From the IMG/VR virus record IMGVR_UViG_3300021142_000004: a stretch of 64,000 bases of DNA, one strand, 5' to 3'. The position numbers were made by a program, and so were the translations under genes. The notes below the pieces were generated by a model. The model saw nothing but the letters and a program-made list of their open reading frames with translations, made no database searches and was not told the origin of the DNA. The number at the start of each line of letters is the position of its first letter. The stretch's first letter is position 1. The DNA is from a virus. Below are positions 1 to 64,000 of the stretch, piece after piece.

Positions 1-987
1 ATCATCTTCAACAACCCCCTCATTGTTTTTCTTATGTGGTTTGATAAATGGATTAATACTTGTAACCATATTAACAATCTGTGAATGACAACGATATGTT
101 ATTGACAATGGTAATTGTATTGTGTTTGGAATATCACATAATTTTTTAAATGATTCATGGTCAGCACCAGAAAATCCATAAATTGACTGTTTTTCGTCGC
201 CAACGGAAATAAATCTTCCTCCATTTGGGTTAATTGCACGTAACATTAATTCTCTTTGTACTGTATTTAAATCTTGTACTTCATCAACAAAAACAAAATC
301 AAATGTTTCATTTGGTAAATTAAATATAATTGGAAAATAAACCATATCAGTAAAATCAATTATATTTCTAATATATAAACCTAATTTAATTAAATACCAT
401 GCAACTTCACATTCACCATCTTCATTATCAATTAAATGGTGTTCTGAAATTTCTTTTAATTTATCAAGACCTTTTGTTTTACTAATAACATCAACCAAAT
501 TTAATCTCCCTAAATTACATAATGAAATTACATTTTCTGTAAACTTTTTAATATCAAGTTCATCATTTTTAACTGATGAACTCATACGTCTTATATAAGA
601 AAAACAATCTTCATCAAACTTATAATCATTTATTGGATCTTTACTGTTCTTCTGATAATACTTAACAATATTATTAAATAATTTTTTATACTTGTTATTA
701 TCAATAGTAAACTCCATTCCACCTGATAAAATAGAATGACCAAACCCATGAACGGTTTTAACAACAATATTACCAGTCTTTGGTACACGTTCCGCCAATT
801 CATTGGCAATACTTTTATTGAATGCCATAAATAAGACACGTTTATCCAACGGAATTAATTTAAGTGCTTCAATTAATGTGGTTGTTTTACCACTACCAGC
901 AACTGCTGAAATGATTGCATTTTTATTATCATTCTTAATAAAATTAAAAATGTCTTTCTGATTCTTACTCGGTGTAAACTTAGCCAT
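1..987 (-). CDS. UvrD/Rep-family SF1 helicase (3' end outside window)
   Basis: Manual translation from ATG 987: MAKFTPSKNQ...AVAGSGKTT (Walker A), VFVDEVQD (Walker B), VGDEKQSIYGFSGAD, YRC. Not in the ORF track because it runs off the edge. Confidence 0.9.
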   Translation of the reverse strand, partial: MAKFTPSKNQKDIFNFIKNDNKNAIISAVAGSGKTTTLIEALKLIPLDKRVLFMAFNKSIANELAERVPKTGNIVVKTVHGFGHSILSGGMEFTIDNNKYKKLFNNIVKYYQKNSKDPINDYKFDEDCFSYIRRMSSSVKNDELDIKKFTENVISLCNLGRLNLVDVISKTKGLDKLKEISEHHLIDNEDGECEVAWYLIKLGLYIRNIIDFTDMVYFPIIFNLPNETFDFVFVDEVQDLNTVQRELMLRAINPNGGRFISVGDEKQSIYGFSGADHESFKKLCDIPNTIQLPLSITYRCHSQIVNMVTSINPFIKPHKKNNEGVVEDD

Positions 988-1774
988 TTTCTCCTAATCT
1001 TTTTAATATAATATTATAGAACTCTAGTTCTTTCTCAACCATAACGTAATTTCTATTCAGGTTCTTTGCCGCCAATCCGGTAGTTCCTGATCCTGCAACA
1101 TTATCCAATATCAAATCACCTTCATCAGTATATGTTTTTATCAAATACTCCATCAATGCGACAGGTTTTTGTGTTGGGTGGATAGTACCATCCAATTTTG
1201 TTTTTTGCTTGTCAGATGGGAAGATTTGGATACTTCTTGGGTATCTATCAGTTTCTCCACCACCACTCACATCTTTATCTGTCTTTCCATAAAGAGTAGT
1301 TTTATTTTGAACTTCTACCTTCTTTGTATATGAATTAACTGGTTTATGTCCAGTTGTTTTTTGTGGATTGTACTTTGGTAATTTCTTGTAAAATACTAGT
1401 ATCGACTCATGTGCAACCATTGGCATTCTTTTGGCATTAAGAAATCCAGTTGCCTGTGTTTTTTCCCAAATCCATTCATATCTTAATAATTTAAGATTTG
1501 AACAACCCAAAATTTTATCAAATGGGTTTTTAGCGAAAAGTAATATTACTCCATTATCTTTGATAACCCTTTCATATTCAATCCACAATTTCTCTAAATC
1601 TAATGGAATGTCCCATGATGCATTATTTAAACAACCATAAGGTAAATCTGCAATAATTGCATCAATACTTTTATCCTTAATAAAAGGAAAAACATCAAAA
1701 CAATTTCCATAAATACATGAATTAATTGGAACTTCTTCTAATTTTTTAATTTCATCCACATTAAACTTACCCAT
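980..1774 (-). CDS. DNA methyltransferase, N4C/N6A beta-class
   Basis: DLPY, HPTQKP and GSGTT motifs. True start is probably MGKF at 1774, right after the stop of the upstream remnant (track start 1810). Confidence 0.88.
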   Translation of the reverse strand: MGKFNVDEIKKLEEVPINSCIYGNCFDVFPFIKDKSIDAIIADLPYGCLNNASWDIPLDLEKLWIEYERVIKDNGVILLFAKNPFDKILGCSNLKLLRYEWIWEKTQATGFLNAKRMPMVAHESILVFYKKLPKYNPQKTTGHKPVNSYTKKVEVQNKTTLYGKTDKDVSGGGETDRYPRSIQIFPSDKQKTKLDGTIHPTQKPVALMEYLIKTYTDEGDLILDNVAGSGTTGLAAKNLNRNYVMVEKELEFYNIILKRLGENG

Positions 1775-1775
1775 A

Positions 1776-1880
1776 TTAAAATTTATATTTTTCAACTGTT
1801 TTATTTTCATTTATTACTATAAATTCACATTTAAGAAATCTAATAATTTCATTTCTTCTATCAATATCTTTTTTTTTTAA
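1776..1880 (-). pseudogene. C-terminal remnant of a DUF559/Vsr-like homing endonuclease
   Basis: Start-less frame KDIDRRNEIIRFLKCEFIVINENKTVEKYKF*, resembling the typical C-terminus of these endonucleases. Confidence 0.55.
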
Positions 1881-1932
1881 TTATTAATATTGAATTACAA
1901 ATATTCAATAGAAATTTTTCAATTTCCCAAAT

Positions 1933-2085
1933 TTATTTATGTAAATAATCTCTAAACCATTTTGAAAGATGTTTCTTTTTAAACTCAGTTAATTTATTAA
2001 CCATTTTCCACCATTTTAATTTAATTGATAAATTAATTAGAAATGTCATTAAATTAGTTAAATTAGAAAAAAACCTATACCTCAT
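1933..2085 (-). CDS. small hypothetical protein (50 aa)
   Basis: Manual ORF MRYRFFSNLT...RDYLHK that fills the gap after uvsE. Confidence 0.4.
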   Translation of the reverse strand: MRYRFFSNLTNLMTFLINLSIKLKWWKMVNKLTEFKKKHLSKWFRDYLHK

Positions 2086-3009
2086 TTATCCGTGATTGAA
2101 ATCTTTTATATATTTTAATACTGCAATGTCTTTAGATTTTGCTTCTATTTCAATATCGAATGTTTCTCCAAATGTTTGGATTTCTTCATATATGAAATCA
2201 GCATGTGCAGTTTTTACTACTTTGGTATCCTCATGATGTTTTGATGATGACATATGTGTTAATGGTTTAACTTTCCATGTTTTTAAAGCCAATTTGAGAG
2301 CTTCTTCAAGTGATTGATCTTGGAAACCAAAGTTAAAATGATGTTGGTCAAAAACAATAGGTATATTCGTATGTTTATAAACAAGATTATGTAACATCTT
2401 AACTGAGTATTGATTCGGTGAATCATCATTCTCTATGGTAAGTCTTGATTTACAAGAATCTGATAATAATTTAAAATTTTCCACAAATCTACTAGCAGCA
2501 ATTTCTCTTGTAGGTTTAGTGGTGTTGATGTGTATATTAATTGGATAATAGTGTGATTGGTCTAATCCCATTAAGTCCATCAATTCAGCATGTTGATTGA
2601 GTTCGTAGATAGTTTTTCTAACTACATTTTCGTTTTCACTTGCAAGTACGTTAAACGGACCTGGATGATAACTGGTTCTAATATCATTATTTTTAATTTT
2701 ATTACCAATTAATGTTAGATAAGATTTAATAACATTAAATTTTGGTAAGTCTTGAAATTTATATTCTGACATCCAAGGAAATGAATCAGATGATAAACGA
2801 TAAACGAATATCTTCTTTTTAATGTTATAATCAAGTAATTTTAATGTGTCTTTTAAGTTCTCAATAACTATCTCTGAAACATATTCAAGACCCTTTTCTT
2901 GGAAAGTTTTTTTAACCATACCTCGGTTAACTGTAATGTGATCTTTTTTCTTTAGATTTTCATTACATCCGATAGAAATACAACAATAACCAATTCTATT
3001 TTTATTCAT
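2086..3009 (-). CDS. uvsE: UV-damage endonuclease
   Basis: RIGYCCI, YRLSS, HPGPF, IENDD, FDQHH, HAD and EIEAKSK motifs. Confidence 0.92.
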   Translation of the reverse strand: MNKNRIGYCCISIGCNENLKKKDHITVNRGMVKKTFQEKGLEYVSEIVIENLKDTLKLLDYNIKKKIFVYRLSSDSFPWMSEYKFQDLPKFNVIKSYLTLIGNKIKNNDIRTSYHPGPFNVLASENENVVRKTIYELNQHAELMDLMGLDQSHYYPINIHINTTKPTREIAASRFVENFKLLSDSCKSRLTIENDDSPNQYSVKMLHNLVYKHTNIPIVFDQHHFNFGFQDQSLEEALKLALKTWKVKPLTHMSSSKHHEDTKVVKTAHADFIYEEIQTFGETFDIEIEAKSKDIAVLKYIKDFNHG

Positions 3010-3026
3010 AATATAAATGTATTGTG

Positions 3027-3058
3027 CAAAAATAAAATGGATTTCTCAATCCACCAAA
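3027..3058 (-). promoter_or_regulatory. Bacteroidota-type sigma70 promoter with palindromic spacer
   Basis: TTTG-N20-TATTTTTG. The spacer contains TGGATT-GAGA-AATCCA. Confidence 0.75.
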
Positions 3059-3062
3059 TTTA

Positions 3063-3485
3063 TTATGTTCTATAAATTAATTCATTATTTTTGTCAAAGA
3101 TTGATATACAAGTTCCCTGACCAAATGTCCAAGCAAATGTAAAATCATTATACTTCATCAACAAACTTGAAAAGTTCCTTGTTAAATCATCAACTGGCAT
3201 AACCTCATCCCCACCACGTTGTACAATATCTAATACACCATACATCAAATTCCAAGGATGTGGTTGATAACCATTATTATAACAAACATCTTCCCATCTT
3301 TGGTCATGTTTATCAATTAATTTTAATAAGAAAATTTCAAATGATTTTTCATCATTAAAGAATAAACGAGCACGTTTAATATCCCTTTCTTTTTTATCCT
3401 GAATATCTTTATAACGTTTTTTCATTCGTTCTATCACTTCTGGATCTTCCAATTTCTTTTTTAAATCATCTAACATCTTTCCCAT
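3063..3485 (-). CDS. hypothetical protein
   Basis: 140 aa ORF co-oriented with neighbours. Confidence 0.6.
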   Translation of the reverse strand: MGKMLDDLKKKLEDPEVIERMKKRYKDIQDKKERDIKRARLFFNDEKSFEIFLLKLIDKHDQRWEDVCYNNGYQPHPWNLMYGVLDIVQRGGDEVMPVDDLTRNFSSLLMKYNDFTFAWTFGQGTCISIFDKNNELIYRT

Positions 3486-3493
3486 AATATAAT

Positions 3494-3991
3494 TTAATGA
3501 AATATTAAAATACCCTCATTAGATACCATCCTAAAACCTTCAGTAAAATCATCATATACACTACAATAATAATCAACAGATCCACCACCTACTGATTTGA
3601 GGTACTGAACAAATTTTTCCCTATTCTCCACAAAATCATTATGTAGTTTCTTACATACTGCAGGACCCATACATCCTTCACAATCAGAAAAATTAATAAT
3701 TTCGTACATTGGTTTACCCTTGTATTCTTCACTTTTTTCCCAAACGGTTTCATCAGGTACACCTAAAATACTTTTAGATAAAGTATTTCTAAACAAATTA
3801 TATCCTGAATATGATCCAGCACGGAAATGATGACGTACACCTATACCATCATAATAACCTTCTTCAATATCTAATGAACGATCATATTCATCATTGGATA
3901 TTGTAACATGTGCAGAATAATCACCATTCTCAATTTTTTCAAGGTCGGTAATTTTTTGAATTTTTGTGTAAACTGAAATATCTAATCCCAT
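3494..3991 (-). CDS. conserved phage hypothetical protein (MGLD... family)
   Basis: MGLDI start and SDCEG motif, with its own promoter. Confidence 0.6.
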   Translation of the reverse strand: MGLDISVYTKIQKITDLEKIENGDYSAHVTISNDEYDRSLDIEEGYYDGIGVRHHFRAGSYSGYNLFRNTLSKSILGVPDETVWEKSEEYKGKPMYEIINFSDCEGCMGPAVCKKLHNDFVENREKFVQYLKSVGGGSVDYYCSVYDDFTEGFRMVSNEGILIFH

Positions 3992-4017
3992 AATTTATAA
4001 TTTATTTTTTTCTATTG

Positions 4018-4049
4018 CAAAAATAAGGTGGAATTTTCATTCCACCAAA
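4018..4049 (-). promoter_or_regulatory. Bacteroidota-type promoter with hairpin spacer
   Basis: TTTG-N20-TATTTTTG with GGTGGAAT-GAAA-ATTCCACC. Confidence 0.78.
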
Positions 4050-4909
4050 TTTAGTTTCATTAAAATTGTCTTTTTTACTATTTCATAATTTTTATGTATA
4101 TCATATTCCCAAAATCTAACAAATTCAATTGAATTTTCAATTAACATTAGATTTTTACGTCTATCTCGGTCATTATTTTTTAGTTGTATATCATTTAACA
4201 TATTTTTTTTATAAAATAAAGGATTCCCATGCCAATAATCACCATCACACTCAATAACAAAATTATAATCAAGTAAAAAAAAATCACATAAAAACCCATT
4301 TAATGGATAGTTTTTTTTATATTTAATTTTTAATTCATCTAATAAATTTTTTATTTTTAATTCAATTTTTGTTGGTTTTTTTGTTTGGATCATCGCGTCA
4401 TTCAATCTTTTTATTATTGTTTTTTTCTCATCTTCAGTTTTTATTTCCCATTCATTTTTCTTTGATATACTATTTTTAATTCCATAATTTTTTATTCTTT
4501 CATCCGTCAATTTCGTTAATCCATTGTTCCAAGATTTTTTACCATACATTGGGTTATTTTGACCTTGATGTGATGGTAAAATACCTGTTAAAAATAATTG
4601 TTTTCTAGTTTTTGATATTTTTTCACCGGCAATTTTTATTCTTTCTGAATTATTTTTAGTTAAACCATTATTTGGTGATTTTTTACCATACATTGGGTTA
4701 TTTTCTCCACTTAATAAACGTTGTTTTATTTTTTTTGTTTGTTCGTTAGTATGTTTTAATTTTAATCGTTTTATTTTTATCCAAATACTTTCACATGTTC
4801 TTTCATGTTTTTGCATAAATAAAGGACATATCTCTATTTTAGATAGTCCTTTATTTACATATAAATCAATTAAAAATTTTATTTCTTCTTCTGACCATAA
4901 ATTTCCCAT
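4037..4909 (-). mobile_element. free-standing homing endonuclease (NUMOD3-like repeats + DUF559/Vsr-like nuclease)
   Basis: Repeated NNPMYGKK.(P/W)N.GLTK, plus DF...FVIECDGDYWH and RFWE. TATTTAT lies upstream at 4924-4930. Confidence 0.85.
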
Positions 4910-4958
4910 ACATTCCTTTCATAATAAATATATCAAAACATTCAGAAAGGAACATTCA

Positions 4959-5723
4959 TTATGATTTATTTGTTGGTTCTAACCATAAATTCGTATTTTT
5001 AAAAATATAATCCCTTAATGTTGGTATTTCATTTAAACATAATATTGTTTTTAAACTATCACACCTAAAACATTTATATAATTCTTCTCGAATTCTTTCT
5101 TCAGAAATAACAAACATTTTTTCTTGGTAATTATAAACTTTCATCACATTAAAACATTCAGTATCAATTTTAAATCCTTTTGTGATTGAAAACCTTAAAA
5201 ATCTAATAATTCTAAGACAATCATCATCAAATGTTTTTACAGGATCTAATGGTGTTTTTAAAATACCATTTTTTAAATCTTTTATACCATCAAAATAATC
5301 AATTATGTTACCATTTTCATCTTTTGCTAATGCATTTAAAGTTGCATCTCGTCTTTCAAGGTCATCATATAATGTACCAGGTTCAACGATTGGTGTTCTT
5401 GTACCAGGTATATAACCAATCTCTTTTCTAGCCATAACCACGTCTGCAACACCTTCATATTTGTGGTCTTTTGGAAACTTTGCCCTGATAGTATAACAAT
5501 CATGAGTTATCAAAAAAATTTCAAACTTTTCATTTGTTAAATGTTCTATCAAAACATCAAACATTTCTTTTGCAGTTTTAAACTTGGATAACAAATCTTC
5601 ATTTGGAACTGCAACATAATCAACATCCTTAGATTTTAATCCAAGAAGTTCATCCCTCACTTTTCCACCAACCTCATACATTTTAAATAACATATTTTTA
5701 TTTTTAATCTTTAAATTCATCAA
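4959..5723 (-). CDS. tRNA nucleotidyltransferase / poly(A) polymerase family (CCA-adding-like)
   Basis: VGGKVRD, KDVDY, DLERRD.T.NA and FDDD.LRIIR motifs. Confidence 0.9.
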   Translation of the reverse strand: MMNLKIKNKNMLFKMYEVGGKVRDELLGLKSKDVDYVAVPNEDLLSKFKTAKEMFDVLIEHLTNEKFEIFLITHDCYTIRAKFPKDHKYEGVADVVMARKEIGYIPGTRTPIVEPGTLYDDLERRDATLNALAKDENGNIIDYFDGIKDLKNGILKTPLDPVKTFDDDCLRIIRFLRFSITKGFKIDTECFNVMKVYNYQEKMFVISEERIREELYKCFRCDSLKTILCLNEIPTLRDYIFKNTNLWLEPTNKS

Positions 5724-6087
5724 TCAAATCAAAAAAGAATTTAGGTATTGATAATTTAATGTTTTCTTCTTTTTCAATTTCAACTAATCTGTTTATTTGA
5801 GTCTCAGATAACCAATTTAATTCTTTTTGTGAACATATACTACTAAGATAAGTTTTATTATGTTCATTGGACAATTCCTTACTAAACTTATAACAAGAAC
5901 CAAAAATGGCATGTAATCGTTCTATATTTGAATTTTTAACCTGTGTATCAAGATATAGATATATCTTACAGACATTCGGGTTCTTTAAATTGTTTTCCCG
6001 ATTATTCAATTCAACTTTACAAACTATTGGATAACTCAAATAATCAAAAATCTTTTTTCTGTCAATAATTTTTGTTATCCGTATCAT
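5704..6087 (-). CDS. hypothetical protein
   Basis: 127 aa ORF downstream of a promoter. Confidence 0.5.
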   Translation of the reverse strand: MIRITKIIDRKKIFDYLSYPIVCKVELNNRENNLKNPNVCKIYLYLDTQVKNSNIERLHAIFGSCYKFSKELSNEHNKTYLSSICSQKELNWLSETQINRLVEIEKEENIKLSIPKFFFDLIDEFKD

Positions 6088-6104
6088 ACTTGTTATTTAT
6101 GGAG

Positions 6105-6136
6105 CAAAAATAAGGGGAATTTTTCAATTCCCCAAA
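6105..6136 (-). promoter_or_regulatory. Bacteroidota-type promoter with hairpin spacer
   Basis: TTTG-N20-TATTTTTG with GGGGAATT-GAAA-AATTCCCC. Confidence 0.78.
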
Positions 6137-6147
6137 TTTATTTTTAA

Positions 6148-7026
6148 TTAAAGATATTGAGATAATCTTTCTCTTATCTCAGATAATGAAGTTTCTTTAA
6201 CCAAAACACCATCATCAAAAATTGTCTCTAATTCACCAGTACGTTCTTTCTCCCAAGAAACATTATCTTCAAGGTAATATTCACCATTTTCATTTTTACC
6301 GACATACAAAAGACCCTTTGCAGATTTCTTTGTACCATCATCAGTAATTGGGTCTTTGAATATTACCCTTCCGATTACTTGTGGAGTATCCATTGTTCCA
6401 ACTTCACCAATTGATTTACCAATGTTACTTGTTAATTCAACATAAGTTGCCTTAACTGCTCCACCTTGGTTATCTCTGGTTGCGTAACCCATTGAATATG
6501 AACCAACACCCAATACAATGTTTGTTGATGCAAATCCTTTTGCTTCCAATCTTTTACAGATTTCATTTGCACGTTCCAATGTAATTGAATCTCCATAGAT
6601 TGCTCCAATATGTGGATCTAATACCTTGTAGCCTTGTTCATTTACAGTACCACCAAATACATCCCAAAGTAATTCGATTACCCCTTTAGTATCAGGTTTA
6701 TTCGGATAATCAGAGGTTTTAAATCCACTATTTGAATTAAAACCCCCATCACAAGGAATTAAAATACCATCTTTTTCCTTATTGTAAGTTCCACAAATAA
6801 TATCCACCGGATTACCACTATCAGGTCTGATTACCAATTTACCATCTCTTGAAAGAATTAAGTCTTTAAATTCCGGAAGAAATACTGTTATCATTTTCCA
6901 TAAATCAAATTGATCTGACACTAAACTAACAATACCAGTTGGGTAAGTTTTGAGAATATGACTTATATATGGTCTCTCATTAATAACTTTTTTAACTACT
7001 TTTCTTTTTTCAATTACTTTTTTCAT
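6148..7026 (-). CDS. nadV: nicotinamide phosphoribosyltransferase, C-terminal half
   Basis: YPTGIVSLVSD, IRPDSG, IYGDSI, TRD and KDPITDDGTKKSAKG motifs. Confidence 0.9.
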   Translation of the reverse strand: MKKVIEKRKVVKKVINERPYISHILKTYPTGIVSLVSDQFDLWKMITVFLPEFKDLILSRDGKLVIRPDSGNPVDIICGTYNKEKDGILIPCDGGFNSNSGFKTSDYPNKPDTKGVIELLWDVFGGTVNEQGYKVLDPHIGAIYGDSITLERANEICKRLEAKGFASTNIVLGVGSYSMGYATRDNQGGAVKATYVELTSNIGKSIGEVGTMDTPQVIGRVIFKDPITDDGTKKSAKGLLYVGKNENGEYYLEDNVSWEKERTGELETIFDDGVLVKETSLSEIRERLSQYL

Positions 7027-7125
7027 TTTTTATTTTTTATTTTTTAGTAAACCTAAGTTCCAACCATCAAATAGATATTTATCTAATTCTTCTTTTTTAA
7101 TTCTTTTATTTACACCATCTTTATT
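7027..7125 (-). pseudogene. C-terminal remnant of a homing endonuclease between the NAMPT halves
   Basis: Alternative frame NKDGVNKRIKKEELDKYLFDGWNLGLLKNKK* resembles the 'K.I...EL..YL..GW..G' tail of phage HNH/GIY-YIG endonucleases. Confidence 0.65.
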
Positions 7126-7940
7126 AAAATTTCTGAGATTTTATTATTGTTGTCGTCATATGTAACTAAATATTCTTCTTCTATTTCCACTTCATTATAG
7201 TCTAAATGTGAACATGAAATAGAATGTTCTGTCGCCGGAACACTAAACCCAACGTTTTCAGAATTGTAATAATATTGCGATGCTTGTAATGCAGGGATTG
7301 TATCAGTACCAGAGAAACTGGTCAAGAAACCTAAACCTGAAGATATTGCACTTTCAGGATGTTGCATCCCTCTGAAACTAAAATCATGACCTTGGAAATT
7401 AACAAAACCAAGATTATTTTTATCGGTTTTCTTTGCCCAATCGGTTAATATTTTTTTATAACCAAATGCCAATGATGCGGAATGTACTGGTTTCCATATC
7501 AAACTTGAGATCAATGTTTCAAGGAAGTTTGGTAACCAGAAGAACTCAGGGTGTGTGTTATATATTGTCAATACTGGTATTTTTTCACCAACAATAGTAC
7601 CTTCTTTCAAAGTCTTAACACGAATAGGTAAATAACCCAAATCATGAAGTTTTTCAAAGTGTGTAACATCATAGCCACAACCCAAATAACTTGAAAGGTA
7701 TTTCTTAGCTTCACCGATAACCTGTTCTTTTGGTTTATCGAAGAAATTCTTTTTATAGATTTCGTCAATATACTTCATTGTATACTGAGCACCAAACACA
7801 ACTATTTGTTTTGCGTTTTCTGGCATGTATTTTACATTTCTTAATGTGAAATTAGAATAAACACAAGTCGTGTTCTCCGGGTACATTTTGTGATGAGAGG
7901 TTTTATAACCATCTGTTAATAACAAGGGATTTTTTTCCAT
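7110..7940 (-). CDS. nadV: nicotinamide phosphoribosyltransferase, N-terminal half
   Basis: LLTDGYKTSH, FLET, HDFSFRG, GTDT and SVPATEHS motifs. Likely start MEKNP at 7940. Confidence 0.9.
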   Translation of the reverse strand: MEKNPLLLTDGYKTSHHKMYPENTTCVYSNFTLRNVKYMPENAKQIVVFGAQYTMKYIDEIYKKNFFDKPKEQVIGEAKKYLSSYLGCGYDVTHFEKLHDLGYLPIRVKTLKEGTIVGEKIPVLTIYNTHPEFFWLPNFLETLISSLIWKPVHSASLAFGYKKILTDWAKKTDKNNLGFVNFQGHDFSFRGMQHPESAISSGLGFLTSFSGTDTIPALQASQYYYNSENVGFSVPATEHSISCSHLDYNEVEIEEEYLVTYDDNNNKISEILIKMV

Positions 7941-7967
7941 TTTTTTACTTTTATTTTTATTGTTATG

Positions 7968-7999
7968 CAAACATAAGGGATAATTTTTTATCCACCAAC
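7968..7999 (-). promoter_or_regulatory. Bacteroidota-type promoter with hairpin spacer
   Basis: GTTG-N20-TATGTTTG with GGATAA-AAAA-TTATCC. Confidence 0.7.
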
Positions 8000-8443
8000 T
8001 TTTTTAGGAAAAACTTCATCAAATCTTTCATTAAAAGTTTTAGTGAAATCTTTTTTATTATTATTAAACCATATCTTAAATTTAAGATACCAATATAAGG
8101 TATATGGGTCAAAATAAGTTAATGATCCATTATGAATGTACTCCAAATCACCACCACTTAATTTAATTGATATACTATCATTCTCTTTAATAAAAATTAA
8201 AATATTACTATCATCATCATCATTAGATAATAATGAAGTATTTTTCTCTTTATGAGTAAAGGTATAAATATCATTTAAACCCTCAAGATTGGTTCTATAT
8301 TCAAAGATAAAATCTTTGTTAACCAACTTTTCATAAGTTGATTTATAGTATTTATAACGACCATAATTGGTTAATATTGTTGCTAAACAATACCCAAATA
8401 ATAAAAGAAAAAAGACTGCTGAAAAAATAGATAAAAATTCCAT
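7988..8443 (-). CDS. hypothetical membrane-anchored protein
   Basis: N-terminal hydrophobic helix. Confidence 0.6.
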   Translation of the reverse strand: MEFLSIFSAVFFLLLFGYCLATILTNYGRYKYYKSTYEKLVNKDFIFEYRTNLEGLNDIYTFTHKEKNTSLLSNDDDDSNILIFIKENDSISIKLSGGDLEYIHNGSLTYFDPYTLYWYLKFKIWFNNNKKDFTKTFNERFDEVFPKKVGG

Positions 8444-8453
8444 AATTTAAATT

Positions 8454-9485
8454 TTAATATGACATGAATGAAAAATGTTTTTGTTTTGCTGGTTCAACAC
8501 TATATTGAACATGTTTCACGTTATTGTCCTTATCTGTTTCTTCAATGATAAATGTATCATTAGATAAAACAGACAAAATTTCACCAAGATATACGTCATT
8601 TACATAGAATTCATCACCAATTGAATCCATTGTTATTTTTCTTGGTGAGATTGTTGCATCACCTCTATATAACTCAGTAAGATTATTTGGTTGTTTGGTG
8701 ATAAACACATTAAATTTATCATCCAACATTTTAATATTGAAGACATCTTTAAAGTTCAATGGATCTTCATTGTGAATATTAACTTCATCAATTACTGCAT
8801 TAACAATATCAACAGAAATAGTTTCCAATGTTGAAATGAAATCAACTGTACATTCTTTAAGGTCTTTGTGTACCAATCTATCTTCAACAATTTCTGTAAT
8901 AACAGATAATGTTAAATCTTTATATGTCTTTAAATATCTAATACGACCTGGACGTTGTAAAAGATTTTGATTGATGTATAAGTTATTTGTTGTAAATATA
9001 AACACCTTACGATAACCATTATCCAAAGCACCATCCATAATGGTTAAGATTTCTTCATCTTTATTTTCTCTTTGATTAAAAACTTTTTCAAATTCATCAA
9101 CAAATATAATAACATTTTGTTGAATATCATTAATAAAATTTGGTATATTATTATATCCCTTATGAATAATAATAACTGGTAATTCTAATAAATTACAAAT
9201 TTGTTTTGCGGTAACTGTTTTACCAGTACCTTTAACCCCATTCATAAGGATACCCAAGTTTGAACTGGTACTATCGTATGTTTTCTTAACACGATTAATA
9301 AAATTAGATTCAATACCATATACCTTAGATGGAAGTTTAAATGAATCGTCAATAAGTGTAACATATAATTCACCAGTTTTCTCATTTAGATTTAATTTAT
9401 AAACCCCCCTTTCTAATTTTTCCACGTTCTGTGAAACTTCTCTAATGTAGAAATCATTAGAGGTCTTAACCCATTGATTGTTCAT
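8454..9485 (-). CDS. AAA-family ATPase
   Basis: GVKGTGKT, IFVDEFEK, FTTN and RPGRI motifs. Confidence 0.9.
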   Translation of the reverse strand: MNNQWVKTSNDFYIREVSQNVEKLERGVYKLNLNEKTGELYVTLIDDSFKLPSKVYGIESNFINRVKKTYDSTSSNLGILMNGVKGTGKTVTAKQICNLLELPVIIIHKGYNNIPNFINDIQQNVIIFVDEFEKVFNQRENKDEEILTIMDGALDNGYRKVFIFTTNNLYINQNLLQRPGRIRYLKTYKDLTLSVITEIVEDRLVHKDLKECTVDFISTLETISVDIVNAVIDEVNIHNEDPLNFKDVFNIKMLDDKFNVFITKQPNNLTELYRGDATISPRKITMDSIGDEFYVNDVYLGEILSVLSNDTFIIEETDKDNNVKHVQYSVEPAKQKHFSFMSY

Positions 9486-9506
9486 TTATTTTTTTTTAAT
9501 GTTATG

Positions 9507-9538
9507 CAAATATAAGTGATAAATTTTAATTACCCAAA
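9507..9538 (-). promoter_or_regulatory. Bacteroidota-type promoter
   Basis: TTTG-N20-TATATTTG with an imperfect palindromic spacer. Confidence 0.7.
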
Positions 9539-9774
9539 TCTTTTTTTCTTTTTAATTTAAAAGGTTTTCTTACTTCCTTACCATTAACCAAATTTTTTTC
9601 TTTTCGATAGAACTGTTCTTGTAATAATGTCATATACATACCTCTAAAATATTTTTTTTTCAATAGAAAATTTATAATATTAGACAAATGACTATCTGTA
9701 AGATCTTTAACAAGAATACGTTTACCTTCTTGAGTTGTCCAATAATTAGTTTCCCTTAATTCAGAATGTTTCAT
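9526..9774 (-). CDS. hypothetical phage protein with C-terminal PFKLKRK
   Basis: WTTQEG....KDL..SHL.NII pattern common in phage ORFs. Confidence 0.6.
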   Translation of the reverse strand: MKHSELRETNYWTTQEGKRILVKDLTDSHLSNIINFLLKKKYFRGMYMTLLQEQFYRKEKNLVNGKEVRKPFKLKRKKDLGN

Positions 9775-9776
9775 AA

Positions 9777-10241
9777 TTAGATATTTAAATCCAATAATAA
9801 TGTATCTAATGTATTATACAATGGGATGTTATAAAACCAACAAAATATTTCAACGTTTCCTTTTCTACAATACCCATCAGGACAAACAACATAAATTTTA
9901 CCAGAATCTTTATGTGCACCCAATTCCATCATAGAAATTATTGATTTTGTATTTGGGTCAAAATACATAACAATCATATCTGCTTGTTCTAGGGCATTTA
10001 ACTCCCAAGTTACTTGTTGGAAAAACTGTGGATTACTAAATTTTTGTTCCCACGTTGAATCCCACGTTGAACGTCTAGGATTGAACACATCAAATCCATT
10101 ATCATGAAATGTTTTCTCTAATGGTGTCTGCCAATCTTCACATAAATCACCATTTTCACCCATAATTGAACCCGCTAAAAAAACAGATTTTCTGTTTCTA
10201 TCTCTTAATGCGATATTTTCTGGTGCTCGGTATATTGCCAT
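9777..10241 (-). CDS. nucleoside 2-deoxyribosyltransferase-like protein
   Basis: VFLAGSI, DWQ, FNPRR, QVTWEL..L..AD and ELG motifs. Confidence 0.82.
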   Translation of the reverse strand: MAIYRAPENIALRDRNRKSVFLAGSIMGENGDLCEDWQTPLEKTFHDNGFDVFNPRRSTWDSTWEQKFSNPQFFQQVTWELNALEQADMIVMYFDPNTKSIISMMELGAHKDSGKIYVVCPDGYCRKGNVEIFCWFYNIPLYNTLDTLLLDLNI

Positions 10242-10245
10242 ATTA

Positions 10246-10851
10246 TTAATTTTTTTCTAAACTGTTAGGATAGTACAAAATCGAGGGGTTCTTTTTTTGA
10301 ACATCGACCCCATGATATTGTTTACTAAAATTCAACATATCAAATTTCTTTGTTATTAAATGATAACCATTCTTAGTTGGAACAATATGTTCAACCTTAT
10401 CACCTTCTGGTTTTAATTTACTTAAATCCAATATTAATTTATTAATATATTCATCATCCTTGGTGTCTATATCAACAATCCATCTCTTTTCATGAGTTTT
10501 TAATTGTCCTACAACACTATCAAAAATGTTTTTTTGATTATATGAATTGGATTTAATTCTTTCAACCAATTCACCCATCAGGTTTAATGAAACATCTCTA
10601 TGATTTTGTTTTTGAACATGGATATATGCCCTTGCTTTAAAAACCTCACATAGAAGTTTAATTTCTTCATATCTTTGATCCAAATAATCAATACTTTCGA
10701 TACAATAAGTTTTTATTGTTCGTACTGATTGATGATTACTTCTTTCTTCTTCTGGTTGATCTTTTTTTCTGCGTAAAATGAGTAGATAATAAAAATCTCC
10801 AGGATTTTCAAAATTCAGTAAATTCTTTATTATGTTTATATTGTCTATCAT
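10246..10851 (-). CDS. conserved phage protein, possible AEP/primase-polymerase-like fold
   Basis: RRKKD, WIVDID and PTKNGYHLIT motifs. Confidence 0.5.
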   Translation of the reverse strand: MIDNINIIKNLLNFENPGDFYYLLILRRKKDQPEEERSNHQSVRTIKTYCIESIDYLDQRYEEIKLLCEVFKARAYIHVQKQNHRDVSLNLMGELVERIKSNSYNQKNIFDSVVGQLKTHEKRWIVDIDTKDDEYINKLILDLSKLKPEGDKVEHIVPTKNGYHLITKKFDMLNFSKQYHGVDVQKKNPSILYYPNSLEKN

Positions 10852-10880
10852 ATTGCAAATATAGGTGAATTATATGGAAT

Positions 10881-10903
10881 AAAAAAATCCCCGAAGGGAT
10901 TTC
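10881..10903 (-). terminator. rho-independent terminator
   Basis: ATCCC-TTCG-GGGAT followed by a T-run. Confidence 0.8.
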
Positions 10904-10904
10904 T

Positions 10905-11087
10905 TTATGATTTTTTTTCTACTCTTGAAATTAAACGGAATCTTCGACCTTTATAATTAAAAAAAGTTTGGTCTCCTGCGTTCTCATTGGTACTCCACGT
11001 TTCTATGAAACCTTCTTTTCCTTCTAATGGTTTTGTAACCGCCTTTTTTTCTGTGAATTTAATGTAACCTTTTATCTCTCTTTCCAT
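10905..11087 (-). CDS. hypothetical protein
   Basis: 60 aa ORF with TATATTTG upstream and a terminator downstream. Confidence 0.55.
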   Translation of the reverse strand: MEREIKGYIKFTEKKAVTKPLEGKEGFIETWSTNENAGDQTFFNYKGRRFRLISRVEKKS

Positions 11088-11135
11088 ATAATGAATTTTA
11101 TCAAATATAGTAAAAAGATATTATAAAAAAAAATG

Positions 11136-11606
11136 TTATAGTCCCAATTTTTTTAATTGTTTAATAGTATCTTCTGTTGAGGTATGTAATATTCCAATAC
11201 CACCTGATTCATTCCAATCATTGATATTACTTTCCCTATCATCAATTAATATTGATTCAGGGTTTGCAAATTCTTTTTTTCTACCAGCACTTCTTAATAT
11301 TAAATGGACACCTGGTAGTTCTCTTTGTGCCCATAATTTCTTTCCAACAATTGAACTATGATCTCTTGTTGGTGCTGATAAAAGTTTTGGATTACATTTT
11401 TTAACATAATTCCATAGTTCTTTTCCATCAGGAGTCCATTCAAGATTTTCCCAATATTTTACACCTGCTTTAGTTATCGGTGCAAAGAATTCTGGACTAC
11501 TATAATGATTATCACCAATATCAATACCGGTTAAATCATAATAACCTTTATTGAAGTCAACAAGAACTCCGTCAAGGTCAACAAATAAATTATAATTTTT
11601 TTCCAT
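11136..11606 (-). CDS. HAD-superfamily 5'(3')-deoxyribonucleotidase-like protein
   Basis: DLDGVLVDF, LLSAP and LIDDR motifs. Confidence 0.85.
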   Translation of the reverse strand: MEKNYNLFVDLDGVLVDFNKGYYDLTGIDIGDNHYSSPEFFAPITKAGVKYWENLEWTPDGKELWNYVKKCNPKLLSAPTRDHSSIVGKKLWAQRELPGVHLILRSAGRKKEFANPESILIDDRESNINDWNESGGIGILHTSTEDTIKQLKKLGL

Positions 11607-11640
11607 GATGCAAATATAATGGAAAAAGTTTAATAAAACA

Positions 11641-11668
11641 AAAAACCCACATAAAAATATGTGGGTTT
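11641..11668 (-). terminator. rho-independent terminator
   Basis: AAACCCACATA/TATGTGGGTTT inverted repeat with a T-tract. Confidence 0.75.
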
Positions 11669-11689
11669 ACATTTTGGTTTTTATAGTGA

Positions 11690-11953
11690 TTATTCTGCCG
11701 CTTGTCTTACTTGATTCATTCCGAAATCTTGTTTCGTTTTCTTATCTATCATTTCCAATGAACCATCATCGTTTATTTTACACAAATATAAAATATTTGG
11801 ATCTTCTTTTGATTGGAATACACCTAATTTAATAACATTAGGTTTATCATTCATTTTAACGACTTTACCACCATTAAACTCATCTTGTTGTTCAAGAATA
11901 TTCATGGCAATTTGTGTAACATCTGATTGTTTTAATTTTATAACTTTTTTCAT
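11690..11953 (-). CDS. hypothetical late protein
   Basis: MKKVIKLKQSD start, with TATTTAT upstream at 11967-11973. Confidence 0.6.
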   Translation of the reverse strand: MKKVIKLKQSDVTQIAMNILEQQDEFNGGKVVKMNDKPNVIKLGVFQSKEDPNILYLCKINDDGSLEMIDKKTKQDFGMNQVRQAAE

Positions 11954-12114
11954 TTATTCTTTTTATATAAATATCTTGGATTATGTCTTTTTCTTATGAA
12001 AACCTTTTTTTTGATTCATCTTACGGGTTTTCTTACCTATTTGAATTCTATTCTCTTTTTTTATTTCCCTTTTTGTCATATTATTAAATATTTTAAAAAA
12101 GGGAAAAAGAATTA

Positions 12115-12779
12115 TTATCCAACGACATTTTTCATATCATCACTATGATGGTCAAATAAAAGATCAGATTTTATTTCTCTTTTATCCATTAAGGGAATAA
12201 TTTCTGTTTTTAAATTGTAAGGTCTGAATTCTGGATGACCATCCATACCAACATCCATTTTTTTACCTTTACCAAATTTCAAATGATTTGGTAAATGTAC
12301 ATGTCCATGAAGATGAATATGACCTTTATTTAAACCATCCCATGAACTAATTGGGTAATGCATAACTTTGAAGTTACGACCACAGTATTGAAAAACTTTA
12401 TAATGAGATGTTGAAAGAAATAAATCTCCACAATTTTCCCTATTATTTTCAATATGATGGTCATGATTACCATAAATCAAATGAATATTTTTACAATTTA
12501 ATCTCCTATGAAATTCAAAGATTTGTTCAATCCCACCAAATGACCAGTCTCCCAAACAGATTAAAATATCATCCTGACCTGCAACATTATTAATATTATT
12601 AACAATCGCATTATTCATTTCATCGAGATTTTGAAAATCCCTTGTTTGTTCTATTGGTATTTTTCCATCTTCAGTTCTCCAATTGGTTACACCACGACAT
12701 ATATTTTTATGTGAAAAGTGTGTTAAGTGTCCGAGGTAATCCAAACATTGGAATCCTCGGACAAAATAATTTTATTCAT
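12115..12779 (-). CDS. calcineurin-like metallophosphoesterase, interrupted by a 5-nt insertion inside the SDTH motif
   Basis: 12779-12723 encodes MNKIILSEDSNVWITSDT*. The other frame resumes HFSHKNI...LGDW...GNHD...HYP...HGHVH...DVGMD. Confidence 0.85.
12728..12763 (-). promoter_or_regulatory. GC-rich mRNA hairpin abutting a premature stop (candidate recoding signal)
   Basis: TGTCCGAGG...CCTCGGACA perfect 9-bp stem plus an inner TCCAA/TTGGA stem. Confidence 0.65.
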
Positions 12780-12817
12780 TAATTTAATTTTATTTATACA
12801 AATATAAGTTATTATTT

Positions 12818-13070
12818 TTAATTTTCAAAATAATTTTTTATATAATTTTTTTTGTCATACCTTTCACCATTTTGATATGAAATGATTAAACAAAGACATT
12901 TTTCTTGTTCATAATAATCAATATCCCATTTTTTTATTCTTTCAAATAAATCATTTAATATAATTATACTATCATTATTTTTTCTACTTTTTTTAATATT
13001 TTCACTATGAGTTATTAATTGACAATTAGTAGGGTGTCTTACAATTTCCGGAAACACTTTTTCTGAAAAT
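12818..13070 (-). pseudogene. N-terminally truncated HNH-like endonuclease remnant
   Basis: GFSEKVFPEIVRHPTNCQLITHSENIKK is the second half of an HNH-type motif. There is no ATG start. Confidence 0.6.
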
Positions 13071-13071
13071 C

Positions 13072-13743
13072 CTATTTTGTGTTATATAATTGTTCTTTTG
13101 GTTTCTTCACTTCCTCAATGATTTTACCCATTACATCGAAAGGTATTGGTAACAACATTGGTGAAGTTTCCTCATCATCAGCCAACCAAGCTTGGATATT
13201 TTTTGGATCATTAAATTCTCTAGACACAGCGAATTTATCATTTGTTTTCTTACTTAAAATGAAGAAAATTCTATGACTATCTTGATAACGTTTGTAATGT
13301 GATTCTTGTGTTACACACCATTTGGTATTTGCACCATATGATTTAGATGCTTCATAACTCAATGGTGTTAAAACTAACCAATCCTCAGTTTCATAAAGTT
13401 TTGCAACTTCTTTCTCAAGACGCTTCAATTTAACTGCTTCGTCAGCTTTCTTAACTGCGATATCCAAATCCTCAAAAGACTTGTATTGAGTGATATCAAG
13501 TTTTTCCAAACGTTTTGCTTTGGAATGTTCTTCAAACAAACTAAGACATTCGGATTCTTTTTTTGTTAAGAAGTGAGAAGCTAACTCTCTTTTAACTTCA
13601 TCAATATTGACTTCTTTTTTAATTGACTTAATAATGAAGTCGGTGTACTTGTAAGTACTTGTTGGGTCTAAACTGACAATGATGTCTAAAAAAGAGACAT
13701 TTAAATCTGGATGTTGTTTACGAAGTTCATCAATACGTGCCAT
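13072..13743 (-). CDS. conserved huge-phage hypothetical protein (YG..TKWC motif)
   Basis: PLSYEASKSYGANTKWCVT, with a TTTG...TATATTTG promoter upstream. Confidence 0.65.
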   Translation of the reverse strand: MARIDELRKQHPDLNVSFLDIIVSLDPTSTYKYTDFIIKSIKKEVNIDEVKRELASHFLTKKESECLSLFEEHSKAKRLEKLDITQYKSFEDLDIAVKKADEAVKLKRLEKEVAKLYETEDWLVLTPLSYEASKSYGANTKWCVTQESHYKRYQDSHRIFFILSKKTNDKFAVSREFNDPKNIQAWLADDEETSPMLLPIPFDVMGKIIEEVKKPKEQLYNTK

Positions 13744-13800
13744 AATTAATATTTTTTTTCTTACGAGAGCAAATATAGGAGGAAATATTTAAATGGCAAA

Positions 13801-13824
13801 AAAAAATCCTGATTTCTCAGGATT
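13801..13824 (-). terminator. rho-independent terminator
   Basis: AATCCTGA-GAAA-TCAGGATT followed by a T-run. Confidence 0.75.
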
Positions 13825-13831
13825 AATTTTT

Positions 13832-15415
13832 TTATTTGTACATTATTTCTTTTATGACATTTTTAATTATTTGATTTATCTGATGTTCATAAAGTTCATT
13901 TCCACCTTCAATTGGTACACTAACTTTCATTAACATGTCACTAAGATCAATTGATTTAATATCATTTGAAAGATCCTCTAACATCGCAATTAATGCGAAT
14001 CTAACTTCTGGTACTTCTGTTATTAATCTTGGTCTTTCTATTATATCATTTTCACGTCTAAACTTACCGATTGCAAAAGTATCTTTATTTAATGGTACTT
14101 TTTCAGTTCTATTAAATGATTTATCATTTAAATATTGACCAATACGAGGGTCTTCTTTTAGTTTTTGACCATATTTAACAATAAACTCAGATCTTAATTC
14201 AAGATAATAATCATTAGAACCATTTTCTAAATCAGTATAAACTTTTACAATTTCTTCTTTTATTTGATCTTCACTTTTTTGAACATTATTTAAATTAATA
14301 TCACTATTAGTTCCATAACATAAATCACCAGTATTATTATTTTTAATTCTCCCAACAATTGTTAATCTATCAAAAATACTCATAGTAACATTATCGGGAA
14401 CTCTACCTAAATAATTTAATCCATAATATGGTGTGAAACCTTTTTGAGTTTTTTCATTAAATTTACGTCTAATATTTTCCATACTAGTTTGGTCAATACC
14501 CCAATTGTTATAAATTTTGTTATGTTGTCTCGCAGTGTGTATTGTTTTTAAATTTTCAACATCAATACCTGACATTTTTTTAACCAATGTATCTAAATAT
14601 TGTGAAACACCCTCTGGTATATTTTGAACATCAGGATCAAGTGGTATCATATTACCATCGGCATCCATATCTTCTGTTGGTGTACCAAACACTAAATAAC
14701 CATGAGACTGTAAATGGAGATTAAAATTAGTCATTTTACCTTCATGTCTATTTAAAAACTCCCTTTTTACATTAATTTCAGGTAACATTAAATCTTTATA
14801 TACTTTTACCATAGGTGATCTTTCTGCAATTGCATCTCTCACGATTGAATAAAGATTCAATTTGTTCATTTTTGACTCAGATGCGGGTGTTTCAAATTTT
14901 GTTTCGGTATTGATAACCGCACCTTTACCCCCATGAAATATAGGATTTAAAACAATTGCCTTTTTTCTAGGATGGAACTTCGGTAAAGATCCTGATGTCC
15001 AAGTTAAATCCATACCATATTTTTCTTTAAGTTCCTCAAACACTTCTGGGTATTTATTAATCCATTCATCGACAGTAGGTCCATCAGCAGGATCAACATA
15101 AATTACCGGTACTTCTCTTTCTTCTACTCGGTCATATATTGTACGACCAACATATGTCCCACCTTTATAAATTGGAGTATTTGTTTCTATTTTTCTACCT
15201 GTTACATTAACTCTTTTTTTTAAATCATTACCGGAGTCTGCCTTTGTTATTTCATCACTATCTTTCCAATTTGTAGCTGGTGCATTTCTTGTTGGTTTAT
15301 AAGATGAAAGTCTAGGATCATTAACTTCTGAATCATCATAAAAGTCATCATTTTCATCATTTTCATCTTCTTCATTTATTATCCTTAATAAATCTTTTTT
15401 AAGTATTTCTTTCAT
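13832..15415 (-). CDS. hypothetical late (possibly virion) protein
   Basis: 527 aa ORF with TATTTAT at 15431-15437 and terminal amphipathic IxE motifs. Confidence 0.6.
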   Translation of the reverse strand: MKEILKKDLLRIINEEDENDENDDFYDDSEVNDPRLSSYKPTRNAPATNWKDSDEITKADSGNDLKKRVNVTGRKIETNTPIYKGGTYVGRTIYDRVEEREVPVIYVDPADGPTVDEWINKYPEVFEELKEKYGMDLTWTSGSLPKFHPRKKAIVLNPIFHGGKGAVINTETKFETPASESKMNKLNLYSIVRDAIAERSPMVKVYKDLMLPEINVKREFLNRHEGKMTNFNLHLQSHGYLVFGTPTEDMDADGNMIPLDPDVQNIPEGVSQYLDTLVKKMSGIDVENLKTIHTARQHNKIYNNWGIDQTSMENIRRKFNEKTQKGFTPYYGLNYLGRVPDNVTMSIFDRLTIVGRIKNNNTGDLCYGTNSDINLNNVQKSEDQIKEEIVKVYTDLENGSNDYYLELRSEFIVKYGQKLKEDPRIGQYLNDKSFNRTEKVPLNKDTFAIGKFRRENDIIERPRLITEVPEVRFALIAMLEDLSNDIKSIDLSDMLMKVSVPIEGGNELYEHQINQIIKNVIKEIMYK

Positions 15416-15445
15416 TTTTTTTATTTATATATAAATAGTTTATTT

Positions 15446-16897
15446 TTAAACGTTTGTTTTATTCTGATTAATAATTTGTTTAGATATATTATTCACCCTA
15501 CTTGCAACTTTACTAATTTCAGTTTCATAATTAGTTTCAGCAGCATATCTTTGATTATCTTTATTAACGAAATTCTTAAATAAATCACTCGCAGTTTTAC
15601 CCTTTCCAATGTAATTTTTTGCAATTAATAAATAATATTCATTTATTGCTTGTTGAATAGATGCAAATTCTTTAGTTCCTGTTTCCGTATTACCAACATC
15701 AAAAGGATTCTTTGTTCTAATTGGTTTTGCATTAGGATCTTTACTTAAACCACCTTCAACAGTTAATTGTGATAATGCCAATTCAGGTGGAACATATTTG
15801 TGATATTCATAGTATGCTTGTTTTGCACCATATGCCAACATATCACCACTAATTCCAGCGTTTGGATTAACTGAATTAAGATATGTCTGACAAATTTGAG
15901 AATATTGGTCATATCCTTCTTTTGTTGTCAAATCCAAATCGGTTAAATTATCTCCACCTCCAGTTTTAACCACATCAATATACTTACTTAATTCATCAGG
16001 TGTAACACCCTTTTCTCTTAATTTTTCAATTAAAACCTTTACCATTGCTGGTGTGATGACAGATTTTGTTATATTAATCATGGAATCTAATTTGAAACCA
16101 CTTTTATCAATATAATCCAATGGATCAACTAATTGACCATCTTTCTTTAATTCAAAATGTAAATGTGCACTGGTTGAATTACCAGCACCTTTATCTCCTT
16201 TATTACCACCACTTATACCAATAAGATCACCTTGTGATACAGTTTGTCCTGGTGTAACATTAATTTCTTTTAAATGACAATATCTACTTTGGAAATGGTC
16301 ATCATGTTTTATTGTTACAGTACCACCACATGCAGTATTTGAAAATTCAGCATTTATGACAGTACCATTTGCTGGTGATTGTACTTTTGTTCCTGACATT
16401 GCTCTCAAATCAACACCAGGATGACTTGATTCATGGTTATTTGATACACCAAATGGTTGTGTAACCATTGTTGTTGGTAAAGGGGAATCTAATGTACTTT
16501 CACTTAAAGTATCAGAAATATTATTGTCTTTCTTAAATTTATTAACAGCAGTTGCGGTTTCGGGTCCAAATAAACCATCAACACCATATTGTGGTAGAGG
16601 ATAACCAAGAAGTATTAGTGCTATTTGTATTGTTTCAACTTCTTTCTGATACTCCATTGTACCTAATTTCTGTTGGTAAATATTGGAATCAATACTTTCT
16701 AAAGTATTATAAAAATCACCAACATCATTGGAAACATAATCCGCTTTCTTCGGATCGTCAAATTTTCTTGTTTGGTCACTTACATAATCCCCAAAATGTA
16801 AAATCTTATCCAAGAAACCATTTTCAGATAAGATTTTCTCACCATAGGTTAAGGTATGAATTCTCTCCAATTCCTCTTTTAAAGTCATTTTCCTCAT
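15446..16897 (-). CDS. multidomain peptidoglycan hydrolase (PG-binding + M23 peptidase + glucosaminidase-like domain)
   Basis: VDGLFGPET, HPGVD, YCHL and HLHFE motifs, then ELALSQ..E, KNPF.VG and RYA. Confidence 0.85.
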   Translation of the reverse strand: MRKMTLKEELERIHTLTYGEKILSENGFLDKILHFGDYVSDQTRKFDDPKKADYVSNDVGDFYNTLESIDSNIYQQKLGTMEYQKEVETIQIALILLGYPLPQYGVDGLFGPETATAVNKFKKDNNISDTLSESTLDSPLPTTMVTQPFGVSNNHESSHPGVDLRAMSGTKVQSPANGTVINAEFSNTACGGTVTIKHDDHFQSRYCHLKEINVTPGQTVSQGDLIGISGGNKGDKGAGNSTSAHLHFELKKDGQLVDPLDYIDKSGFKLDSMINITKSVITPAMVKVLIEKLREKGVTPDELSKYIDVVKTGGGDNLTDLDLTTKEGYDQYSQICQTYLNSVNPNAGISGDMLAYGAKQAYYEYHKYVPPELALSQLTVEGGLSKDPNAKPIRTKNPFDVGNTETGTKEFASIQQAINEYYLLIAKNYIGKGKTASDLFKNFVNKDNQRYAAETNYETEISKVASRVNNISKQIINQNKTNV

Positions 16898-16924
16898 AAT
16901 ATATAAATATAAGGAAATCCTAGT

Positions 16925-17425
16925 TTATTTTATAGTTTTATTTATTAAATTAAGGATTTTATTCTTATGATTGGTTTGTTTTAATCCTTCTGTATCTTTG
17001 CAGATAATAAAATTACCATTTTTTAAATATACTGATAATGGTAAATCATCCAGTATTACATAATCAGTAATATTATGTTCTTTTATGTATAAATCAATTT
17101 CGTTAGCACGATCTTTTTCCAAATCTCCAAAAGAGATTGGATGGTTACCAGTAACATCTACTGGTGATTGAATAACCTTGTTCCACTTAAATATTTTATC
17201 CAATTCTTCTAAAGTCCAATGATGTCTCCAATCTGAAGATAACACAATCTGACATTCAGTTTCTTGAAGTATTTCATTTAATATTTTAACACACTTCTTA
17301 TTAAAATGATAAGGTATCCTCATTTCTTTTGCATCAGGATTCTTTAACCAAAATTTTCTTTGGCTTTGCATCATTTCATAATGAGTTGTTATAACTCCGT
17401 CAATATCAAGAAATATTGTTGTCAT
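16925..17425 (-). CDS. HAD-domain protein (Swiss-army-knife RNA-repair type)
   Basis: IFLDIDGV, IVLSSDWR, R..EI and YVILDD motifs. Confidence 0.8.
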   Translation of the reverse strand: MTTIFLDIDGVITTHYEMMQSQRKFWLKNPDAKEMRIPYHFNKKCVKILNEILQETECQIVLSSDWRHHWTLEELDKIFKWNKVIQSPVDVTGNHPISFGDLEKDRANEIDLYIKEHNITDYVILDDLPLSVYLKNGNFIICKDTEGLKQTNHKNKILNLINKTIK

Positions 17426-17747
17426 TATTCATTTTTTTCTTTAACGCTTCAATAAGTTTACTTGAGGCATATTCTTTACCATACCTAACTTGTCCTATTT
17501 TTTTCCACTTTTCCAATTCTTCCGGTGTCATATCATGACTTATTTTATATACCTTACCATCAGAACCATCCAATGATAAATGGAAATTTTTCATTGTTGA
17601 TATATAAGGAATATTATAATGTATTCCCAATTCACCATCAACTATTTCTTGATAACCAAACCATTTAACTTCACCAAAATTTATACTACCATACTTCGTA
17701 AAATGTACATATTTTGAACCGGGTGTAAATCCTAAATCATTATTCAT
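17406..17747 (-). CDS. hypothetical protein
   Basis: 113 aa ORF in an operon. Confidence 0.55.
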   Translation of the reverse strand: MNNDLGFTPGSKYVHFTKYGSINFGEVKWFGYQEIVDGELGIHYNIPYISTMKNFHLSLDGSDGKVYKISHDMTPEELEKWKKIGQVRYGKEYASSKLIEALKKKMNNDNNIS

Positions 17748-17845
17748 TTTTTTTTAATTTATTTAATCTTTTTGTTTCTAACATTTTTTTTATTGACTCT
17801 TCCGATGGTTTTATACCTAAATGTGATTCTCTAAGTTTTTTTTTA
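17740..17845 (-). pseudogene. NUMOD3-like homing endonuclease remnant
   Basis: Start-less frame KKLRESHLGIKPSEESIKKMLETKR...*. Confidence 0.6.
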
Positions 17846-17971
17846 ATTTAAAAAATCCTCACCATTATAATCAGGATGATTTTCTTTCATGTGATCAATT
17901 CCTTTACCCCAAAAATATCCAATTAAACCAGCAATTGTACATGAAATTATAATACTAATTATTATTGTCAT
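17843..17971 (-). CDS. small membrane protein (42 aa)
   Basis: Manual translation: MTIIISIIISCTIAGLIGYFWGKGIDHMKENHPDYNGEDFLN. Confidence 0.6.
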   Translation of the reverse strand: MTIIISIIISCTIAGLIGYFWGKGIDHMKENHPDYNGEDFLN

Positions 17972-18109
17972 ACTTTTTCTTTTTAAAAAGGTCTTTTAAT
18001 TTTTTTTCTTTTACTATAACATTTCCACTTTCATCTAATAATGGTGCTTCCCATAAAAAATATAGAAGAAGAATCATCATTATAATGTAAAATAAAAATA
18101 AATAATCTA

Positions 18110-18409
18110 TCATTGTATAAAATATTTTGACTTCCAAAACTGGAACCATTTTCTTTTTATTACTGGTTTACATTGAGAAAATGGGTTTTCTCCGAAAGAT
18201 ACTTTATTTAAATACTTTGAGGTTAATACATTTAAGAATACTTCATGATATTCTTTTGGAATATCACAAAAATCACCTGTTATCTCTATTTTAAGGTCAA
18301 TAGGACCACTTTCAGTATATACTGTAAATACTTCATGTAATTTAACCACAGTACTTGTTTTTAAATTAACATAGTGATTACCTAAATTGTACGATGTTTT
18401 ATTTTCCAT
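18110..18409 (-). CDS. hypothetical protein
   Basis: 99 aa ORF ending in a KRKWFQFWK motif. Confidence 0.55.
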   Translation of the reverse strand: MENKTSYNLGNHYVNLKTSTVVKLHEVFTVYTESGPIDLKIEITGDFCDIPKEYHEVFLNVLTSKYLNKVSFGENPFSQCKPVIKRKWFQFWKSKYFIQ

Positions 18410-18447
18410 TATGCAAATATAATGTAATGAGTTTGATTAAAAAAATA

Positions 18448-20379
18448 TTAGATAAAAAATTGTTCTCCAAGCCATACCCTGTTAAATTCGATATCTGTTC
18501 GTGGTGGTGGTATTTCAGATTTAACTTCAATACCATTAATCTTTGCCCTAACTTTCTTTTTTGACAATGAATTTAACATACCATACCTTGCATATTTATT
18601 GGTCTTATCACATAATAATTCCAATGCAATTTTAAAATATTCTGGTGGATCTGCATTACAGAAATGTCTTGATTGTACTCTCATTCCTGTTTGTGTTAAA
18701 AATTCAGAAGTTACTCTATCTGATTTATCTTCAGTTCTTAATGAAATGATAATAGAACTTTGTCTATCTGCATAAGTACCAACACAATGATGCATAAATG
18801 CACCTTCTTCCGCATACTCTTCTTCTCTTTTAAGTATGTGAGGATATAGGGTTATTTTTTCCTTATCTTTAAGAACCTCAATTGGTGTTTCAACATCCTC
18901 TACCATCTTTTCATTAAATTCATATTCTATCACCCAACCCTTTCTTATTTCCAACATCATCTTAGATAATTCAAGATGTTCAGTATTGAAATCAGAATAT
19001 GTCTTAGATCTAATAATAAATTCCGGAATATAATCTCTTATTTTTCTAATCATCATAAGATGATCAATATATTCACCTATAAATGCATCTACATTGTTTA
19101 TATTTTCAATTGAATTTAATATATGTATAAGATTTTCTTTTTCTTTGTCTTCCAATATTAAGTTATTATTATTATTTATTTCACGATAAAATGATTTATT
19201 ATGTAGTTCTTTTTGTTTTCCACTATTTCTTTCTTTTTTATTTTCTAATTTAAACAGTTCTAACCTTAAATTAGCAATATACTTTGAATAATCATTACCA
19301 ATTAAACTACATACAAGAATAAAAAAACTAATATCAATATTAGGTACTAAATGAAATAATTTAATTGTTGATTTGGATTTATATCCAAAATAATCTAAAA
19401 TACTAGCAATTAATTTATTTTCATTCTTTTTTAAGAATTTCTGTGTTGGGTAAAAATTAATTAAAAGGTCTTTATAATCATTAGGTACTTTAATACCTTT
19501 ACGTTCAACAAACTTTTTTATAAATGAATCAAAAAAGTTGTGTCTATCGGTAACATCAGTTCTTGTAATTCCTAATTCACGACATACCACATCATAAAAT
19601 TCTTCATCATTAAAGATATTATCAAAATCTTTAGTTAATTCATCATAATGTGATGGGATTAAATTTGTTTTCTTACCAAATAGTCCATAATTTGTTGTGA
19701 TAATTTGTTGAAATGTTTTAAATGAATTTTTTCTAAAAATTTTTTTATTTGAATTTGAAGTTTTTTTTATAGAAAGAGTGATAAAATTAAAATTTTTATC
19801 AATTGTTACTGAATGGACAGATGTTACTTTGCGATAAAATCTACAAAAAATATCTCTCTTTTTTTCTTGTCTATATATTTTAATAGTAATTCTATCACCT
19901 TTAATACGAATAGATCTACTCAATCTAATTAAATTAACCTCGGAAAATGGGTTAATGAAATGTTTTTTTATGGTTTCTTCCTTATTTGTATATAAACTAT
20001 TTGTATTGACACTAGGATGTTTATATGCAAAGTTTATCTGAATTTTTTCACCAAGATTTTCAACCCCACTATAAAAGAATTTGGTATCCTTCTTTGGTTC
20101 TCTATGAGTTAAAATAACAAATTTACCAATTTTATTTTCACTATTTATAAATCTGATATTACTATGTAAAGTTTTATTACCAAAAAAATCTTCATCATCA
20201 ATTTCATCAATTTCATCAATTTCACCCACAAAAGTATTCATTGATTTACGTCTTTCACTTAAATCACTATAATTCTTAAATGGTGTAATAACCGCATAAT
20301 CAAAAATCTGTTCTAATAGTGTCTCCATTGAGTAAAATTTATTTATAGCAAATATATGTTTAAAAAATATAATCACCAA
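18448..20379 (-). CDS. PcfJ-like domain protein
   Basis: C-terminal EEGAFMHHCVGTY, T.E and QSRHFCN motifs. Likely start is METLL (~20328). Confidence 0.75.
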   Translation of the reverse strand: MVIIFFKHIFAINKFYSMETLLEQIFDYAVITPFKNYSDLSERRKSMNTFVGEIDEIDEIDDEDFFGNKTLHSNIRFINSENKIGKFVILTHREPKKDTKFFYSGVENLGEKIQINFAYKHPSVNTNSLYTNKEETIKKHFINPFSEVNLIRLSRSIRIKGDRITIKIYRQEKKRDIFCRFYRKVTSVHSVTIDKNFNFITLSIKKTSNSNKKIFRKNSFKTFQQIITTNYGLFGKKTNLIPSHYDELTKDFDNIFNDEEFYDVVCRELGITRTDVTDRHNFFDSFIKKFVERKGIKVPNDYKDLLINFYPTQKFLKKNENKLIASILDYFGYKSKSTIKLFHLVPNIDISFFILVCSLIGNDYSKYIANLRLELFKLENKKERNSGKQKELHNKSFYREINNNNNLILEDKEKENLIHILNSIENINNVDAFIGEYIDHLMMIRKIRDYIPEFIIRSKTYSDFNTEHLELSKMMLEIRKGWVIEYEFNEKMVEDVETPIEVLKDKEKITLYPHILKREEEYAEEGAFMHHCVGTYADRQSSIIISLRTEDKSDRVTSEFLTQTGMRVQSRHFCNADPPEYFKIALELLCDKTNKYARYGMLNSLSKKKVRAKINGIEVKSEIPPPRTDIEFNRVWLGEQFFI

Positions 20380-20403
20380 ATATTTATTGAAAAAATAATA
20401 ACT

Positions 20404-20532
20404 ATGGCAGCAAAAGCAAAAGGTGGTGTATCCTCAAACAAAGTTACATTTGGTAAAAGAAAAGGTGGTAAAGCAAAAAAATCTTTTAACAAACATGAAA
20501 ACAAAAAAGTTTATAGAGGTCAAGGTAGGTAA
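20404..20532 (+). CDS. small basic protein ending YRGQGR (42 aa)
   Basis: Manual translation: MAAKAKGGVSSNKVTFGKRKGGKAKKSFNKHENKKVYRGQGR. TATTTAT upstream, terminator downstream. Confidence 0.8.
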   Translation: MAAKAKGGVSSNKVTFGKRKGGKAKKSFNKHENKKVYRGQGR

Positions 20533-20534
20533 TT

Positions 20535-20563
20535 AAAAAAGGGAGAATTTATTTCTCCCTTTT
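20535..20563. terminator. bidirectional terminator
   Basis: A6-GGGAGAA/TTCTCCC-T4 between convergent genes. Confidence 0.8.
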
Positions 20564-20568
20564 AAATA

Positions 20569-21372
20569 TTAATAATTCATCCATAACGTTTCAACCTTTG
20601 TCTTTTTATTGAAGTTACCATCAATTGTTTTAACCTCAAAGTTTAGTTTTTTAAACCCATTATCTGTTAGTCGGTCATACAAATCACATTCATAACCACT
20701 AATAATGATTTTAGATTTACTTTCAATTACTGCATCCAAGAACTCAATATGACCATTTCTATCCATATCGACTTTATATCTAGCAGATGTTCTAGTGGAT
20801 TGTTCATATGGTGGATCCAAATATAATAAATTATTTGGACCATCATATTTTTTTATTAACTTTACACCATCGGTATTTGATACAATTACTCTTGATAATC
20901 TATCATGTAATTCAGGTAATCTATCAATACATGATAAAAAATCGGATACCGCTTTACTCATACCTCTACGAATACTAGAATTCATTGAGAATCCACCAAT
21001 ACCATTATGTGAGGTTCTATTAACATAGAAGAAATAGAATGCCCTGGTGATTATATCCAAGTCATCAAATTTCAATTTCTCTTTGAAATCCTTTCTTAGA
21101 TCCTCAGAATAGATTGTTAAATCACATTTTTGTTTGAATGATTCAAACATATCTTTGTCAGATATTACTTTATATAATGAATAAACATTTTGTTCCAAAT
21201 CATTATATACTTCAATTTTGGATGGTTCTTTTTTAAGACCTATACTAAAAGAACCTCCATACGCCTCAACGTATGTGTCGTATTCACTATTTAATGGAAA
21301 ATGTTGAATTATGTTATTTGCCATGTTAAATTTACCTCCATAATATCTAATTGGTGGGTTTATACTTTTCAT
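20569..21372 (-). CDS. DNA adenine methyltransferase (D12/Dam-like)
   Basis: YYGGK, EAYGGS, YND, YLDPPY and E.LW.NY motifs. Confidence 0.9.
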   Translation of the reverse strand: MKSINPPIRYYGGKFNMANNIIQHFPLNSEYDTYVEAYGGSFSIGLKKEPSKIEVYNDLEQNVYSLYKVISDKDMFESFKQKCDLTIYSEDLRKDFKEKLKFDDLDIITRAFYFFYVNRTSHNGIGGFSMNSSIRRGMSKAVSDFLSCIDRLPELHDRLSRVIVSNTDGVKLIKKYDGPNNLLYLDPPYEQSTRTSARYKVDMDRNGHIEFLDAVIESKSKIIISGYECDLYDRLTDNGFKKLNFEVKTIDGNFNKKTKVETLWMNY

Positions 21373-21383
21373 TTTATTTAATT

Positions 21384-21947
21384 TTATATAATGTGTGAAT
21401 AAAAACAGTTGCTATCAATATCATTTGATTCCTTAATAATAGTATTAATCATGAAATTATTTGGTAGGGTATTACATGTTAAAATCATTTTAACATAATT
21501 TTGATTTAAATGATAAGGTATTGAGTTAGTGATTCGATCTATGTTATTATCATGATATGAATCAATATTATCAATAATAATGACATTAAAACTTTTACCA
21601 TGAATCGTACTTAAAAAAGTATTTTCTGTACAAAAACGTACTTTACAACCGTTAAAATACGTAATGTTATAATATATTCCTTGTAAAATATTACCATTAT
21701 TAATCATATTTAAAATTGTTTTATATTGTTCAATATTTGGTAATACAAATAAAATATTTAAATTTATATTATTCTGAATAAGATGTTTCACATAATAAGA
21801 TAAAAGATATGTGATACCAACTTGTCTTTCTTGTTGTATTACGATATTATTATATGAATCATCATTTAAAACATTAAACAATTTTAATTGATGTGGGTAA
21901 AGTTCACTAGAGAACTCATTTTTTCTATATAATTTAAAAATTCTCAT
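21384..21947 (-). CDS. degenerate large-terminase ATPase-like protein
   Basis: LYPHQ, ERQVGIT (cf. SRQxGKT) and G...NVIIID. No nuclease domain. Confidence 0.55.
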   Translation of the reverse strand: MRIFKLYRKNEFSSELYPHQLKLFNVLNDDSYNNIVIQQERQVGITYLLSYYVKHLIQNNINLNILFVLPNIEQYKTILNMINNGNILQGIYYNITYFNGCKVRFCTENTFLSTIHGKSFNVIIIDNIDSYHDNNIDRITNSIPYHLNQNYVKMILTCNTLPNNFMINTIIKESNDIDSNCFYSHII

Positions 21948-21956
21948 TTAAATTCC

Positions 21957-22340
21957 TTATATTTGCGGATTATCAGTTCTTTGAATTAAAAACTCATCTA
22001 TTTCTCGTTCAGTAAGTCCCACACCTGGTAGTGAACTTAGTGATGTTATTCTTTTACCAAAAGTCTCAACAAAATCATCACTAAGATATGCTGGTATTAC
22101 TTTTGTCTTTAATCTAAGATTTAAAGAACCAAAAGTTCCACCGTCCTCTTCTCTTTCCATAAAGAATGCAGCAAACCCCGGTAGATCATGTGGTAAAAAT
22201 TCTTCAGACAATTGTTTATGAACATCATCTAAAAGTCCTTTACCATGTTCAATACGTGTCCTGTAATACTTATTTCTATCAATGGTAGTAGATGCTAGTG
22301 TATTGTCATTATCGTCTAAAATACTTAATCTAATTTTCAT
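21957..22340 (-). CDS. hypothetical protein
   Basis: 127 aa ORF in an operon. Confidence 0.55.
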   Translation of the reverse strand: MKIRLSILDDNDNTLASTTIDRNKYYRTRIEHGKGLLDDVHKQLSEEFLPHDLPGFAAFFMEREEDGGTFGSLNLRLKTKVIPAYLSDDFVETFGKRITSLSSLPGVGLTEREIDEFLIQRTDNPQI

Positions 22341-22750
22341 TACTTTTTAATTAAAAGTCTATCATAAAATAAACTGAACATAAAATTTCTTGTAATACCT
22401 AATATCAAAAGATATGATAAAAGTAATATTATTCCATAATGAAATGTTATGAATCCTGCTAGTACAATTGCAACACCATTAAAAATTTCTCTCATCATTT
22501 TCAAGAAATGCCATGCGTCTGTTAATTGTACTGGTTTAGTAACAAATATAGTAAAAATTTTCCATTTTACCAAACCGTTCTTAGGATTTCCATCAACATA
22601 TTTATTCTTCCAACTAAATAATGGATTCCAAAATAATTGATTTTTATCTCTAAAAATACTGATATTATAGTGGTGGGATAATGTGTCCATAATTGCATCA
22701 CATATACCACTTAGACAATATATGATGATTGGGATGATCGTGTAATACAT
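22340..22750 (-). CDS. hypothetical membrane protein
   Basis: About three hydrophobic segments, with SWKNKY and TDAWH motifs. Confidence 0.65.
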   Translation of the reverse strand: MYYTIIPIIIYCLSGICDAIMDTLSHHYNISIFRDKNQLFWNPLFSWKNKYVDGNPKNGLVKWKIFTIFVTKPVQLTDAWHFLKMMREIFNGVAIVLAGFITFHYGIILLLSYLLILGITRNFMFSLFYDRLLIKK

Positions 22751-22751
22751 A

Positions 22752-22979
22752 TTAACGTTTTTTTCTTTTTAATTTAAATGATTCTCTATATGAAATTGGT
22801 AATGTAATACATATATCAACATCAATATGTTCTATTGAACCAACATAATCAAGATAAAATAATTGTCCTGATGGCATTGGTAATGATGCAATTTGAAGAG
22901 ATAAAATATCTATTAATTCTTGTTGATGATAAATAAATAGTATATCATCTTTTCTATATAATTTAAATGGTGTCCTCAT
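22752..22979 (-). CDS. small protein containing a gp23 major-capsid-like peptide
   Basis: DILSLQIASLPMPSGQLFYLDY, flanked by FKLYRK and FKLKRK. Confidence 0.5.
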   Translation of the reverse strand: MRTPFKLYRKDDILFIYHQQELIDILSLQIASLPMPSGQLFYLDYVGSIEHIDVDICITLPISYRESFKLKRKKR

Positions 22980-23319
22980 TTGTTTTTTTTAAAATCTCTT
23001 CAACTTTAGATTCGATAACATCTTCTTGTGATTCAATATGTTTAACAAGAACATCAATATCTTTAGTTAATTTTAATATATGTTCCATCATTTTATCAGA
23101 TTTATCTGACGATTTTCTTGCGGTATACCCTAATACTGGTAATGCAATCCCCTGAAAAACAACTGAACAAAGATATTGTGCCCATGTCACAAGTGTTGTC
23201 GGAGCACCAGGATAAAATAATGGTATTATTACCAGTGCTGTGACAATATAAAATGTTGTCATCATTGATAATATCAAAGATAACTTATCTGCAATGTAAT
23301 CATTAAACTTTTTTAACAT
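22963..23319 (-). CDS. membrane protein (DUF1003-like)
   Basis: Two TM helices followed by a coiled coil. Confidence 0.55.
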   Translation of the reverse strand: MLKKFNDYIADKLSLILSMMTTFYIVTALVIIPLFYPGAPTTLVTWAQYLCSVVFQGIALPVLGYTARKSSDKSDKMMEHILKLTKDIDVLVKHIESQEDVIESKVEEILKKTNEDTI

Positions 23320-23348
23320 AATAACTAAATATTTATTAATAATAAATA

Positions 23349-23438
23349 CTAGTTATTTTTTTCCTCTAAACACTTTGGACATGGTACATTTACTGGATGT
23401 AAAATTCCATGTTTATCACATAATTTTGTTTCTTCCAT
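23349..23438 (-). CDS. mini zinc-ribbon protein (29 aa)
   Basis: Manual translation: MEETKLCDKHGILHPVNVPCPKCLEEKNN (CxxH...CxxC). Confidence 0.55.
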   Translation of the reverse strand: MEETKLCDKHGILHPVNVPCPKCLEEKNN

Positions 23439-23441
23439 AAT

Positions 23442-23777
23442 TTAACATTCGGGGTTATATGAAACATCGGTTGTTAATTTAAATACCATATCAAGTAAGT
23501 CAAACATTGTACTTGTCATTGTGTCTCCATTTCTATCAACCGGTTTTGCCAATTCTTCAATTGCAACCGCAGTGTCTCTACATTTCTTTTTATATGCATA
23601 ATTATACACAACTGAAACACCTTTTATTGGTAACCATGATCGTTGTTTTATATTATACATTCCACTATAATCACCTTCGAGTTCTAATTGATCTTTACGA
23701 ATACCAACTATTTCTAGTGGTTCTCTATGTTCATAGACATCTCTATGATAAACTATTTGTCCGATATGAAAATCCAT
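23442..23777 (-). CDS. hypothetical protein
   Basis: 111 aa ORF. Confidence 0.55.
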   Translation of the reverse strand: MDFHIGQIVYHRDVYEHREPLEIVGIRKDQLELEGDYSGMYNIKQRSWLPIKGVSVVYNYAYKKKCRDTAVAIEELAKPVDRNGDTMTSTMFDLLDMVFKLTTDVSYNPEC

Positions 23778-23811
23778 AATTTAATTATTTATATGTGTAA
23801 TTCAAAAAAAA

Positions 23812-24654
23812 TCATATACCTAGTTCTAATTCACTAATTAATGGTGTTGGTTTATCAAAATTTATGAATTCAAAATCGTTAATTGTGTAATCATAAAAAT
23901 TCTTTTTTTCTTTTAAATGGAACATTGGGTAATCATTTAATGGTGTTTTATTTAATAATTCATTAACTGCATTGATATGTCTGTCATATATGTGTAAATT
24001 TTGTACTAAGTGACAAAATTTACCTAAATTATAATCACAATGACCAGCAACTATCATTTGTAACGCTAAATATTGACCCTTATTAATTGCATTTGCAACT
24101 ATATAATCTGAACTACGTTGAACAAGTGTTAAATCTAAATATAATTTATCATCAACATTTCTTACTGACCATAATGTTTCGTATGCACAAGGGTCTAATC
24201 CTTTAGTTTCGTTCAAATCAGATTGTTGGTATAATGTAATAATATGTCTTCTTGAAAATGGGTTATTAATTAAACCATCCAATAAATTATCAATTAATTT
24301 CCATTTACTAACCGTTGCACCATATCTTTGTCCTATTGTGCCGTCACCAATATCCCATTCATCCCACCATTTTATACCCATACCATGAGCGTCATCTAAT
24401 GAAGATGATTGTTTTTGATAAATCCAAAGAACTTCTTTTATTCCTGTTTTAATTGCGGTATTTCTTAAAGTAGGTATTGGAAACTCTTCATTTGATATAT
24501 CATATTCTTCAAATACACCTGTTATAAATTTGGAATGAGCTGGCGTACCATCATTATATTTAGGTCTTGGGTCAATATCCCAACAACCATTATCTAATAT
24601 TTTTTTTAAATTAGTTTTATAATTAAAATCAGCTTTGTTCATGAAAAAAATCAA
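23812..24654 (-). CDS. thyA: thymidylate synthase
   Basis: PRPKY.DGTPAH, SRR, PCAY, QRSSD and HIYDRH motifs. Likely start MNKAD (~24642). Confidence 0.93.
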   Translation of the reverse strand: MIFFMNKADFNYKTNLKKILDNGCWDIDPRPKYNDGTPAHSKFITGVFEEYDISNEEFPIPTLRNTAIKTGIKEVLWIYQKQSSSLDDAHGMGIKWWDEWDIGDGTIGQRYGATVSKWKLIDNLLDGLINNPFSRRHIITLYQQSDLNETKGLDPCAYETLWSVRNVDDKLYLDLTLVQRSSDYIVANAINKGQYLALQMIVAGHCDYNLGKFCHLVQNLHIYDRHINAVNELLNKTPLNDYPMFHLKEKKNFYDYTINDFEFINFDKPTPLISELELGI

Positions 24655-24822
24655 TTAGGTCTAAATGTGTAATTAATGAATTATCTTCTAATAATGATCT
24701 ATAAAAAGATTCTGTTTTCATTGGGATTAATTTTTTTAACTTTTTCTGTTTTTCTTCTTTACTCCATTATCAAGTATATCTTGAAGGAGATCTGTATACT
24801 GCTTATCTAATGAATTATTCAT
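24655..24822 (-). pseudogene. N-terminal relic of a second thymidylate synthase
   Basis: MNNSLDKQYTDLLQDILDNGVKEE..., followed by unrelated sequence. Confidence 0.55.
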
Positions 24823-25129
24823 TTTTTAAAATATTAATTTTGTTCCAATCCAATACCTAATAAAAAAACCTGTTGGGTCGACTAAGTATGTGTGTTTATT
24901 ACCTTTTTCATCTTTAAAGGTCAATGTTCTATTCCCCATAACTTTGCAAATTTATTATTTGTTTTAATTTTAGACTTAAATTCTTCTTCTGTTAAAAGTT
25001 CATTTAAGTCTAAAATAAGATCTTTTTTAAAACGTTTAGGTATGTCAGCATTATTTACATCATTATTATGTGATATATAATTTTTTTGACATACTTTTAA
25101 ATAAGTTGAATACATATTATATATTTGTT

Positions 25130-25330
25130 TTATTTATTAACCTGATTATATTTTTCAAAAACACTTTCTTTCGTTAATAGTTCCACTAACGTTGAATGTT
25201 CTTTTGATTTATAATATATGGATTTTTCACGATTTCCATTAAAGAAATCATTTTCCGTATTACGATCAATTGCGTACCATAGATCTTGATATTCATTATA
25301 CCAAAATACATAATTGTATAAATTTCCCAT
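25130..25330 (-). CDS. hypothetical protein
   Basis: 66 aa ORF with a YVF.YN.Y...W.A motif. Confidence 0.55.
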   Translation of the reverse strand: MGNLYNYVFWYNEYQDLWYAIDRNTENDFFNGNREKSIYYKSKEHSTLVELLTKESVFEKYNQVNK

Positions 25331-25341
25331 TTTATTTTTTA

Positions 25342-26071
25342 TTAAATTCTTATTATATTTAGAAATAACCTAAAAAACAAAGATAACTTTACTCCATATA
25401 TATTTAAAGTTAAATTACCATTATTTATTTTATATCCAATTACATTAATAGTATTGTTTTTATTTTCATCAAACCACTCATCTATTATTTTTTTTTCTTT
25501 TGGATTTATAACATAACATAAATTTCTTAATGTTTTTTTAAATGAATTTTTTTTTATTATAAGGTACACCATACTATTTTCACCATTTTTATACCATCCA
25601 CTATTATAAAATTTATTCGTATACGAAAATGTTATTTTTTCTTTTATTAAATTAATAAATTCATTCTTATAGTTATTTGAATTTTTTATTAAAAAATATT
25701 CACTATGTTGTTTATTATTTAAACAATATGATATTATTATTGGTAATTCATCTATCTGAGATGAGTATTCAATATATATTTCTGTTAATTGGTTTGAATA
25801 TCCTAATATAATACTATGTATTTTATCTCCATATTTTTTTTTAGATTCATTAATAAATAAAGTAACATCCTGATGATCAAAAAAAAAATTCATTTATAAA
25901 ATGAGTTAAATTATTTTCAGATATACTATTTTTTTTAATTATTATACCCACTCGATCTATATTAATAGAATTATTAGTTATTTTTAAACTATGTTCAAGA
26001 ATATATTTAGGTTTAATATTTAATTTTTGACATGTATCTTCAAATTTACGGATAAAATCAAATTTATTCAT
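25342..26071 (-). CDS. hypothetical protein(s), two ORFs joined at a T10 tract
   Basis: ORFs 25877-26071 and 25342-25893 would fuse if the T10 tract were T9. Confidence 0.4.
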
Positions 26072-26900
26072 CTAATCTTTTTATTACGTCTTTTATGTTA
26101 AGGTACGATGTCATTATTGCTGGTAATCCTAATAATGAATTACAGAAATCAAACATATACCGATATGTTGAAAACACACTACCGATTGTTACTCTATTAT
26201 ACATTACATAATATGTTAATATTGATGTAACGCTACCATAAACAATAAACTGAATAATCAAATAGAAATTTGTATTTATATTTGCTCTTCTTATTGATAT
26301 CTTTTGAGTTTTTCTTAATAAATTATTTATTAAACCAATTTTTCTTTGACTAATAATATCAGTTTGTTCTTCTGAAATATCATTTGTTTGTCTAGTTAAA
26401 TCTGCCAACTTTGGTGAGTAATAATAACTGGTTCCAATTATTGCAACACCTGATATTAATAAAAAACCAACTACTTTCCAACTAACCAATGATAAGAAAT
26501 ATAATGATCCTATAACACCAAAAGTGGTTTGTAAGACATTTATCATATCAAATTCAAAGAAATTAACAATATAACTCATCATTGTCAATCTTCCATTTAT
26601 TTTGGTTGTTTCAACCCCATTATCAATTTGTTTATTGATTTCATTGGAGGAAAACTTCCTGTATATACCAGAGAATATCTTTACATCATATATTCGACTA
26701 ATATAACCAAAAAACATCATTAAACCAAATGTTAATACCAAATACCATATGTATGAATATTGTCTTAATATCATATGGTCAATTGCATTACCCAATACCT
26801 TTGGATATATTAACATCAATATTGAATTGATAGAAAATAGTGAATATGAAAATATTATTGATTTCCAATTATCCTTAAATATTATTTTTAATTTATCCAT
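26064..26900 (-). CDS. ABC-transporter six-TM membrane domain protein (no NBD)
   Basis: YPKVLGNAID, multiple TM helices, RIYDVKIFS.IY and TIGSVFS.Y.Y. Confidence 0.75.
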   Translation of the reverse strand: MDKLKIIFKDNWKSIIFSYSLFSINSILMLIYPKVLGNAIDHMILRQYSYIWYLVLTFGLMMFFGYISRIYDVKIFSGIYRKFSSNEINKQIDNGVETTKINGRLTMMSYIVNFFEFDMINVLQTTFGVIGSLYFLSLVSWKVVGFLLISGVAIIGTSYYYSPKLADLTRQTNDISEEQTDIISQRKIGLINNLLRKTQKISIRRANINTNFYLIIQFIVYGSVTSILTYYVMYNRVTIGSVFSTYRYMFDFCNSLLGLPAIMTSYLNIKDVIKRLDE

Positions 26901-26909
26901 AATCTATTT

Positions 26910-27158
26910 TTAACCATTACATGAATCAACAAGTGGTAAATCTTCCCATGTTAAATGCATTATTACACTATTTTTACACCACCCTTTACCAAAATCAACA
27001 ACATGACTGGTACTAAAAAATTGTCCAGTTATGTGGTTCTTTACTGAGAAAAATAATTCCCTATCCTCAAAACCTTCTGATTTTGCCAATTCATATAATT
27101 CTTTTATGGTTAATCCACCATTTATTACAAAATCATCCATTTCATTTTTTTCCCTCAT
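26910..27158 (-). CDS. hypothetical protein
   Basis: 82 aa ORF. Confidence 0.5.
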   Translation of the reverse strand: MREKNEMDDFVINGGLTIKELYELAKSEGFEDRELFFSVKNHITGQFFSTSHVVDFGKGWCKNSVIMHLTWEDLPLVDSCNG

Positions 27159-27179
27159 ATATTATTTTTTTTAATTATT

Positions 27180-27398
27180 TCACCAACTATCAAAATCTGT
27201 TAAATCAATATCCATTTCTGGTACATCCACTCTACCTGCTGTTACCATTATCCCAATACCTGTTGGAATAAATTTAATCCAGTATCCACCACCGGCAACA
27301 CCAAAATGACCTTCTGGTAACTTTGGTAGAGTTTTTTTCCATTCCTCATATTTCTTTATCTCAACCTCATTTAATTCAAATGAATATTTATTTTTCAT
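27180..27398 (-). CDS. conserved phage hypothetical protein
   Basis: GG.Y...F.PTGIG...DLTD..SW pattern. Confidence 0.65.
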   Translation of the reverse strand: MKNKYSFELNEVEIKKYEEWKKTLPKLPEGHFGVAGGGYWIKFIPTGIGIMVTAGRVDVPEMDIDLTDFDSW

Positions 27399-27399
27399 T

Positions 27400-27792
27400 T
27401 TAAAAATTATAATTAAAAATTTTACATTCAGGGTTTAGATTTCTGAAATCGGGAAATGTTGTGTCACCAATTGTATTATCATTTATGTGTGATATATGTA
27501 ATTCTGTAAATAAATGACAAAATTTCTCATATGTTTTTTTTCCACCTATACACCAGTCTACTTTTTCTAATACATTTAATTCAGGATTAAACATATAGTC
27601 TCCACGAATGTCCATTAATACAGATCGACCCTCTAGATGTGGAAGGGTACTATAGGTGTTATATCCAACCAGTAATGTACAACCCATTGTTTTTTCTTTG
27701 AAGTGTTTAAAATCTTTTTTATTTGGTGACCAAGGTAAAGATTTATTTAACCCAATGTACCCAAGATTGTTAACTGCAATTATTCCTTTCAT
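27400..27792 (-). CDS. folA: dihydrofolate reductase
   Basis: IG....LPW, DFKHFKEKT, VG..T, LP.L.GR, IGG and GDT.FP motifs. Confidence 0.88.
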   Translation of the reverse strand: MKGIIAVNNLGYIGLNKSLPWSPNKKDFKHFKEKTMGCTLLVGYNTYSTLPHLEGRSVLMDIRGDYMFNPELNVLEKVDWCIGGKKTYEKFCHLFTELHISHINDNTIGDTTFPDFRNLNPECKIFNYNF

Positions 27793-28055
27793 TTTTTTTC
27801 TGTTGCTAATTTTACTAAATAATTTTGAAAATCAATATATGGTTTTGTGGGATAAGGTAATACTATGTTATACCTCTTACCTTTTCCTAATAAATCAACT
27901 TCCATTACCACATGAACATCATATTCAACCCCTTTAACTTTAAATTGTTCTGGTTCACATACCTTAACAACTTCTAAAATCTTTTGGTTAGGTCTATCCT
28001 TCCTTATTAGTTCCAACATTTCCTGATTCGTCATCAATATTAAAATTTTGTTCAT
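27789..28055 (-). CDS. hypothetical protein
   Basis: ORF overlapping its neighbours. Confidence 0.5.
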   Translation of the reverse strand: MNKILILMTNQEMLELIRKDRPNQKILEVVKVCEPEQFKVKGVEYDVHVVMEVDLLGKGKRYNIVLPYPTKPYIDFQNYLVKLATEKK

Positions 28056-28236
28056 CTATATCATTTAAAATATAGATTTCTTTTGTTTCTTTATCTGCAA
28101 ATAACGTTGTCACTGGGTTACCTACTCTGTAATACTTATCTCCTTCTATTTGTCCGAATTCACCATTCACAACAATATACCCCAAATATTCTTCGGGAAC
28201 TTTATTAATCCATTCTTTTAATTCTGATAATAACAT
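27994..28236 (-). CDS. hypothetical protein
   Basis: 80 aa ORF. Confidence 0.5.
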   Translation of the reverse strand: MLLSELKEWINKVPEEYLGYIVVNGEFGQIEGDKYYRVGNPVTTLFADKETKEIYILNDIDEQNFNIDDESGNVGTNKEG

Positions 28237-28346
28237 ATTTTTATTTTTTTCCTTTTAAATAATCCAATATTATATTAAACGATCCCAACGCAATAACTGT
28301 TCCACCAAAAAAAGGTTCTAATGGGTTATTGGTTTTTAACCCATAC

Positions 28347-28631
28347 TTACTGATTAGAATCCCCGTCAGTATCATTATTACGTAAATTACCGTCTTTATT
28401 TTCATTTTCTTTAAGTTTTAATAGACAATTATATAAACAATATGATTCTTGAATAGAATATAAACCTTTTTTTTGTCCATATTCTATTGCCAATTCTAAA
28501 ATCTTTATTGATGATTGTTTATCCATATTAATTGTGAATAAAACCAAATCATCTTCTGATTCAAATTCAAATAAACCATCAAACATTGTTTTCATGAAAT
28601 CAAATATAGTAAAAATTATTGAGATTTCCAA
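28347..28631 (-). CDS. hypothetical protein
   Basis: G.YS..E motif. Real start is probably MKTMF. Confidence 0.5.
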   Translation of the reverse strand: MEISIIFTIFDFMKTMFDGLFEFESEDDLVLFTINMDKQSSIKILELAIEYGQKKGLYSIQESYCLYNCLLKLKENENKDGNLRNNDTDGDSNQ

Positions 28632-28643
28632 ATATTTATTGAT

Positions 28644-29000
28644 ATGAGTATAAGAATAAACAATATTACATTTCCTGCTGAATATCTTTCTGAACCTGAA
28701 GACCTACAAAGAGGAATGATGGGTAGAGATAACCTTGATGGTTGTATGGTATTTAAAATGGGAAAGGGATTCCACAGTTTTCATATGTTGAACTGTAAAA
28801 TTAAATTGGATATTGTATTTGTTAATAATAGTAGAATCAGTCGTATTCATTCAAACTGCCAACCATGTGATGGTGAATGTTCTCAGAAATTTACTGGTAT
28901 TGGTGACCATGTTATCGAGTTCCCTGCTGGTACTGCTAGTAAATTTAAAAATGGAGATCGTGTTATGTATTTAGGATCTCCACTTAATCCTATAGCGTAA
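28644..29000 (+). CDS. DUF192-domain protein
   Basis: RGMMGR, FHM.N..I.LDIVF and VIE.PAG motifs. Confidence 0.8.
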   Translation: MSIRINNITFPAEYLSEPEDLQRGMMGRDNLDGCMVFKMGKGFHSFHMLNCKIKLDIVFVNNSRISRIHSNCQPCDGECSQKFTGIGDHVIEFPAGTASKFKNGDRVMYLGSPLNPIA

Positions 29001-29724
29001 TTTCATCCCCACTTAAATCAATAAATTCCTCAGATGTGGTATCAATCATTGGTGCTTCAAGTGTATGTGAAATTGGTATTGTAATTTTATATTGTACCTT
29101 TGGTTTTGTTTTTTGGAAAACCCAGAAATAAGAATGATATTTTCTTGCATGTTCTTGTTTTGTCCATTTTGAACCAAAACTATTTATTCTCATCTTTGCA
29201 AGTAGGATGAATAAATCTTTTGGATAGAATCCCAATTCCATTGCCATATTCATAACCATAACATGACTAAAATGGTTTTTTCCACCGGATACAGTATCTT
29301 GACATTTGAATACAATATATCCATCGTCTTCACATACCCTATAAAGTTCTTTTAAGGTGTTGTAGTAGTTGTTTTTAAGATGGTTAAAGGTTTCATACCC
29401 TTCAAATCTTTTTGCAATGATTGAACTACCTTCTTTATTATCTCTGTATGTTTTCCCAACAACAACGAATGGTGGATCGTACATGATACTTTTCATTGAA
29501 TTATCATCGAAGGGTAAACTCTCTGAGCTTGCTCTCACTACTGATTCATTTACCGGATAAATATCCGATTTGAATTTTGGTTGGGGTAGGTCTTTCCAGA
29601 ATGCACCCTTTGAATACGTACAATCCAAATCAAATTGTTCAATACCATATAACTTCATGATATTTGTTATCGCTTCGAAGTTGGTATTGTAAACACTTTT
29701 AACCGGTTTAAAATCTTTTTCCAT
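28990..29724 (-). CDS. DNA methyltransferase (DPPF type)
   Basis: DCTYSKG.FW, YDPPF, KCQD and HARK.HSYF motifs. Confidence 0.8.
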   Translation of the reverse strand: MEKDFKPVKSVYNTNFEAITNIMKLYGIEQFDLDCTYSKGAFWKDLPQPKFKSDIYPVNESVVRASSESLPFDDNSMKSIMYDPPFVVVGKTYRDNKEGSSIIAKRFEGYETFNHLKNNYYNTLKELYRVCEDDGYIVFKCQDTVSGGKNHFSHVMVMNMAMELGFYPKDLFILLAKMRINSFGSKWTKQEHARKYHSYFWVFQKTKPKVQYKITIPISHTLEAPMIDTTSEEFIDLSGDEITL

Positions 29725-29817
29725 TTTTGTTTACTTTTTATTTTATTTTAATTATGTTTGTCAAATATAAGAAATATAATTGGGTTTACCAAATATTTAT
29801 TAAAAAATTATAATATC

Positions 29818-29979
29818 ATGGCGTGTAATTGCAAGAAAAGAAATCAACCGAAACCACAACCGGTTCCAGTACAAATTAAATTAACTGAAACAAAGCCAGA
29901 TGCTGGTGTGGTATTAACACCTGATCAACAAATACAGGTGGAAGTGATTGTTGATAGAATCAATCAATTAAGAAGGTAA
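29818..29979 (+). CDS. small protein starting MACNCKK
   Basis: ATG 29818 lies downstream of TATTTAT at 29794-29800. Confidence 0.6.
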   Translation: MACNCKKRNQPKPQPVPVQIKLTETKPDAGVVLTPDQQIQVEVIVDRINQLRR

Positions 29980-30042
29980 TTAAAAAAAATATCAAGTTTA
30001 AGACTTGATATTTTTTTAAACATTAATTATATATATTTATAT

Positions 30043-30240
30043 ATGAAAATAGAAAAAAAGTTAACAAGCGTGAATGTCTTGGATGATGTTTATAAAAAAT
30101 TTAAAATTGCGTCAATACAGAATTCTATTAATTTTCAGAAGGTTGTAAATAGATGTTTAGATTTATATAATAAGGATGATGAATTTAGAAAAAAGGTAAA
30201 TGACCATAATTCTTTATCTAATCAGAGTTCAAAATATTAG
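30043..30240 (+). CDS. small ribbon-helix-helix-like protein
   Basis: KLTSVNV..DVYKKFK...FQKVVNR strand-helix-helix pattern. Confidence 0.5.
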   Translation: MKIEKKLTSVNVLDDVYKKFKIASIQNSINFQKVVNRCLDLYNKDDEFRKKVNDHNSLSNQSSKY

Positions 30241-30283
30241 TGAAATATTTTGAATTATAAGAAATAATAATTATATTTGATTT

Positions 30284-31690
30284 ATGATAACAATAGGATA
30301 TAGTACTAGAAAAAGTAATCCTGAATATAAAGAGTACCTTCAAAAAACATGTATGTTTAAAGAGGTTGAGATAATTGAAAAAGTAAATGATGGTGAAAAA
30401 TCATTATCTCAAGTTTATAATGAAATTATAAAAGAATCGACTAATGATATTGTTGTATGTTTACATGATGATTTAGAATTTGATACAAAAAATTGGGGTG
30501 AAAAACTTTTAAAAAATTTTGAAAAGACTGATTTTGGAATAATTGGGTTAGCTGGTAGTACTTCAATTCCTGAAAGTGGAAAATGGTGGGAAGTACCATT
30601 AACAATGAGGGGTATTGTTAATCATAAAAAAGACGATAAGAAATGGGAATCAAAATATTCAATTAATGATGGTAAAATATCTAATGTTTTACTTATTGAT
30701 GGTTTATTTATTGCATTCGATAAAACAAAAATAATGAAAGAATTTGATGAGTCTGTTCAAGGATTTCATTTTTATGACTTAACGTTTTCTTTTTCAAATT
30801 TTTTAGAAGGTGTTAAGATTGGGGTTACTTATGATGTTAGAGTTACCCATTTATCTATGGGTGAAACTAATGAAAAATGGGAAGAAAATAGGGTTAAATT
30901 TATTGAACAATTTAAGAATGATATTCCAAAAAAAATAAATGAATCAATTGATATTACAACTTTTATTATTTGTCATGATCAATCAATCATTAAGAATAAT
31001 ATACTATCCAAAAAATTTAATTCTTTGGGTGATGTTAAATTTTTATATGTTGGTAAAAATGAATTTGATGATATTAATTTATACCCAAATGTTATTATTG
31101 TTAGAGATTTAAAATATAATATAGAACAATATCCAAGATTTACTGCATTTACTGCATGGTATGCAATTTGGAAGAATAATTTATGTACTACAAAATATCT
31201 TAACTTGTTAGAATATGATGTTAATTTAAATGAGGATTTTAATTTTTATTTATCAAATGTGATTAAAATGAAACCTAAAATTGTTAGTTACTTTCCGTTA
31301 ACAATGAGAAATTATCATTATATTAATAACCCAGATTGGGTAACATCCATTTCAAAAGGAATTAAACTTGCATATAAAACTGATATTAGAAATTTTGTTA
31401 CTGGAATTATAATTGATTCAATGAATAAAAATGTTGAACTCATATGGCCAACAACAAACAATGTGTGTTTTGAATATACGACATTTGAAAAATATATGAA
31501 ATGGATACAACCATTAATAAGTTATATGAAAGATGACCCATATTCAGGTCATAATCAAGAAAGAGCCCTTTCTTTCTTTTCTTTAATGAATAAAGTACCT
31601 GTTGCATATTTCCAAGGTTATATTGAACATGTTCAAGCAGATTCACATAAGACACAAGGACATGAAGTGACAAATACAATACAATTATGA
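30284..31690 (+). CDS. GT-A glycosyltransferase (GT2-like) with a second domain
   Basis: YNE, HDD, IDGLF and FHFYD motifs. TTTG...TATATTTG promoter upstream. Confidence 0.8.
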   Translation: MITIGYSTRKSNPEYKEYLQKTCMFKEVEIIEKVNDGEKSLSQVYNEIIKESTNDIVVCLHDDLEFDTKNWGEKLLKNFEKTDFGIIGLAGSTSIPESGKWWEVPLTMRGIVNHKKDDKKWESKYSINDGKISNVLLIDGLFIAFDKTKIMKEFDESVQGFHFYDLTFSFSNFLEGVKIGVTYDVRVTHLSMGETNEKWEENRVKFIEQFKNDIPKKINESIDITTFIICHDQSIIKNNILSKKFNSLGDVKFLYVGKNEFDDINLYPNVIIVRDLKYNIEQYPRFTAFTAWYAIWKNNLCTTKYLNLLEYDVNLNEDFNFYLSNVIKMKPKIVSYFPLTMRNYHYINNPDWVTSISKGIKLAYKTDIRNFVTGIIIDSMNKNVELIWPTTNNVCFEYTTFEKYMKWIQPLISYMKDDPYSGHNQERALSFFSLMNKVPVAYFQGYIEHVQADSHKTQGHEVTNTIQL

Positions 31691-32346
31691 GATATTTAAG
31701 TTTTAGTTTATGGGGTGATAAACCCATTTATAATATTGGTGCAATTAAAAATGCAGAACTATGGAAAACAATATATCCAGAATGGAAAATGGTTGTTTAT
31801 TATGATTCAACAGTACCAAAAGAAACAATTGATGAATTAGAAAAGTTAGATGTTTTAACTTTTGATGTTACAGAAAAAAATATCTATGGTATGTTTTGGA
31901 GATTTTTTGCAACTAATTTACCTGATGCAACTTATTGTGTTTTTAGAGATACTGATTCTAGGATTAGTGTTAGAGAAAAAGTTGCGGTAGATGAATGGAT
32001 TGAAAGTGGAAAGTCATTACATGTTATGAGAGATCATCCGGCACATGGTATACCATATGGTAATAATAAATTAGGAATATTAGGTGGTATGTGGGGTATT
32101 AAATGTGATGTAATACCAATATCTGATATGGTATTAAACTTTGCAAAAAATAAAGATTTAGGTTATGGTTCTGATCAAACTTTTTTAAAAAGTGTATATT
32201 CTATTTTTGAAAATGATAGGACAACACATGATGAATTTTTTGAAAGGAAACCATTTGCAATACCAAGAATTTCAGGTAGATTTATTGGAGAAAGAATTGA
32301 TGAAAATGATAAACCAGTCGGTGAAGATTGGAGACAGGTAATATAA
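31687..32346 (+). CDS. putative GT-A glycosyltransferase-like protein
   Basis: SFSLWG, MFWRF, RDTDSR, MRDHP, GGMWG and DQ.FL motifs. Confidence 0.6.
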   Translation: MRYLSFSLWGDKPIYNIGAIKNAELWKTIYPEWKMVVYYDSTVPKETIDELEKLDVLTFDVTEKNIYGMFWRFFATNLPDATYCVFRDTDSRISVREKVAVDEWIESGKSLHVMRDHPAHGIPYGNNKLGILGGMWGIKCDVIPISDMVLNFAKNKDLGYGSDQTFLKSVYSIFENDRTTHDEFFERKPFAIPRISGRFIGERIDENDKPVGEDWRQVI

Positions 32347-32348
32347 TT

Positions 32349-32987
32349 ATGAAGAAAATTTTATATGTAATTTTACATGGATCAATGAATCCCGATAGAT
32401 ACTATAACGTAAAAGAAACATGGGGTAAAGACCTTGATTGTATGTTTTATTCTGACCATGAAGATAAAGAAAAGAATATTATTAAAGTATCTGACAGAAC
32501 AGATTATCATTCAAATGAAGATAAGCACGTTAATGTTCTAAAATACCTTGGTGAAGATATAAAAAACTACGAATGGTTTTTTTTCTGTGATGATGATACG
32601 TTTGTTAATACAAAAAAATTAGAAGGGTTATTAGATACTTTTGACAAAAATAAAGTTCATGGACAAATGTTGAAAACGGATAACTATATGGGTAATCCGT
32701 TACCTCCACCAATTCTTGAATATTGTTCTGGTGGTGCTGGGTATTTAATCCATAATGAGATATTAAAAATCATTTCAAAAGAAATAAAATTTTTAAATAC
32801 GGGATATAGTGATGTTACATTAGGGTTATTATTAAGAGATTTAAATATTTTAGTTTCTGATTCAGATTATTTTAGAAGTCAACCCCCATCATTATATGGA
32901 TATAATGATGAAACAATAAAAAACCACGCAACATTTCATTACATTAAAACAAAAAATGAAATGTTAGAAATTTTAAATAACATTTAA
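32349..32987 (+). CDS. Fringe/GT31-like glycosyltransferase
   Basis: WFFFCDDDTFV, SGGAG, DV.LG and TFHY motifs. Confidence 0.8.
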   Translation: MKKILYVILHGSMNPDRYYNVKETWGKDLDCMFYSDHEDKEKNIIKVSDRTDYHSNEDKHVNVLKYLGEDIKNYEWFFFCDDDTFVNTKKLEGLLDTFDKNKVHGQMLKTDNYMGNPLPPPILEYCSGGAGYLIHNEILKIISKEIKFLNTGYSDVTLGLLLRDLNILVSDSDYFRSQPPSLYGYNDETIKNHATFHYIKTKNEMLEILNNI

Positions 32988-33676
32988 TGAAATATATATA
33001 CCACCATTTAGGTTTAGGTGACCACATTATATGTAACGGATTAATAAGATCTTTAATAAATGAATCTGAAGAATATAAAATGTTTGTTAAATCACATAAT
33101 TTAGATACAGTTAAATTTATGTATAAAGACTTAACAAACTTATCATTTATTGTTGGTGATGATCAATTTGTTATTAAATATGTAAATGATAATAAAATAA
33201 ACACGAATAACATTATTATTGCGGGTTTCAAATATATAGAAAATACAAAAGAATTTGACGAAGGATTTTATATTCAAAATAATGTACCTTTCATGAATAG
33301 GTGGACAAATTTTAAATGTGAAAGGGACATTGAATCAGAAAAAAAACTGTTTAATTTGTATAACATAAAAGAAAATGAATATGTGTTTATTCATGATGAT
33401 GAGAGTAGAGGATTTTCAATTGATGAATCTTATATTGTAAATAAAAATCTTCCGGTAATAAGACCAAAAGTTGGATTAACAACAAACAGTTTTGATTATT
33501 GTTATTTGATGCAAAATAGTATTGAATCTCATTTTATTGATAGTTCATTTAGATTAATTTTTGACTCACTACAATTAAGGAATGATAATTTATTTTATCA
33601 TATAAATTTAAAAAACAACAAAATAAAAGACCCGTATAATAAATCACAATCAATTTTAAACTTTAAAATAATATGA
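32987..33676 (+). CDS. GT-B-like glycosyltransferase
   Basis: HHLGLGDHI.CNG, FIHDD and H.IDSSF motifs. Confidence 0.6.
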   Translation: MKYIYHHLGLGDHIICNGLIRSLINESEEYKMFVKSHNLDTVKFMYKDLTNLSFIVGDDQFVIKYVNDNKINTNNIIIAGFKYIENTKEFDEGFYIQNNVPFMNRWTNFKCERDIESEKKLFNLYNIKENEYVFIHDDESRGFSIDESYIVNKNLPVIRPKVGLTTNSFDYCYLMQNSIESHFIDSSFRLIFDSLQLRNDNLFYHINLKNNKIKDPYNKSQSILNFKII

Positions 33677-34263
33677 TACAAGGACAAATGTTACCTAATT
33701 CAGAAAGAGGTAATTCATTAAAAGAAATAATAGAAAAATATGGATGTAAAAATATTGTAGAAATTGGAACTTGGAAAGGACTTGGTTCTACAATATGTAT
33801 TATTAATTCATTATTAGAAGATTCTAATTTTATTAGTATAGAATCAAATAAAGATTTTTATAATATTGCAGTAAATAATTTAAAAGAACATTCATCAAAA
33901 GTCAGTCTTTTGTATGGTAAAATAGTAGAGGAGTCTGATATTAATGATTTTGTTTCTACATTAAATTTAGACCCAACTAAAAAGGGTTGGTTAAATGAGG
34001 ATTTAATAAACATATCAAGATGTGAGAATATTTTACATAAACTACCAGATAATATTGATTTTTTACTACTGGATGGTGGGGAATTTTCAACATATTCAGA
34101 ATGGAACATATTAAAAAAACGAACTAAAATTGTTGCATTAGATGATATTAGAGAAATAAAAACAAATAAAATATATAATGAATTAAAAATGGATGATGAA
34201 TATATTTTATTAACAGAAACTTCGGAAGGTAATGGGTTTGCAATTTTTAAAAAAATAAAATGA
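33673..34263 (+). CDS. class I SAM-dependent methyltransferase
   Basis: VEIGTWKG.GST, LDGGEF and LDD motifs. Confidence 0.8.
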   Translation: MIQGQMLPNSERGNSLKEIIEKYGCKNIVEIGTWKGLGSTICIINSLLEDSNFISIESNKDFYNIAVNNLKEHSSKVSLLYGKIVEESDINDFVSTLNLDPTKKGWLNEDLINISRCENILHKLPDNIDFLLLDGGEFSTYSEWNILKKRTKIVALDDIREIKTNKIYNELKMDDEYILLTETSEGNGFAIFKKIK

Positions 34264-35033
34264 ACTATATTGAATTAAATAAATTTTCAGAATTACATGA
34301 TGGGAAAAATATATTTTTTTGTAAAATAGATTATATTCTTAATGATTTTAAAACAATATCAGAAATAAAAAATGATGTGGTTTTAATAACCGGAAATTCA
34401 GATTATGCAATAGATGGGAATCTTTTAAAAATGATGCCATCGAATATTAAAAAATGGTATGGTCAAAATGTATTAGCAAATGATCCAAGGATAGTACCAA
34501 TTCCTATGGGAATAGAAAATAAATTAGAATCATATAGGAAAGGTCATGGTATTGGATATTTTGATAGGGTTGATGAGAAAGAAAAATTACTAAACAGGTT
34601 AAATAATGTTACCCCAACCAAAAAAATATATGCCAATTTTAATCTTAACACAAATTATCAATATCGTTCAATAATAAAAAACATTTGTGTTAATGCGGAA
34701 CATATTACATGGGAAGAATCTAATTTAAGTCTTTCAAATTTTTTTGATAGGATATTAGATTATGAATGTATTGTTTGCCCTATTGGTAATGGTATTGATA
34801 CACATAGATTATGGGAAACATTATATTCCAAAAGAATACCAATAACAATCAAAGCAGGTGATTATGGAATTTATAAATTATATGAAAAATTTCCAATAAT
34901 AGTACTTAATAATGTCAATGATTTAATGGATTATGAATTGATATTAGAAAAAATTTTGAAAATTAAAAATACAAAATATGATGAAAATTTATTATCTTAT
35001 GATTATTGGTTAGACATTATAAAAACAACTTAA
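34260..35033 (+). CDS. exostosin/GT47-like glycosyltransferase
   Basis: CP.GNG.DTHR.WE.LY..IP motif. Confidence 0.72.
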   Translation: MNYIELNKFSELHDGKNIFFCKIDYILNDFKTISEIKNDVVLITGNSDYAIDGNLLKMMPSNIKKWYGQNVLANDPRIVPIPMGIENKLESYRKGHGIGYFDRVDEKEKLLNRLNNVTPTKKIYANFNLNTNYQYRSIIKNICVNAEHITWEESNLSLSNFFDRILDYECIVCPIGNGIDTHRLWETLYSKRIPITIKAGDYGIYKLYEKFPIIVLNNVNDLMDYELILEKILKIKNTKYDENLLSYDYWLDIIKTT

Positions 35034-35034
35034 T

Positions 35035-35925
35035 ATGAGAAAAATAATTAATAATAACTTAGATCTGTACAAACCAGATAAAAAAAATTGGTTAGGTTCA
35101 TTAGAATATGCAAAAAAAATGACTAATCAAACAAACGAAAAATTGATATTTCATTGTTTTTGGAGAGTTCCTAAAGATTTTGGAAGGAAACAATTAGCAG
35201 TGTTAAAATCAATTTTAGTTAATCATATTGATAACCAAGATAATTTAGAAATAAATTTATGGTCAAATGTTGATTTAACCAATAACACATATTTTAAAGA
35301 AATTTCAGATTTTGTTAATTTAAAATATTGGAATTTAAATGAAGAGATTAAAGGAACTATATTAGAAAACCATTTTAATAATGATGCAATTTTTGATGAT
35401 TTATGTTATTTGGAAGGAGATTTATTTAGATTATTAATTTTACACAAATATGGTGGATTTTATATTGATATGGATGTTTTGGTTTTAAGAAATATGTGTC
35501 CATTAAATCACTTAGAATTTTTATATCAATGGGGTACTTCTGGATTTTCAAATTTTGAACCGGAAATAACAATGAATGGCGCCATTATGAGATTTAATAA
35601 AAATTCACCATTATCTTTGGACTTTTTACAAAAATTAAAAATAACCCAACCATCAAAAAACACGACTTCATGGGGTAATCAATTATATTCAAAAATTAAT
35701 AGTGATGATTTAACAATATTACCAGGTATTTGGTTTAATCCAGAATGGGGGTTTGAAGGTACTGAAAATAATCCTTTTAAATTTAAAGAAAAAATTGAAT
35801 TGTTTGATGGTTCATATACGTGGCATTGGCATAATAGATGGAATGACGAAATAGAAAATGGTTCAAAATTTGAAATTTTAGAAACTGAAATAAATAAAAA
35901 GTTTAATTTTATAAAAAAAATATAA
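35035..35925 (+). CDS. GT32-like DXD glycosyltransferase
   Basis: DLFRL..L.KYGG.Y.DMD and HWHN motifs. Confidence 0.82.
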   Translation: MRKIINNNLDLYKPDKKNWLGSLEYAKKMTNQTNEKLIFHCFWRVPKDFGRKQLAVLKSILVNHIDNQDNLEINLWSNVDLTNNTYFKEISDFVNLKYWNLNEEIKGTILENHFNNDAIFDDLCYLEGDLFRLLILHKYGGFYIDMDVLVLRNMCPLNHLEFLYQWGTSGFSNFEPEITMNGAIMRFNKNSPLSLDFLQKLKITQPSKNTTSWGNQLYSKINSDDLTILPGIWFNPEWGFEGTENNPFKFKEKIELFDGSYTWHWHNRWNDEIENGSKFEILETEINKKFNFIKKI

Positions 35926-35926
35926 T

Positions 35927-36775
35927 ATGATAAAAAATATAACCGTTGGAGTTATTTCTAATTTAGATAACTCACCTGCATTATCTAGTTATTACTACGC
36001 ATGTTTAAATTTATTTAAAAACGTTAAAAATGTTAAAAGTGTTAACGATTTAGATAGTGTAGAAATATTATTGTGTGGTAATGATCATCATCATATAAAG
36101 ATTTGGAAAGATGATAATTTTATATCAGAATGTAACATCAGAAATATACCTTTTTTTGTACATACTGTGGAACATATTGATACACCTTTATATCCTTGGA
36201 ATTTAGATATACAAAAAAAATTAGAAAATTTTAATGTACTAAATCAAAGATGTTGGGATATTGGAGATTGTAAAAAACAAAAAAGAAATATTGCAAGAGT
36301 TTTATTGTCTAAAAACTATTATGATTTTAGAAAACCAAATGTTAAAAAAAACAAAATAGTTTTTATTGGTAAAATGTATAAAAATAGATCAGAACTGATA
36401 AATAAATTAAAAAATCATATTGATATTGATATAATTGAAAGGGGTTCATTACCTAATGATTCATATTTTGAATTTATTTCAAAATTGGCTGAATATAAAT
36501 ATGTTTTATCACCTAAATCTCAATTTGTTAATGGGATACCAGGTAGATTTTATGAAAGTCTATGGGTCGATTCTATTCCAATACAAGAAATTAATGATGA
36601 CACATTAGATCATTATAATATTGAAAGAGACATAAATGGTGTTATTTTTTTTAAAACAGTAGAAGAATTATTATTAAAATTAGAAAATAATAACAATGGT
36701 CAATCTTATGATTTTCCAAAAATGTTTTTAGAAAATGAATTAATTGATTTTTTTAAAGAATTTAATGTAATATAA
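35927..36775 (+). CDS. putative GT-B glycosyltransferase
   Basis: VFIG..Y..R, YKYVLSP and RFYES motifs. Confidence 0.6.
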   Translation: MIKNITVGVISNLDNSPALSSYYYACLNLFKNVKNVKSVNDLDSVEILLCGNDHHHIKIWKDDNFISECNIRNIPFFVHTVEHIDTPLYPWNLDIQKKLENFNVLNQRCWDIGDCKKQKRNIARVLLSKNYYDFRKPNVKKNKIVFIGKMYKNRSELINKLKNHIDIDIIERGSLPNDSYFEFISKLAEYKYVLSPKSQFVNGIPGRFYESLWVDSIPIQEINDDTLDHYNIERDINGVIFFKTVEELLLKLENNNNGQSYDFPKMFLENELIDFFKEFNVI

Positions 36776-36785
36776 AATAAAAAAT

Positions 36786-37439
36786 ATGATAGTAGTACAA
36801 ATTGGAACAAATATGGCTTCATGGGAAGTCTACGATAATGGATCTGCTGGTCCAGTTAAAAAAGATAATGGTAACATTCATTGTGATTCTTGTCTAAAAT
36901 TTGTTAAAGAAAATAAAGACGAAATTGAATTTATTCACCTAATCGAACCAGTTAAAGATTGTTTTCCTTATATTGAGAAATCTTATGATTTTTTTGAAAG
37001 AAAAACAATTTATAACATCGCAATAACAAATGATAAAGATCAAAAAGAGTTGAAAATTTATTTACCTAATAATGATAAAACATCAGGTCATGTGTCTTCA
37101 AATCCAAACCATCTATCTGTGCATGGTCATACCGACTTGGAAGTTAGAGATGTTAATTGTTTCACATTAAATGATTTTTTAACATTAAATTCGATTAATA
37201 GATGTGATAGATTATATATTGATACTGAAGGATTAGATTGTTTAATTTTATTAGATTATGATTACAATAAATTTAAAACAAATTACATCGAATTTGAAAT
37301 TATTCATTCTGATGGTCCTTATAATAAATCCACAAATGCGGAAAAATGTATTAATAGATTAATAAATGATGGTTTTACAATAACAAATAGTACAGAAGAT
37401 AATTTAAACTTAATTGCAAAAAGATATAAATATGAATAA
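36786..37439 (+). CDS. FkbM-family methyltransferase
   Basis: QIG, IEP, NIAI, IDTEG.D and IEFE motifs. Confidence 0.75.
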   Translation: MIVVQIGTNMASWEVYDNGSAGPVKKDNGNIHCDSCLKFVKENKDEIEFIHLIEPVKDCFPYIEKSYDFFERKTIYNIAITNDKDQKELKIYLPNNDKTSGHVSSNPNHLSVHGHTDLEVRDVNCFTLNDFLTLNSINRCDRLYIDTEGLDCLILLDYDYNKFKTNYIEFEIIHSDGPYNKSTNAEKCINRLINDGFTITNSTEDNLNLIAKRYKYE

Positions 37440-38364
37440 ATTTATAGTTACAACAACAATAAATAACCCAACAATTGCAACATTAAAATTTTGTGAAATT
37501 GCAGATAAAAAAAATTGGCAATTTGTTATTATTGGTGATACAAAAACGCCACATCAAGAATATCGTTTATTAGAGAAAAATTTTAAAAATGTAAAATATT
37601 TAGACCCACAACAACAAGGAGAGTTATATACTGAATTAAGTGAAATAATTGGTTGGAAAACAATACAACGAAGAAATATTGGGTTTTTATATGCATATGA
37701 TAATGGCGCAGATGTTATGGCTACAGTTGATGATGATAATATACCATACGAAAATTGGGGGATTAATTATATTGGTCAAACAATTGAAGTTGATATGTAT
37801 GAACCTGAGTTAGATATTTTTGATCCATTATCAATAACAAAAGATAATTACATTTGGCATCGTGGTTATCCTATTGAATATTTACATGGTAGACATCGTG
37901 TAATTTATAAGGGTAAAATTAACAGAAAAGTTTTAATACAAGCAGATTTGTGGGATGGAGATCCTGACATTGATGCTATGGCTAGATTGATACATAAACC
38001 AATTGTAAAATATAGTGATATTATAAATCCATATTGTTCAAATAAAATTTCTCCATTTAATTCTCAAAACACATTTTTATCAAGAGAAGTTATTCCATAT
38101 TATGCGGTGTTACCGTTTATAGGTAGAATGGATGATATTTGGGGTGCATATATTTTACAAGAAAGATTTCCAAATTCATTAATATTTTCACCAGCTAGTG
38201 TTTATCAAGAAAGAAATGTACAAGATTTAATTGTTAATTTAGAAAAAGAAATAATTGGTTATCGAGATACTTTACAATTAACGAAAAATTTATTAAATTT
38301 AGACAGGGTTTTACCAAAAGAAACGTTAGATTTCTATAATTTATATAAAAAAAGTTTTAAATGA
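37432..38364 (+). CDS. STELLO/DUF288-like (RGP-related) glycosyltransferase
   Basis: VTTTINNPT, IGD.KTP, RRNIG.L.A, DDDN, RGYP, DPDIDA, NSQNT and RMDDIW motifs. Confidence 0.8.
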   Translation: MNKFIVTTTINNPTIATLKFCEIADKKNWQFVIIGDTKTPHQEYRLLEKNFKNVKYLDPQQQGELYTELSEIIGWKTIQRRNIGFLYAYDNGADVMATVDDDNIPYENWGINYIGQTIEVDMYEPELDIFDPLSITKDNYIWHRGYPIEYLHGRHRVIYKGKINRKVLIQADLWDGDPDIDAMARLIHKPIVKYSDIINPYCSNKISPFNSQNTFLSREVIPYYAVLPFIGRMDDIWGAYILQERFPNSLIFSPASVYQERNVQDLIVNLEKEIIGYRDTLQLTKNLLNLDRVLPKETLDFYNLYKKSFK

Positions 38365-39392
38365 AAAAAATATTAATATTAGGTGGTGGTGGTTTTATTG
38401 GTGGTCATCTAGGTAAAAGATTAAAATCCGAAGGTAATTATGTTAGGATTGTTGACATAAAAAAACATGAATATTTTGAACAAAATGAAATATGTGATGA
38501 ATTTATTATTGGTGATTTAAGAAATGAAAATCTTGTTTCAGAAATTATGTGTCCTCCTTCACAATTAACAATAGACGATTCATTTGATGAAGTATACCAA
38601 TTAGCTGCAGATATGGGTGGTGCTGGATATATTTTTACTGGTGAAAATGATGCGAACGTAATGCACAACTCGGCAATGATTAACTTAAATGTTAGTTATT
38701 ATGCATCAAAATTTAAAGTTAAAAAACTTTTTTATAGTTCATCTGCATGTATGTATCCTGAACATAACCAATTAGACCCAAATAATCCAAATTGTGAAGA
38801 AAGTTCGGCATACCCAGCAAATCCAGATTCAGAATATGGATGGGAAAAATTATTTAGTGAAAGACTTTTTATGGCATTTAATCGTAATTATGGTTTAGAT
38901 GTTAGAATCGCTCGTTTTCATAATATATTTGGTCCACAAGGAACATGGAAGGGTGGGAAAGAAAAATCACCCGCAGCAATGTGTCGTAAATCGGGAGAAT
39001 TAAATGATGGTGATGAACTTGAAGTATGGGGAGATGGTCAACAAACGCGTTCTTTTTTATATGTTGATGAATGTATTGAAGCCATTTTAAGATTGATGAA
39101 TAGTGATTTTAAAGGTCCTGTAAATATTGGTTCAGAAGAAATGGTGACAATAAACCACCTTGCACAAATAGCAATAAATTCATCCAAAAAAGACATAAAA
39201 ATTAAAAATATTGATGGTGATGAATTTAAAAAAAAATATGGATTTAAATGTCCAACAGGTGTTAGGGGTAGAAATTCAGATAATAATCTTTATAGAGAAA
39301 AGATTGGGTGGGAACCAACTCAATCATTAAAACTAGGAATGGAAAAAACATATAATTGGATACAAGAACAAATTAAAAATAATATCATATAA
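38361..39392 (+). CDS. GDP-mannose 3',5'-epimerase-like NAD-dependent epimerase
   Basis: GGGGFIG, LAADMGG.G, YSSSAC.YP, YGWEK, RFHNIFGP, EKSPAAMCRK and GVRGRNSDN motifs. Confidence 0.9.
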   Translation: MKKILILGGGGFIGGHLGKRLKSEGNYVRIVDIKKHEYFEQNEICDEFIIGDLRNENLVSEIMCPPSQLTIDDSFDEVYQLAADMGGAGYIFTGENDANVMHNSAMINLNVSYYASKFKVKKLFYSSSACMYPEHNQLDPNNPNCEESSAYPANPDSEYGWEKLFSERLFMAFNRNYGLDVRIARFHNIFGPQGTWKGGKEKSPAAMCRKSGELNDGDELEVWGDGQQTRSFLYVDECIEAILRLMNSDFKGPVNIGSEEMVTINHLAQIAINSSKKDIKIKNIDGDEFKKKYGFKCPTGVRGRNSDNNLYREKIGWEPTQSLKLGMEKTYNWIQEQIKNNII

Positions 39393-40579
39393 TGGAAAAT
39401 CAAAAAATACCTTTATTTAAAGTTTATATGTCACCAACAGCGGGTGAGGAAGTTGTTAAAGTATTAAATAGTGGTTTTATAGGTCAAGGACCAAAAGTAG
39501 AAGAGTTTGAACATCTGCTTAAAAAATATTTTAATCATGATTATGTATTGTCTTTAAATTCAGGAACATCTGGACTTCATTTAGCACTACATTTATTAAA
39601 AAACCCATCAAATAATATAAAACAATATGAAGGTGTTATTTTTAATGAAAATTATTGGCCAGGTCTTCAGGATGGTGATGAGGTTTTAACTACCGCACTA
39701 ACATGTACCGCTTCAAATTGGCCTATTTTAGCAAATGGATTAAAAATTAAATGGGTAGATATTGATCCAACAACTTTAAATGTTGATCTTGATGATTTAG
39801 AAAGAAAAATCACATCAAAAACAAAAGTTATAATGTTAGTTCATTGGGGTGGTTATCCGAATGACTTAGATAAAATTAAAAATATACAGGATAGAGCATT
39901 TAAAACATTTGGTTTTAAACCGGCAATAATTGAAGATGGTGCACATTCTTTTGGTTCTAATTATAAAAATAAACCAATAGGTTCACATGGTAATATTACA
40001 ATGTATTCATTACAAGCTATTAAACATATGACTTCTATTGATGGTGGGTTATTACTATTACCTCATAATGAATTGTACAAAAGAGGTAAACTTTCAAGAT
40101 GGTATGGTATTGATAGGGATAGTGATAGAAAAGATTTTAGATGTGAATCAAATATAGATGAATGGGGGTTTAAATTCCATATGAATGATGTGTGTGCGAC
40201 AGTTGGTATTGAAAATTTAAAAGATATTAATAAAATAGTTTCTAAACATAAAAATAACGCCAATTATTATGATAATAATTTAAAAAATGTACAAGGTGTT
40301 AAATTATTGGATAGACACGAAGGACATGACTCTTCATTTTGGATTTATAGTATGTTAGTCGATAATAGAGATGGTTTTTATAAATGGATGGATGAATGTA
40401 AAATAGCAGTTTCTCAAGTACATGAAAGAAATGATAAACATACTTGTGTGAATGAATTTAAAACATTCTTACCAACATTAGACAAAACAATTGGTAAAAT
40501 AGTTTCAATTCCAGTTGGGTGGTGGGTTAGTGATGAACAAAGAGAATATATTGTTGATTGTATTAAAAAAGGATGGTAA
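39392..40579 (+). CDS. DegT/DnrJ/EryC1/StrS PLP aminotransferase
   Basis: NSGTSGLHLAL, VHWGG, EDGAH and SLQAIKH.TS.DGG motifs. Confidence 0.9.
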   Translation: MENQKIPLFKVYMSPTAGEEVVKVLNSGFIGQGPKVEEFEHLLKKYFNHDYVLSLNSGTSGLHLALHLLKNPSNNIKQYEGVIFNENYWPGLQDGDEVLTTALTCTASNWPILANGLKIKWVDIDPTTLNVDLDDLERKITSKTKVIMLVHWGGYPNDLDKIKNIQDRAFKTFGFKPAIIEDGAHSFGSNYKNKPIGSHGNITMYSLQAIKHMTSIDGGLLLLPHNELYKRGKLSRWYGIDRDSDRKDFRCESNIDEWGFKFHMNDVCATVGIENLKDINKIVSKHKNNANYYDNNLKNVQGVKLLDRHEGHDSSFWIYSMLVDNRDGFYKWMDECKIAVSQVHERNDKHTCVNEFKTFLPTLDKTIGKIVSIPVGWWVSDEQREYIVDCIKKGW

Positions 40580-41061
40580 TGTTAGAATTTAAAAAAATAT
40601 CTAGAGAAGATATTAAAAAACTTAACGAAATTAGGAATTTATGTGTTGATTATTTACACAATTCAACAAAATTCTCTTTAGAAGAGTCATATAAGTGGTT
40701 TGACAAAGAAACACCCAACTATTATTCTATTTTTTTAAATAATGAAATGATTGGTTACTTTAGAATTAGTAATTATTCTATTAGTAATAAGAATTTATAT
40801 TTAGGTGCGGATTTACATCCAAATTTTTGGAATAAAGGAATAGGGTTTAAATGTTATCAAAAAATGATACCATATTTATTTAATGAATACAATTTAAATA
40901 AAATAACTTTGGAAGTTCTTTCAACAAATGAAAGAGCAATAAAACTTTATCAAAAATTAGGGTTTAAGGTAGATGGTATTAAACGAGAAGAAGTAATGAA
41001 AAAAAACATATACATTGATTCTATAATAATGTCAATTTTAAAAAAAGAAATGAAATTATGA
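40573..41061 (+). CDS. GNAT N-acetyltransferase (sugar N-acetylation)
   Basis: KGIG and N.RA..LY.KLGF motifs. Follows the aminotransferase. Confidence 0.85.
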   Translation: MVMLEFKKISREDIKKLNEIRNLCVDYLHNSTKFSLEESYKWFDKETPNYYSIFLNNEMIGYFRISNYSISNKNLYLGADLHPNFWNKGIGFKCYQKMIPYLFNEYNLNKITLEVLSTNERAIKLYQKLGFKVDGIKREEVMKKNIYIDSIIMSILKKEMKL

Positions 41062-41849
41062 TTATAACAAAACCTTATGGTGGAATATCAAATAGATTAA
41101 AATGTTTATTATCTTCGTTAAGTATTGATGAAGATATAAAAATTGTTTGGGATCATTCTCTTTATGATGGTGGTGTTTGGTGTAAATTCTCAGATTTATT
41201 TGAAAATAATTACGAAGAATTTTTTACAATGGACGAATGTTCTTTAATTTATCCAAACTTATCATTTTATACGGAATGTAGGTTTTTTGGTGAAAATAAT
41301 TGTAATCATTTAGATTTGATTCATGGTAACAACTGGGGAGATAAAATTCCTGATAATATTAAAAATAATTATAAAAGTTTAATTAATGGATTAATACCCG
41401 TCAAATATGTTAGAGATAAAATTAATGAGTACTCAAAATTATTTGATGAACATACAATATCAGTTAGTGTTCGTACTTGGAATGATAGAGAAGTTACTAA
41501 ACAAAAAAAGGGTATATATTTTGAAATTGAATCTTTATTCAATTATTTAAACTCATATGAAAATAAAAAATTTTTTTTAACATGCGATGATCAAGAAACA
41601 TTTAATAAAATAATTGATAAGTATAGTGAAAAAATTATATATACCACAAAAAGAACAAAATTTGGTGATTTTTCAACTGCAGAAGGATTACAAGATGCTC
41701 TTATTGATTTATATTTAGGTGGAAAAAATAAAACTATCTTATCGTCATATGGAAGTAGTTTTTGTGAATTACAATGGTGGTTTGGTGGGTGTCAATCTGA
41801 CATTATAATGATGGATTTACATCCTAAATATGGTATAGGTATTCCATAA
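41058..41849 (+). CDS. fucosyltransferase-like (GT11/GT23/NodZ clan) protein
   Basis: GGISNRL, SVSVRT, F...D, DA.IDL.L and SSF motifs. Confidence 0.72.
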   Translation: MIITKPYGGISNRLKCLLSSLSIDEDIKIVWDHSLYDGGVWCKFSDLFENNYEEFFTMDECSLIYPNLSFYTECRFFGENNCNHLDLIHGNNWGDKIPDNIKNNYKSLINGLIPVKYVRDKINEYSKLFDEHTISVSVRTWNDREVTKQKKGIYFEIESLFNYLNSYENKKFFLTCDDQETFNKIIDKYSEKIIYTTKRTKFGDFSTAEGLQDALIDLYLGGKNKTILSSYGSSFCELQWWFGGCQSDIIMMDLHPKYGIGIP

Positions 41850-41852
41850 AAT

Positions 41853-41882
41853 AAAAAAGGGACTTTAATTAGTCCCTTTTTC
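41853..41882. terminator. bidirectional terminator
   Basis: A6-GGGACT...AGTCCC-T6. Confidence 0.8.
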
Positions 41883-42356
41883 TATTAGTTTAAATATTAC
41901 CTTATAATTATCAGTTGTCACAATATTATCGAATTCCTCCAATTTAAACGGTCTATATTCAAGTTCTTTTTCCTGTCCAAATAACTCATTTAACTCATTT
42001 TGATAACCAATAAACGAAGGATTAACCACTTTTAATGGTACTTGAACACCATCCTGTTCGATCATCTCTATTTCATTCTTTTCATTTAGTTTATCAACAG
42101 TAAATGGTATTGAATAATTACCATTTTCATCTACAGTTGCATATTTTATTACCAAACCATCTTTTAATTTATCAATAGAAGTCTTTTCAACTGTTACTTT
42201 ATTCAATAAATCATCTAACCAATATTTTGTGGTTAACTTTATTTTTTCATTCAATAAACCAGTTATTAAAACTTCATTAGTTTCCTGATTTTTAGAACCA
42301 TTAATCTCCGCTTCCAATGAATAATATTCACCTAATTTTAATACTATTTTCTCCAT
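41865..42356 (-). CDS. hypothetical protein (fibre-associated)
   Basis: 163 aa ORF downstream of a fibre gene. Confidence 0.55.
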   Translation of the reverse strand: MEKIVLKLGEYYSLEAEINGSKNQETNEVLITGLLNEKIKLTTKYWLDDLLNKVTVEKTSIDKLKDGLVIKYATVDENGNYSIPFTVDKLNEKNEIEMIEQDGVQVPLKVVNPSFIGYQNELNELFGQEKELEYRPFKLEEFDNIVTTDNYKVIFKLIEKGTN

Positions 42357-42409
42357 ATTTCTTATTTTTATTAAATATAATTAATTATATGTTATTTGTA
42401 AAGTTATAT

Positions 42410-43828
42410 TTATGGTGTTTTATTTTCTAATGATTTTAATCTTGTTTCTAAATTGTTATTTTTTTCAGTTAATTCTTTAATTGAAGCAATTAATAATGGT
42501 ATTACTTCCGTATATGAAAGTCTTAATGTTTCTTTTTCATCATCATCTTTCCAAACTGCTTCCGGTAACACTTTTTCAACATCTTGTGCAATTAAAAATG
42601 CTCTAGATGTACCCTCAATATCTTCTTTATAACGACCTGTAACAGTTCTTAACGTATTTACTTTATCCAATGCATCGGTTATTGGTGATAAATTAATTTT
42701 ATCTCTTTCATCTGATAATGTATTCCAACTTGTACCATTTGAAGGTAATTGTACTCCAGCGGATACAGCGATTACATTTACTTTACCACTTGTAAAAGAA
42801 TTATATAGGACGATATTACCGGCAGTACTACTATTATATAAACCAGCATCATGTGTTGTAAAATAAGTATACTGTGAAGTCGCTGTTGAACCCATTTTTA
42901 ATAAATTACAATGTCCTCCAGAATCATTAACAACTTGAAACCTACAATCAGACGTACTATCATTATTCCTTAACCTTACTTTATAGTTATCCTTTCCCGA
43001 AATAGAGTCTTCAATATCTATACCATTACCTATTGTTCCATTAGCACCTAATGCCATACTACCAGTCACTCTTACGTTAACACTTGTAATAGATGTTGTC
43101 GCAGAAAATGCATTTGCACTAATTGTACCACCTGATATTGTTGTTGCAGTCAAACCAGTAACAATTCCACCTGTAAATGGTGTTGTAAATCCACTTACAT
43201 TAAATGTTCCACCTGTATTATTTGTAAATGTTGCAGTTCCATTAGAATATGTACCACCAGTTATGTATGTATCAGTATATCCTGTTATATAACCATTTGG
43301 ATTTGTTGAATTGTATGGTGTATAACCTAATGCAGCATTTATTTGTTGTTGTGTTAAACCTGTGATACCCGAACCATTACCATAGAAAGTTCCACCACTA
43401 ATAGTTGTGGCAGAAATTGAAGTACCATATAATGTTCCCGTTAATGTACCACCAGATAAGAAAAGATATTGACCATTATCAGTATATCCACTATATAATC
43501 CAGTAACGGTAAATGTATTTCCACTATTGTTAGTAAATGTTATAACACCATCAGAATAAGTACCTCCAGTAACATATGTATCAAAACCACTACTTGTACC
43601 TGATACCGGTTTCCAACTTGCATTACCATTAGCATCGGAAGTTAATACAAACCCATTATATTCACTACCATCAGAATATGTGAAAACGTTATTTATAGTC
43701 AATCCTGACTGAAATATTGGGTTAATAGGTACTTCTCCTCCAAGTCGATAAACAACTCCCGTAGATAGGTCTGATTGAAGTACATAATCAAAACTATCTT
43801 TTATAAATTCATTTGAAATATCTGCCAT
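42410..43828 (-). CDS. tail fibre with C-terminal peptidase S74 intramolecular chaperone
   Basis: Gly/Thr repeats, then SDER.K, IAQDVE.V.PE.V and Y....L..S.KEL coiled coil. Confidence 0.85.
   Translation of the reverse strand: MADISNEFIKDSFDYVLQSDLSTGVVYRLGGEVPINPIFQSGLTINNVFTYSDGSEYNGFVLTSDANGNASWKPVSGTSSGFDTYVTGGTYSDGVITFTNNSGNTFTVTGLYSGYTDNGQYLFLSGGTLTGTLYGTSISATTISGGTFYGNGSGITGLTQQQINAALGYTPYNSTNPNGYITGYTDTYITGGTYSNGTATFTNNTGGTFNVSGFTTPFTGGIVTGLTATTISGGTISANAFSATTSITSVNVRVTGSMALGANGTIGNGIDIEDSISGKDNYKVRLRNNDSTSDCRFQVVNDSGGHCNLLKMGSTATSQYTYFTTHDAGLYNSSTAGNIVLYNSFTSGKVNVIAVSAGVQLPSNGTSWNTLSDERDKINLSPITDALDKVNTLRTVTGRYKEDIEGTSRAFLIAQDVEKVLPEAVWKDDDEKETLRLSYTEVIPLLIASIKELTEKNNNLETRLKSLENKTP
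43124..43582. repeat. ~460-bp direct repeat shared with 54143-54601
   Basis: Near-identical DNA and protein (DNGQYLFLSGG...TATTISGGT) in two fibre genes. Confidence 0.85.
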
Positions 43829-43854
43829 CTATTTAAATTTAAGTAAAAATTTAC

Positions 43855-43866
43855 TATTTATAAATA
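43855..43866. promoter_or_regulatory. palindromic putative late promoter TATTTATAAATA
   Basis: TATTTAT on both strands between divergent genes. The same motif is upstream of many structural-type genes. Confidence 0.6.
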
Positions 43867-43870
43867 CTAT

Positions 43871-44224
43871 ATGATATCCTTTTGTTATACATGGAGTGAT
43901 GCTGATGTTGTTTGGAATCAAGTTGAGATAACTTGGAGGGAAGCTTGTGTCCTTCAACAAGTTATTGGTGGTGGGGGAACATTTTCAAGAGCACCACATT
44001 CCCCACTCACATTAAGAAACAGAATTAAAAAACTTGATAAGAAAGATCAAGAAGTATTAATTAATTTAATTACAAGAGTTGTCGAAAATGATAAGACAAT
44101 TGAGAGTAAAATAAATAAAAAGAAAAATACTAAAGTAAAAATAAATATAAAAAAAGTAGAATTGGTGTTAAGAGAAGCGAAAAAGATCAATTTGAAGATA
44201 TTTATTAATGAAAACAAATCATAA
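43871..44224 (+). CDS. hypothetical protein
   Basis: W-x6-W-x6-W repeat at the N-terminus. Confidence 0.6.
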   Translation: MISFCYTWSDADVVWNQVEITWREACVLQQVIGGGGTFSRAPHSPLTLRNRIKKLDKKDQEVLINLITRVVENDKTIESKINKKKNTKVKINIKKVELVLREAKKINLKIFINENKS

Positions 44225-44688
44225 TGAGTTATAAATTATATACAGACAAAATAAATAAGTTTAGTTGTTCAATCCAAGTGGAAGGAACTTCATTATCAAA
44301 ATCTAAAGTAAGATTGGTAGTTGAATCTGAAGATATGACATATATGTTCAATGGTCAACTGTTTGATACCGGTGTTTGTGAAGTAAAAATACCAAAAACT
44401 AAATCGTTTTTATCAGAAGGTAAAAAAGGTAACATGTATTTGGAAGTAATCGCAGATGATGTATATTTTGAACCTTGGAATTCTGATTTTGTTGTTGAGC
44501 AAGATAAAAAAGTTAGTGTTGTTGTTAATGAACAAATTGAATCAAAACCAAAATTAAGTGTTATTGTTAATGAACAAGAACCAACAAAAAAAATAATCGA
44601 AGAAAAAAAGATTATTAATAAAAAACCTGTTACCGAAACAATGTCAAAATCGGAATTTATAAAACATCTATTATCTAATAAGAAATAA
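44224..44688 (+). CDS. conserved huge-phage hypothetical protein
   Basis: LYTDK...F.C.I.VEG and LEVIADD.YF.PW motifs. Confidence 0.65.
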   Translation: MSYKLYTDKINKFSCSIQVEGTSLSKSKVRLVVESEDMTYMFNGQLFDTGVCEVKIPKTKSFLSEGKKGNMYLEVIADDVYFEPWNSDFVVEQDKKVSVVVNEQIESKPKLSVIVNEQEPTKKIIEEKKIINKKPVTETMSKSEFIKHLLSNKK

Positions 44689-44718
44689 AAAAATCCCCTT
44701 TAAAGGGGATTTTTTTTT
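44687..44718. terminator. bidirectional terminator
   Basis: A-run-TCCCCTTT/AAAGGGGA-T-run. Confidence 0.8.
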
Positions 44719-45152
44719 ATATATTCTTTTATACTATTTAAACAATTATCTTTTGTCATTTCTGATGTCGGTAAATGAAGATAAGATTCATTTTCAGGTT
44801 CTTCAAAATCTTCAACATGAAATTTTTCTCTACCCCTTATTTCATGATAAGTTAAAAATATCCATTTAACATCATCACATAATGAATTAAGATAGTCTCT
44901 AGTTTCTTTATATGGATAAACTAATGATAATACAGGATCATGTCCAATACTATTTAAAAACACTGCAATATCAGATGCTCTATTTAAATTTTTAATCCTA
45001 CCCTCTCTACTAAAATCTTTATTATTAAATAAAGATCTTAACTTATCACCATCAATATTAACAGGGAATCTTAAAGGATCAATACCTTCACACAATTCCT
45101 TTGCTAATGTTGTTTTACCACTATGTGGTTGTCCATATATAACTACTATCAT
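44700..45152 (-). CDS. cysC: adenylyl-sulfate (APS) kinase-like protein
   Basis: GQPHSGKTT, IDGD.LR, FSREGR.KN and FEEP motifs. Confidence 0.8.
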   Translation of the reverse strand: MIVVIYGQPHSGKTTLAKELCEGIDPLRFPVNIDGDKLRSLFNNKDFSREGRIKNLNRASDIAVFLNSIGHDPVLSLVYPYKETRDYLNSLCDDVKWIFLTYHEIRGREKFHVEDFEEPENESYLHLPTSEMTKDNCLNSIKEYIKKNPL

Positions 45153-45974
45153 TTACTTTCCGTATCTAAATTTATCGTTATACCATTTATAATTATTCAT
45201 TATCCAATCACAAACATCCTTACCTAGTATTTCTTTTGATTTAGATGGTACTGGTTCCAATTTAGTTCTAATAACATGGTCACCATACACACCATATACT
45301 TCATCATCCTCTTTAGTTATTTGTACAATATTATCAAAATCATGATCGAAATATGGTATATCTAAATAATGATATATTTTACCCATTGTTTGCTCAGGAT
45401 AAAGACACAAGTCTTCAAATCTTACAAAATGAATTTTACTATCAATACCCATTCTAATCATTTCACCTAAACGTTCAAATGCCATACCAACTGGTGGGTT
45501 TTGAACCCACATATCAATACGTTTAGGTGTTGTTGTTCCTTGCATTTTACCCCAATCAACCATTGGACTAGCCTTATCACTTGATTTCCTAAAATTCTTC
45601 TCCATAGAAGAAAAAATATCTCTTGGATCTCTAACCATACAAATAATTTTAGGATTTGGATGTACCTGATTTAAAAAATCATAATGTATTCCCCATCCAC
45701 GACTTTTATCAATTACATATTTTTTATCTGTAATTCCATTATAAAATCCAAGCATTCCTTCTTTGCAAAAATTTAAGAATCCTGATTTCATCAATTCAGG
45801 GTCTTGTGCTTTAAACTCAGGTGATGAGGTGTAATTACCTCTAGCAGCAAAAATTAATTCAAGAACACCAGATGTTGGTGTTGCATATATATCCGGATTT
45901 TGTGCTAAAATGTTTTGTAATAGAGTTGAACCCGCACGAGGCATTGAACTCTGATAAAATATTTGTTCTATCAT
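45153..45974 (-). CDS. PAPS-dependent sulfotransferase
   Basis: PRAGSTLL (5'-PSB), VRDPRD..SS (3'-PB) and RFEDL motifs. Confidence 0.88.
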   Translation of the reverse strand: MIEQIFYQSSMPRAGSTLLQNILAQNPDIYATPTSGVLELIFAARGNYTSSPEFKAQDPELMKSGFLNFCKEGMLGFYNGITDKKYVIDKSRGWGIHYDFLNQVHPNPKIICMVRDPRDIFSSMEKNFRKSSDKASPMVDWGKMQGTTTPKRIDMWVQNPPVGMAFERLGEMIRMGIDSKIHFVRFEDLCLYPEQTMGKIYHYLDIPYFDHDFDNIVQITKEDDEVYGVYGDHVIRTKLEPVPSKSKEILGKDVCDWIMNNYKWYNDKFRYGK

Positions 45975-45975
45975 A

Positions 45976-46884
45976 TTAAAGTAAATTTGGGTCTATATAA
46001 TCTTCATTTCTTCCAATGAAATAATCATACATTATTTTATTATATTTTTGTGGGTTTACAAATTCTAAAACCCCATCATTATTTTTTTTTATTTCACTAT
46101 CTAATTGTAATCCTTGTAAAAGTACGTGTCTATCCAAATATTTCCTATCTAACGCATTACCATGATATAAATGATAAACAATACCACCTAAATAAGAATA
46201 AGTTAAATTTAAAGATTTTAGTTTTTCAATATATTCATCTTTCTTTGTTGAATTAAATGAATTAATCATTATTGGTCGTCTGATATAATTAACTAAGTTC
46301 ATTTTATCTCCACCACCAAATATCGCATATTCATACATACCAATGGTTTCAAAAAAACTACGTTTAAATGCAATTGCATAACCTGAACAAAAAGGTCCTT
46401 CATCTGTATCATATCTAACATCTAAAAGTGTCTTAGCATGAAATAAGATTTTATCAAAATATGGATCTAAATTACATCCATCATGATAAGGGACAACAAC
46501 ATCATAATTTTCAAGTTCAGTATGGACATCATTTATCCAATCTTCATTTTCAAAAATAACATCACCATCTAAACAAACAATTTTTGTAATATGTTGAGGT
46601 AATTTACTTACTAAGATATTAAATAAATTTTCCTTATGAAACATATAAGAATTTGATTTGACATGAAATACAAATTCACTTTCAATAAATGTTGGTTTTT
46701 GATTTGGATAGATTAATTCAATCATATAATGTGGAATTTCACTCTTTTTCAATAAATTACTAACATAAAGGTTATTCATTATTGTTTTAGTGAAATTACC
46801 AGCATTAAAAAACACAGAACAAACCGCAATGTTATCATTTTTGGGTTTGTTATATGATTTGATATTTTTAAACGGACTTTGCAA
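45976..46884 (-). CDS. putative GT-A glycosyltransferase
   Basis: FHKENL.N, LDGDV.F, GGGD and HLYHG motifs. Confidence 0.6.
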   Translation of the reverse strand: MQSPFKNIKSYNKPKNDNIAVCSVFFNAGNFTKTIMNNLYVSNLLKKSEIPHYMIELIYPNQKPTFIESEFVFHVKSNSYMFHKENLFNILVSKLPQHITKIVCLDGDVIFENEDWINDVHTELENYDVVVPYHDGCNLDPYFDKILFHAKTLLDVRYDTDEGPFCSGYAIAFKRSFFETIGMYEYAIFGGGDKMNLVNYIRRPIMINSFNSTKKDEYIEKLKSLNLTYSYLGGIVYHLYHGNALDRKYLDRHVLLQGLQLDSEIKKNNDGVLEFVNPQKYNKIMYDYFIGRNEDYIDPNLL

Positions 46885-47760
46885 TTACTTTTGTTTTTTA
46901 ATTGAGTTAATTATTTCGTCTACGTTAAAAATTTCTTTTTCACTATTATATGGAAATTCTAATAAATCTCCACCAATGTTAAATTTTTGTAAATATGAAC
47001 TTTTAAGTTCGGGTTTGATTGTGAATGGATTTGATTTTATATTATCATGTAAATCATATCCAAATACCTCTGGTTTATTGGTGATCCAACAAACTGTTGA
47101 ACTCATACCTAATGCTGCTGCGGTATGTTGTGCAAAACTATCTAAGAATAGTCTTTTTCTACTAAGACTTATCAATACTGCTAGTGACCTAAAACTATCT
47201 GTTACTGGTATTGTATTCTCTAAAAGGAATTGATCATCCCTTCTTATGTGTAAAATTGTGTAAGAATCTTTAAATTCTTCTATTACTGAAGATGCAACTA
47301 CAACAGGAATATCCCTTGCCCAAGAATACTTCATATCGGTACTTGCTCCACCATTTGTTTGAAGTAAAAGAATCGGTTTTTCAAAAACATATTTATTACC
47401 GAAAAATTTCTTTTCTCTATCACTAAGATAAATTTTAGGTTGTTCACCATTATAAGTAATACCAAACATATTACACCATGTAATAATAAGGTGTTCATTT
47501 TGTAACAAATGAGTTGTTTCTAAGTACGGGTCGTGAGCTAAAACTTTAAATTTTTTATTTTCTATGTAATCTTCATAGAAATAAGAAAACCCATTAAATG
47601 CGTATGTTCTATCAATATTTGGGTTATTTAAAAACACGTCTGGGTAGCCAGATACTACAATTAAAGTATCATCTGGGTATTGTTTTTTTATAGCTTCACA
47701 TACTGCGGTGGCCATGATACACTTACCCATACCACCATTAATTTGAAAAATTATATTCAT
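46885..47760 (-). CDS. GT9-like (GT-B) glycosyltransferase
   Basis: GGMGK.I.ATA, VF.NNP and DSF.QH.AAA motifs. Confidence 0.7.
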   Translation of the reverse strand: MNIIFQINGGMGKCIMATAVCEAIKKQYPDDTLIVVSGYPDVFLNNPNIDRTYAFNGFSYFYEDYIENKKFKVLAHDPYLETTHLLQNEHLIITWCNMFGITYNGEQPKIYLSDREKKFFGNKYVFEKPILLLQTNGGASTDMKYSWARDIPVVVASSVIEEFKDSYTILHIRRDDQFLLENTIPVTDSFRSLAVLISLSRKRLFLDSFAQHTAAALGMSSTVCWITNKPEVFGYDLHDNIKSNPFTIKPELKSSYLQKFNIGGDLLEFPYNSEKEIFNVDEIINSIKKQK

Positions 47761-47799
47761 AGGGTAAATTTATGAATATAAATCCTATTTGTCAATACT

Positions 47800-48138
47800 T
47801 TAGAACATATTTCTAGTGGCACCACTTAAAATTTCTGTAACTGATGTTCCTAAACTTGTTGCAATAATATTAAGTACTACTGAATCATCAGAACCCCAAG
47901 TAGATAATTGTTCAGAAGTTAATATTGATTCACTTGATAATATATTATTAAATTTAATTACAATGTTATTTTCATCTAAAGTTACGTTACCATATTTAAC
48001 TTCAAATCTAGTTTTATCTGAACCTAAAATATATGGACGAGCAATTGCAGTTATTGTATCTGCTGTTATTGTCGTACTTGAAAATGGTGTAATTTGTTCT
48101 ACCTTTGTAGCAACTGGATTAATTTTAGCGTAAATCAT
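47800..48138 (-). CDS. hypothetical fibre-associated protein
   Basis: WG.DDS motif. Directly downstream of a fibre gene. Confidence 0.55.
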   Translation of the reverse strand: MIYAKINPVATKVEQITPFSSTTITADTITAIARPYILGSDKTRFEVKYGNVTLDENNIVIKFNNILSSESILTSEQLSTWGSDDSVVLNIIATSLGTSVTEILSGATRNMF

Positions 48139-48192
48139 TTTTTTTATTTTTTTTTATTTTTATTATTATAAATATGTTATTAAACACATTTA

Positions 48193-50667
48193 TTATGTTA
48201 ATCTTATTTTTAATACACCTGCGGTATGATATACCCCACCTACTGGTATTCCACCAGTAGCGGCTGTTGTGTCATTTGTATAATTTTTAGTTTGTATTGT
48301 TGGTGATACTAAATTATTTATATATAAAGTGCACCAACTAGTTGCATTTAACCCAAATCCTATAGCTGCTGAGTAACTACCTGATACTGTATTACCATAT
48401 CCAGCAGCAAATGAATATTGCCCAGAAATACAATTACTATAACCACCAGCTATTGTAGAATATTGTGAGTATGTACCACATATACAATTACCTACACCTC
48501 CATTTATCGTTGAACCCCATGAATTTATACCATTAATATAATTATGTATCCCACCACTTATTGTTGAATATCGTGAATTAGTTCCAGTAATCTGATTATT
48601 ATAACCACCACTTATCGTTGAATAAAGAGTATAACAACCAGAAATTGTATTAATTATACCACCACCTATTGTTGAGAGGTATGAATTATCTCCAGAAATC
48701 TGATTATCGTAACCACCACCTATTGTTGAATAACATGAATTAGTTCCAGAAATGTAATTTACCCTACCACCAGATATTGTTGAATAACATGAATTTGTAC
48801 CAGTAATCTGATTACCATGACCACCACCTATTGTTGAATAATATGAATATTGTCCAGAAATTTGATTACCAACACCACCACCTATTGTTGAATACTGTGA
48901 ATTTGTTCCATTAATATAATTATTATATCCACCACTTATTGTTGAATACTGTGAATTTGTACCAGTAATCTGATTACCATGACCACCACCTATTGTTGAA
49001 TAAAGAGTATAACAACCAGAAATTGTATTAAATCTACCACCACTTATCGTTGACCAACCTGAATTATATCCAGAAATACTATTATTCCTACCACCACTTA
49101 TCGTTGAATAACATGAATTATATCCAGTAATCTGATTACCATAACCACCACTAATTGTAGACCAATAGGCGTACCAACCAGAAATACTATTAAAAGCACC
49201 ACCACCAATGAATGAATTAGCAGAATCATAACCACTTATTGAATTACAAGTCCCACCACCAATGAATGAAAACCCACTAGAACTACTAGAAACACTATTA
49301 TTACGGCCACCAACTATTGACGATTGACAATTATACGTACCACTTATACTATTACCACCACCACCACCAATAAATGAACCCGAACCATTTGAACAATTAT
49401 AACCACCACCAACAACTATTGAACAATAACCAGAAGCGGTATTTCTATATCCACCACCAATGAATGAACTCGGACTATATTTACCAGAAATTGTATTCAT
49501 TTTACCACCAACAATTATTGAATGATGATAACATTTATTGGTATTAGTTAATGAAGTTAAATCATATAATTTATTACCACCAGCATTGTTTCCCGCATAA
49601 AAAGTTGTTGAAAAAATTGAATAACCTCCATAATACGATGAATATATTATACGTCCACCATATACTAAACAATCACTGTTATTATAATATTCAACATAAT
49701 GTTCATTTAATTGTGGTTGATTTCCTTGAACACAAATTGAATTATTACAATTACTAATAATATTATAAGTTTGTAATCCACAACCTATAGTATTCATCAC
49801 ACCACCCCCAATAAAATTATTATAACCGACTAAAGCGTTACCTTGACCACCAGCAATAACACTAGCACCGCTACCGCAAAGAGGTGAAGATACAGTACCA
49901 TTTATATCTTTTCTTATTTTATTGTGTCTACCACCACCTATAAATGAATAATTACAGTAAGCCGAATTACTTAACCCACCAACAACTGTTGAATAAGCAT
50001 TTATTGCCTTAACAAATCTACCACCACCAACTGTTGAAAAATAACCCGATGATGAATTATTTTGTCCACCAATTAGTGCTGAATTAAAACACTTACTACT
50101 ATTATAAGTACCACCACCAATAAATGAACAATAACCAGAAGCGGTATTACTTAACCCACCACCTACTGTTGAATAATAAGCAACAGATGCATTACCATAA
50201 CCACCACTTACTGTTGATGCATAACCTGATGATGAATTGGTATGACCACCACCTACTGTTGATGCGTAACCTGATGACGAATTAGTATTACCACCACCTA
50301 TTGTTGAATACTGATTAGATGATGTATTAGAGATACCACCATTTACAGCACTTGCCGTACCACTAGCAACATTATGTGTACCACCACCAACAAAAGAATT
50401 GGCATTTGTTGCACAGTTATAAGTACCACCAACAACAGCGGAACAACTAGCACTTGCACAGTTGTTATTACCTATTCTTACAGTACTACCAGCGCCAGAA
50501 TCTTGAACTATAAAAGCAGTTGCACCTGTTACCGTACCACCCGTTAGATTAGTTGTAAGTGTATTAATACTTGCACCTGTTGTTACTAATAATGATGTGG
50601 TAACACCAGTTGCATTATTGGTTGTTATAGTTAAACCAGATGTCGTAAAATTTAAACCGTATGTCAT
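48193..50667 (-). CDS. glycine-rich beta-helical repeat fibre/adhesin
   Basis: More than 25 copies of S(T/F)I(G/S)GG..N, with a 14-aa then 17-aa period. Confidence 0.75.
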   Translation of the reverse strand: MTYGLNFTTSGLTITTNNATGVTTSLLVTTGASINTLTTNLTGGTVTGATAFIVQDSGAGSTVRIGNNNCASASCSAVVGGTYNCATNANSFVGGGTHNVASGTASAVNGGISNTSSNQYSTIGGGNTNSSSGYASTVGGGHTNSSSGYASTVSGGYGNASVAYYSTVGGGLSNTASGYCSFIGGGTYNSSKCFNSALIGGQNNSSSGYFSTVGGGRFVKAINAYSTVVGGLSNSAYCNYSFIGGGRHNKIRKDINGTVSSPLCGSGASVIAGGQGNALVGYNNFIGGGVMNTIGCGLQTYNIISNCNNSICVQGNQPQLNEHYVEYYNNSDCLVYGGRIIYSSYYGGYSIFSTTFYAGNNAGGNKLYDLTSLTNTNKCYHHSIIVGGKMNTISGKYSPSSFIGGGYRNTASGYCSIVVGGGYNCSNGSGSFIGGGGGNSISGTYNCQSSIVGGRNNSVSSSSSGFSFIGGGTCNSISGYDSANSFIGGGAFNSISGWYAYWSTISGGYGNQITGYNSCYSTISGGRNNSISGYNSGWSTISGGRFNTISGCYTLYSTIGGGHGNQITGTNSQYSTISGGYNNYINGTNSQYSTIGGGVGNQISGQYSYYSTIGGGHGNQITGTNSCYSTISGGRVNYISGTNSCYSTIGGGYDNQISGDNSYLSTIGGGIINTISGCYTLYSTISGGYNNQITGTNSRYSTISGGIHNYINGINSWGSTINGGVGNCICGTYSQYSTIAGGYSNCISGQYSFAAGYGNTVSGSYSAAIGFGLNATSWCTLYINNLVSPTIQTKNYTNDTTAATGGIPVGGVYHTAGVLKIRLT

Positions 50668-50695
50668 TTAATATAAATATGTTTGTTTTTTAACT

Positions 50696-53600
50696 TTATG
50701 CTATTTGTACCCAACCAAATGATTTATATAAATATAAACCTTCTGTCGCATCTGTACAATATACAATTGTTCCCGTTGGCGGTGTTCCTAATGCCGTCCT
50801 TTGTGCATTAGTCATTTTATTTGGTATAAACCCTGATAAAACTGATGTTAAAGATATTGTATTTGCAGTTAAACCACTTATAAATGTTGTTGGTCCTGAA
50901 ACTGTACCACCTGTAAATGTTCCACCACCACTAATTCCAGTCAAATGACTACCATCACCATAATATGTTGTTGCAGATACTGATCCTGATACATATGTAT
51001 CACCACTTATTTGTAATTTAGTACCATTATCATTAGTTGTACCAATAAGAACATTACCATTACCTTTAACTGAAAATCTATTACCACCTGTTAATGTATA
51101 TGATTGACCTGTTAATCCTGTTACTGCAGCCGGTGTTGAGAGACCTAATGAAGTATCTGAAGTCACACCCGTTATTGTATAAGTTGTACCACTTATTGTG
51201 ATTGTGTCATTTATTTTAAATGTATTTGTAAACTGAGTATTAGTACCAGTAACAGTAGTTGAACCAGATGTAATTGTAACAGTACCAATACCTGTTATAG
51301 GTTGATAAACTTGAAATACTGTATTTCCCGTTCCTCCAACCGATACATTACCCCCACTTGTGATATTAAATATTCTAAATGTCGGTGTAAAGTTATTCCA
51401 AACAGAAAATGAATTAGTATTATGTGTCGAACCATTACCATATATTGAAACCGCCGAACCAGAACTATTATAAGTTCCACCTAATGTTATATCGCCACCA
51501 TAAGGGTTTATAGTTAAACCACCCGTATTACTAATTGCACCACTATGAATATATGTATTATTACTACCTTGGTTAAATACCGCTATTGACCTAGCAGGTA
51601 AATCAGCAGACAATGCTGGACCATATGGATTTGCACCTCTACTTACGTATAATCCCGGTTGAGCAGCATTTATTGTATTTGTTCCAATTATTGATAAAAT
51701 ACCGGTAGTTCCTTGTATTGTTGAACTACCACTTATACTTAAAGTTTGTCCTGTTATATTCCAAGTAAAACCAGTACTTCCCGTTATTGTTGTTGAACTA
51801 TTTGCAAAAACTACCTGACTTGATGTTAAACCATTAATTGTACCGGCAATACCCGTTATATTAGCACCATTACCATAAAAAGTACCACCTGATATTGTTG
51901 TTGCAGATACTGATCCTGATACATATGTATCACCACTTACTTGTAATTTAGTACCATTATCTATTGTTGTACCAATAAGAACATTACCATTACCTTTAAC
52001 TGAAAATCTATTACCTCCTGTTAATGTATATGATTGACCTGTTAATCCTGTTACTGCTGCCGTTGATAATCCTAATGACGTATCAGATGTTATACTGGTT
52101 ATTGTATATGTTGTACCACTTATTGTAATGGTATCATTAATTTTAAATGTATTTGTAAACTGAGTATTAGTACCAGTTAATATCGTTGATCCTGATGAAA
52201 TTGATACTGTTCCAACACCAGTTAATGGTTGATATACTTGAAATAAAGAAGATACTGTACTAGTACCAATAGATACATTACCCGCCACTTTATTACTTGT
52301 ATCTATACCAAGAATAATATCACCCGGATTATTTCCCCCGTTTCCACCAGCTAAATAAATACTTCCACCTTTAATATTAACCCCACCAGGTGCTTGACCA
52401 ATAATATAAAACGGATTAGATGAGATAGCACCATTTTGTAGACCCGCAGTAAGTATAATATTATAATTAGTCGCAGAGTTAGAAAACGATAATTGAGTAC
52501 CGTTCCATGTTAAACCACCACTATTACCATTAGGTCCCGCAACTTTAAAACTTTGAGCATTAACAGATAAACCACCTTGAGTAATGGTTACACCTGCTGC
52601 TGCGGTCATAGTTATTGAACCATATATAGAGTTAGTAGAATTTAGAGTTAAACCACCTCCAGTTACTTGTAACGTACCTGTTGAAGGTGACCATGTTAAA
52701 CCACCAGATAAAGTAATATTTCCATTACCTTTAGCACTAAATACAGTTCCACCTATTAAATTATAGTTTATAGCAGTCGGTATAGTTGGTAATGTAGTAG
52801 TTGTTAAGTGAGTATCATCTGTTACTGTTAATATTGTAAATACGTTATATGCAAAGTAAGGACCAGTTCCATTAGGAAATTGAGTAGGGGTAATACTTAT
52901 ACCAGTAGGTCCAGTTCCACCTGTACCACCAGTAGTTACTATATAAGTATTACCCCCATTACTTACAGATTGTCCAACCGAATATGTTGTACTATTATTC
53001 CAAATTGTTGGTAAAGACCCTAATGAAATAGTATCACCTACTTTAAATGTATTTGTAAATTGGGTTCCTAAACCAGTTATAATTGTCCCTAATGTAGTTA
53101 CTGTGCCAATACCTGTTGTAGGTTGTGTGACACTTAATAATGATTTTGGATCTATATTATTAGTACCTATACCAACATTACCGGTTTTAAATAATTCCAT
53201 TACCAATTGGCCACTAGTTATTGTACTTGGAGGAACACCATTTAATGTTTGAAGTCTAAATTGAAGTGAACCATTAGAACTACTTTGAAATCCCGTAGAA
53301 GTTCCTAATAAAGCACTTGTATAGTTACCATTTTCTCTAAATGTAATATATTGACTATATCCATTATTCGATAATAAAGATAAAATTGCATCAGTAGATT
53401 GTGGTCCTATTGTTAATGTTCCATTACTATTTACATTTGTTGCTGTTATTGCTGAATTAAAATTAAAACCATTATTTACTGTTAATGTTGCTCCACCACC
53501 ACCATTTATAAAAAAGTTTAATACGTGCGATGAATTATTATCACTTGCTTGTGTATGGGAAAAATAATTTGAACCTGATGATCCATAAAAATAAGTACCA

Positions 53601-55360
53601 TCAGTAGTAACTAAATGTAAATTATATAAAGGATTTGATGTTCCTATTCCTAATCTATTATTTGTATTATTCCAAGTAAGTCCAGTACTACCACTAAATA
53701 GACCATTATTATTAAATTGAATTTGACTATTTAAACCACCGGCAGTTGTACCCGTAGTAAATCCACTTACATTAAATGTTCCACCAGTATTATTTGTAAA
53801 CGTTGCAGTACCTGCACTATATGTACCACCAGTGACATATGTATCCCTTATACCTGTTAAATTAGATCCATTACCATAAAATGTACCACCTGATATTGTT
53901 GTTGCAGATAATATACCGTTTATTGTTAATCCAGTAAAATTATTTATATTTACAGATATATTTTGTTGACCATTATTTTGTAATAATGTTAAAGTATTAC
54001 TTGAATATGTAAGACCTGTAACATATGTATCTGTATATCCTGTAATATATCCATTTGGATTAGTACTATTATAAGGGGTATAACCTAATGCAGTTGTTAT
54101 TTGAGAAGTTGTTAACGTTACGCCTGATGCGTTTCCATAATATGTACCACCTGATATTGTTGTTGCAGTTAAACCAGTAACAATACCACCTGTGAATGGT
54201 GTTGTAAATCCACTTACATTAAATGTTCCACCTGTATTATTTGTAAATATTACTGTTCCATTTGAATATGTACCACCCGTAACAAAGGTATCTGTATATC
54301 CTGTAATATATCTATTTGGATTTGTACTATTATAAGGGGTATAACCTAATGCAACATTTATTTGTTGTTGTGTTAAACCTGTGATACCCGAACCATTACC
54401 ATAGAAAGTTCCACCACTAATAGTTGTGGCAGAAATTGAAGTACCATATAATGTTCCCGTTAATGTACCACCAGATAAAAAAAGATACTGACCATTATCC
54501 GTATAACCTGTATATAAACCAGATACTGTAAATGTGTTTCCACTATTATTTGTAAATGTTATAACACCATTATTATAAGTACCACCAGTGACATATGTAT
54601 CCCTTATACCTGTTAAATTAGATCCATTACCATAAAATGTACCACCTGATATTGTTGTTGCAGATAATATATTATTAATTACAACTAAATTATTATCAAA
54701 TTGTCCATATATTAATGGTGTTGTTGTTGCGGTATTAGATATATAAAGTTTATTTGAACCTGTTTCTTTATACCCAGATTGAAACCCTAAAAAAAGATTA
54801 CCACTACCTAATGAATTAAAACCAGCCTGATTACCAAAAGCAGTATTAGTATTACCAGTAACATTACTATATAATCCACTAGTACCGAATACCGCATTAT
54901 TATTTGCGGTTGTAATGTTAGTTAATGATAATCCACCATAAGCCGTATTATTTTGTCCCGTAATTCCTGAAAAATTACCAGATAATACACCAAAAAATAA
55001 ATTATTTATACCATACGATTGAAATATAGGAACATTATTTTGTAATATAACACCATATGTTGAACCAGTTGTGGTCGGTATCGAAAGGGCATTACTATTA
55101 ATATTACTGTTACTATCAAGTAATTTAACCCAATTACTAAATACAGTAGAATCCCCACCTTTAAAATAATAAACACCATTATTAGTGGTAGACCCGGTGT
55201 CTCCATATACAGATACAGTCATACCAGAATATTTAGAACCAAAAGTTGTTGATCCTGTTAAATCTGACTGATATTGCACCCATTGTCTAGCATCTAATGG
55301 TGCTGAATTTTGTATTTCATATGAAGAAATAAATCCTACATTACCTTGTATTCTACTCAT
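50696..55360 (-). CDS. long Gly/Thr-rich tail fibre-like protein
   Basis: 1554 aa with GNVGIGT motifs and internal duplications. Confidence 0.8.
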   Translation of the reverse strand: MSRIQGNVGFISSYEIQNSAPLDARQWVQYQSDLTGSTTFGSKYSGMTVSVYGDTGSTTNNGVYYFKGGDSTVFSNWVKLLDSNSNINSNALSIPTTTGSTYGVILQNNVPIFQSYGINNLFFGVLSGNFSGITGQNNTAYGGLSLTNITTANNNAVFGTSGLYSNVTGNTNTAFGNQAGFNSLGSGNLFLGFQSGYKETGSNKLYISNTATTTPLIYGQFDNNLVVINNILSATTISGGTFYGNGSNLTGIRDTYVTGGTYNNGVITFTNNSGNTFTVSGLYTGYTDNGQYLFLSGGTLTGTLYGTSISATTISGGTFYGNGSGITGLTQQQINVALGYTPYNSTNPNRYITGYTDTFVTGGTYSNGTVIFTNNTGGTFNVSGFTTPFTGGIVTGLTATTISGGTYYGNASGVTLTTSQITTALGYTPYNSTNPNGYITGYTDTYVTGLTYSSNTLTLLQNNGQQNISVNINNFTGLTINGILSATTISGGTFYGNGSNLTGIRDTYVTGGTYSAGTATFTNNTGGTFNVSGFTTGTTAGGLNSQIQFNNNGLFSGSTGLTWNNTNNRLGIGTSNPLYNLHLVTTDGTYFYGSSGSNYFSHTQASDNNSSHVLNFFINGGGGATLTVNNGFNFNSAITATNVNSNGTLTIGPQSTDAILSLLSNNGYSQYITFRENGNYTSALLGTSTGFQSSSNGSLQFRLQTLNGVPPSTITSGQLVMELFKTGNVGIGTNNIDPKSLLSVTQPTTGIGTVTTLGTIITGLGTQFTNTFKVGDTISLGSLPTIWNNSTTYSVGQSVSNGGNTYIVTTGGTGGTGPTGISITPTQFPNGTGPYFAYNVFTILTVTDDTHLTTTTLPTIPTAINYNLIGGTVFSAKGNGNITLSGGLTWSPSTGTLQVTGGGLTLNSTNSIYGSITMTAAAGVTITQGGLSVNAQSFKVAGPNGNSGGLTWNGTQLSFSNSATNYNIILTAGLQNGAISSNPFYIIGQAPGGVNIKGGSIYLAGGNGGNNPGDIILGIDTSNKVAGNVSIGTSTVSSLFQVYQPLTGVGTVSISSGSTILTGTNTQFTNTFKINDTITISGTTYTITSITSDTSLGLSTAAVTGLTGQSYTLTGGNRFSVKGNGNVLIGTTIDNGTKLQVSGDTYVSGSVSATTISGGTFYGNGANITGIAGTINGLTSSQVVFANSSTTITGSTGFTWNITGQTLSISGSSTIQGTTGILSIIGTNTINAAQPGLYVSRGANPYGPALSADLPARSIAVFNQGSNNTYIHSGAISNTGGLTINPYGGDITLGGTYNSSGSAVSIYGNGSTHNTNSFSVWNNFTPTFRIFNITSGGNVSVGGTGNTVFQVYQPITGIGTVTITSGSTTVTGTNTQFTNTFKINDTITISGTTYTITGVTSDTSLGLSTPAAVTGLTGQSYTLTGGNRFSVKGNGNVLIGTTNDNGTKLQISGDTYVSGSVSATTYYGDGSHLTGISGGGTFTGGTVSGPTTFISGLTANTISLTSVLSGFIPNKMTNAQRTALGTPPTGTIVYCTDATEGLYLYKSFGWVQIA
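50966..52245. repeat. internal ~350-bp duplication (about 50966-51318 and 51896-52245)
   Basis: FQVYQP...TGTNTQFTNTFKINDTITISG...GNRFSVKGNGNVLIGTT...VSATT occurs twice. Confidence 0.85.
54143..54601. repeat. second copy of the ~460-bp fibre repeat
   Basis: Matches 43124-43582. Confidence 0.85.
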
Positions 55361-55374
55361 TGTTTAATATTTTT

Positions 55375-56676
55375 TTAAGTCCATGTTAAATAAAGAAGTG
55401 GAGAACTTGTCGCACCTCTAGTTGAACCATTATATGTATATTTTTTATAATTTATTCCATTATATGTGTATGGTGAACTTAACACCCAATTATTAACTTC
55501 ATCACCCCAACTTTGTCCACCCCATAACCATATATGTAATGTTTTTGTTATTCCCGTTGGTACTAATAATGTTTGTCTATAACCTAATCCATTACCCCCA
55601 CCATCAAGTTCTGATGCAAAATTCACTCCAATACCATTACCAAGAGAAGTTAATGATGAAGGTGCAATACTTGGTGGGTTTATCATTGATATCAATGATA
55701 ATTTAGTAAATCCACTAATTGCACTTAAACTACCATTATAAACTGTGGCATATAACGGATAAACACCCTCAACTTTTAATGTATTTGTGGGATATATAAT
55801 AGTTCCACTTGGTAATGGTGTACTATATACATTACCTTTATTATCATATGGTTGTGGACCAGCACTATAAGAAACACTAGAATTAAAATACATATATCCT
55901 GTTTGTCCTGTTATAGTATATGTATACCCACTTCCAACTTGTGAAATTGTTGTACCAATATTTTGTCCACTAAATGTATAACCTGTCTCAGTACCCGATC
56001 TCGGATTTTGAGTTTGACCATTTAATACAATTGTTCCTCCACTAAAACGTCCAGTAATTGTTGTATTAAATGTTGTTGTTACAGCACTAATTTCTAATAA
56101 TGAAGATAAATTAACACTAAGAAAATATGATGGTGCGTTTAATGTGGGGTATACTGTTGGAAACAATAAATCATCAAATATACTTGTAAATGTTCTCCCT
56201 GACAATTGAGCAACTGTCGTACCTCCAGAAATACCACCAACACCATTACTTGTTAAACCTGAAAATAATGTTGTTTGGTATGTATCAACCATACCAGTGG
56301 TAAAACCTGATACCTGAAATGTACCTCCACTATTATTTGTAAAAGTTGCATTACCTGTTTGAGGGTCAAATGTACCACCAGTTATTGTTAAATCACTAGA
56401 CAATACCGATAAATCAAGTGTAGAACCAGTACCACCAGTTGAATTATATAACGTAATTTGATAATTAGATGAATTGAATGTACCTCCAGTAATGTTATTT
56501 GGATTGTTTTGAGTATTACCACTACTAATAAAATCAAATATACTAGTACCACTTATATACAAATTTTTAGCATATACATTATCAATCGGTGTATTTAATT
56601 GACCGATATCTATTGTATAACCAGAAGGAATGTTAACACTATCTATTTGTGTCCAATCTATTCTACGTAATGACAT
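55375..56676 (-). CDS. Gly/Thr-rich structural (fibre/baseplate) protein
   Basis: TGGTF repeats and VGGI..GT....L.G......D.LLFP. TATTTAT upstream. Confidence 0.7.
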   Translation of the reverse strand: MSLRRIDWTQIDSVNIPSGYTIDIGQLNTPIDNVYAKNLYISGTSIFDFISSGNTQNNPNNITGGTFNSSNYQITLYNSTGGTGSTLDLSVLSSDLTITGGTFDPQTGNATFTNNSGGTFQVSGFTTGMVDTYQTTLFSGLTSNGVGGISGGTTVAQLSGRTFTSIFDDLLFPTVYPTLNAPSYFLSVNLSSLLEISAVTTTFNTTITGRFSGGTIVLNGQTQNPRSGTETGYTFSGQNIGTTISQVGSGYTYTITGQTGYMYFNSSVSYSAGPQPYDNKGNVYSTPLPSGTIIYPTNTLKVEGVYPLYATVYNGSLSAISGFTKLSLISMINPPSIAPSSLTSLGNGIGVNFASELDGGGNGLGYRQTLLVPTGITKTLHIWLWGGQSWGDEVNNWVLSSPYTYNGINYKKYTYNGSTRGATSSPLLYLTWT

Positions 56677-56737
56677 ATTTACTTATTATTATTAAATAAA
56701 TAGTTTATAAATAGTTATGGGCATAAAAAAAGGAAGA

Positions 56738-57025
56738 TTAATCTTCCTTTTTTAAAATATATTCATTAATTAAATTAATTATATCATCTTCACTTTGATA
56801 ATCTCTACCAGGTACAAATACCGTTCCATCTTCACTACCTTCATTTCGTATAAAAACTGTTGGTAAAAGATTATAACCTGTTTGTTCAACTACTTGACTC
56901 CAAATATCAGGATTTTGTGTTATCTCAATTTCATTAAAAAATATATTTTGTGTAATTAGTCTTTTTTTTAAACTTTCACAATGTCCACAACCTAATAATG
57001 TGAACACAATCACATCGTTTCCCAT
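56738..57025 (-). CDS. glutaredoxin-like protein
   Basis: CGHC and LPTVF motifs. Confidence 0.8.
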   Translation of the reverse strand: MGNDVIVFTLLGCGHCESLKKRLITQNIFFNEIEITQNPDIWSQVVEQTGYNLLPTVFIRNEGSEDGTVFVPGRDYQSEDDIINLINEYILKKED

Positions 57026-57330
57026 TATAAAGTATTTAATACATCTTTATAGAACTTGTCTGAATTAACACCTGATGATCTATGTTTTAATTCTTTTCCA
57101 TTATAAATTAATACTGTAGGTATTCCAGTTACACCTAATGCGACGGCAAAATCTCTATTTTGATCAACATCTATCTTAATAAATGTAACATCTGGATATT
57201 CTTTTTCGATTGACTCCAATCTTGGTATTAGTTGTTTGCATGGGCCGCACCAAACACCGAATAGATCCACCAAAATTTTTTTACCACCTTCTTGTAATTC
57301 TTTTAATTTTTCTGCATTTACATTTTCCAT
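57025..57330 (-). CDS. trxA: thioredoxin
   Basis: WCGPC and IPT motifs. Confidence 0.9.
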   Translation of the reverse strand: MENVNAEKLKELQEGGKKILVDLFGVWCGPCKQLIPRLESIEKEYPDVTFIKIDVDQNRDFAVALGVTGIPTVLIYNGKELKHRSSGVNSDKFYKDVLNTL

Positions 57331-58175
57331 TACTTAAATCCTATTTTACTTGTGTTATTTGTTTTGAATAATTCAACATCTATATTATATATATCCGCTA
57401 ATACCATTTCTTCATTAACAGTTTCCTCTTTACCTAAATGTTTTAATAATTTATTTGTTTCTTCTACATTTAATTTACCAAATTTATGTTCGGCAATTAA
57501 CCTACCCTTACGAAGTAATGCAGAATCAATTCTTTCTCTTTTCATATTAAAGGTTGCAATTATCTGTATATTAAGACAATCACCTAAAATACCATCAGTC
57601 AAATTAAGTATATTTGAAACACCTGTTGGTGATCCACTTGTCTCTCTATCACTAATTACCCTTTCAGCATCTTCAATAATTAATATTGAATTTTTGTTTT
57701 CCATTAAGAATGGGATAATACTTGGTTCAGATAATGAATCCGCCATTGATGGTGGAATAAATAATATTTCTTTATCTGTTATTAACTTGGAAAGATATTT
57801 TAAATATGATGTATTATGTGATAATATATCGTTTGTATAATATCTGTGATTAGAATCGTCATCTAATTCTAGATCAAACATATTTTCTTCATAATCAAGT
57901 TTAGTTACTTCAATTACTTCAGATTCTGTTAATAAATCATCACCAAAACAACATATTTTATCACCAATTTTTAAATCTTTAACAAAAACCTCTTCCATAT
58001 CATCCATATAAAAGACAATATGATTATCTGCACATTTTAATTCATTACCATCCGATAATTTAATATGGTAAACCTCATAAGGTATCGTTTTATGTATAAC
58101 ATTAATATCTACCCAACCATTATCTGTTAAAACTTCAATATCTTCTAATATTGTACTCTGTATAAATTTTTTCAT
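57330..58175 (-). CDS. split intein C-fragment (121 aa) fused to the C-terminal half of an AAA ATPase
   Basis: CADNH (block B), MFDLEL...HRYYTNDILSHN/T (blocks F/G), then IIEDAE, LNLTDG, ATFN and ALLRKGRL. Confidence 0.9.
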   Translation of the reverse strand: MKKFIQSTILEDIEVLTDNGWVDINVIHKTIPYEVYHIKLSDGNELKCADNHIVFYMDDMEEVFVKDLKIGDKICCFGDDLLTESEVIEVTKLDYEENMFDLELDDDSNHRYYTNDILSHNTSYLKYLSKLITDKEILFIPPSMADSLSEPSIIPFLMENKNSILIIEDAERVISDRETSGSPTGVSNILNLTDGILGDCLNIQIIATFNMKRERIDSALLRKGRLIAEHKFGKLNVEETNKLLKHLGKEETVNEEMVLADIYNIDVELFKTNNTSKIGFK

Positions 58176-58451
58176 TTTTTTTTATTTATTTATAAATTCG
58201 TTACAAATTTTTATAACCTCATCTTTATTTTTTTTCATACTCACGTTTTTTACCTTTTCCTCTATTTTTAAAAATAAATTCAGATTTTTCAATTCCAAAT
58301 TTATTTATGATTTCTTGTTTATTTAAACCTCTACTAATATTAATTTTTTCTCTTTCTTCATTTGTTTTACTATAATAAGTTTCATTTCTTTTTTTAATAA
58401 TTTCATTAATTTTTTCTTTTGAACATATTAAATATGCAGGAAAGGGTAGAA
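58176..58451 (-). pseudogene. internally deleted homing endonuclease remnant between the intein halves
   Basis: Frames ...KKRNETYYSKTNEEREKINISRG...KFG.E and KNKDEVIKICNEFINK*. Confidence 0.6.
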
Positions 58452-59192
58452 CTACATTAAATCTTCAATATTTATTATTGATACTTCTTTAGTTTTTTTA
58501 TTTCTTATTTTAATTTTTGTTTTACCTATGACACACTTACCTGTACCCGGATCTCCATGTAAAAGGATAATACCCTTGTCATTTTTCTTGTTTAATCTGT
58601 CAACAATAACATTATGTATCTCAAGAAATTTCTTCCCGTAATTCAACTCTAAATCAATATCTGGTACTATCAAATCATATTCTTCTTTATCCAAATGACC
58701 CATATCTGTTTTAACTAGGTTTATATTAGATTTCTTTTTAGGTCTTTCATATGTTTTAATGACATTAAAATCTAATTGTTCTTCCAAAGACCCTCTAGTT
58801 AGATTGTAATAAAAATCAATAGAGATTAGATCATTCTTTTTATCATTATCAAAATTAACAACAAACATTAATGTTTTTTTACGATTAACATATAATGTTA
58901 AATGATACATACTATGTTGTCTTTTGTTTGACTCAATCCTAACTTCTTTACTAAAACCTTCTTTATTAAAATATTCTAATATTGTTTGATCATAAAACAA
59001 TGTAGTTGAACGTTTTGAAGGTAATGAATCAAATAAATGTGTAAATAATTGTTCCGTTGGTAGATCTGCACCATATGCCTCATCATAGAAATTATAGTCT
59101 GTTGGTAAATAATTACCTATTTTTTTACTCATAAAATAATAATAATTGAAAATAATGATAAAATAAAGATTAATTAAGACATACTGGTTCAA
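58452..59192 (-). CDS. N-terminal half of an AAA ATPase fused to a 27-aa split intein N-fragment
   Basis: GIILLHGDPGTGK/CVIGKTKIKIRNKKTKEVSIINIEDLM*. Likely start is MSKKIG (~59132). Confidence 0.88.
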   Translation of the reverse strand: MNQYVLINLYFIIIFNYYYFMSKKIGNYLPTDYNFYDEAYGADLPTEQLFTHLFDSLPSKRSTTLFYDQTILEYFNKEGFSKEVRIESNKRQHSMYHLTLYVNRKKTLMFVVNFDNDKKNDLISIDFYYNLTRGSLEEQLDFNVIKTYERPKKKSNINLVKTDMGHLDKEEYDLIVPDIDLELNYGKKFLEIHNVIVDRLNKKNDKGIILLHGDPGTGKCVIGKTKIKIRNKKTKEVSIINIEDLM

Positions 59193-59478
59193 AACCAGTT
59201 ACATCCATGAAAATATTGTTTTTTTCTTCCTGTGGGTATTCTTTTTTTGCAATTGATATAACTTTTGTTGTCTTTCTCAAAAGTTCAAATTGAACTTCCG
59301 ATAACATTGGTTCACCATTCTTATCAAAATTCTTTTGAGCAATTTCTTCCAAATATTTGAAGAATATTTCTTCATCACCGTTATCTAAAAAATAACGTTT
59401 TGATTCTTCATTACTATTAAAGAATTTCTTTACTGTTTGGATATATATTAAAACTTCGGGTGACATATTCTCTATCAT
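59170..59478 (-). CDS. hypothetical protein
   Basis: 102 aa ORF ending in CLN. Confidence 0.6.
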   Translation of the reverse strand: MIENMSPEVLIYIQTVKKFFNSNEESKRYFLDNGDEEIFFKYLEEIAQKNFDKNGEPMLSEVQFELLRKTTKVISIAKKEYPQEEKNNIFMDVTGFEPVCLN

Positions 59479-59483
59479 AAATA

Positions 59484-60329
59484 TTAATAATTCATAATTA
59501 ATAATTCCAAACCTTCATTTTGTGTACCATCTTTTTTCGCTGATGCCGCCTTCTTAAACGCCTTAACTTCCCATCTATAACTTAATTTTGGAAACCATTG
59601 TTCCAATTTAGGGAAATCATAATATGATAGACTAAATCTACCCTGAATACGTTTTAAACGTGAAGCAAGTCTTTCATGGTCAGCACTATCAAAATCATGG
59701 TTGGAATAATAGTTTTCAGTTTTCCAATATGGTGGGTCCATGTAAAAATATGTTTTCTCAGAGTCATATTTCTTAATTACTTCCTCAAAATCCATATTTT
59801 CAATGAATGTAATCTTATCAAAATGTGCACGATATTCAGGATGTTTAAGTTTATCCAAGAAAATTAATACCTTACAACGATACTTCCCTTTATAATCCGT
59901 ATACTTTGCAGTCTCAGGTTTTGAACCAGAAAAAACTTGTGATAAGACATATACATATTTACAAGCAACTTCAAAATTAGGTTCATCTCCAATTACAAAC
60001 TCAGGATCAAATATTTCTTTTTGATACTGATTATACATTTCTCTATACTCTGGTGGTGTATTCTCAACACCTAATTGTTGACAAGGGTATTTACTTAATT
60101 CTTCATGTAATCTGTCATAATGTTTAGCACATTTCATTAAATTTGAATTAAGACCATTAAAGTCATTATATACCACCGTTTTTAAGTTTGGGTACTTATT
60201 CAAATCCATGTTAAAAAACACCCAAAACATACCTGAAAATCCTTCTACGTATGTTTCTATGTCTTGAGGGATGTATTCTACTATCCATTTACCTATTCTT
60301 GACTTACCACCAATGTAACTAATACACAT
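59484..60329 (-). CDS. DNA adenine methyltransferase (D12/Dam-like)
   Basis: YIGGKS, YND, YMDPPY and ELLIMNY motifs. Confidence 0.9.
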   Translation of the reverse strand: MCISYIGGKSRIGKWIVEYIPQDIETYVEGFSGMFWVFFNMDLNKYPNLKTVVYNDFNGLNSNLMKCAKHYDRLHEELSKYPCQQLGVENTPPEYREMYNQYQKEIFDPEFVIGDEPNFEVACKYVYVLSQVFSGSKPETAKYTDYKGKYRCKVLIFLDKLKHPEYRAHFDKITFIENMDFEEVIKKYDSEKTYFYMDPPYWKTENYYSNHDFDSADHERLASRLKRIQGRFSLSYYDFPKLEQWFPKLSYRWEVKAFKKAASAKKDGTQNEGLELLIMNY

Positions 60330-60740
60330 AATTTTTATTTTTTTCTGTACTTTTTTTTATTTTTTATTATTTCAATAACCTCATCAAATATAATTTTTTT
60401 TCTTGATAAAAAGAAATTACTTTCAAAATAAAATCCCTGATATATTTTTTCAGGAAACATTCTACCAACAATAAACATATTAACTAAACACTTTTTAATA
60501 TTTTCATATTGTTCAATTTCCCCCATTTCAGATAATAATTCATCTGCAACTTAGTATATAATATTAAATTCAGTATTTTCGGTAATTAACTCTTGTTGTT
60601 TTACTGACTGATCAAAATCTTTTTTTTTAATTAATTTATACTTTTATTGTGTGACAAATATAAATAAAATATTTTAAATAAAAAAATGAATCAAAAATTT
60701 TTTATTGATTAAATGATTTTTATTTTATATATTTAATATT

Positions 60741-60893
60741 ATGGGATGTACAAGTTGTAAAAAGAATTCAAATTATAAAGATCAAATAATTCAAAGTACT
60801 AAAAATGTTGAGAAAGGTATTGTATGGTTTAGTGTTATCTGGACATTATTAGCATTATATGGTCTATATAGTTTAATTAGAAATATTTTTTAA
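60741..60893 (+). CDS. small membrane protein starting MGCTSCKK (50 aa)
   Basis: Manual ORF with a C-terminal TM helix and a TAATG overlap with the next gene. Confidence 0.7.
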   Translation: MGCTSCKKNSNYKDQIIQSTKNVEKGIVWFSVIWTLLALYGLYSLIRNIF

Positions 60894-61531
60894 TGAAAAA
60901 TGGTAAATATTTTATAGTACTCTTTTGCAATAAAAAAAGAGTAAAAACGTTATATAGATGTAAAAAAAGACATACTGTTTATGAGTATTGGTACGAATTC
61001 AAGACTCAAAAGAAACCCCCATTTATAAAACTCCAAGGTAGAAAACGTAACCTAGAATTAACATATGAATTAGCACTGATCTTTCCAAATAATAGATGGG
61101 CAACAAACCCTTGGGTTAAAGATAGTTTAGGTAGAAATATTGAAGCTAAGATTGAAGATAATAAATTCCGTATAAAAGAAATGATCCCATATTGGGAAGA
61201 AGAACTTATATATGATTTCAGTATTAAAAAAAGAATACGTTATCATATTATGATGGAATATATTGAATCAATAAATGATGTTGCCCAAATATTCACATTA
61301 AATAATAAATTATTTGTTCAAGTTGAAAATGATATACGTTTATTTGGTAATAAGAATATTGCAGATACAGAAAGATTATTTGAAATTGTTCGAGCAGACT
61401 TATTGAAAAAGAAAAAAGGTAATTTTATCTTTGTTAAAGACATAACTACCTCTCAGAGAAAACAACTCTATGAACTATTAGAATCAAAAGGATTTAAAAG
61501 AACAGAATTATTTAGACACTATTCTTATTAA
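60893..61531 (+). CDS. hypothetical protein
   Basis: 212 aa ORF. Confidence 0.65.
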   Translation: MKNGKYFIVLFCNKKRVKTLYRCKKRHTVYEYWYEFKTQKKPPFIKLQGRKRNLELTYELALIFPNNRWATNPWVKDSLGRNIEAKIEDNKFRIKEMIPYWEEELIYDFSIKKRIRYHIMMEYIESINDVAQIFTLNNKLFVQVENDIRLFGNKNIADTERLFEIVRADLLKKKKGNFIFVKDITTSQRKQLYELLESKGFKRTELFRHYSY

Positions 61532-61745
61532 AGATAAAATCGGTATCACCAACTTTAACATTAAATGTTTCTTCTGGTAATTCCATATTCATTGCAAATT
61601 TACTTTGTATTGTAGAAAACATCTTTTTATATTCTTCCACACCTACTTCCAAAATCACCGTTTTAGATTTTGGTTTAATTTTTAATTTATCAAGCAAATC
61701 GGAAACTTGTGCAAGATCCACTAATAACTCATCTTTCTTTTCCAT
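61512..61745 (-). CDS. hypothetical protein
   Basis: 77 aa ORF. Confidence 0.55.
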   Translation of the reverse strand: MEKKDELLVDLAQVSDLLDKLKIKPKSKTVILEVGVEEYKKMFSTIQSKFAMNMELPEETFNVKVGDTDFIFNKNSV

Positions 61746-61948
61746 TATTTAATATTAAAAATTCTTTTTATTTTATCAAAAAAAGTTAATTTCTTTTTTG
61801 GTGGAAACATCTTGGTTTTATCCAATTGTTTAATTTCCTCAATCATCTTCTTCTTCTGAATCTGAATCTCTATCGAATCCTTCGTCAATTCCTTGTCCAA
61901 CCAAGTTAATGCTTGTTGAATCCTCCTGTCCGGTTTCTTGTTCTCCAT
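61745..61948 (-). CDS. hypothetical protein
   Basis: 67 aa ORF overlapping the upstream gene. Confidence 0.55.
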   Translation of the reverse strand: MENKKPDRRIQQALTWLDKELTKDSIEIQIQKKKMIEEIKQLDKTKMFPPKKKLTFFDKIKRIFNIK

Positions 61949-62330
61949 TATCTGATATAAAATTTAATTCTTTTAATTTATCTAATGATTGATTTTTAAA
62001 AAGAAGTTCTAACTCTTTTACTTTTGACATAAAGAGTTTATGTTTTTCTTCTTCTTCTTTATTAGTAACAATTATATCTAATGCACATGTTAATGCAACA
62101 TTATATCCTTCTTCAGTACCAACTGCAATCAATGATAGTAATGTAAATCTTTCATTCTTATCTTGTATCTTTGTCTTTATTGACCTATAAGGTTTAATTA
62201 TCTCATCATATGACCAATTTATTGGAACTTTAATATCCAAACTAACATTATTGTCAATCTCCCTTAATGAGAAAAAATAGGGTTTCAATTTTCTTATATA
62301 TTCAAACATTTCTTTTAATTTAAAAAACAA
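61839..62330 (-). CDS. hypothetical protein
   Basis: Coiled-coil region and acidic tail. Confidence 0.6.
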   Translation of the reverse strand: MFFKLKEMFEYIRKLKPYFFSLREIDNNVSLDIKVPINWSYDEIIKPYRSIKTKIQDKNERFTLLSLIAVGTEEGYNVALTCALDIIVTNKEEEEKHKLFMSKVKELELLFKNQSLDKLKELNFISDNGEQETGQEDSTSINLVGQGIDEGFDRDSDSEEEDD

Positions 62331-62491
62331 GTTATTATGTATGATGATGAAAAATATAAAATAATTTTTTCAATCTCATTTATTTTTATTGGAGTTGGTT
62401 CTTCTTGAAAGAATTTAAGACCAAACTCAATTAGAAATCGTAATGAATAAATAATACTCAATACGAATAAAAATACTTTAATCTGATGCAT
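62315..62491 (-). CDS. small two-TM membrane protein (58 aa)
   Basis: Manual ORF MHQIKVFLFVLSIIYSLRF...SYIITCFLN. Confidence 0.55.
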   Translation of the reverse strand: MHQIKVFLFVLSIIYSLRFLIEFGLKFFQEEPTPIKINEIEKIILYFSSSYIITCFLN

Positions 62492-62666
62492 TTTGTGATT
62501 GTATGTTTTTTAATATATCCTTTCTATAAACTGGTATCAAGGATTTTATTTCTTGAGCATATTTCCTTGCTCTTATTGATGCAGAATGGTTACCTTTTTG
62601 AGTAACTTTAGTTGTTTCAACAGACATTTTTTCTATAAGGTCTTTTATTTTTTGTAATGATTCCAT
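62478..62666 (-). CDS. histone H1-like protein (Hc1 family)
   Basis: KGN.SA..RARK...E.K......RK motif. Confidence 0.78.
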   Translation of the reverse strand: MESLQKIKDLIEKMSVETTKVTQKGNHSASIRARKYAQEIKSLIPVYRKDILKNIQSQNASD

Positions 62667-62704
62667 ATAATTACTGTTTTCAATATCAATATACGGAAAA
62701 AAAA

Positions 62705-63157
62705 TTATTTTTTCAAGTTTTGTTCTAAAATTTTATAAACTTCTAATAAAACATCCAATTCAGATCTAGTTTTTACATTGTTTATATTAAATAAATTATT
62801 CAAATAATTATTTATCTTAGTTTCATTTCCTTTAACTTGACATATATAAAATGCCTCAAGAAAGAAAACCCAAAAATATTCATAATGAGTTCCCCTTTCT
62901 CTAAAGAAAATTCTTTCTTTTTCAAAATTATTGATTGTTTTGTCCCAACACCAAGTGAAGTGTATTTTTTCATCCTTATCCTGAATGAATTTAGGACCAA
63001 GGTAAGTTGAATCTATTAACTCATATAATGAAATAAGAAAGTCGTGAAAGAGTTCTAATTTTTCACGACTTATATTATATGTTCTACACCAAACATCAAG
63101 TTGATGTTTGAAATTATCTAATGATATATCGTCTAAGTTTTCTTCTTTATATTCCAT
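62705..63157 (-). CDS. hypothetical protein
   Basis: TYLG and HF.WCW motifs. Confidence 0.6.
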   Translation of the reverse strand: MEYKEENLDDISLDNFKHQLDVWCRTYNISREKLELFHDFLISLYELIDSTYLGPKFIQDKDEKIHFTWCWDKTINNFEKERIFFRERGTHYEYFWVFFLEAFYICQVKGNETKINNYLNNLFNINNVKTRSELDVLLEVYKILEQNLKK

Positions 63158-63207
63158 AATTCCATAATATTAACAATATAAGAATAAAAGAAAACAAAAA
63201 GAAGATA

Positions 63208-64000
63208 TTATTGAGATTTTTTATTATAAGAATAAAGTTTCTTCATTTTATCTATCTCACTTTCAAGAATAACCTTTTTTTGAATAGATTCTTTAACCAC
63301 TTTTACTGGTTGAACATCTTTTTCATACATTGGTTGGTCTTCAATTTCCTTTTTCTTTCTTTTAGCAACTTTACCTATATTTTCTCCGGTTTTAGTTTTT
63401 ATTGAATTACCATTTTTTTGTGAATTACCCATTGTCGAATCCCCTTCTAACGCTTTTTTAACTCTTTCTTTAAATTGTTCTGATGGTTCATGATCATACT
63501 TTGCATCTTGTAATCCCATACCTCTGTTATCCTCAACATACTCATCTTCTTCTTTATTATTATTGAATTTAACAACTTCTTTTGTATTCTTACCTTTACC
63601 TATATGATGTGGAAATTCAGGATTATCATTACCCTCAAAAGATAAATAATCTTTCATTTTTTTATCAACATCTTTAATGTGTTGATCATTTTCTTTACCA
63701 CTATCATTTCTTGATTTTTTTGCCGCAGTTAAACCTGGTATTGATTCTTTAACAATTTGTTTAATTACCTCAGCAAATTCACTTTCACTTAAACGAATTG
63801 TTCTTTTACCTTCATTTAATGATGGTTCACCCATGATATTAGAAATATCTTTATAGTGTTCTCTTGGTGATTTATGGTAACTTGAGAATTTATCTGTACC
63901 CATTTCATGTTTTTTACCTTTACATTTCTTACATACAGATCCAAATTGGTTTTCACCAGTTCCATGACAATGTGAACATGGTTTTGGAACATTTAATTCC
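63208..64000 (-). CDS. probable internal head/late protein with CxxCxGxG zinc finger (5' end outside window)
   Basis: The frame stays open to the edge (...PCSHCHGTG...CKKCKG...). Contains RLSESE and ILESEI.KMK.L motifs. Confidence 0.6.
   Translation of the reverse strand, partial: ELNVPKPCSHCHGTGENQFGSVCKKCKGKKHEMGTDKFSSYHKSPREHYKDISNIMGEPSLNEGKRTIRLSESEFAEVIKQIVKESIPGLTAAKKSRNDSGKENDQHIKDVDKKMKDYLSFEGNDNPEFPHHIGKGKNTKEVVKFNNNKEEDEYVEDNRGMGLQDAKYDHEPSEQFKERVKKALEGDSTMGNSQKNGNSIKTKTGENIGKVAKRKKKEIEDQPMYEKDVQPVKVVKESIQKKVILESEIDKMKKLYSYNKKSQ

What the first reader, a model, noticed from the sequence alone, without database searches (positions are those of the whole stretch)
6148..7940. NAMPT split into two genes joined by a complementary acidic/basic peptide pair (intein-free)
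Seen: the enzyme breaks just after the ATEHS motif. The N-half ends in LDYNEVEIEEEYLVTYDDNNNKISEILIKMV (9 D/E, alternating beta pattern). The C-half starts MKKVIEKRKVVKKVINE (7 K/R, beta pattern) before rejoining YPTGIVSLVSD. The 83-nt gap holds the tail of a deleted endonuclease. Both halves are otherwise intact, and there are no intein Cys1...His-Asn blocks and no intron core. Inference: the two tails form an electrostatic beta-zipper that non-covalently reassembles the enzyme. Endonuclease-split genes are known (Aeh1 nrdA/mobE), but a dedicated charge-zipper pair would be a new, portable heterodimerisation tag.
Basis: partly seen in the sequence, partly recalled or inferred. Interest (0 to 1): 0.8.

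Follow-up and report, generated by a model that had tools for sequence, protein, structure and literature searches.

The report
Phage NAD enzyme split, rejoined by tails
A freshwater phage's NAD-rebuilding enzyme gene was cut in two by a selfish nuclease gene, and the insertion gave the two halves a conserved acidic hairpin and a basic strand that most likely clip them back together without splicing; one such case (a phage ribonucleotide reductase) is already published, but here the clip travels with the mobile element through dozens of phage lineages.

Summary
On the minus strand a NAMPT-family gene breaks 5 to 8 residues after the catalytic ATEHS motif. It is probably Namat, the NARP1 enzyme. 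The N fragment is 7110-7940, the gap is 83 nt, and the C fragment is 6148-7026.

- **Gap.** It holds the last ~32 codons of a GIY-YIG homing endonuclease gene, whose full-length form sits at the same site in locus L173.
- **Tails are not junk.** The acidic beta-hairpin tail and the basic head recur together in over 30 split NAMPT-family genes, including GC-rich and very divergent lineages. Both are under purifying selection (pN/pS 0.21 and 0.39). Their charges are opposite in all 9 complete pairs.
- **Tails are mobile.** Split and unsplit alleles are interleaved on the core tree, sometimes with identical cores. A divergent 60-80 codon tract lies just downstream of the insertion. Four endonuclease types occupy the gap in different loci. 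So tails and nuclease move together by homing.
- **Fold.** AlphaFold2 models give confident strands for tail and head, around a Namat fold.
- **No splicing.** There are no intein or intron signatures.
- **Novelty.** Crona et al. 2011 showed charged, insertion-derived tails that are essential in the split Aeh1 NrdA.

The scan had noted this same stretch in an overlapping window.

The parts
7110..7940 (-). N fragment of the NAMPT-family (Namat-like) enzyme, 276 aa plus TAA stop
   Evidence: ORF. Pfam NAMPT_N and NAPRTase positions 1-64. 99% identical protein P0001 in another sample.
7221..7235 (-). ATEHS motif (residues 236-240) with the catalytic histidine. The break lies just behind it.
   Evidence: Invariant A236, E238, H239, S240 in alignment A3. 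The catalytic role of this His rests on established knowledge of NAMPT (human His247).
7113..7208 (-). Acidic C-terminal tail of the N fragment (residues 245-276), absent from unsplit relatives. It forms a predicted beta-hairpin at residues 256-261 and 267-273. Its last six codons are the endonuclease stub read out of frame.
   Evidence: tail family. (AF2 hairpin). (deletion junction right after the conserved ISE).
7030..7128 (-). Stub of a deleted GIY-YIG homing endonuclease gene: its last ~32 codons and its TAA stop. It fills the 83-nt gap 7027..7109 and overlaps the end of the N tail in another frame.
   Evidence: frame. (BLASTP to L173 endonuclease residues 290-320, E 6e-7). (DNA 74% to L173 7323..7412). 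(L173 ORF is SegE-type GIY-YIG, weak).
6979..7026 (-). Basic N-terminal head of the C fragment (residues 1-16, 7 K/R), absent from unsplit relatives
   Evidence: heads of the same type start every C fragment paired with a type A tail. pN/pS is 0.39.
6148..7026 (-). C fragment of the enzyme, 292 aa plus stop
   Evidence: ORF. Pfam NAPRTase positions 73-199. Aligns over its full length to other C fragments and to unsplit relatives.
6472..6504 (-). GSYSMGYATRD (C-fragment residues 175-185). [quoted passage not shown]
   Evidence: Sequence. Signature from PMC12774641. Fold of relative L171 is closest to Namat 9w5x.
6114..6133 (-). Terminator-like hairpin followed by a T run, just after the C fragment. 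No such site lies in the gap, so both fragments probably share one transcript.

Best explanation
This is a phage NAMPT-family gene, most likely Namat of the NARP1 NAD+ reconstitution pathway. A mobile homing-endonuclease cassette fractured it directly behind the catalytic-histidine motif.

The cassette has three parts: about 30 codons that become an acidic beta-hairpin tail on the N fragment, a free-standing endonuclease gene, and about 16 codons that become a basic beta-strand head on the C fragment.

The two fragments are translated separately from one transcript and reassemble non-covalently into the normal fold. The head strand most likely lies antiparallel against the first strand of the tail hairpin, forming a small charge-complementary intermolecular sheet. 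That sheet makes the insertion phenotypically neutral.

In this window the GIY-YIG endonuclease was later lost by a deletion of about 1 kb. The deletion left an 83-nt gap and rewrote the last six residues of the tail, so the split is now fixed and depends on the tails.

Shown here: the split, the stub, conservation and purifying selection of the tails, and their co-mobility with the cassette. Inferred: direct pairing of the tails, and that activity needs them.
For: 1. **Anatomy of the split and the stub:**
2. **The same pair recurs elsewhere.** About 24 of the 120 best N-fragment clusters carry the tail. So do 12 of 12 metagenome loci found by a tail DNA pattern, each with a basic head where the C fragment is on the contig. 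These include GC-rich loci L169 and L177, divergent L174, L165 and P0127, and a canonical-NAMPT-like fragment, P0131.
3. **Purifying selection.** The 20-codon tail block has pN 0.18 against a saturated pS of 0.87. The head has pN 0.21 against pS 0.53.
4. **Charge.** Net charge is -7 to -13 for the tail and +3 to +9 for the head in all 9 pairs.
5. **Mobility on the tree.** On the core tree, tail type A needs 22 changes for 29 rows, at least 11 of them forced by well-supported branches. Split and unsplit alleles can have identical or 99.6% identical cores.
6. **Co-conversion tract.** L170 and L166 are about 100% identical to unsplit P0114 and P0102, except for 60-80 residues from the insertion site downstream. 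That tract is 86-93% identical among split alleles whose cores are only 77-84% identical.
7. **Gap content varies.** It holds antisense HNH, sense GIY-YIG, a LAGLIDADG remnant, or only a stub, always between the same tails.
8. **AF2 single-chain model of L171.** It is a read-through with a junk linker. It gives strands 247-262 and 268-274 in the tail and 533-548 in the head at pLDDT 74-88, while the linker stays below 50. The two halves together match Namat 9w5x at TM 0.93.
9. **AF2 model of the window N fragment alone.** It keeps only the short hairpin. The segment that would face the head is disordered.
10. **Published precedent:** PMC3045599.
Against: - No experiment and no contact map. The AF2 output gives strands and confidence but not which strand pairs with which.
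- The single-chain model is an artificial read-through of a relative, not of the window.
- The deletion altered the end of the window's own tail, which also lacks two residues of the consensus strand. It may work less well, or not at all.
- In the only studied precedent (Aeh1 NrdA), the tails were dispensable for fragment association.
- Tail and head lengths do not covary significantly (r 0.51, p 0.16).
- The last 8-19 codons of the tail overlap an antisense endonuclease gene in the HNH-type loci. This could add constraint unrelated to the tail peptide.
Confidence: 0.65

Rival explanations
1. The fragments associate through the ordinary interior of the fold. The tails are selected for something else, as in Aeh1 NrdA: dimerisation of the heterodimers (NAMPT-family enzymes are obligate dimers with active sites at the interface), shaping of the active-site entrance, or stability.
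For: Crona et al. 2011 found the tails essential for activity and for the dimer of heterodimers, but not for the heterodimer. The break lies a few residues from the catalytic His. The halves fold together in the model over a large native interface.
Against: Tail and head leave the fold at adjacent points. They are predicted as strands of equal length (16 and 16 residues in L171) with opposite charge in every pair. Part of the tail is disordered when modelled without the head.
Confidence: 0.2
2. The tails are neutral leftovers of the insertion. Alternatively, the window's copy is a decaying, non-functional gene after the deletion that removed the endonuclease.
For: The deletion rewrote the last six residues of the window's tail. 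The enzyme is an accessory gene. Only two substitutions separate the window from its one near-identical relative, P0001, too few to measure selection on this allele.
Against: pN/pS of 0.21 and 0.39 across the family. Conservation holds in GC-rich lineages, so A-rich codon bias does not explain the basic head. Both window ORFs are intact with all conserved core motifs. The allele is held by runs from several lake studies.
Confidence: 0.08
3. The halves are joined covalently, by a minimal or degenerate split intein, by RNA splicing, or by ribosomal bypass of the 83-nt gap.
For: The layout (fragment, free endonuclease gene, fragment) and the polarity (N part acidic, C part basic) are those of the 'fractured genes' with split inteins (PMC2677866). 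A Cys or Ser often stands at the start of the tail. Earlier notes of this scan propose a translational bypass elsewhere in this genome.
Against: Tail plus head total about 47 residues, far below any known intein. No Hint-domain match was found. No conserved His-Asn ends the head, and the next residue is Glu or Asp, not Cys, Ser or Thr. No Rfam intron matched. The stop and the ATG are conserved while the gap ranges from 83 to 1311 nt and often carries an antisense gene. No landing codon matches the take-off codon GTG near the C-fragment start.
Confidence: 0.03

Closest known systems
Split NrdA-a / NrdA-b of Aeromonas phage Aeh1 with tails from the mobE insertion (Friedrich 2007; Crona et al. 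2011, PMC3045599)
   Same: A free-standing homing endonuclease insertion fragments a phage enzyme next to active-site residues. Unique, oppositely charged C- and N-terminal tails came with the insertion. There is no RNA or protein splicing, and the fragments are translated separately. The authors predicted further cases.
   Different: The host enzyme differs (NAMPT/Namat, not RNR). The polarity is reversed (N tail acidic here, basic in Aeh1). Aeh1 is a single instance, whereas here the tails form a conserved sequence family found in dozens of lineages with at least four endonuclease types, with tree and co-conversion evidence that the tails move with the cassette. In Aeh1 the function of the tails was shown biochemically. 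Here it is inferred.
[quoted passage not shown] 2009, PMC2677866)
   Same: Same gene order. The endonuclease families overlap (GIY-YIG, and a Vsr-like family like the one seen elsewhere in this window). The acidic N part and basic C part associate through long antiparallel strands. Endonuclease-less decay stages occur.
   Different: The tails are about 30 and 16 residues long and lack all catalytic intein blocks, so no splicing is possible. Descent from a degenerate split intein is conceivable but untested.
Phage T4 topoisomerase gp39 / gp60 split by the mobA cassette
   Same: An endonuclease cassette splits a phage enzyme gene, and charged tail-like extensions were noted by Crona et al..
   Different: T4 also uses a 50-nt translational bypass inside gene 60. 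No bypass features are present here.
Namat of NARP1 (PDB 9w5x, 9w5w; PMC12774641) and phage NadV / NAMPT
   Same: Same fold (TM 0.93 for the relative L171), the same Pfam domains, and the adenine-clamp signature. In L025 a Prs-like gene lies directly upstream.
   Different: All characterised members are single polypeptides of about 480 residues without the inserted tails.

Membership tests
Endonuclease-fragmented gene reassembled by insertion-derived tails (Aeh1 NrdA type) | [quoted passage not shown] | tested here: met
   Stub in the window. Intact HNH, GIY-YIG and LAGLIDADG genes lie at the same site in relatives. The break is 5-8 residues after the catalytic His motif.
Endonuclease-fragmented gene reassembled by insertion-derived tails (Aeh1 NrdA type) | Tails absent from unsplit homologues and acquired with the insertion | tested here: met
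   Unsplit relatives have a 20-residue native linker and no tails. Tails are scattered on the core tree and linked to a co-conversion tract.
Endonuclease-fragmented gene reassembled by insertion-derived tails (Aeh1 NrdA type) | Tails of opposite net charge | tested here: met
   -7 and +7 in the window. -7 to -13 and +3 to +9 across all 9 pairs.
Endonuclease-fragmented gene reassembled by insertion-derived tails (Aeh1 NrdA type) | Tails required for enzyme activity or assembly | not testable with these tools
   Indirect evidence only: purifying selection and AF2 strands.
Split intein (Hint domain) | Blocks A, B, F and G: Cys/Ser at position 1, TxxH, terminal His-Asn, and a Cys/Ser/Thr at +1. 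Combined length of about 120 residues or more. | tested here: not met
   47 residues in all. No Pfam or PDB Hint match. The head ends before Glu or Asp and has no conserved His-Asn.
Group I or II intron | Catalytic RNA core recognisable by covariance model | tested here: not met
   No intron family at E up to 10 in 5800-8300. The gap is only 83 nt.
Programmed translational bypass (T4 gene 60 type) | Matched take-off and landing codons around a coding gap, with the downstream part lacking its own start | tested here: not met
   The take-off codon would be GTG, and no GTG lies near the C-fragment start. A conserved ATG and basic head start every C fragment, whatever the gap length.
NAMPT family | NAMPT_N and NAPRTase domains covering one complete enzyme | tested here: met
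   the two fragments cover complementary parts of the profile. Alignment to unsplit relatives.
Namat (NARP1 nicotinamide ADP-ribose transferase) | [quoted passage not shown] | tested here: met
   The window has GSYSMGYATRD (Tyr at 3 and 7, Met at 5). Relatives have GSFTYQYNTRD.
Namat (NARP1 nicotinamide ADP-ribose transferase) | Partner Prs-like Adps gene in the same genome | tested here: inconclusive
Present directly upstream in L025. Not inside this window. No whole genome is held.

The most novel reading that the evidence does not exclude
The tail, endonuclease and head unit is a distinct class of self-neutralising mobile insertion, a 'split-and-zip' cassette. It homes into the catalytic-site codons of NAMPT/Namat genes and carries its own minimal protein-level antidote, a roughly 30+16-residue charge-complementary beta-sheet clip, in place of RNA or protein splicing. 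It swaps endonucleases over time and finally leaves a permanently two-piece enzyme. The clip may be the last remnant of a split intein, and it could serve as a small natural heterodimerisation tag.
Probability: 0.5. Interest if true: 0.75.

Novelty: new variant of a known kind. Interest (0 to 1): 0.62.

Why it matters
Crona et al. proposed in 2011 that insertion-derived tails might be a general way to neutralise gene fragmentation by mobile elements, but only one case was known.

This locus opens a whole natural family. It offers dozens of sequence variants of one tail and head pair, a second unrelated pair at the same site, and all stages from active cassette to endonuclease-less relic. Near-identical split and unsplit alleles are available for clean comparison.

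That makes several things directly testable: the evolutionary route from free-standing endonuclease insertion to fixed split gene, the relation of that route to split inteins, and the minimal requirements for reassembling a protein cut at its active site.

The enzyme is also a phage counter-defence factor (NAD+ reconstitution), so the fitness cost of the insertion is measurable. If the clip binds on its own, it is a compact natural tag for split-protein engineering.

Tried and rejected
- **The look-up of sequencing runs:** no RNA holder listed.
- **Unsplit protein carrying the tail:** the search found none. This is weak, because the search is word-based.
- **Region-limited search with the head:** found only the window's own protein.
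- **Megablast of the region against isolated phages:** no match. tblastn found only unsplit NAMPTs below 60% identity.
- **Tail profile against 1.84 billion representatives:** apart from three NAMPT-family fragments, the hits were repeat proteins that match only the YDDNGN hairpin unit. No other split gene family with this tail turned up. Clustering at 50% identity hides many fragments, so absence is not shown.
- **Tail profile against PDB sequences:** nothing significant.
- **Length covariation of tail and head:** not significant.
- **Whole-genome search for the Adps partner:** no genome is held.
- **Rejected ideas:** intein, intron, bypass, and composition artefact as the source of the basic head. 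GC-rich lineages keep the basic head.

Full report
**The observation**

On the minus strand, ORF 7110..7940 encodes 276 residues with Pfam NAMPT_N and the first 64 positions of NAPRTase. ORF 6148..7026 encodes 292 residues covering NAPRTase positions 73-199.

The N fragment carries ATEHS at residues 236-240 and then runs on for 36 residues, with 9 D/E and 2 K. The C fragment starts with 16-17 residues holding 7 K/R before it rejoins the family alignment at the helix that precedes YPTGI. Unsplit relatives have just 20 residues between ATEHS and YPxGI. The gap 7027..7109 is 83 nt, and the two ORFs are in different frames.

**The gap**

Reading the C-fragment frame upstream gives a 36-residue stub ending in TAA, three bases before the ATG. 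The stub matches the last module of a 324-residue SegE-type GIY-YIG endonuclease that occupies the same position, in the same orientation, in metagenome locus L173. BLASTP gives 48% over 31 residues, ending four residues before that protein's stop, E 6e-7. Pfam support is weak. At DNA level the match is 74% over about 90 nt.

The homology begins right after the conserved ISE of the tail. So the last six residues of the window's tail are endonuclease DNA read in another frame. One deletion removed the tail's own end, its stop, and about 290 codons of the endonuclease.

No intron family matched. The only terminator-like hairpin follows the C fragment, at 6114-6133. Both fragments have similar A-rich leaders before their ATG.

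**The tails are a family**

Among the 120 best relatives of the N fragment:

| Class | Clusters |
|---|---|
| Fragments of about 272-276 residues with the same kind of tail (type A: acidic stretch, EEEY, a strand, YDDNGN turn, a second strand) | about 24 |
| Fragments with an unrelated, helix-like tail (type B) | 14 |
| Other tails | 2 |
| Unsplit | 75 |

A DNA pattern for the type A tail found 12 metagenome loci and 3 viral contigs. All are NAMPT-family N fragments. Wherever the contig continues, the C fragment begins with a basic head of the MK..IE[KT]R.R type.

The set includes GC-rich phages (L169, L177), very divergent cores (L174, L165, P0127), and a fragment of canonical NAMPT type (P0131). 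Codon bias therefore cannot explain the charges. Net charge is -7 to -13 for the tail and +3 to +9 for the head in all nine complete pairs.

Across loci, the 20-codon tail block has pN 0.18 against a saturated pS of 0.87. Heads of equal length have pN 0.21 against pS 0.53. Both peptides are therefore under purifying selection.

**The tails are part of a mobile unit**

- On a tree of the N cores with the tails removed, type A needs 22 changes for 29 rows, at least 11 of them forced by well-supported branches. Type B needs 11 changes for 14 rows. One type B core is identical to an unsplit core.
- The window and P0001 sit inside a clade of unsplit genes.
- L170 is 99.6% identical to unsplit P0114 in the N core and about 100% elsewhere. 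The exception is roughly 60 residues from the insertion site downstream. L166 against P0102 shows the same pattern over about 80 residues.
- That downstream tract is 86-93% identical among the HNH-type split alleles, whose cores are only 77-84% identical.

This is the signature of homing with one-sided co-conversion.

The gene between the tails differs from locus to locus:

| Locus | Gap content | Gap length |
|---|---|---|
| Six loci | Antisense HNH/NUMOD3 gene whose 3' end overlaps the end of the tail | about 765-1068 nt |
| L173 | Sense GIY-YIG gene | 1117 nt |
| L174 | 90-residue LAGLIDADG remnant | 356 nt |
| L165 | Antisense gene built of repeated GW modules | not determined (no C fragment found within 3.5 kb) |
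| L177 | No clear nuclease | 1311 nt |
| Window | Stub only | 83 nt |

The window is thus the endonuclease-less end stage of a cassette of the L173 kind.

**Structure**

The complex predictor closed before its result could be collected. As a substitute, the in-frame read-through of L171 was folded with AlphaFold2 and an alignment of split and unsplit relatives. In this construct the stops are read as Gly, and the antisense endonuclease region acts as a 256-residue junk linker.

- The junk stays below pLDDT 50.
- The tail forms strands 247-262 and 268-274, and the head forms strand 533-548, at block pLDDT 74-88.
- The two halves together match Namat crystal structures at TM 0.93, ahead of NadV and human NAMPT.

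The window's N fragment folded alone keeps only the short hairpin (residues 256-261 and 267-273). The acidic segment before it is left disordered.

The output gives no contacts. That the 16-residue head strand pairs with the 16-residue first tail strand is my inference, from their equal length, their adjacent exit points and their opposite charge.

**Identity of the enzyme**

The C fragment carries GSYSMGYATRD, which fits the published Namat clamp signature. Relatives carry GSFTYQYNTRD. In L025 a Prs-like gene lies directly upstream. The protein is therefore more likely the NARP1 nicotinamide ADP-ribose transferase than a classical NAMPT. The partner gene could not be checked for this genome.

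**Comparison with what is known**

Crona et al. 2011 showed there that oppositely charged tails which came with the insertion are essential for activity. They called them an antidote supplied by the mobile element and predicted more cases. The principle is therefore published.

What is new here:
- a different host enzyme;
- a conserved tail family, plus a second one at the same site;
- direct comparative evidence that tails and endonuclease move together;
- turnover of endonuclease types between constant tails;
- a decay series from active cassette to stub.

The layout and polarity also mirror the 'fractured genes' with split inteins. But the tails are far too short, match no Hint model, and lack the terminal His-Asn and the +1 nucleophile.

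**Verdict**

The main rival is an Aeh1-like role in higher-order assembly. The novelty is that of a new variant of a known kind.

Noticed in passing
L060:2334-4756, and proteins P0045, P0046, P0052, P0064, P0067, P0070, P0071, P0079, P0080, P0089, P0100, P0111, P0113: A second, unrelated tail family (type B) splits the same enzyme at the same site. It has a helix-like tail ending in EYYS and a weakly charged head. In L060 the gap carries an antisense endonuclease gene with a NUMOD3 motif. One type B core is identical to an unsplit core.
   Followed up: partly
P0029 and P0115: Two further N fragments end at the same site with tails unlike types A and B. This suggests more independent cassettes at this hotspot.
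   Followed up: no
L166:3583-4362, L171:2874-3608, L164:3583-4320, L162:1-900: In most type A loci the endonuclease gene is antisense to the enzyme. Its 3' end overlaps the last 8-19 codons of the acidic tail, and its start lies only about 11 nt from the ATG of the C fragment.
   Followed up: partly
window 4037-4909 (-): An intact free-standing endonuclease-like ORF (NUMOD3 motifs plus a Vsr/DUF559-type nuclease domain) lies next to a CCA-adding / poly(A) polymerase-family gene at 4959-5723. Vsr-like nucleases are the second family found in the published 'fractured genes'.
   Followed up: no
L081:5490-6258: The C fragment of this split locus is broken into two overlapping frames. This is either a sequencing error or decay of the split gene.
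   Followed up: no
P0123, P0125, P0135 and other hits: The hairpin core of the tail (strand, YDDNGN turn, strand) is nearly identical to the repeat unit of long beta-hairpin repeat proteins (up to 26 copies in P0123; weak Pfam MORN_2 hit). The tail may be built from a generic stable hairpin.
   Followed up: no
L025:1471-2403 and L081:3505-3963: Genes directly upstream of split enzymes are a Prs-like phosphoribosyltransferase (NARP1 Adps candidate) in L025 and a nucleoside 2-deoxyribosyltransferase-like gene in L081.
   Followed up: partly
window 6148-7940: Nine DNA runs labelled lake water or freshwater metagenome, from nine studies of 2016-2023, hold half or more of the sampled words of this stretch.
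   Followed up: no

Follow-up and report, generated by a model that had tools for sequence, protein, structure and literature searches.

The locus described here raises the question of how a phage enzyme gene that is cut by a stop codon and a five-base gap could still be translated into a whole enzyme. It lies on the minus strand of the window, by which we mean the whole stretch of 64,000 nucleotides of viral DNA that was analysed. The interrupted gene belongs to a freshwater phage and encodes a calcineurin-like phosphoesterase, and the break falls within its first metal-binding motif. An earlier note on this DNA had proposed a programmed short hop of the ribosome tied to a homing endonuclease, and this idea is supported by the comparative data presented below (recurrence, covariation, intact frames, and endonuclease neighbours).

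Anatomy of the interrupted gene and its hairpin

By reading of the sequence, the gene opens with an ATG at 12779-12777. This codon begins a substitute 5' exon, an 18-codon mini-ORF (MNKIILSEDSNVWITSDT; 12726..12779, minus strand) that ends ...TCG GAC ACT TAA and encodes the hydrophobic strand of motif I followed by S-D-T, matching the intact homologues. Its last codon is the take-off codon ACT (12728-12726). The stop TAA (12725-12723), which would stand at the A-site position in the hop model, is overlapped by the landing triplet ACA (12723-12721), so the take-off and landing pair is ACT to ACA, both Thr. Together they form a five-base coding gap, TAACA (12721..12725), with a layout common to 74 five-base elements among the matches listed. 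After the resume codon CAC (His; 12720-12718), the resumed frame runs for 201 residues (12115..12720, with its stop at 12117-12115).

The resumed frame was identified as a calcineurin-like metallophosphoesterase by a match to PHROG 547 (4e-35) and by its GDWSFGG, GNHDHH, HYP, and GHVH motifs, while DxH would be present only after the hop. When TAACA is skipped, the result is a 219-aa protein with WITSDT/HFSHK across the junction, spaced as in intact homologues, and the predicted junction peptide after the hop is ...NVWITSDTHFSHK. Every sequence statement that the earlier note had made on this layout (ATG, ACT, stop, ACA, CAC, and the 5-nt gap) was confirmed, and the joined translation bore out the restored motif and the 219-aa enzyme with its other motifs intact. 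The window protein gave weak matches, below cut-off, to Pfam Metallophos_2 and Metallophos; the intact homologue P0002 passes Pfam PF00149. There are 5562 homologues; among solved structures, 1xm7 is the closest. At the protein level, Flavobacterium phage immuto is the nearest relative in culture (50% identity), and its gene is intact. Since blastn of the locus against cultured phages gave no match, and a query of 39 bases from locus L195, hairpin included, returned chance matches only, no cultured carrier of the element is known.

Frameshifts in metagenome contigs are often errors, and this prior is the only point that speaks for a sequencing or assembly artefact. Checked against sequencing runs, the five bases are genuine DNA: two public runs, X1 (2016) and X2 (2018), have contigs that span 12721-12725 without a letter added or lost, and the identical element is found in three other independent assemblies (L273-L275; 97.8-99.3% identity). 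Besides, homologous gaps occur in at least about 80 further elements. Thus, the artefact reading, to which we give practically no chance, is already refuted. The sole RNA run found, metatranscriptome X20, covers just 12190-12340 and 12439-12472, at about 94% identity, so that the gap lies outside its coverage.

The mini-ORF contains an RNA hairpin with a 5-bp inner stem (12728..12763, minus strand), and a homologous stem is present in 79 of 79 elements among the matches listed. Its 5' arm, TGTCCGAGG (12763-12755), pairs with the 3' arm CCTCGGACA (12736-12728), whose last base is also the first of the take-off codon. The fold has a free energy of -21.1 kcal/mol (z = -4.4 against shuffles), and both position and fold agree with the 9-bp stem plus 5-bp inner stem described earlier. 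The window has a GC content of 27.5%, and its codon usage bears out the claim that the stem codons are rare in this AT-rich genome (3.0-13.6%): TCC and TCG make up 3.0% and 3.4% of Ser codons, ACC 8.3% of Thr, GAC 13.6% of Asp, and GAG 12.8% of Glu.

Recurrence and covariation in related phages

Pattern scans retrieved about 80 distinct elements (at least 79) in diverged subfamilies of phage phosphoesterases, with gaps of 5, 6, and 9 bases; the combination of hairpin, SDT-stop, and variable gap that the earlier note had suggested looking for in related phages is thus present. In a free-gap scan, only the 3' arm and the H-x-x-H codons were fixed and the gap was left unconstrained. It recovered true phosphoesterase genes of the intact, 5-base-gap, and 6- or 9-base-gap kinds, a stop opened every gap, and ACN preceded CAY in all but two distinct elements. 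The 6-base gaps read TAG ACT, TAG ACC, TGA ACA, or TGA ACT, and the 9-base gap reads TAG TAA ACA. In all the elements listed, the take-off codon is Thr and the 3' arm of the 5' hairpin ends there.

Among the 79 elements listed, the stop is TAA in 49, TGA in 19, and TAG in 11, and never a sense codon. The landing triplet is ACN in 69, GCN in eight, and ATT in two. The landing rule proposed earlier, ACN, therefore stands as the usual case but not as a strict one; the GCN and ATT exceptions could still G.U-pair with the Thr anticodon NGU. Of the 74 five-base elements listed, 72 have C and two have T at gap position 4, and position 5 is free (Fisher p 0.005). The nearest intact relatives of the window have CCA at the codon corresponding to the landing/gap position. 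Rather than having been selected, the landing ACN and the C at gap position 4 could in part be inherited from a Thr or Pro codon of the host.

In the stem, 7-9 of 9 positions are paired in all elements among the matches listed. In the 3' arm, three third-codon positions are free, and these covary with the 5' arm almost without mismatches; the elements listed contain 39 G.U pairs against 7 A.C. In a formal count, pairing was 99.1% and covariation was 0.214 vs. 0.104, a value reached by none of 500 shuffles; as samples, the elements are not independent of one another. Covarying stems, another of the checks proposed for related phages, are thus found. The canonical stem is GAGG:CCUC, which is like a Shine-Dalgarno:anti-Shine-Dalgarno pair, and covarying stems that are not Shine-Dalgarno-like also exist. 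Loop length ranges from 7 to 64 bases among the matches listed.

Median hairpin free energy is -20.2 kcal/mol in the elements listed vs. -7.6 kcal/mol in 59 intact genes (p 2e-23), and ten intact genes with an identical 3' arm have no pairing partner for it. The earlier note had held that the same hairpin in uninterrupted orthologues would speak against its proposal: some intact orthologues do have a hairpin at the equivalent place, but a much weaker one. The 5' hairpin ending at the take-off codon is the sole conserved structure, and no take-off stem-loop encloses the take-off codon together with the stop. Folding of the 50 bases downstream is no stronger than in intact genes (-4.9 vs. -7.2 kcal/mol). 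The mini-ORFs have 10-45 codons and share only the enzyme's own residues, ...[VL][WFY][IF]TSDT, and no nascent-peptide signal is conserved in them at about 14-30 residues before take-off.

Downstream of the gap, 69 of the 70 frames that could be judged are complete (at least 150 codons), and one element, L182, has a premature stop. On a quick tree, interrupted and intact alleles are intermingled, which requires at least four gains or losses. Because of this scatter, many elements may be recent transfers, and their intact frames may partly reflect youth. Between the window and its relatives at 99% identity, there are six synonymous and six non-synonymous codon differences, all in one recombination patch, so dN/dS in this comparison says nothing on selection. 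A protein-based viral scan returned 80 loci that were all intact, because its search words lay in the downstream part. Finally, among the matches from a scan of genome collections, one is a true element, L277, whose contig had been binned with a Sediminibacterium MAG; 27 others arose by chance, have neither hairpin nor ORF, and served as negative controls.

An endonuclease cassette at the break

Immediately upstream, a decayed homing-endonuclease gene (12818..13069, minus strand) keeps the C-terminal quarter of a zinc-finger/NUMOD3/HNH protein (phrog_23051). The ORF at 13069-12818 matches residues 224-300 of a 311-aa protein of this kind (64% identity, E 3e-30). Since the catalytic 'DH' part of the 311-aa protein is missing, it is a truncated HNH gene, as the earlier note had stated. 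Full-length endonuclease copies stand at the equivalent position in L083, L201, L210, L095, and others, and among contigs that share the identical P0016 enzyme, some have the 311-aa gene and others only 37 codons of it.

Comparison with empty-site relatives delimits the insert. In blastn of the window against L304 and L305, homology ends at 13074 and restarts at 12722, leaving a cassette remnant at 12723..13073 (minus strand); both relatives have an intact 217-aa gene directly next to the 230-aa gene upstream. A homing-endonuclease cassette has entered the gene where DxH is encoded, and the element is the 3' end of this cassette, which carries a substitute 5' exon. The earlier description of an HNH remnant beside the gene was right about the adjoining HNH, but the cassette sits within the gene at this site and brings its own 5' exon. 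The original 5' exon is still found upstream of the endonuclease in 7 of 60 loci, where it ends right after DTH, and is gone in the other 53, the window included.

The association extends beyond the window. Putative HNH endonucleases of the P0124 type, which have a weak NUMOD3 match and a DH...N...H motif seen by eye, adjoin 19 interrupted loci vs. none of 80 intact loci. Other neighbours match the LAGLIDADG, HNH, and TnsA-like Pfam families with scores near or below cut-offs. Altogether, an endonuclease-like neighbour is present at 39 of the 79 elements listed vs. 3 of 80 intact loci. The endonuclease is decayed in the window and in L081, and the enzyme frame is whole in both.

Proposed reading across the gap

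On comparative grounds, we consider that a programmed short hop by peptidyl-tRNA-Thr, a minimal variant of translational bypassing, probably makes the enzyme. On this reading, a free-standing homing-endonuclease cassette invaded the phosphoesterase gene at the DNA coding for S-D-T/H, its 3' end supplying a substitute start codon and 5' exon recoded to fold as a GC-rich hairpin. With a stop and two more bases after this exon, the target of the endonuclease would not be rebuilt at the junction. After reading 18 codons, the ribosome would pause, its P site holding peptidyl-tRNA-Thr paired to ACU and its A site holding UAA. The tRNA would then unpair, the mRNA would slip forward by five bases until the tRNA re-paired on ACA, and decoding would restart at CAC (His), with a 219-aa enzyme with an intact DxH motif as the predicted product. 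The 3' arm of the hairpin makes up the three codons just behind the P site, and its refolding behind the ribosome may push the ribosome forward, much like an internal Shine-Dalgarno duplex set too close to the P site. A point against the proposal is that the 3' arm lies inside the ribosome at take-off, with only five bases of movement available for the hairpin to refold. In the window, the endonuclease gene has decayed since, with the hop element and enzyme frame being kept.

The gap could instead mark a pseudogene: a selfish cassette spreading by co-conversion would kill a dispensable enzyme gene, the gap would never be decoded, and the frames would be whole through youth. The scatter of interrupted alleles on the tree fits this, as do the premature stop in L182 and the fact that mini-ORF and hairpin move with the cassette and not with the host gene. 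However, all but one of the judged frames are intact, even where the endonuclease has decayed (the window and L081), and unused DNA would have no reason to keep an in-frame stop, found in 79 of the 79 elements listed, and a Thr-compatible triplet before His. Moreover, all gap lengths restore D-T-H, the substitute exon keeps the motif-I residues, and the stem covaries, tolerating G.U and showing few A.C pairs. We thus regard a dead gene as unlikely. A degenerate intron or editing could also take out the five bases or the whole cassette at the RNA level. Phage homing endonucleases often reside in group I introns, and in the seven loci that retain the original 5' exon, splicing from there would restore the gene. 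Against this, Rfam searches of the window and of the L201 cassette matched neither an intron nor any other RNA family, only about 115 non-ORF bases flank the endonuclease ORF, which is too few for a ribozyme core, and the upstream exon is gone in most loci, the window among them. We know of no mechanism that excises 5-9 bases, and removal from the RNA appears extremely improbable.

A different decoding event, by -1 (= +2) frameshift, stop readthrough, or internal initiation, would yield an enzyme that is altered or truncated at its N-terminus. The downstream frame has no stop as far back as 12771, a 5-base gap equals a -1 shift arithmetically, and gene callers start at TTG 12744, so such genes are now annotated as truncated proteins beginning MDYLGHLTH.... 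Yet the -1 reading yields L-G-H-L-T-H and loses the Asp of DxH, and a slippery heptamer is absent. In the 6- and 9-base relatives, the two parts share a frame with one or two stops between them, a form that frameshifting could not rescue, and readthrough of these forms would put residues inside DxH. The NTG of an internal start is not conserved and is missing in the ...VFFTSDT class. On these grounds, we rejected the TTG 12744 start, the -1 product, and readthrough, and we consider this group of explanations very unlikely. An RF2-type +1 site was also rejected: the shift needed is +5 (+6 and +9 in relatives), and the +1 frame does not restore the protein.

Returning to the programmed hop, we lean towards a more general proposal drawn from the compared sequences: cassettes of several endonuclease families may carry a portable minimal recoding module, consisting of a hairpin ending at a Thr codon, a stop, and a Thr-compatible triplet. 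This module would program an efficient 5-, 6- or 9-base hop on bacterial ribosomes with no nascent-peptide signal or downstream structure. If true, these would be the first natural 'stop-hops', and a simpler hop signal would recur in many uncultured phages and several enzyme subfamilies. The wild variants, at least about 80, would then be a ready mutational series on how an exit-side hairpin drives forward mRNA slippage, since stem sequence, loop length, stop codon, gap length, and landing codon all vary naturally. This variation makes testable the minimum needed for a hop, the refolding of a 5' hairpin as a Shine-Dalgarno-like duplex, the strictness of P-site re-pairing, and how selfish cassettes enter active-site DNA without killing the host gene.

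We found no published description of this element in the literature. The 'undescribed recoding class' of the earlier note was an overstatement: rather than a wholly new class, the element is a variant, in minimal form, of translational bypassing as already known and of the synthetic 'stop-hops'. To our knowledge, the case for programmed bypassing in bacteria and phages has come essentially from a single example, T4 gene 60, together with its topoisomerase homologues. The gene 60 bypass and its MobA element were reportedly described by Huang in 1988 and Bonocora in 2011.

The likeness to T4 gene 60 and its MobA HNH endonuclease (Manning and Atkins, 10.1101/2022.08.31.505936) is as follows: an endonuclease cassette lies in the essential-motif region of a phage enzyme gene, the downstream part opens with the coding gap, take-off and landing use matching codons, and take-off is followed directly by a stop. 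In both, a 5' stem-loop is implicated in forward movement and the gap is thought to protect against the endonuclease. For gene 60, refolding of the 5' stem-loop has been proposed to drive that movement (10.1101/2024.12.09.627546). In contrast, the gap here has 5-9 bases instead of 50, and window-type elements lack the take-off stem-loop holding the stop, the Shine-Dalgarno-like sequence in the gap, and the 3' structure. A long nascent-peptide signal is impossible in mini-ORFs of 10-45 codons. The host gene encodes a phosphoesterase and not a topoisomerase, the tRNA is Thr and not Gly, and several endonuclease families are involved (HNH, LAGLIDADG, and TnsA-like).

In the account given in a review (PMC5009743), Weiss et al. 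(1987) observed synthetic stop-hops, and +5 and +6 hops, between matched codons in E. coli reporters. There, too, the peptidyl-tRNA leaves the codon before a stop and re-pairs on a matched codon a few bases on, and our 6-base relatives (ACN-stop-ACN) have the exact stop-hop layout, nine bases for one residue. Those constructs were artificial and of low efficiency, whereas the present elements are natural and conserved, with a dedicated hairpin. The same review states that no natural in-frame stop-hop was known and that shorter natural counterparts of bypassing have long been expected (PMC5009743).

On 70S ribosomes, an upstream hairpin abutting the E site stimulates a +1 shift at a P-site codon before a stop (PMC6321510, PMC3639245). 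RF2 (prfB) frameshifting is similar in that a duplex just 5' of the P site and an A-site stop promote forward movement, but the shift here is +5, +6, or +9 rather than +1, to a codon that does not or barely overlaps, and the duplex is intramolecular. The gene for the terminase of Streptomyces phage Hau3, with a proposed 10-nt bypass at UUA, also has a short coding gap in a phage gene and a proposed 5' stem-loop stimulator (PMC10732093); unlike here, the trigger is a rare sense codon, the proposed role is regulatory, and there is no link to an endonuclease cassette. Finally, the mitochondrial 'byp' elements of Magnusiomyces capitatus (PMC5009743) are likewise many short bypassed inserts with take-off and landing codons that are sometimes imperfectly matched. 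They differ in being mitochondrial and largely context-independent, in placing an unused sense codon in the A site, and in lacking both a hairpin and an endonuclease.

The interrupted phosphoesterase gene and its gap

On the minus strand of the window, an 18-codon mini-ORF (MNKIILSEDSNVWITSDT) runs from the ATG at 12779 to a Thr codon, ACT (12728-12726), directly followed by a TAA stop (12725-12723). Two bases past the stop, a 201-codon frame opens at CAC (12720-12718) and extends to 12115. The hairpin arms TGTCCGAGG and CCTCGGACA lie at 12763-12755 and 12736-12728 (minus strand; -21.1 kcal/mol, z = -4.4). The earlier note had described this layout and a 219-aa product with the motif WITSDTHFSH; both were reproduced, the conceptual reading giving a 219-aa protein with WITSDTHFSHK once the five bases TAACA are skipped. 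It was also right that the stem is built from codons rare in this AT-rich DNA (window GC 27.5%): TCC and TCG make up 3.0 and 3.4% of Ser codons, ACC 8.3% of Thr, GAC 13.6% of Asp, and GAG 12.8% of Glu. The canonical stem core, GAGG:CCUC (12755-12759 and 12732-12736), resembles a Shine-Dalgarno:anti-Shine-Dalgarno duplex, a likeness that may be incidental since covarying stems without it were also found.

The downstream frame encodes a calcineurin-like phosphoesterase (PHROG 547, 4e-35). Pfam matches to it are weak; among intact homologues, P0002 reaches the PF00149 cut-off. A tail fibre gene, an M23 peptidase, and an ATPase are also found in the window, which is phage DNA. By the phosphoesterase protein, the window's nearest cultured relative is a 160-kb Flavobacterium myophage.

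The five bases, which the earlier note wanted verified in sequencing data, are real. Contigs of two public runs, X1 (2016) and X2 (2018), read across the gap with no letter added or lost, the identical element occurs in three other assemblies (L273-L275; 97.8-99.3% identity), and the same 209-aa "truncated" protein is encoded on several contigs. A sequencing or assembly artefact is thus excluded. The differences between the window and the 99%-identical L273-L275 cluster at 12470-12625 (downstream-frame codons 32-84), some as multi-base codon changes, and reflect a patch acquired by recombination with another allele. In X20, a lake metatranscriptome run, one contig matches the phosphoesterase gene near its 3' end (12190-12340) at about 94% identity; it is a relative present in an RNA library.

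A recurrent element with a covarying stem

Of the 120 best homologues, seven diverged ones (59-70% identity) start with xDYLG[HY]LTH, which is the -1-frame reading of an interrupted site, and the DNA of their loci has the same layout with different details. Four pattern scans (IMG/VR, metagenome contigs, and a one-genome-per-species prokaryote set) retrieved at least about 80 distinct elements, spread over several phosphoesterase subfamilies (e.g., HYxHKNICRG... and HFGHxNIxxYCxRPF...). Chance pattern matches in other DNA, used as negative controls, had neither hairpin nor ORF. The only true element in the prokaryote set, L277 (stem ATCGGAGGT/ACCTCCGAT), comes from a contig that was binned with a Sediminibacterium MAG. 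This and the Flavobacterium phage relative hint that the hosts are Bacteroidota.

In one IMG/VR scan, nothing was specified except the 3' arm and the H-x-x-H codons. Its matches included intact genes from 13 loci (10 distinct) that by chance use ACC TCG GAY for T-S-D, and all 13 lack a 5' partner for the arm. The gapped genes had gaps of 5, 6 (TAG ACT, TAG ACC, TGA ACA, TGA ACT), or 9 bases (TAG TAA ACA); a stop opens every gap, and a Thr triplet stands immediately 5' of the His codon in all but two distinct elements.

Across the 79 elements listed, the stop is TAA (49), TGA (19), or TAG (11), never a sense codon. The matched Thr landing codon proposed earlier holds in part: the landing triplet is ACN in 69, GCN in eight, and ATT in two, and the last two types could still pair with the Thr anticodon NGU via G.U. 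Gap position 4 (C 72, T 2; 74 elements listed) varies significantly less than position 5 (T 61, A 8, C 3, G 2; p 0.005). The take-off codon is ACT in 39, ACC in 25, ACG in 14, and ACA in one, whereas intact genes have ACA at this Thr position in 14 of 37 cases and ACG in none; tRNA identity is one possible reason for this bias.

In every element listed, 7-9 of the nine positions in ACN TCN GAY are paired with a 9-mer further upstream, across loops of 7 to 64 bases. For the 69 bases that end with the 3' arm, folding energy has a median of -20.2 kcal/mol, compared with -7.6 kcal/mol for 59 intact genes (p 2e-23). The 3' arm has three free positions, each third in its codon, and these covary with the 5' arm: pair 1 is GC 62, AT 9, GT 3, with five mismatches; pair 4 is CG 71, GC 4, TG 3, TA 1; and pair 7 is GC 63, CG 8, TG 3, TA 2, AT 2, GT 1, both without mismatches. 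Because G.U pairs (39) far exceed A.C (7), the pattern points to a structure conserved as sense-strand RNA rather than DNA. In a gapless alignment of 28 short-loop elements, 99.1% of cells were paired (only 25-46% in slid registers), and the covariation score was 0.214 vs. 0.104 in shuffles, none of 500 equalling it. No conserved structure was found downstream of the gap among the elements.

The earlier note would have counted the same hairpin in uninterrupted orthologues against the hop. A few do have one, much weaker and AU-rich: L032, L058, and L065 fold at -9 to -10 kcal/mol within the ~30 bases that precede the His codon, and could be revertants after gap loss, or precursors.

In 38 of the 79 elements listed (e.g., L195, L212, L168), the first G of the stem belongs to an in-frame ATG, TTG, or GTG, which lets the hairpin extend over the entire mini-ORF –the shortest being MSEVFFTSDT– and an endonuclease stop lies a few bases upstream. 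This arrangement points to either translational coupling or an occluded start codon.

Cassette origin of the element

Upstream of the window element, the ORF at 13069-12818 corresponds to residues 224-300 of P0124, a 311-aa protein that combines an N-terminal zinc finger and NUMOD3-like repeats with a DH...N...H motif at the C terminus; the DH part is missing from the window copy, in agreement with the truncated HNH gene noted before. P0124 homologues lie immediately upstream in 19 interrupted and none of 80 intact loci, and its gene is whole or cut to 37 codons on contigs coding an identical phosphoesterase (P0016). LAGLIDADG, HNH, or TnsA-like nucleases precede other interrupted genes; overall, 39 of the 79 elements listed have an endonuclease-type neighbour, vs. 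3 of 80 intact loci. In an X2 contig, 99 bases of the HNH remnant (12975-13075) are replaced by 39 other letters, a second decay form in the population.

Comparison with intact alleles locates the insertion. Set against L068, a close relative that is intact, L201 retains the host gene's own start and its first 17 codons (MIKIDKDRKVFVTSDTH; L201:5102-5153) upstream of the HNH gene. Past the HNH gene come a new start codon, ATG, the exon with the hairpin, TAACT, and, from CAC on, the host gene. Such relic 5' exons (start plus ~17 codons, ~1.0 kb upstream of the element) occur in 7 of 60 loci (also L171, L187, L147, L221, L243, L140). Since they always end right after D-T-H, with HNH and LAGLIDADG cassettes alike, different endonuclease families share one insertion point and one hairpin exon. 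In L304 and L305, syntenic with the window, an intact 217-aa gene abuts the upstream gene, and window homology ends at 13074 and restarts at 12722. The element is the end of a homing-endonuclease cassette. On a quick tree, interrupted alleles are scattered among intact ones with at least four gains or losses, a pattern that fits a mobile cassette.

A probable minimal hop and its alternatives

The same scatter would fit young pseudogenes left by a selfish cassette, and the earlier note had named relaxed downstream selection as a sign of these. However, when 82 distinct hairpin-bearing elements were surveyed (12 run off the contig), the downstream frame was complete –at least 150 codons with GD, GNH, and GH motifs– in 69 of the 70 judged; the exception, L182, stops after 77 codons and is possibly a truly decayed copy. 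Mini-ORFs of varied length and sequence keep ...[VL][WFY][IF]TSDT, which supplies motif I with its strand and ligand residues. Thus, the enzyme frame is maintained. Decay leaves unexplained these intact frames beside decayed endonucleases, the invariant stop with a Thr-compatible landing triplet, the restoration of D-T-H by all gap lengths, and the covarying stem, and we consider it unlikely. Frameshifting, readthrough, or an internal start is more improbable still: a shared frameshifting mechanism is excluded by the 6- and 9-base forms, which are in frame, reading through these would insert residues inside the metal-binding DxH motif, and the Asp ligand would be lost. RNA-level removal of the gap is very unlikely: no ribozyme was recognised in the window or the L201 cassette, and the upstream exon is absent in most loci.

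The element is real and conserved, and a minimal programmed hop is its most likely explanation. Peptidyl-tRNA-Thr would sit on ACU while UAA occupies the A site, then unpair and re-pair five bases on at ACA, so that decoding would restart at CAC. The 3' arm occupies the three codons behind the P site, and refolding of the hairpin at the mRNA exit may push the mRNA forward. We infer this push because, on 70S ribosomes, a hairpin lying directly upstream of the E site acts like an internal Shine-Dalgarno duplex and promotes a forward shift at the codon before a stop (PMC6321510, PMC3639245), exiting-mRNA pairing was proposed to drive forward bypassing in T4 gene 60 (10.1101/2024.12.09.627546), and synthetic constructs stop-hop between matched codons (PMC5009743). 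The cassette would presumably benefit from a junction that does not rebuild the endonuclease target.

In full-text searches, bypassing turned up only in gene 60 and its MobA homologues in topoisomerase genes (10.1101/2022.08.31.505936), the Hau3 terminase (PMC10732093), yeast mitochondria, and synthetic constructs, with no phosphoesterase case. A 2016 review knew of no natural in-frame stop-hop (PMC5009743). The earlier note had proposed an undescribed recoding class; the hop is most likely a new variant of translational bypassing, not a wholly new class. Unlike gene 60, the elements here leave no room for a nascent-peptide signal, since their mini-ORFs are as short as 10 codons.
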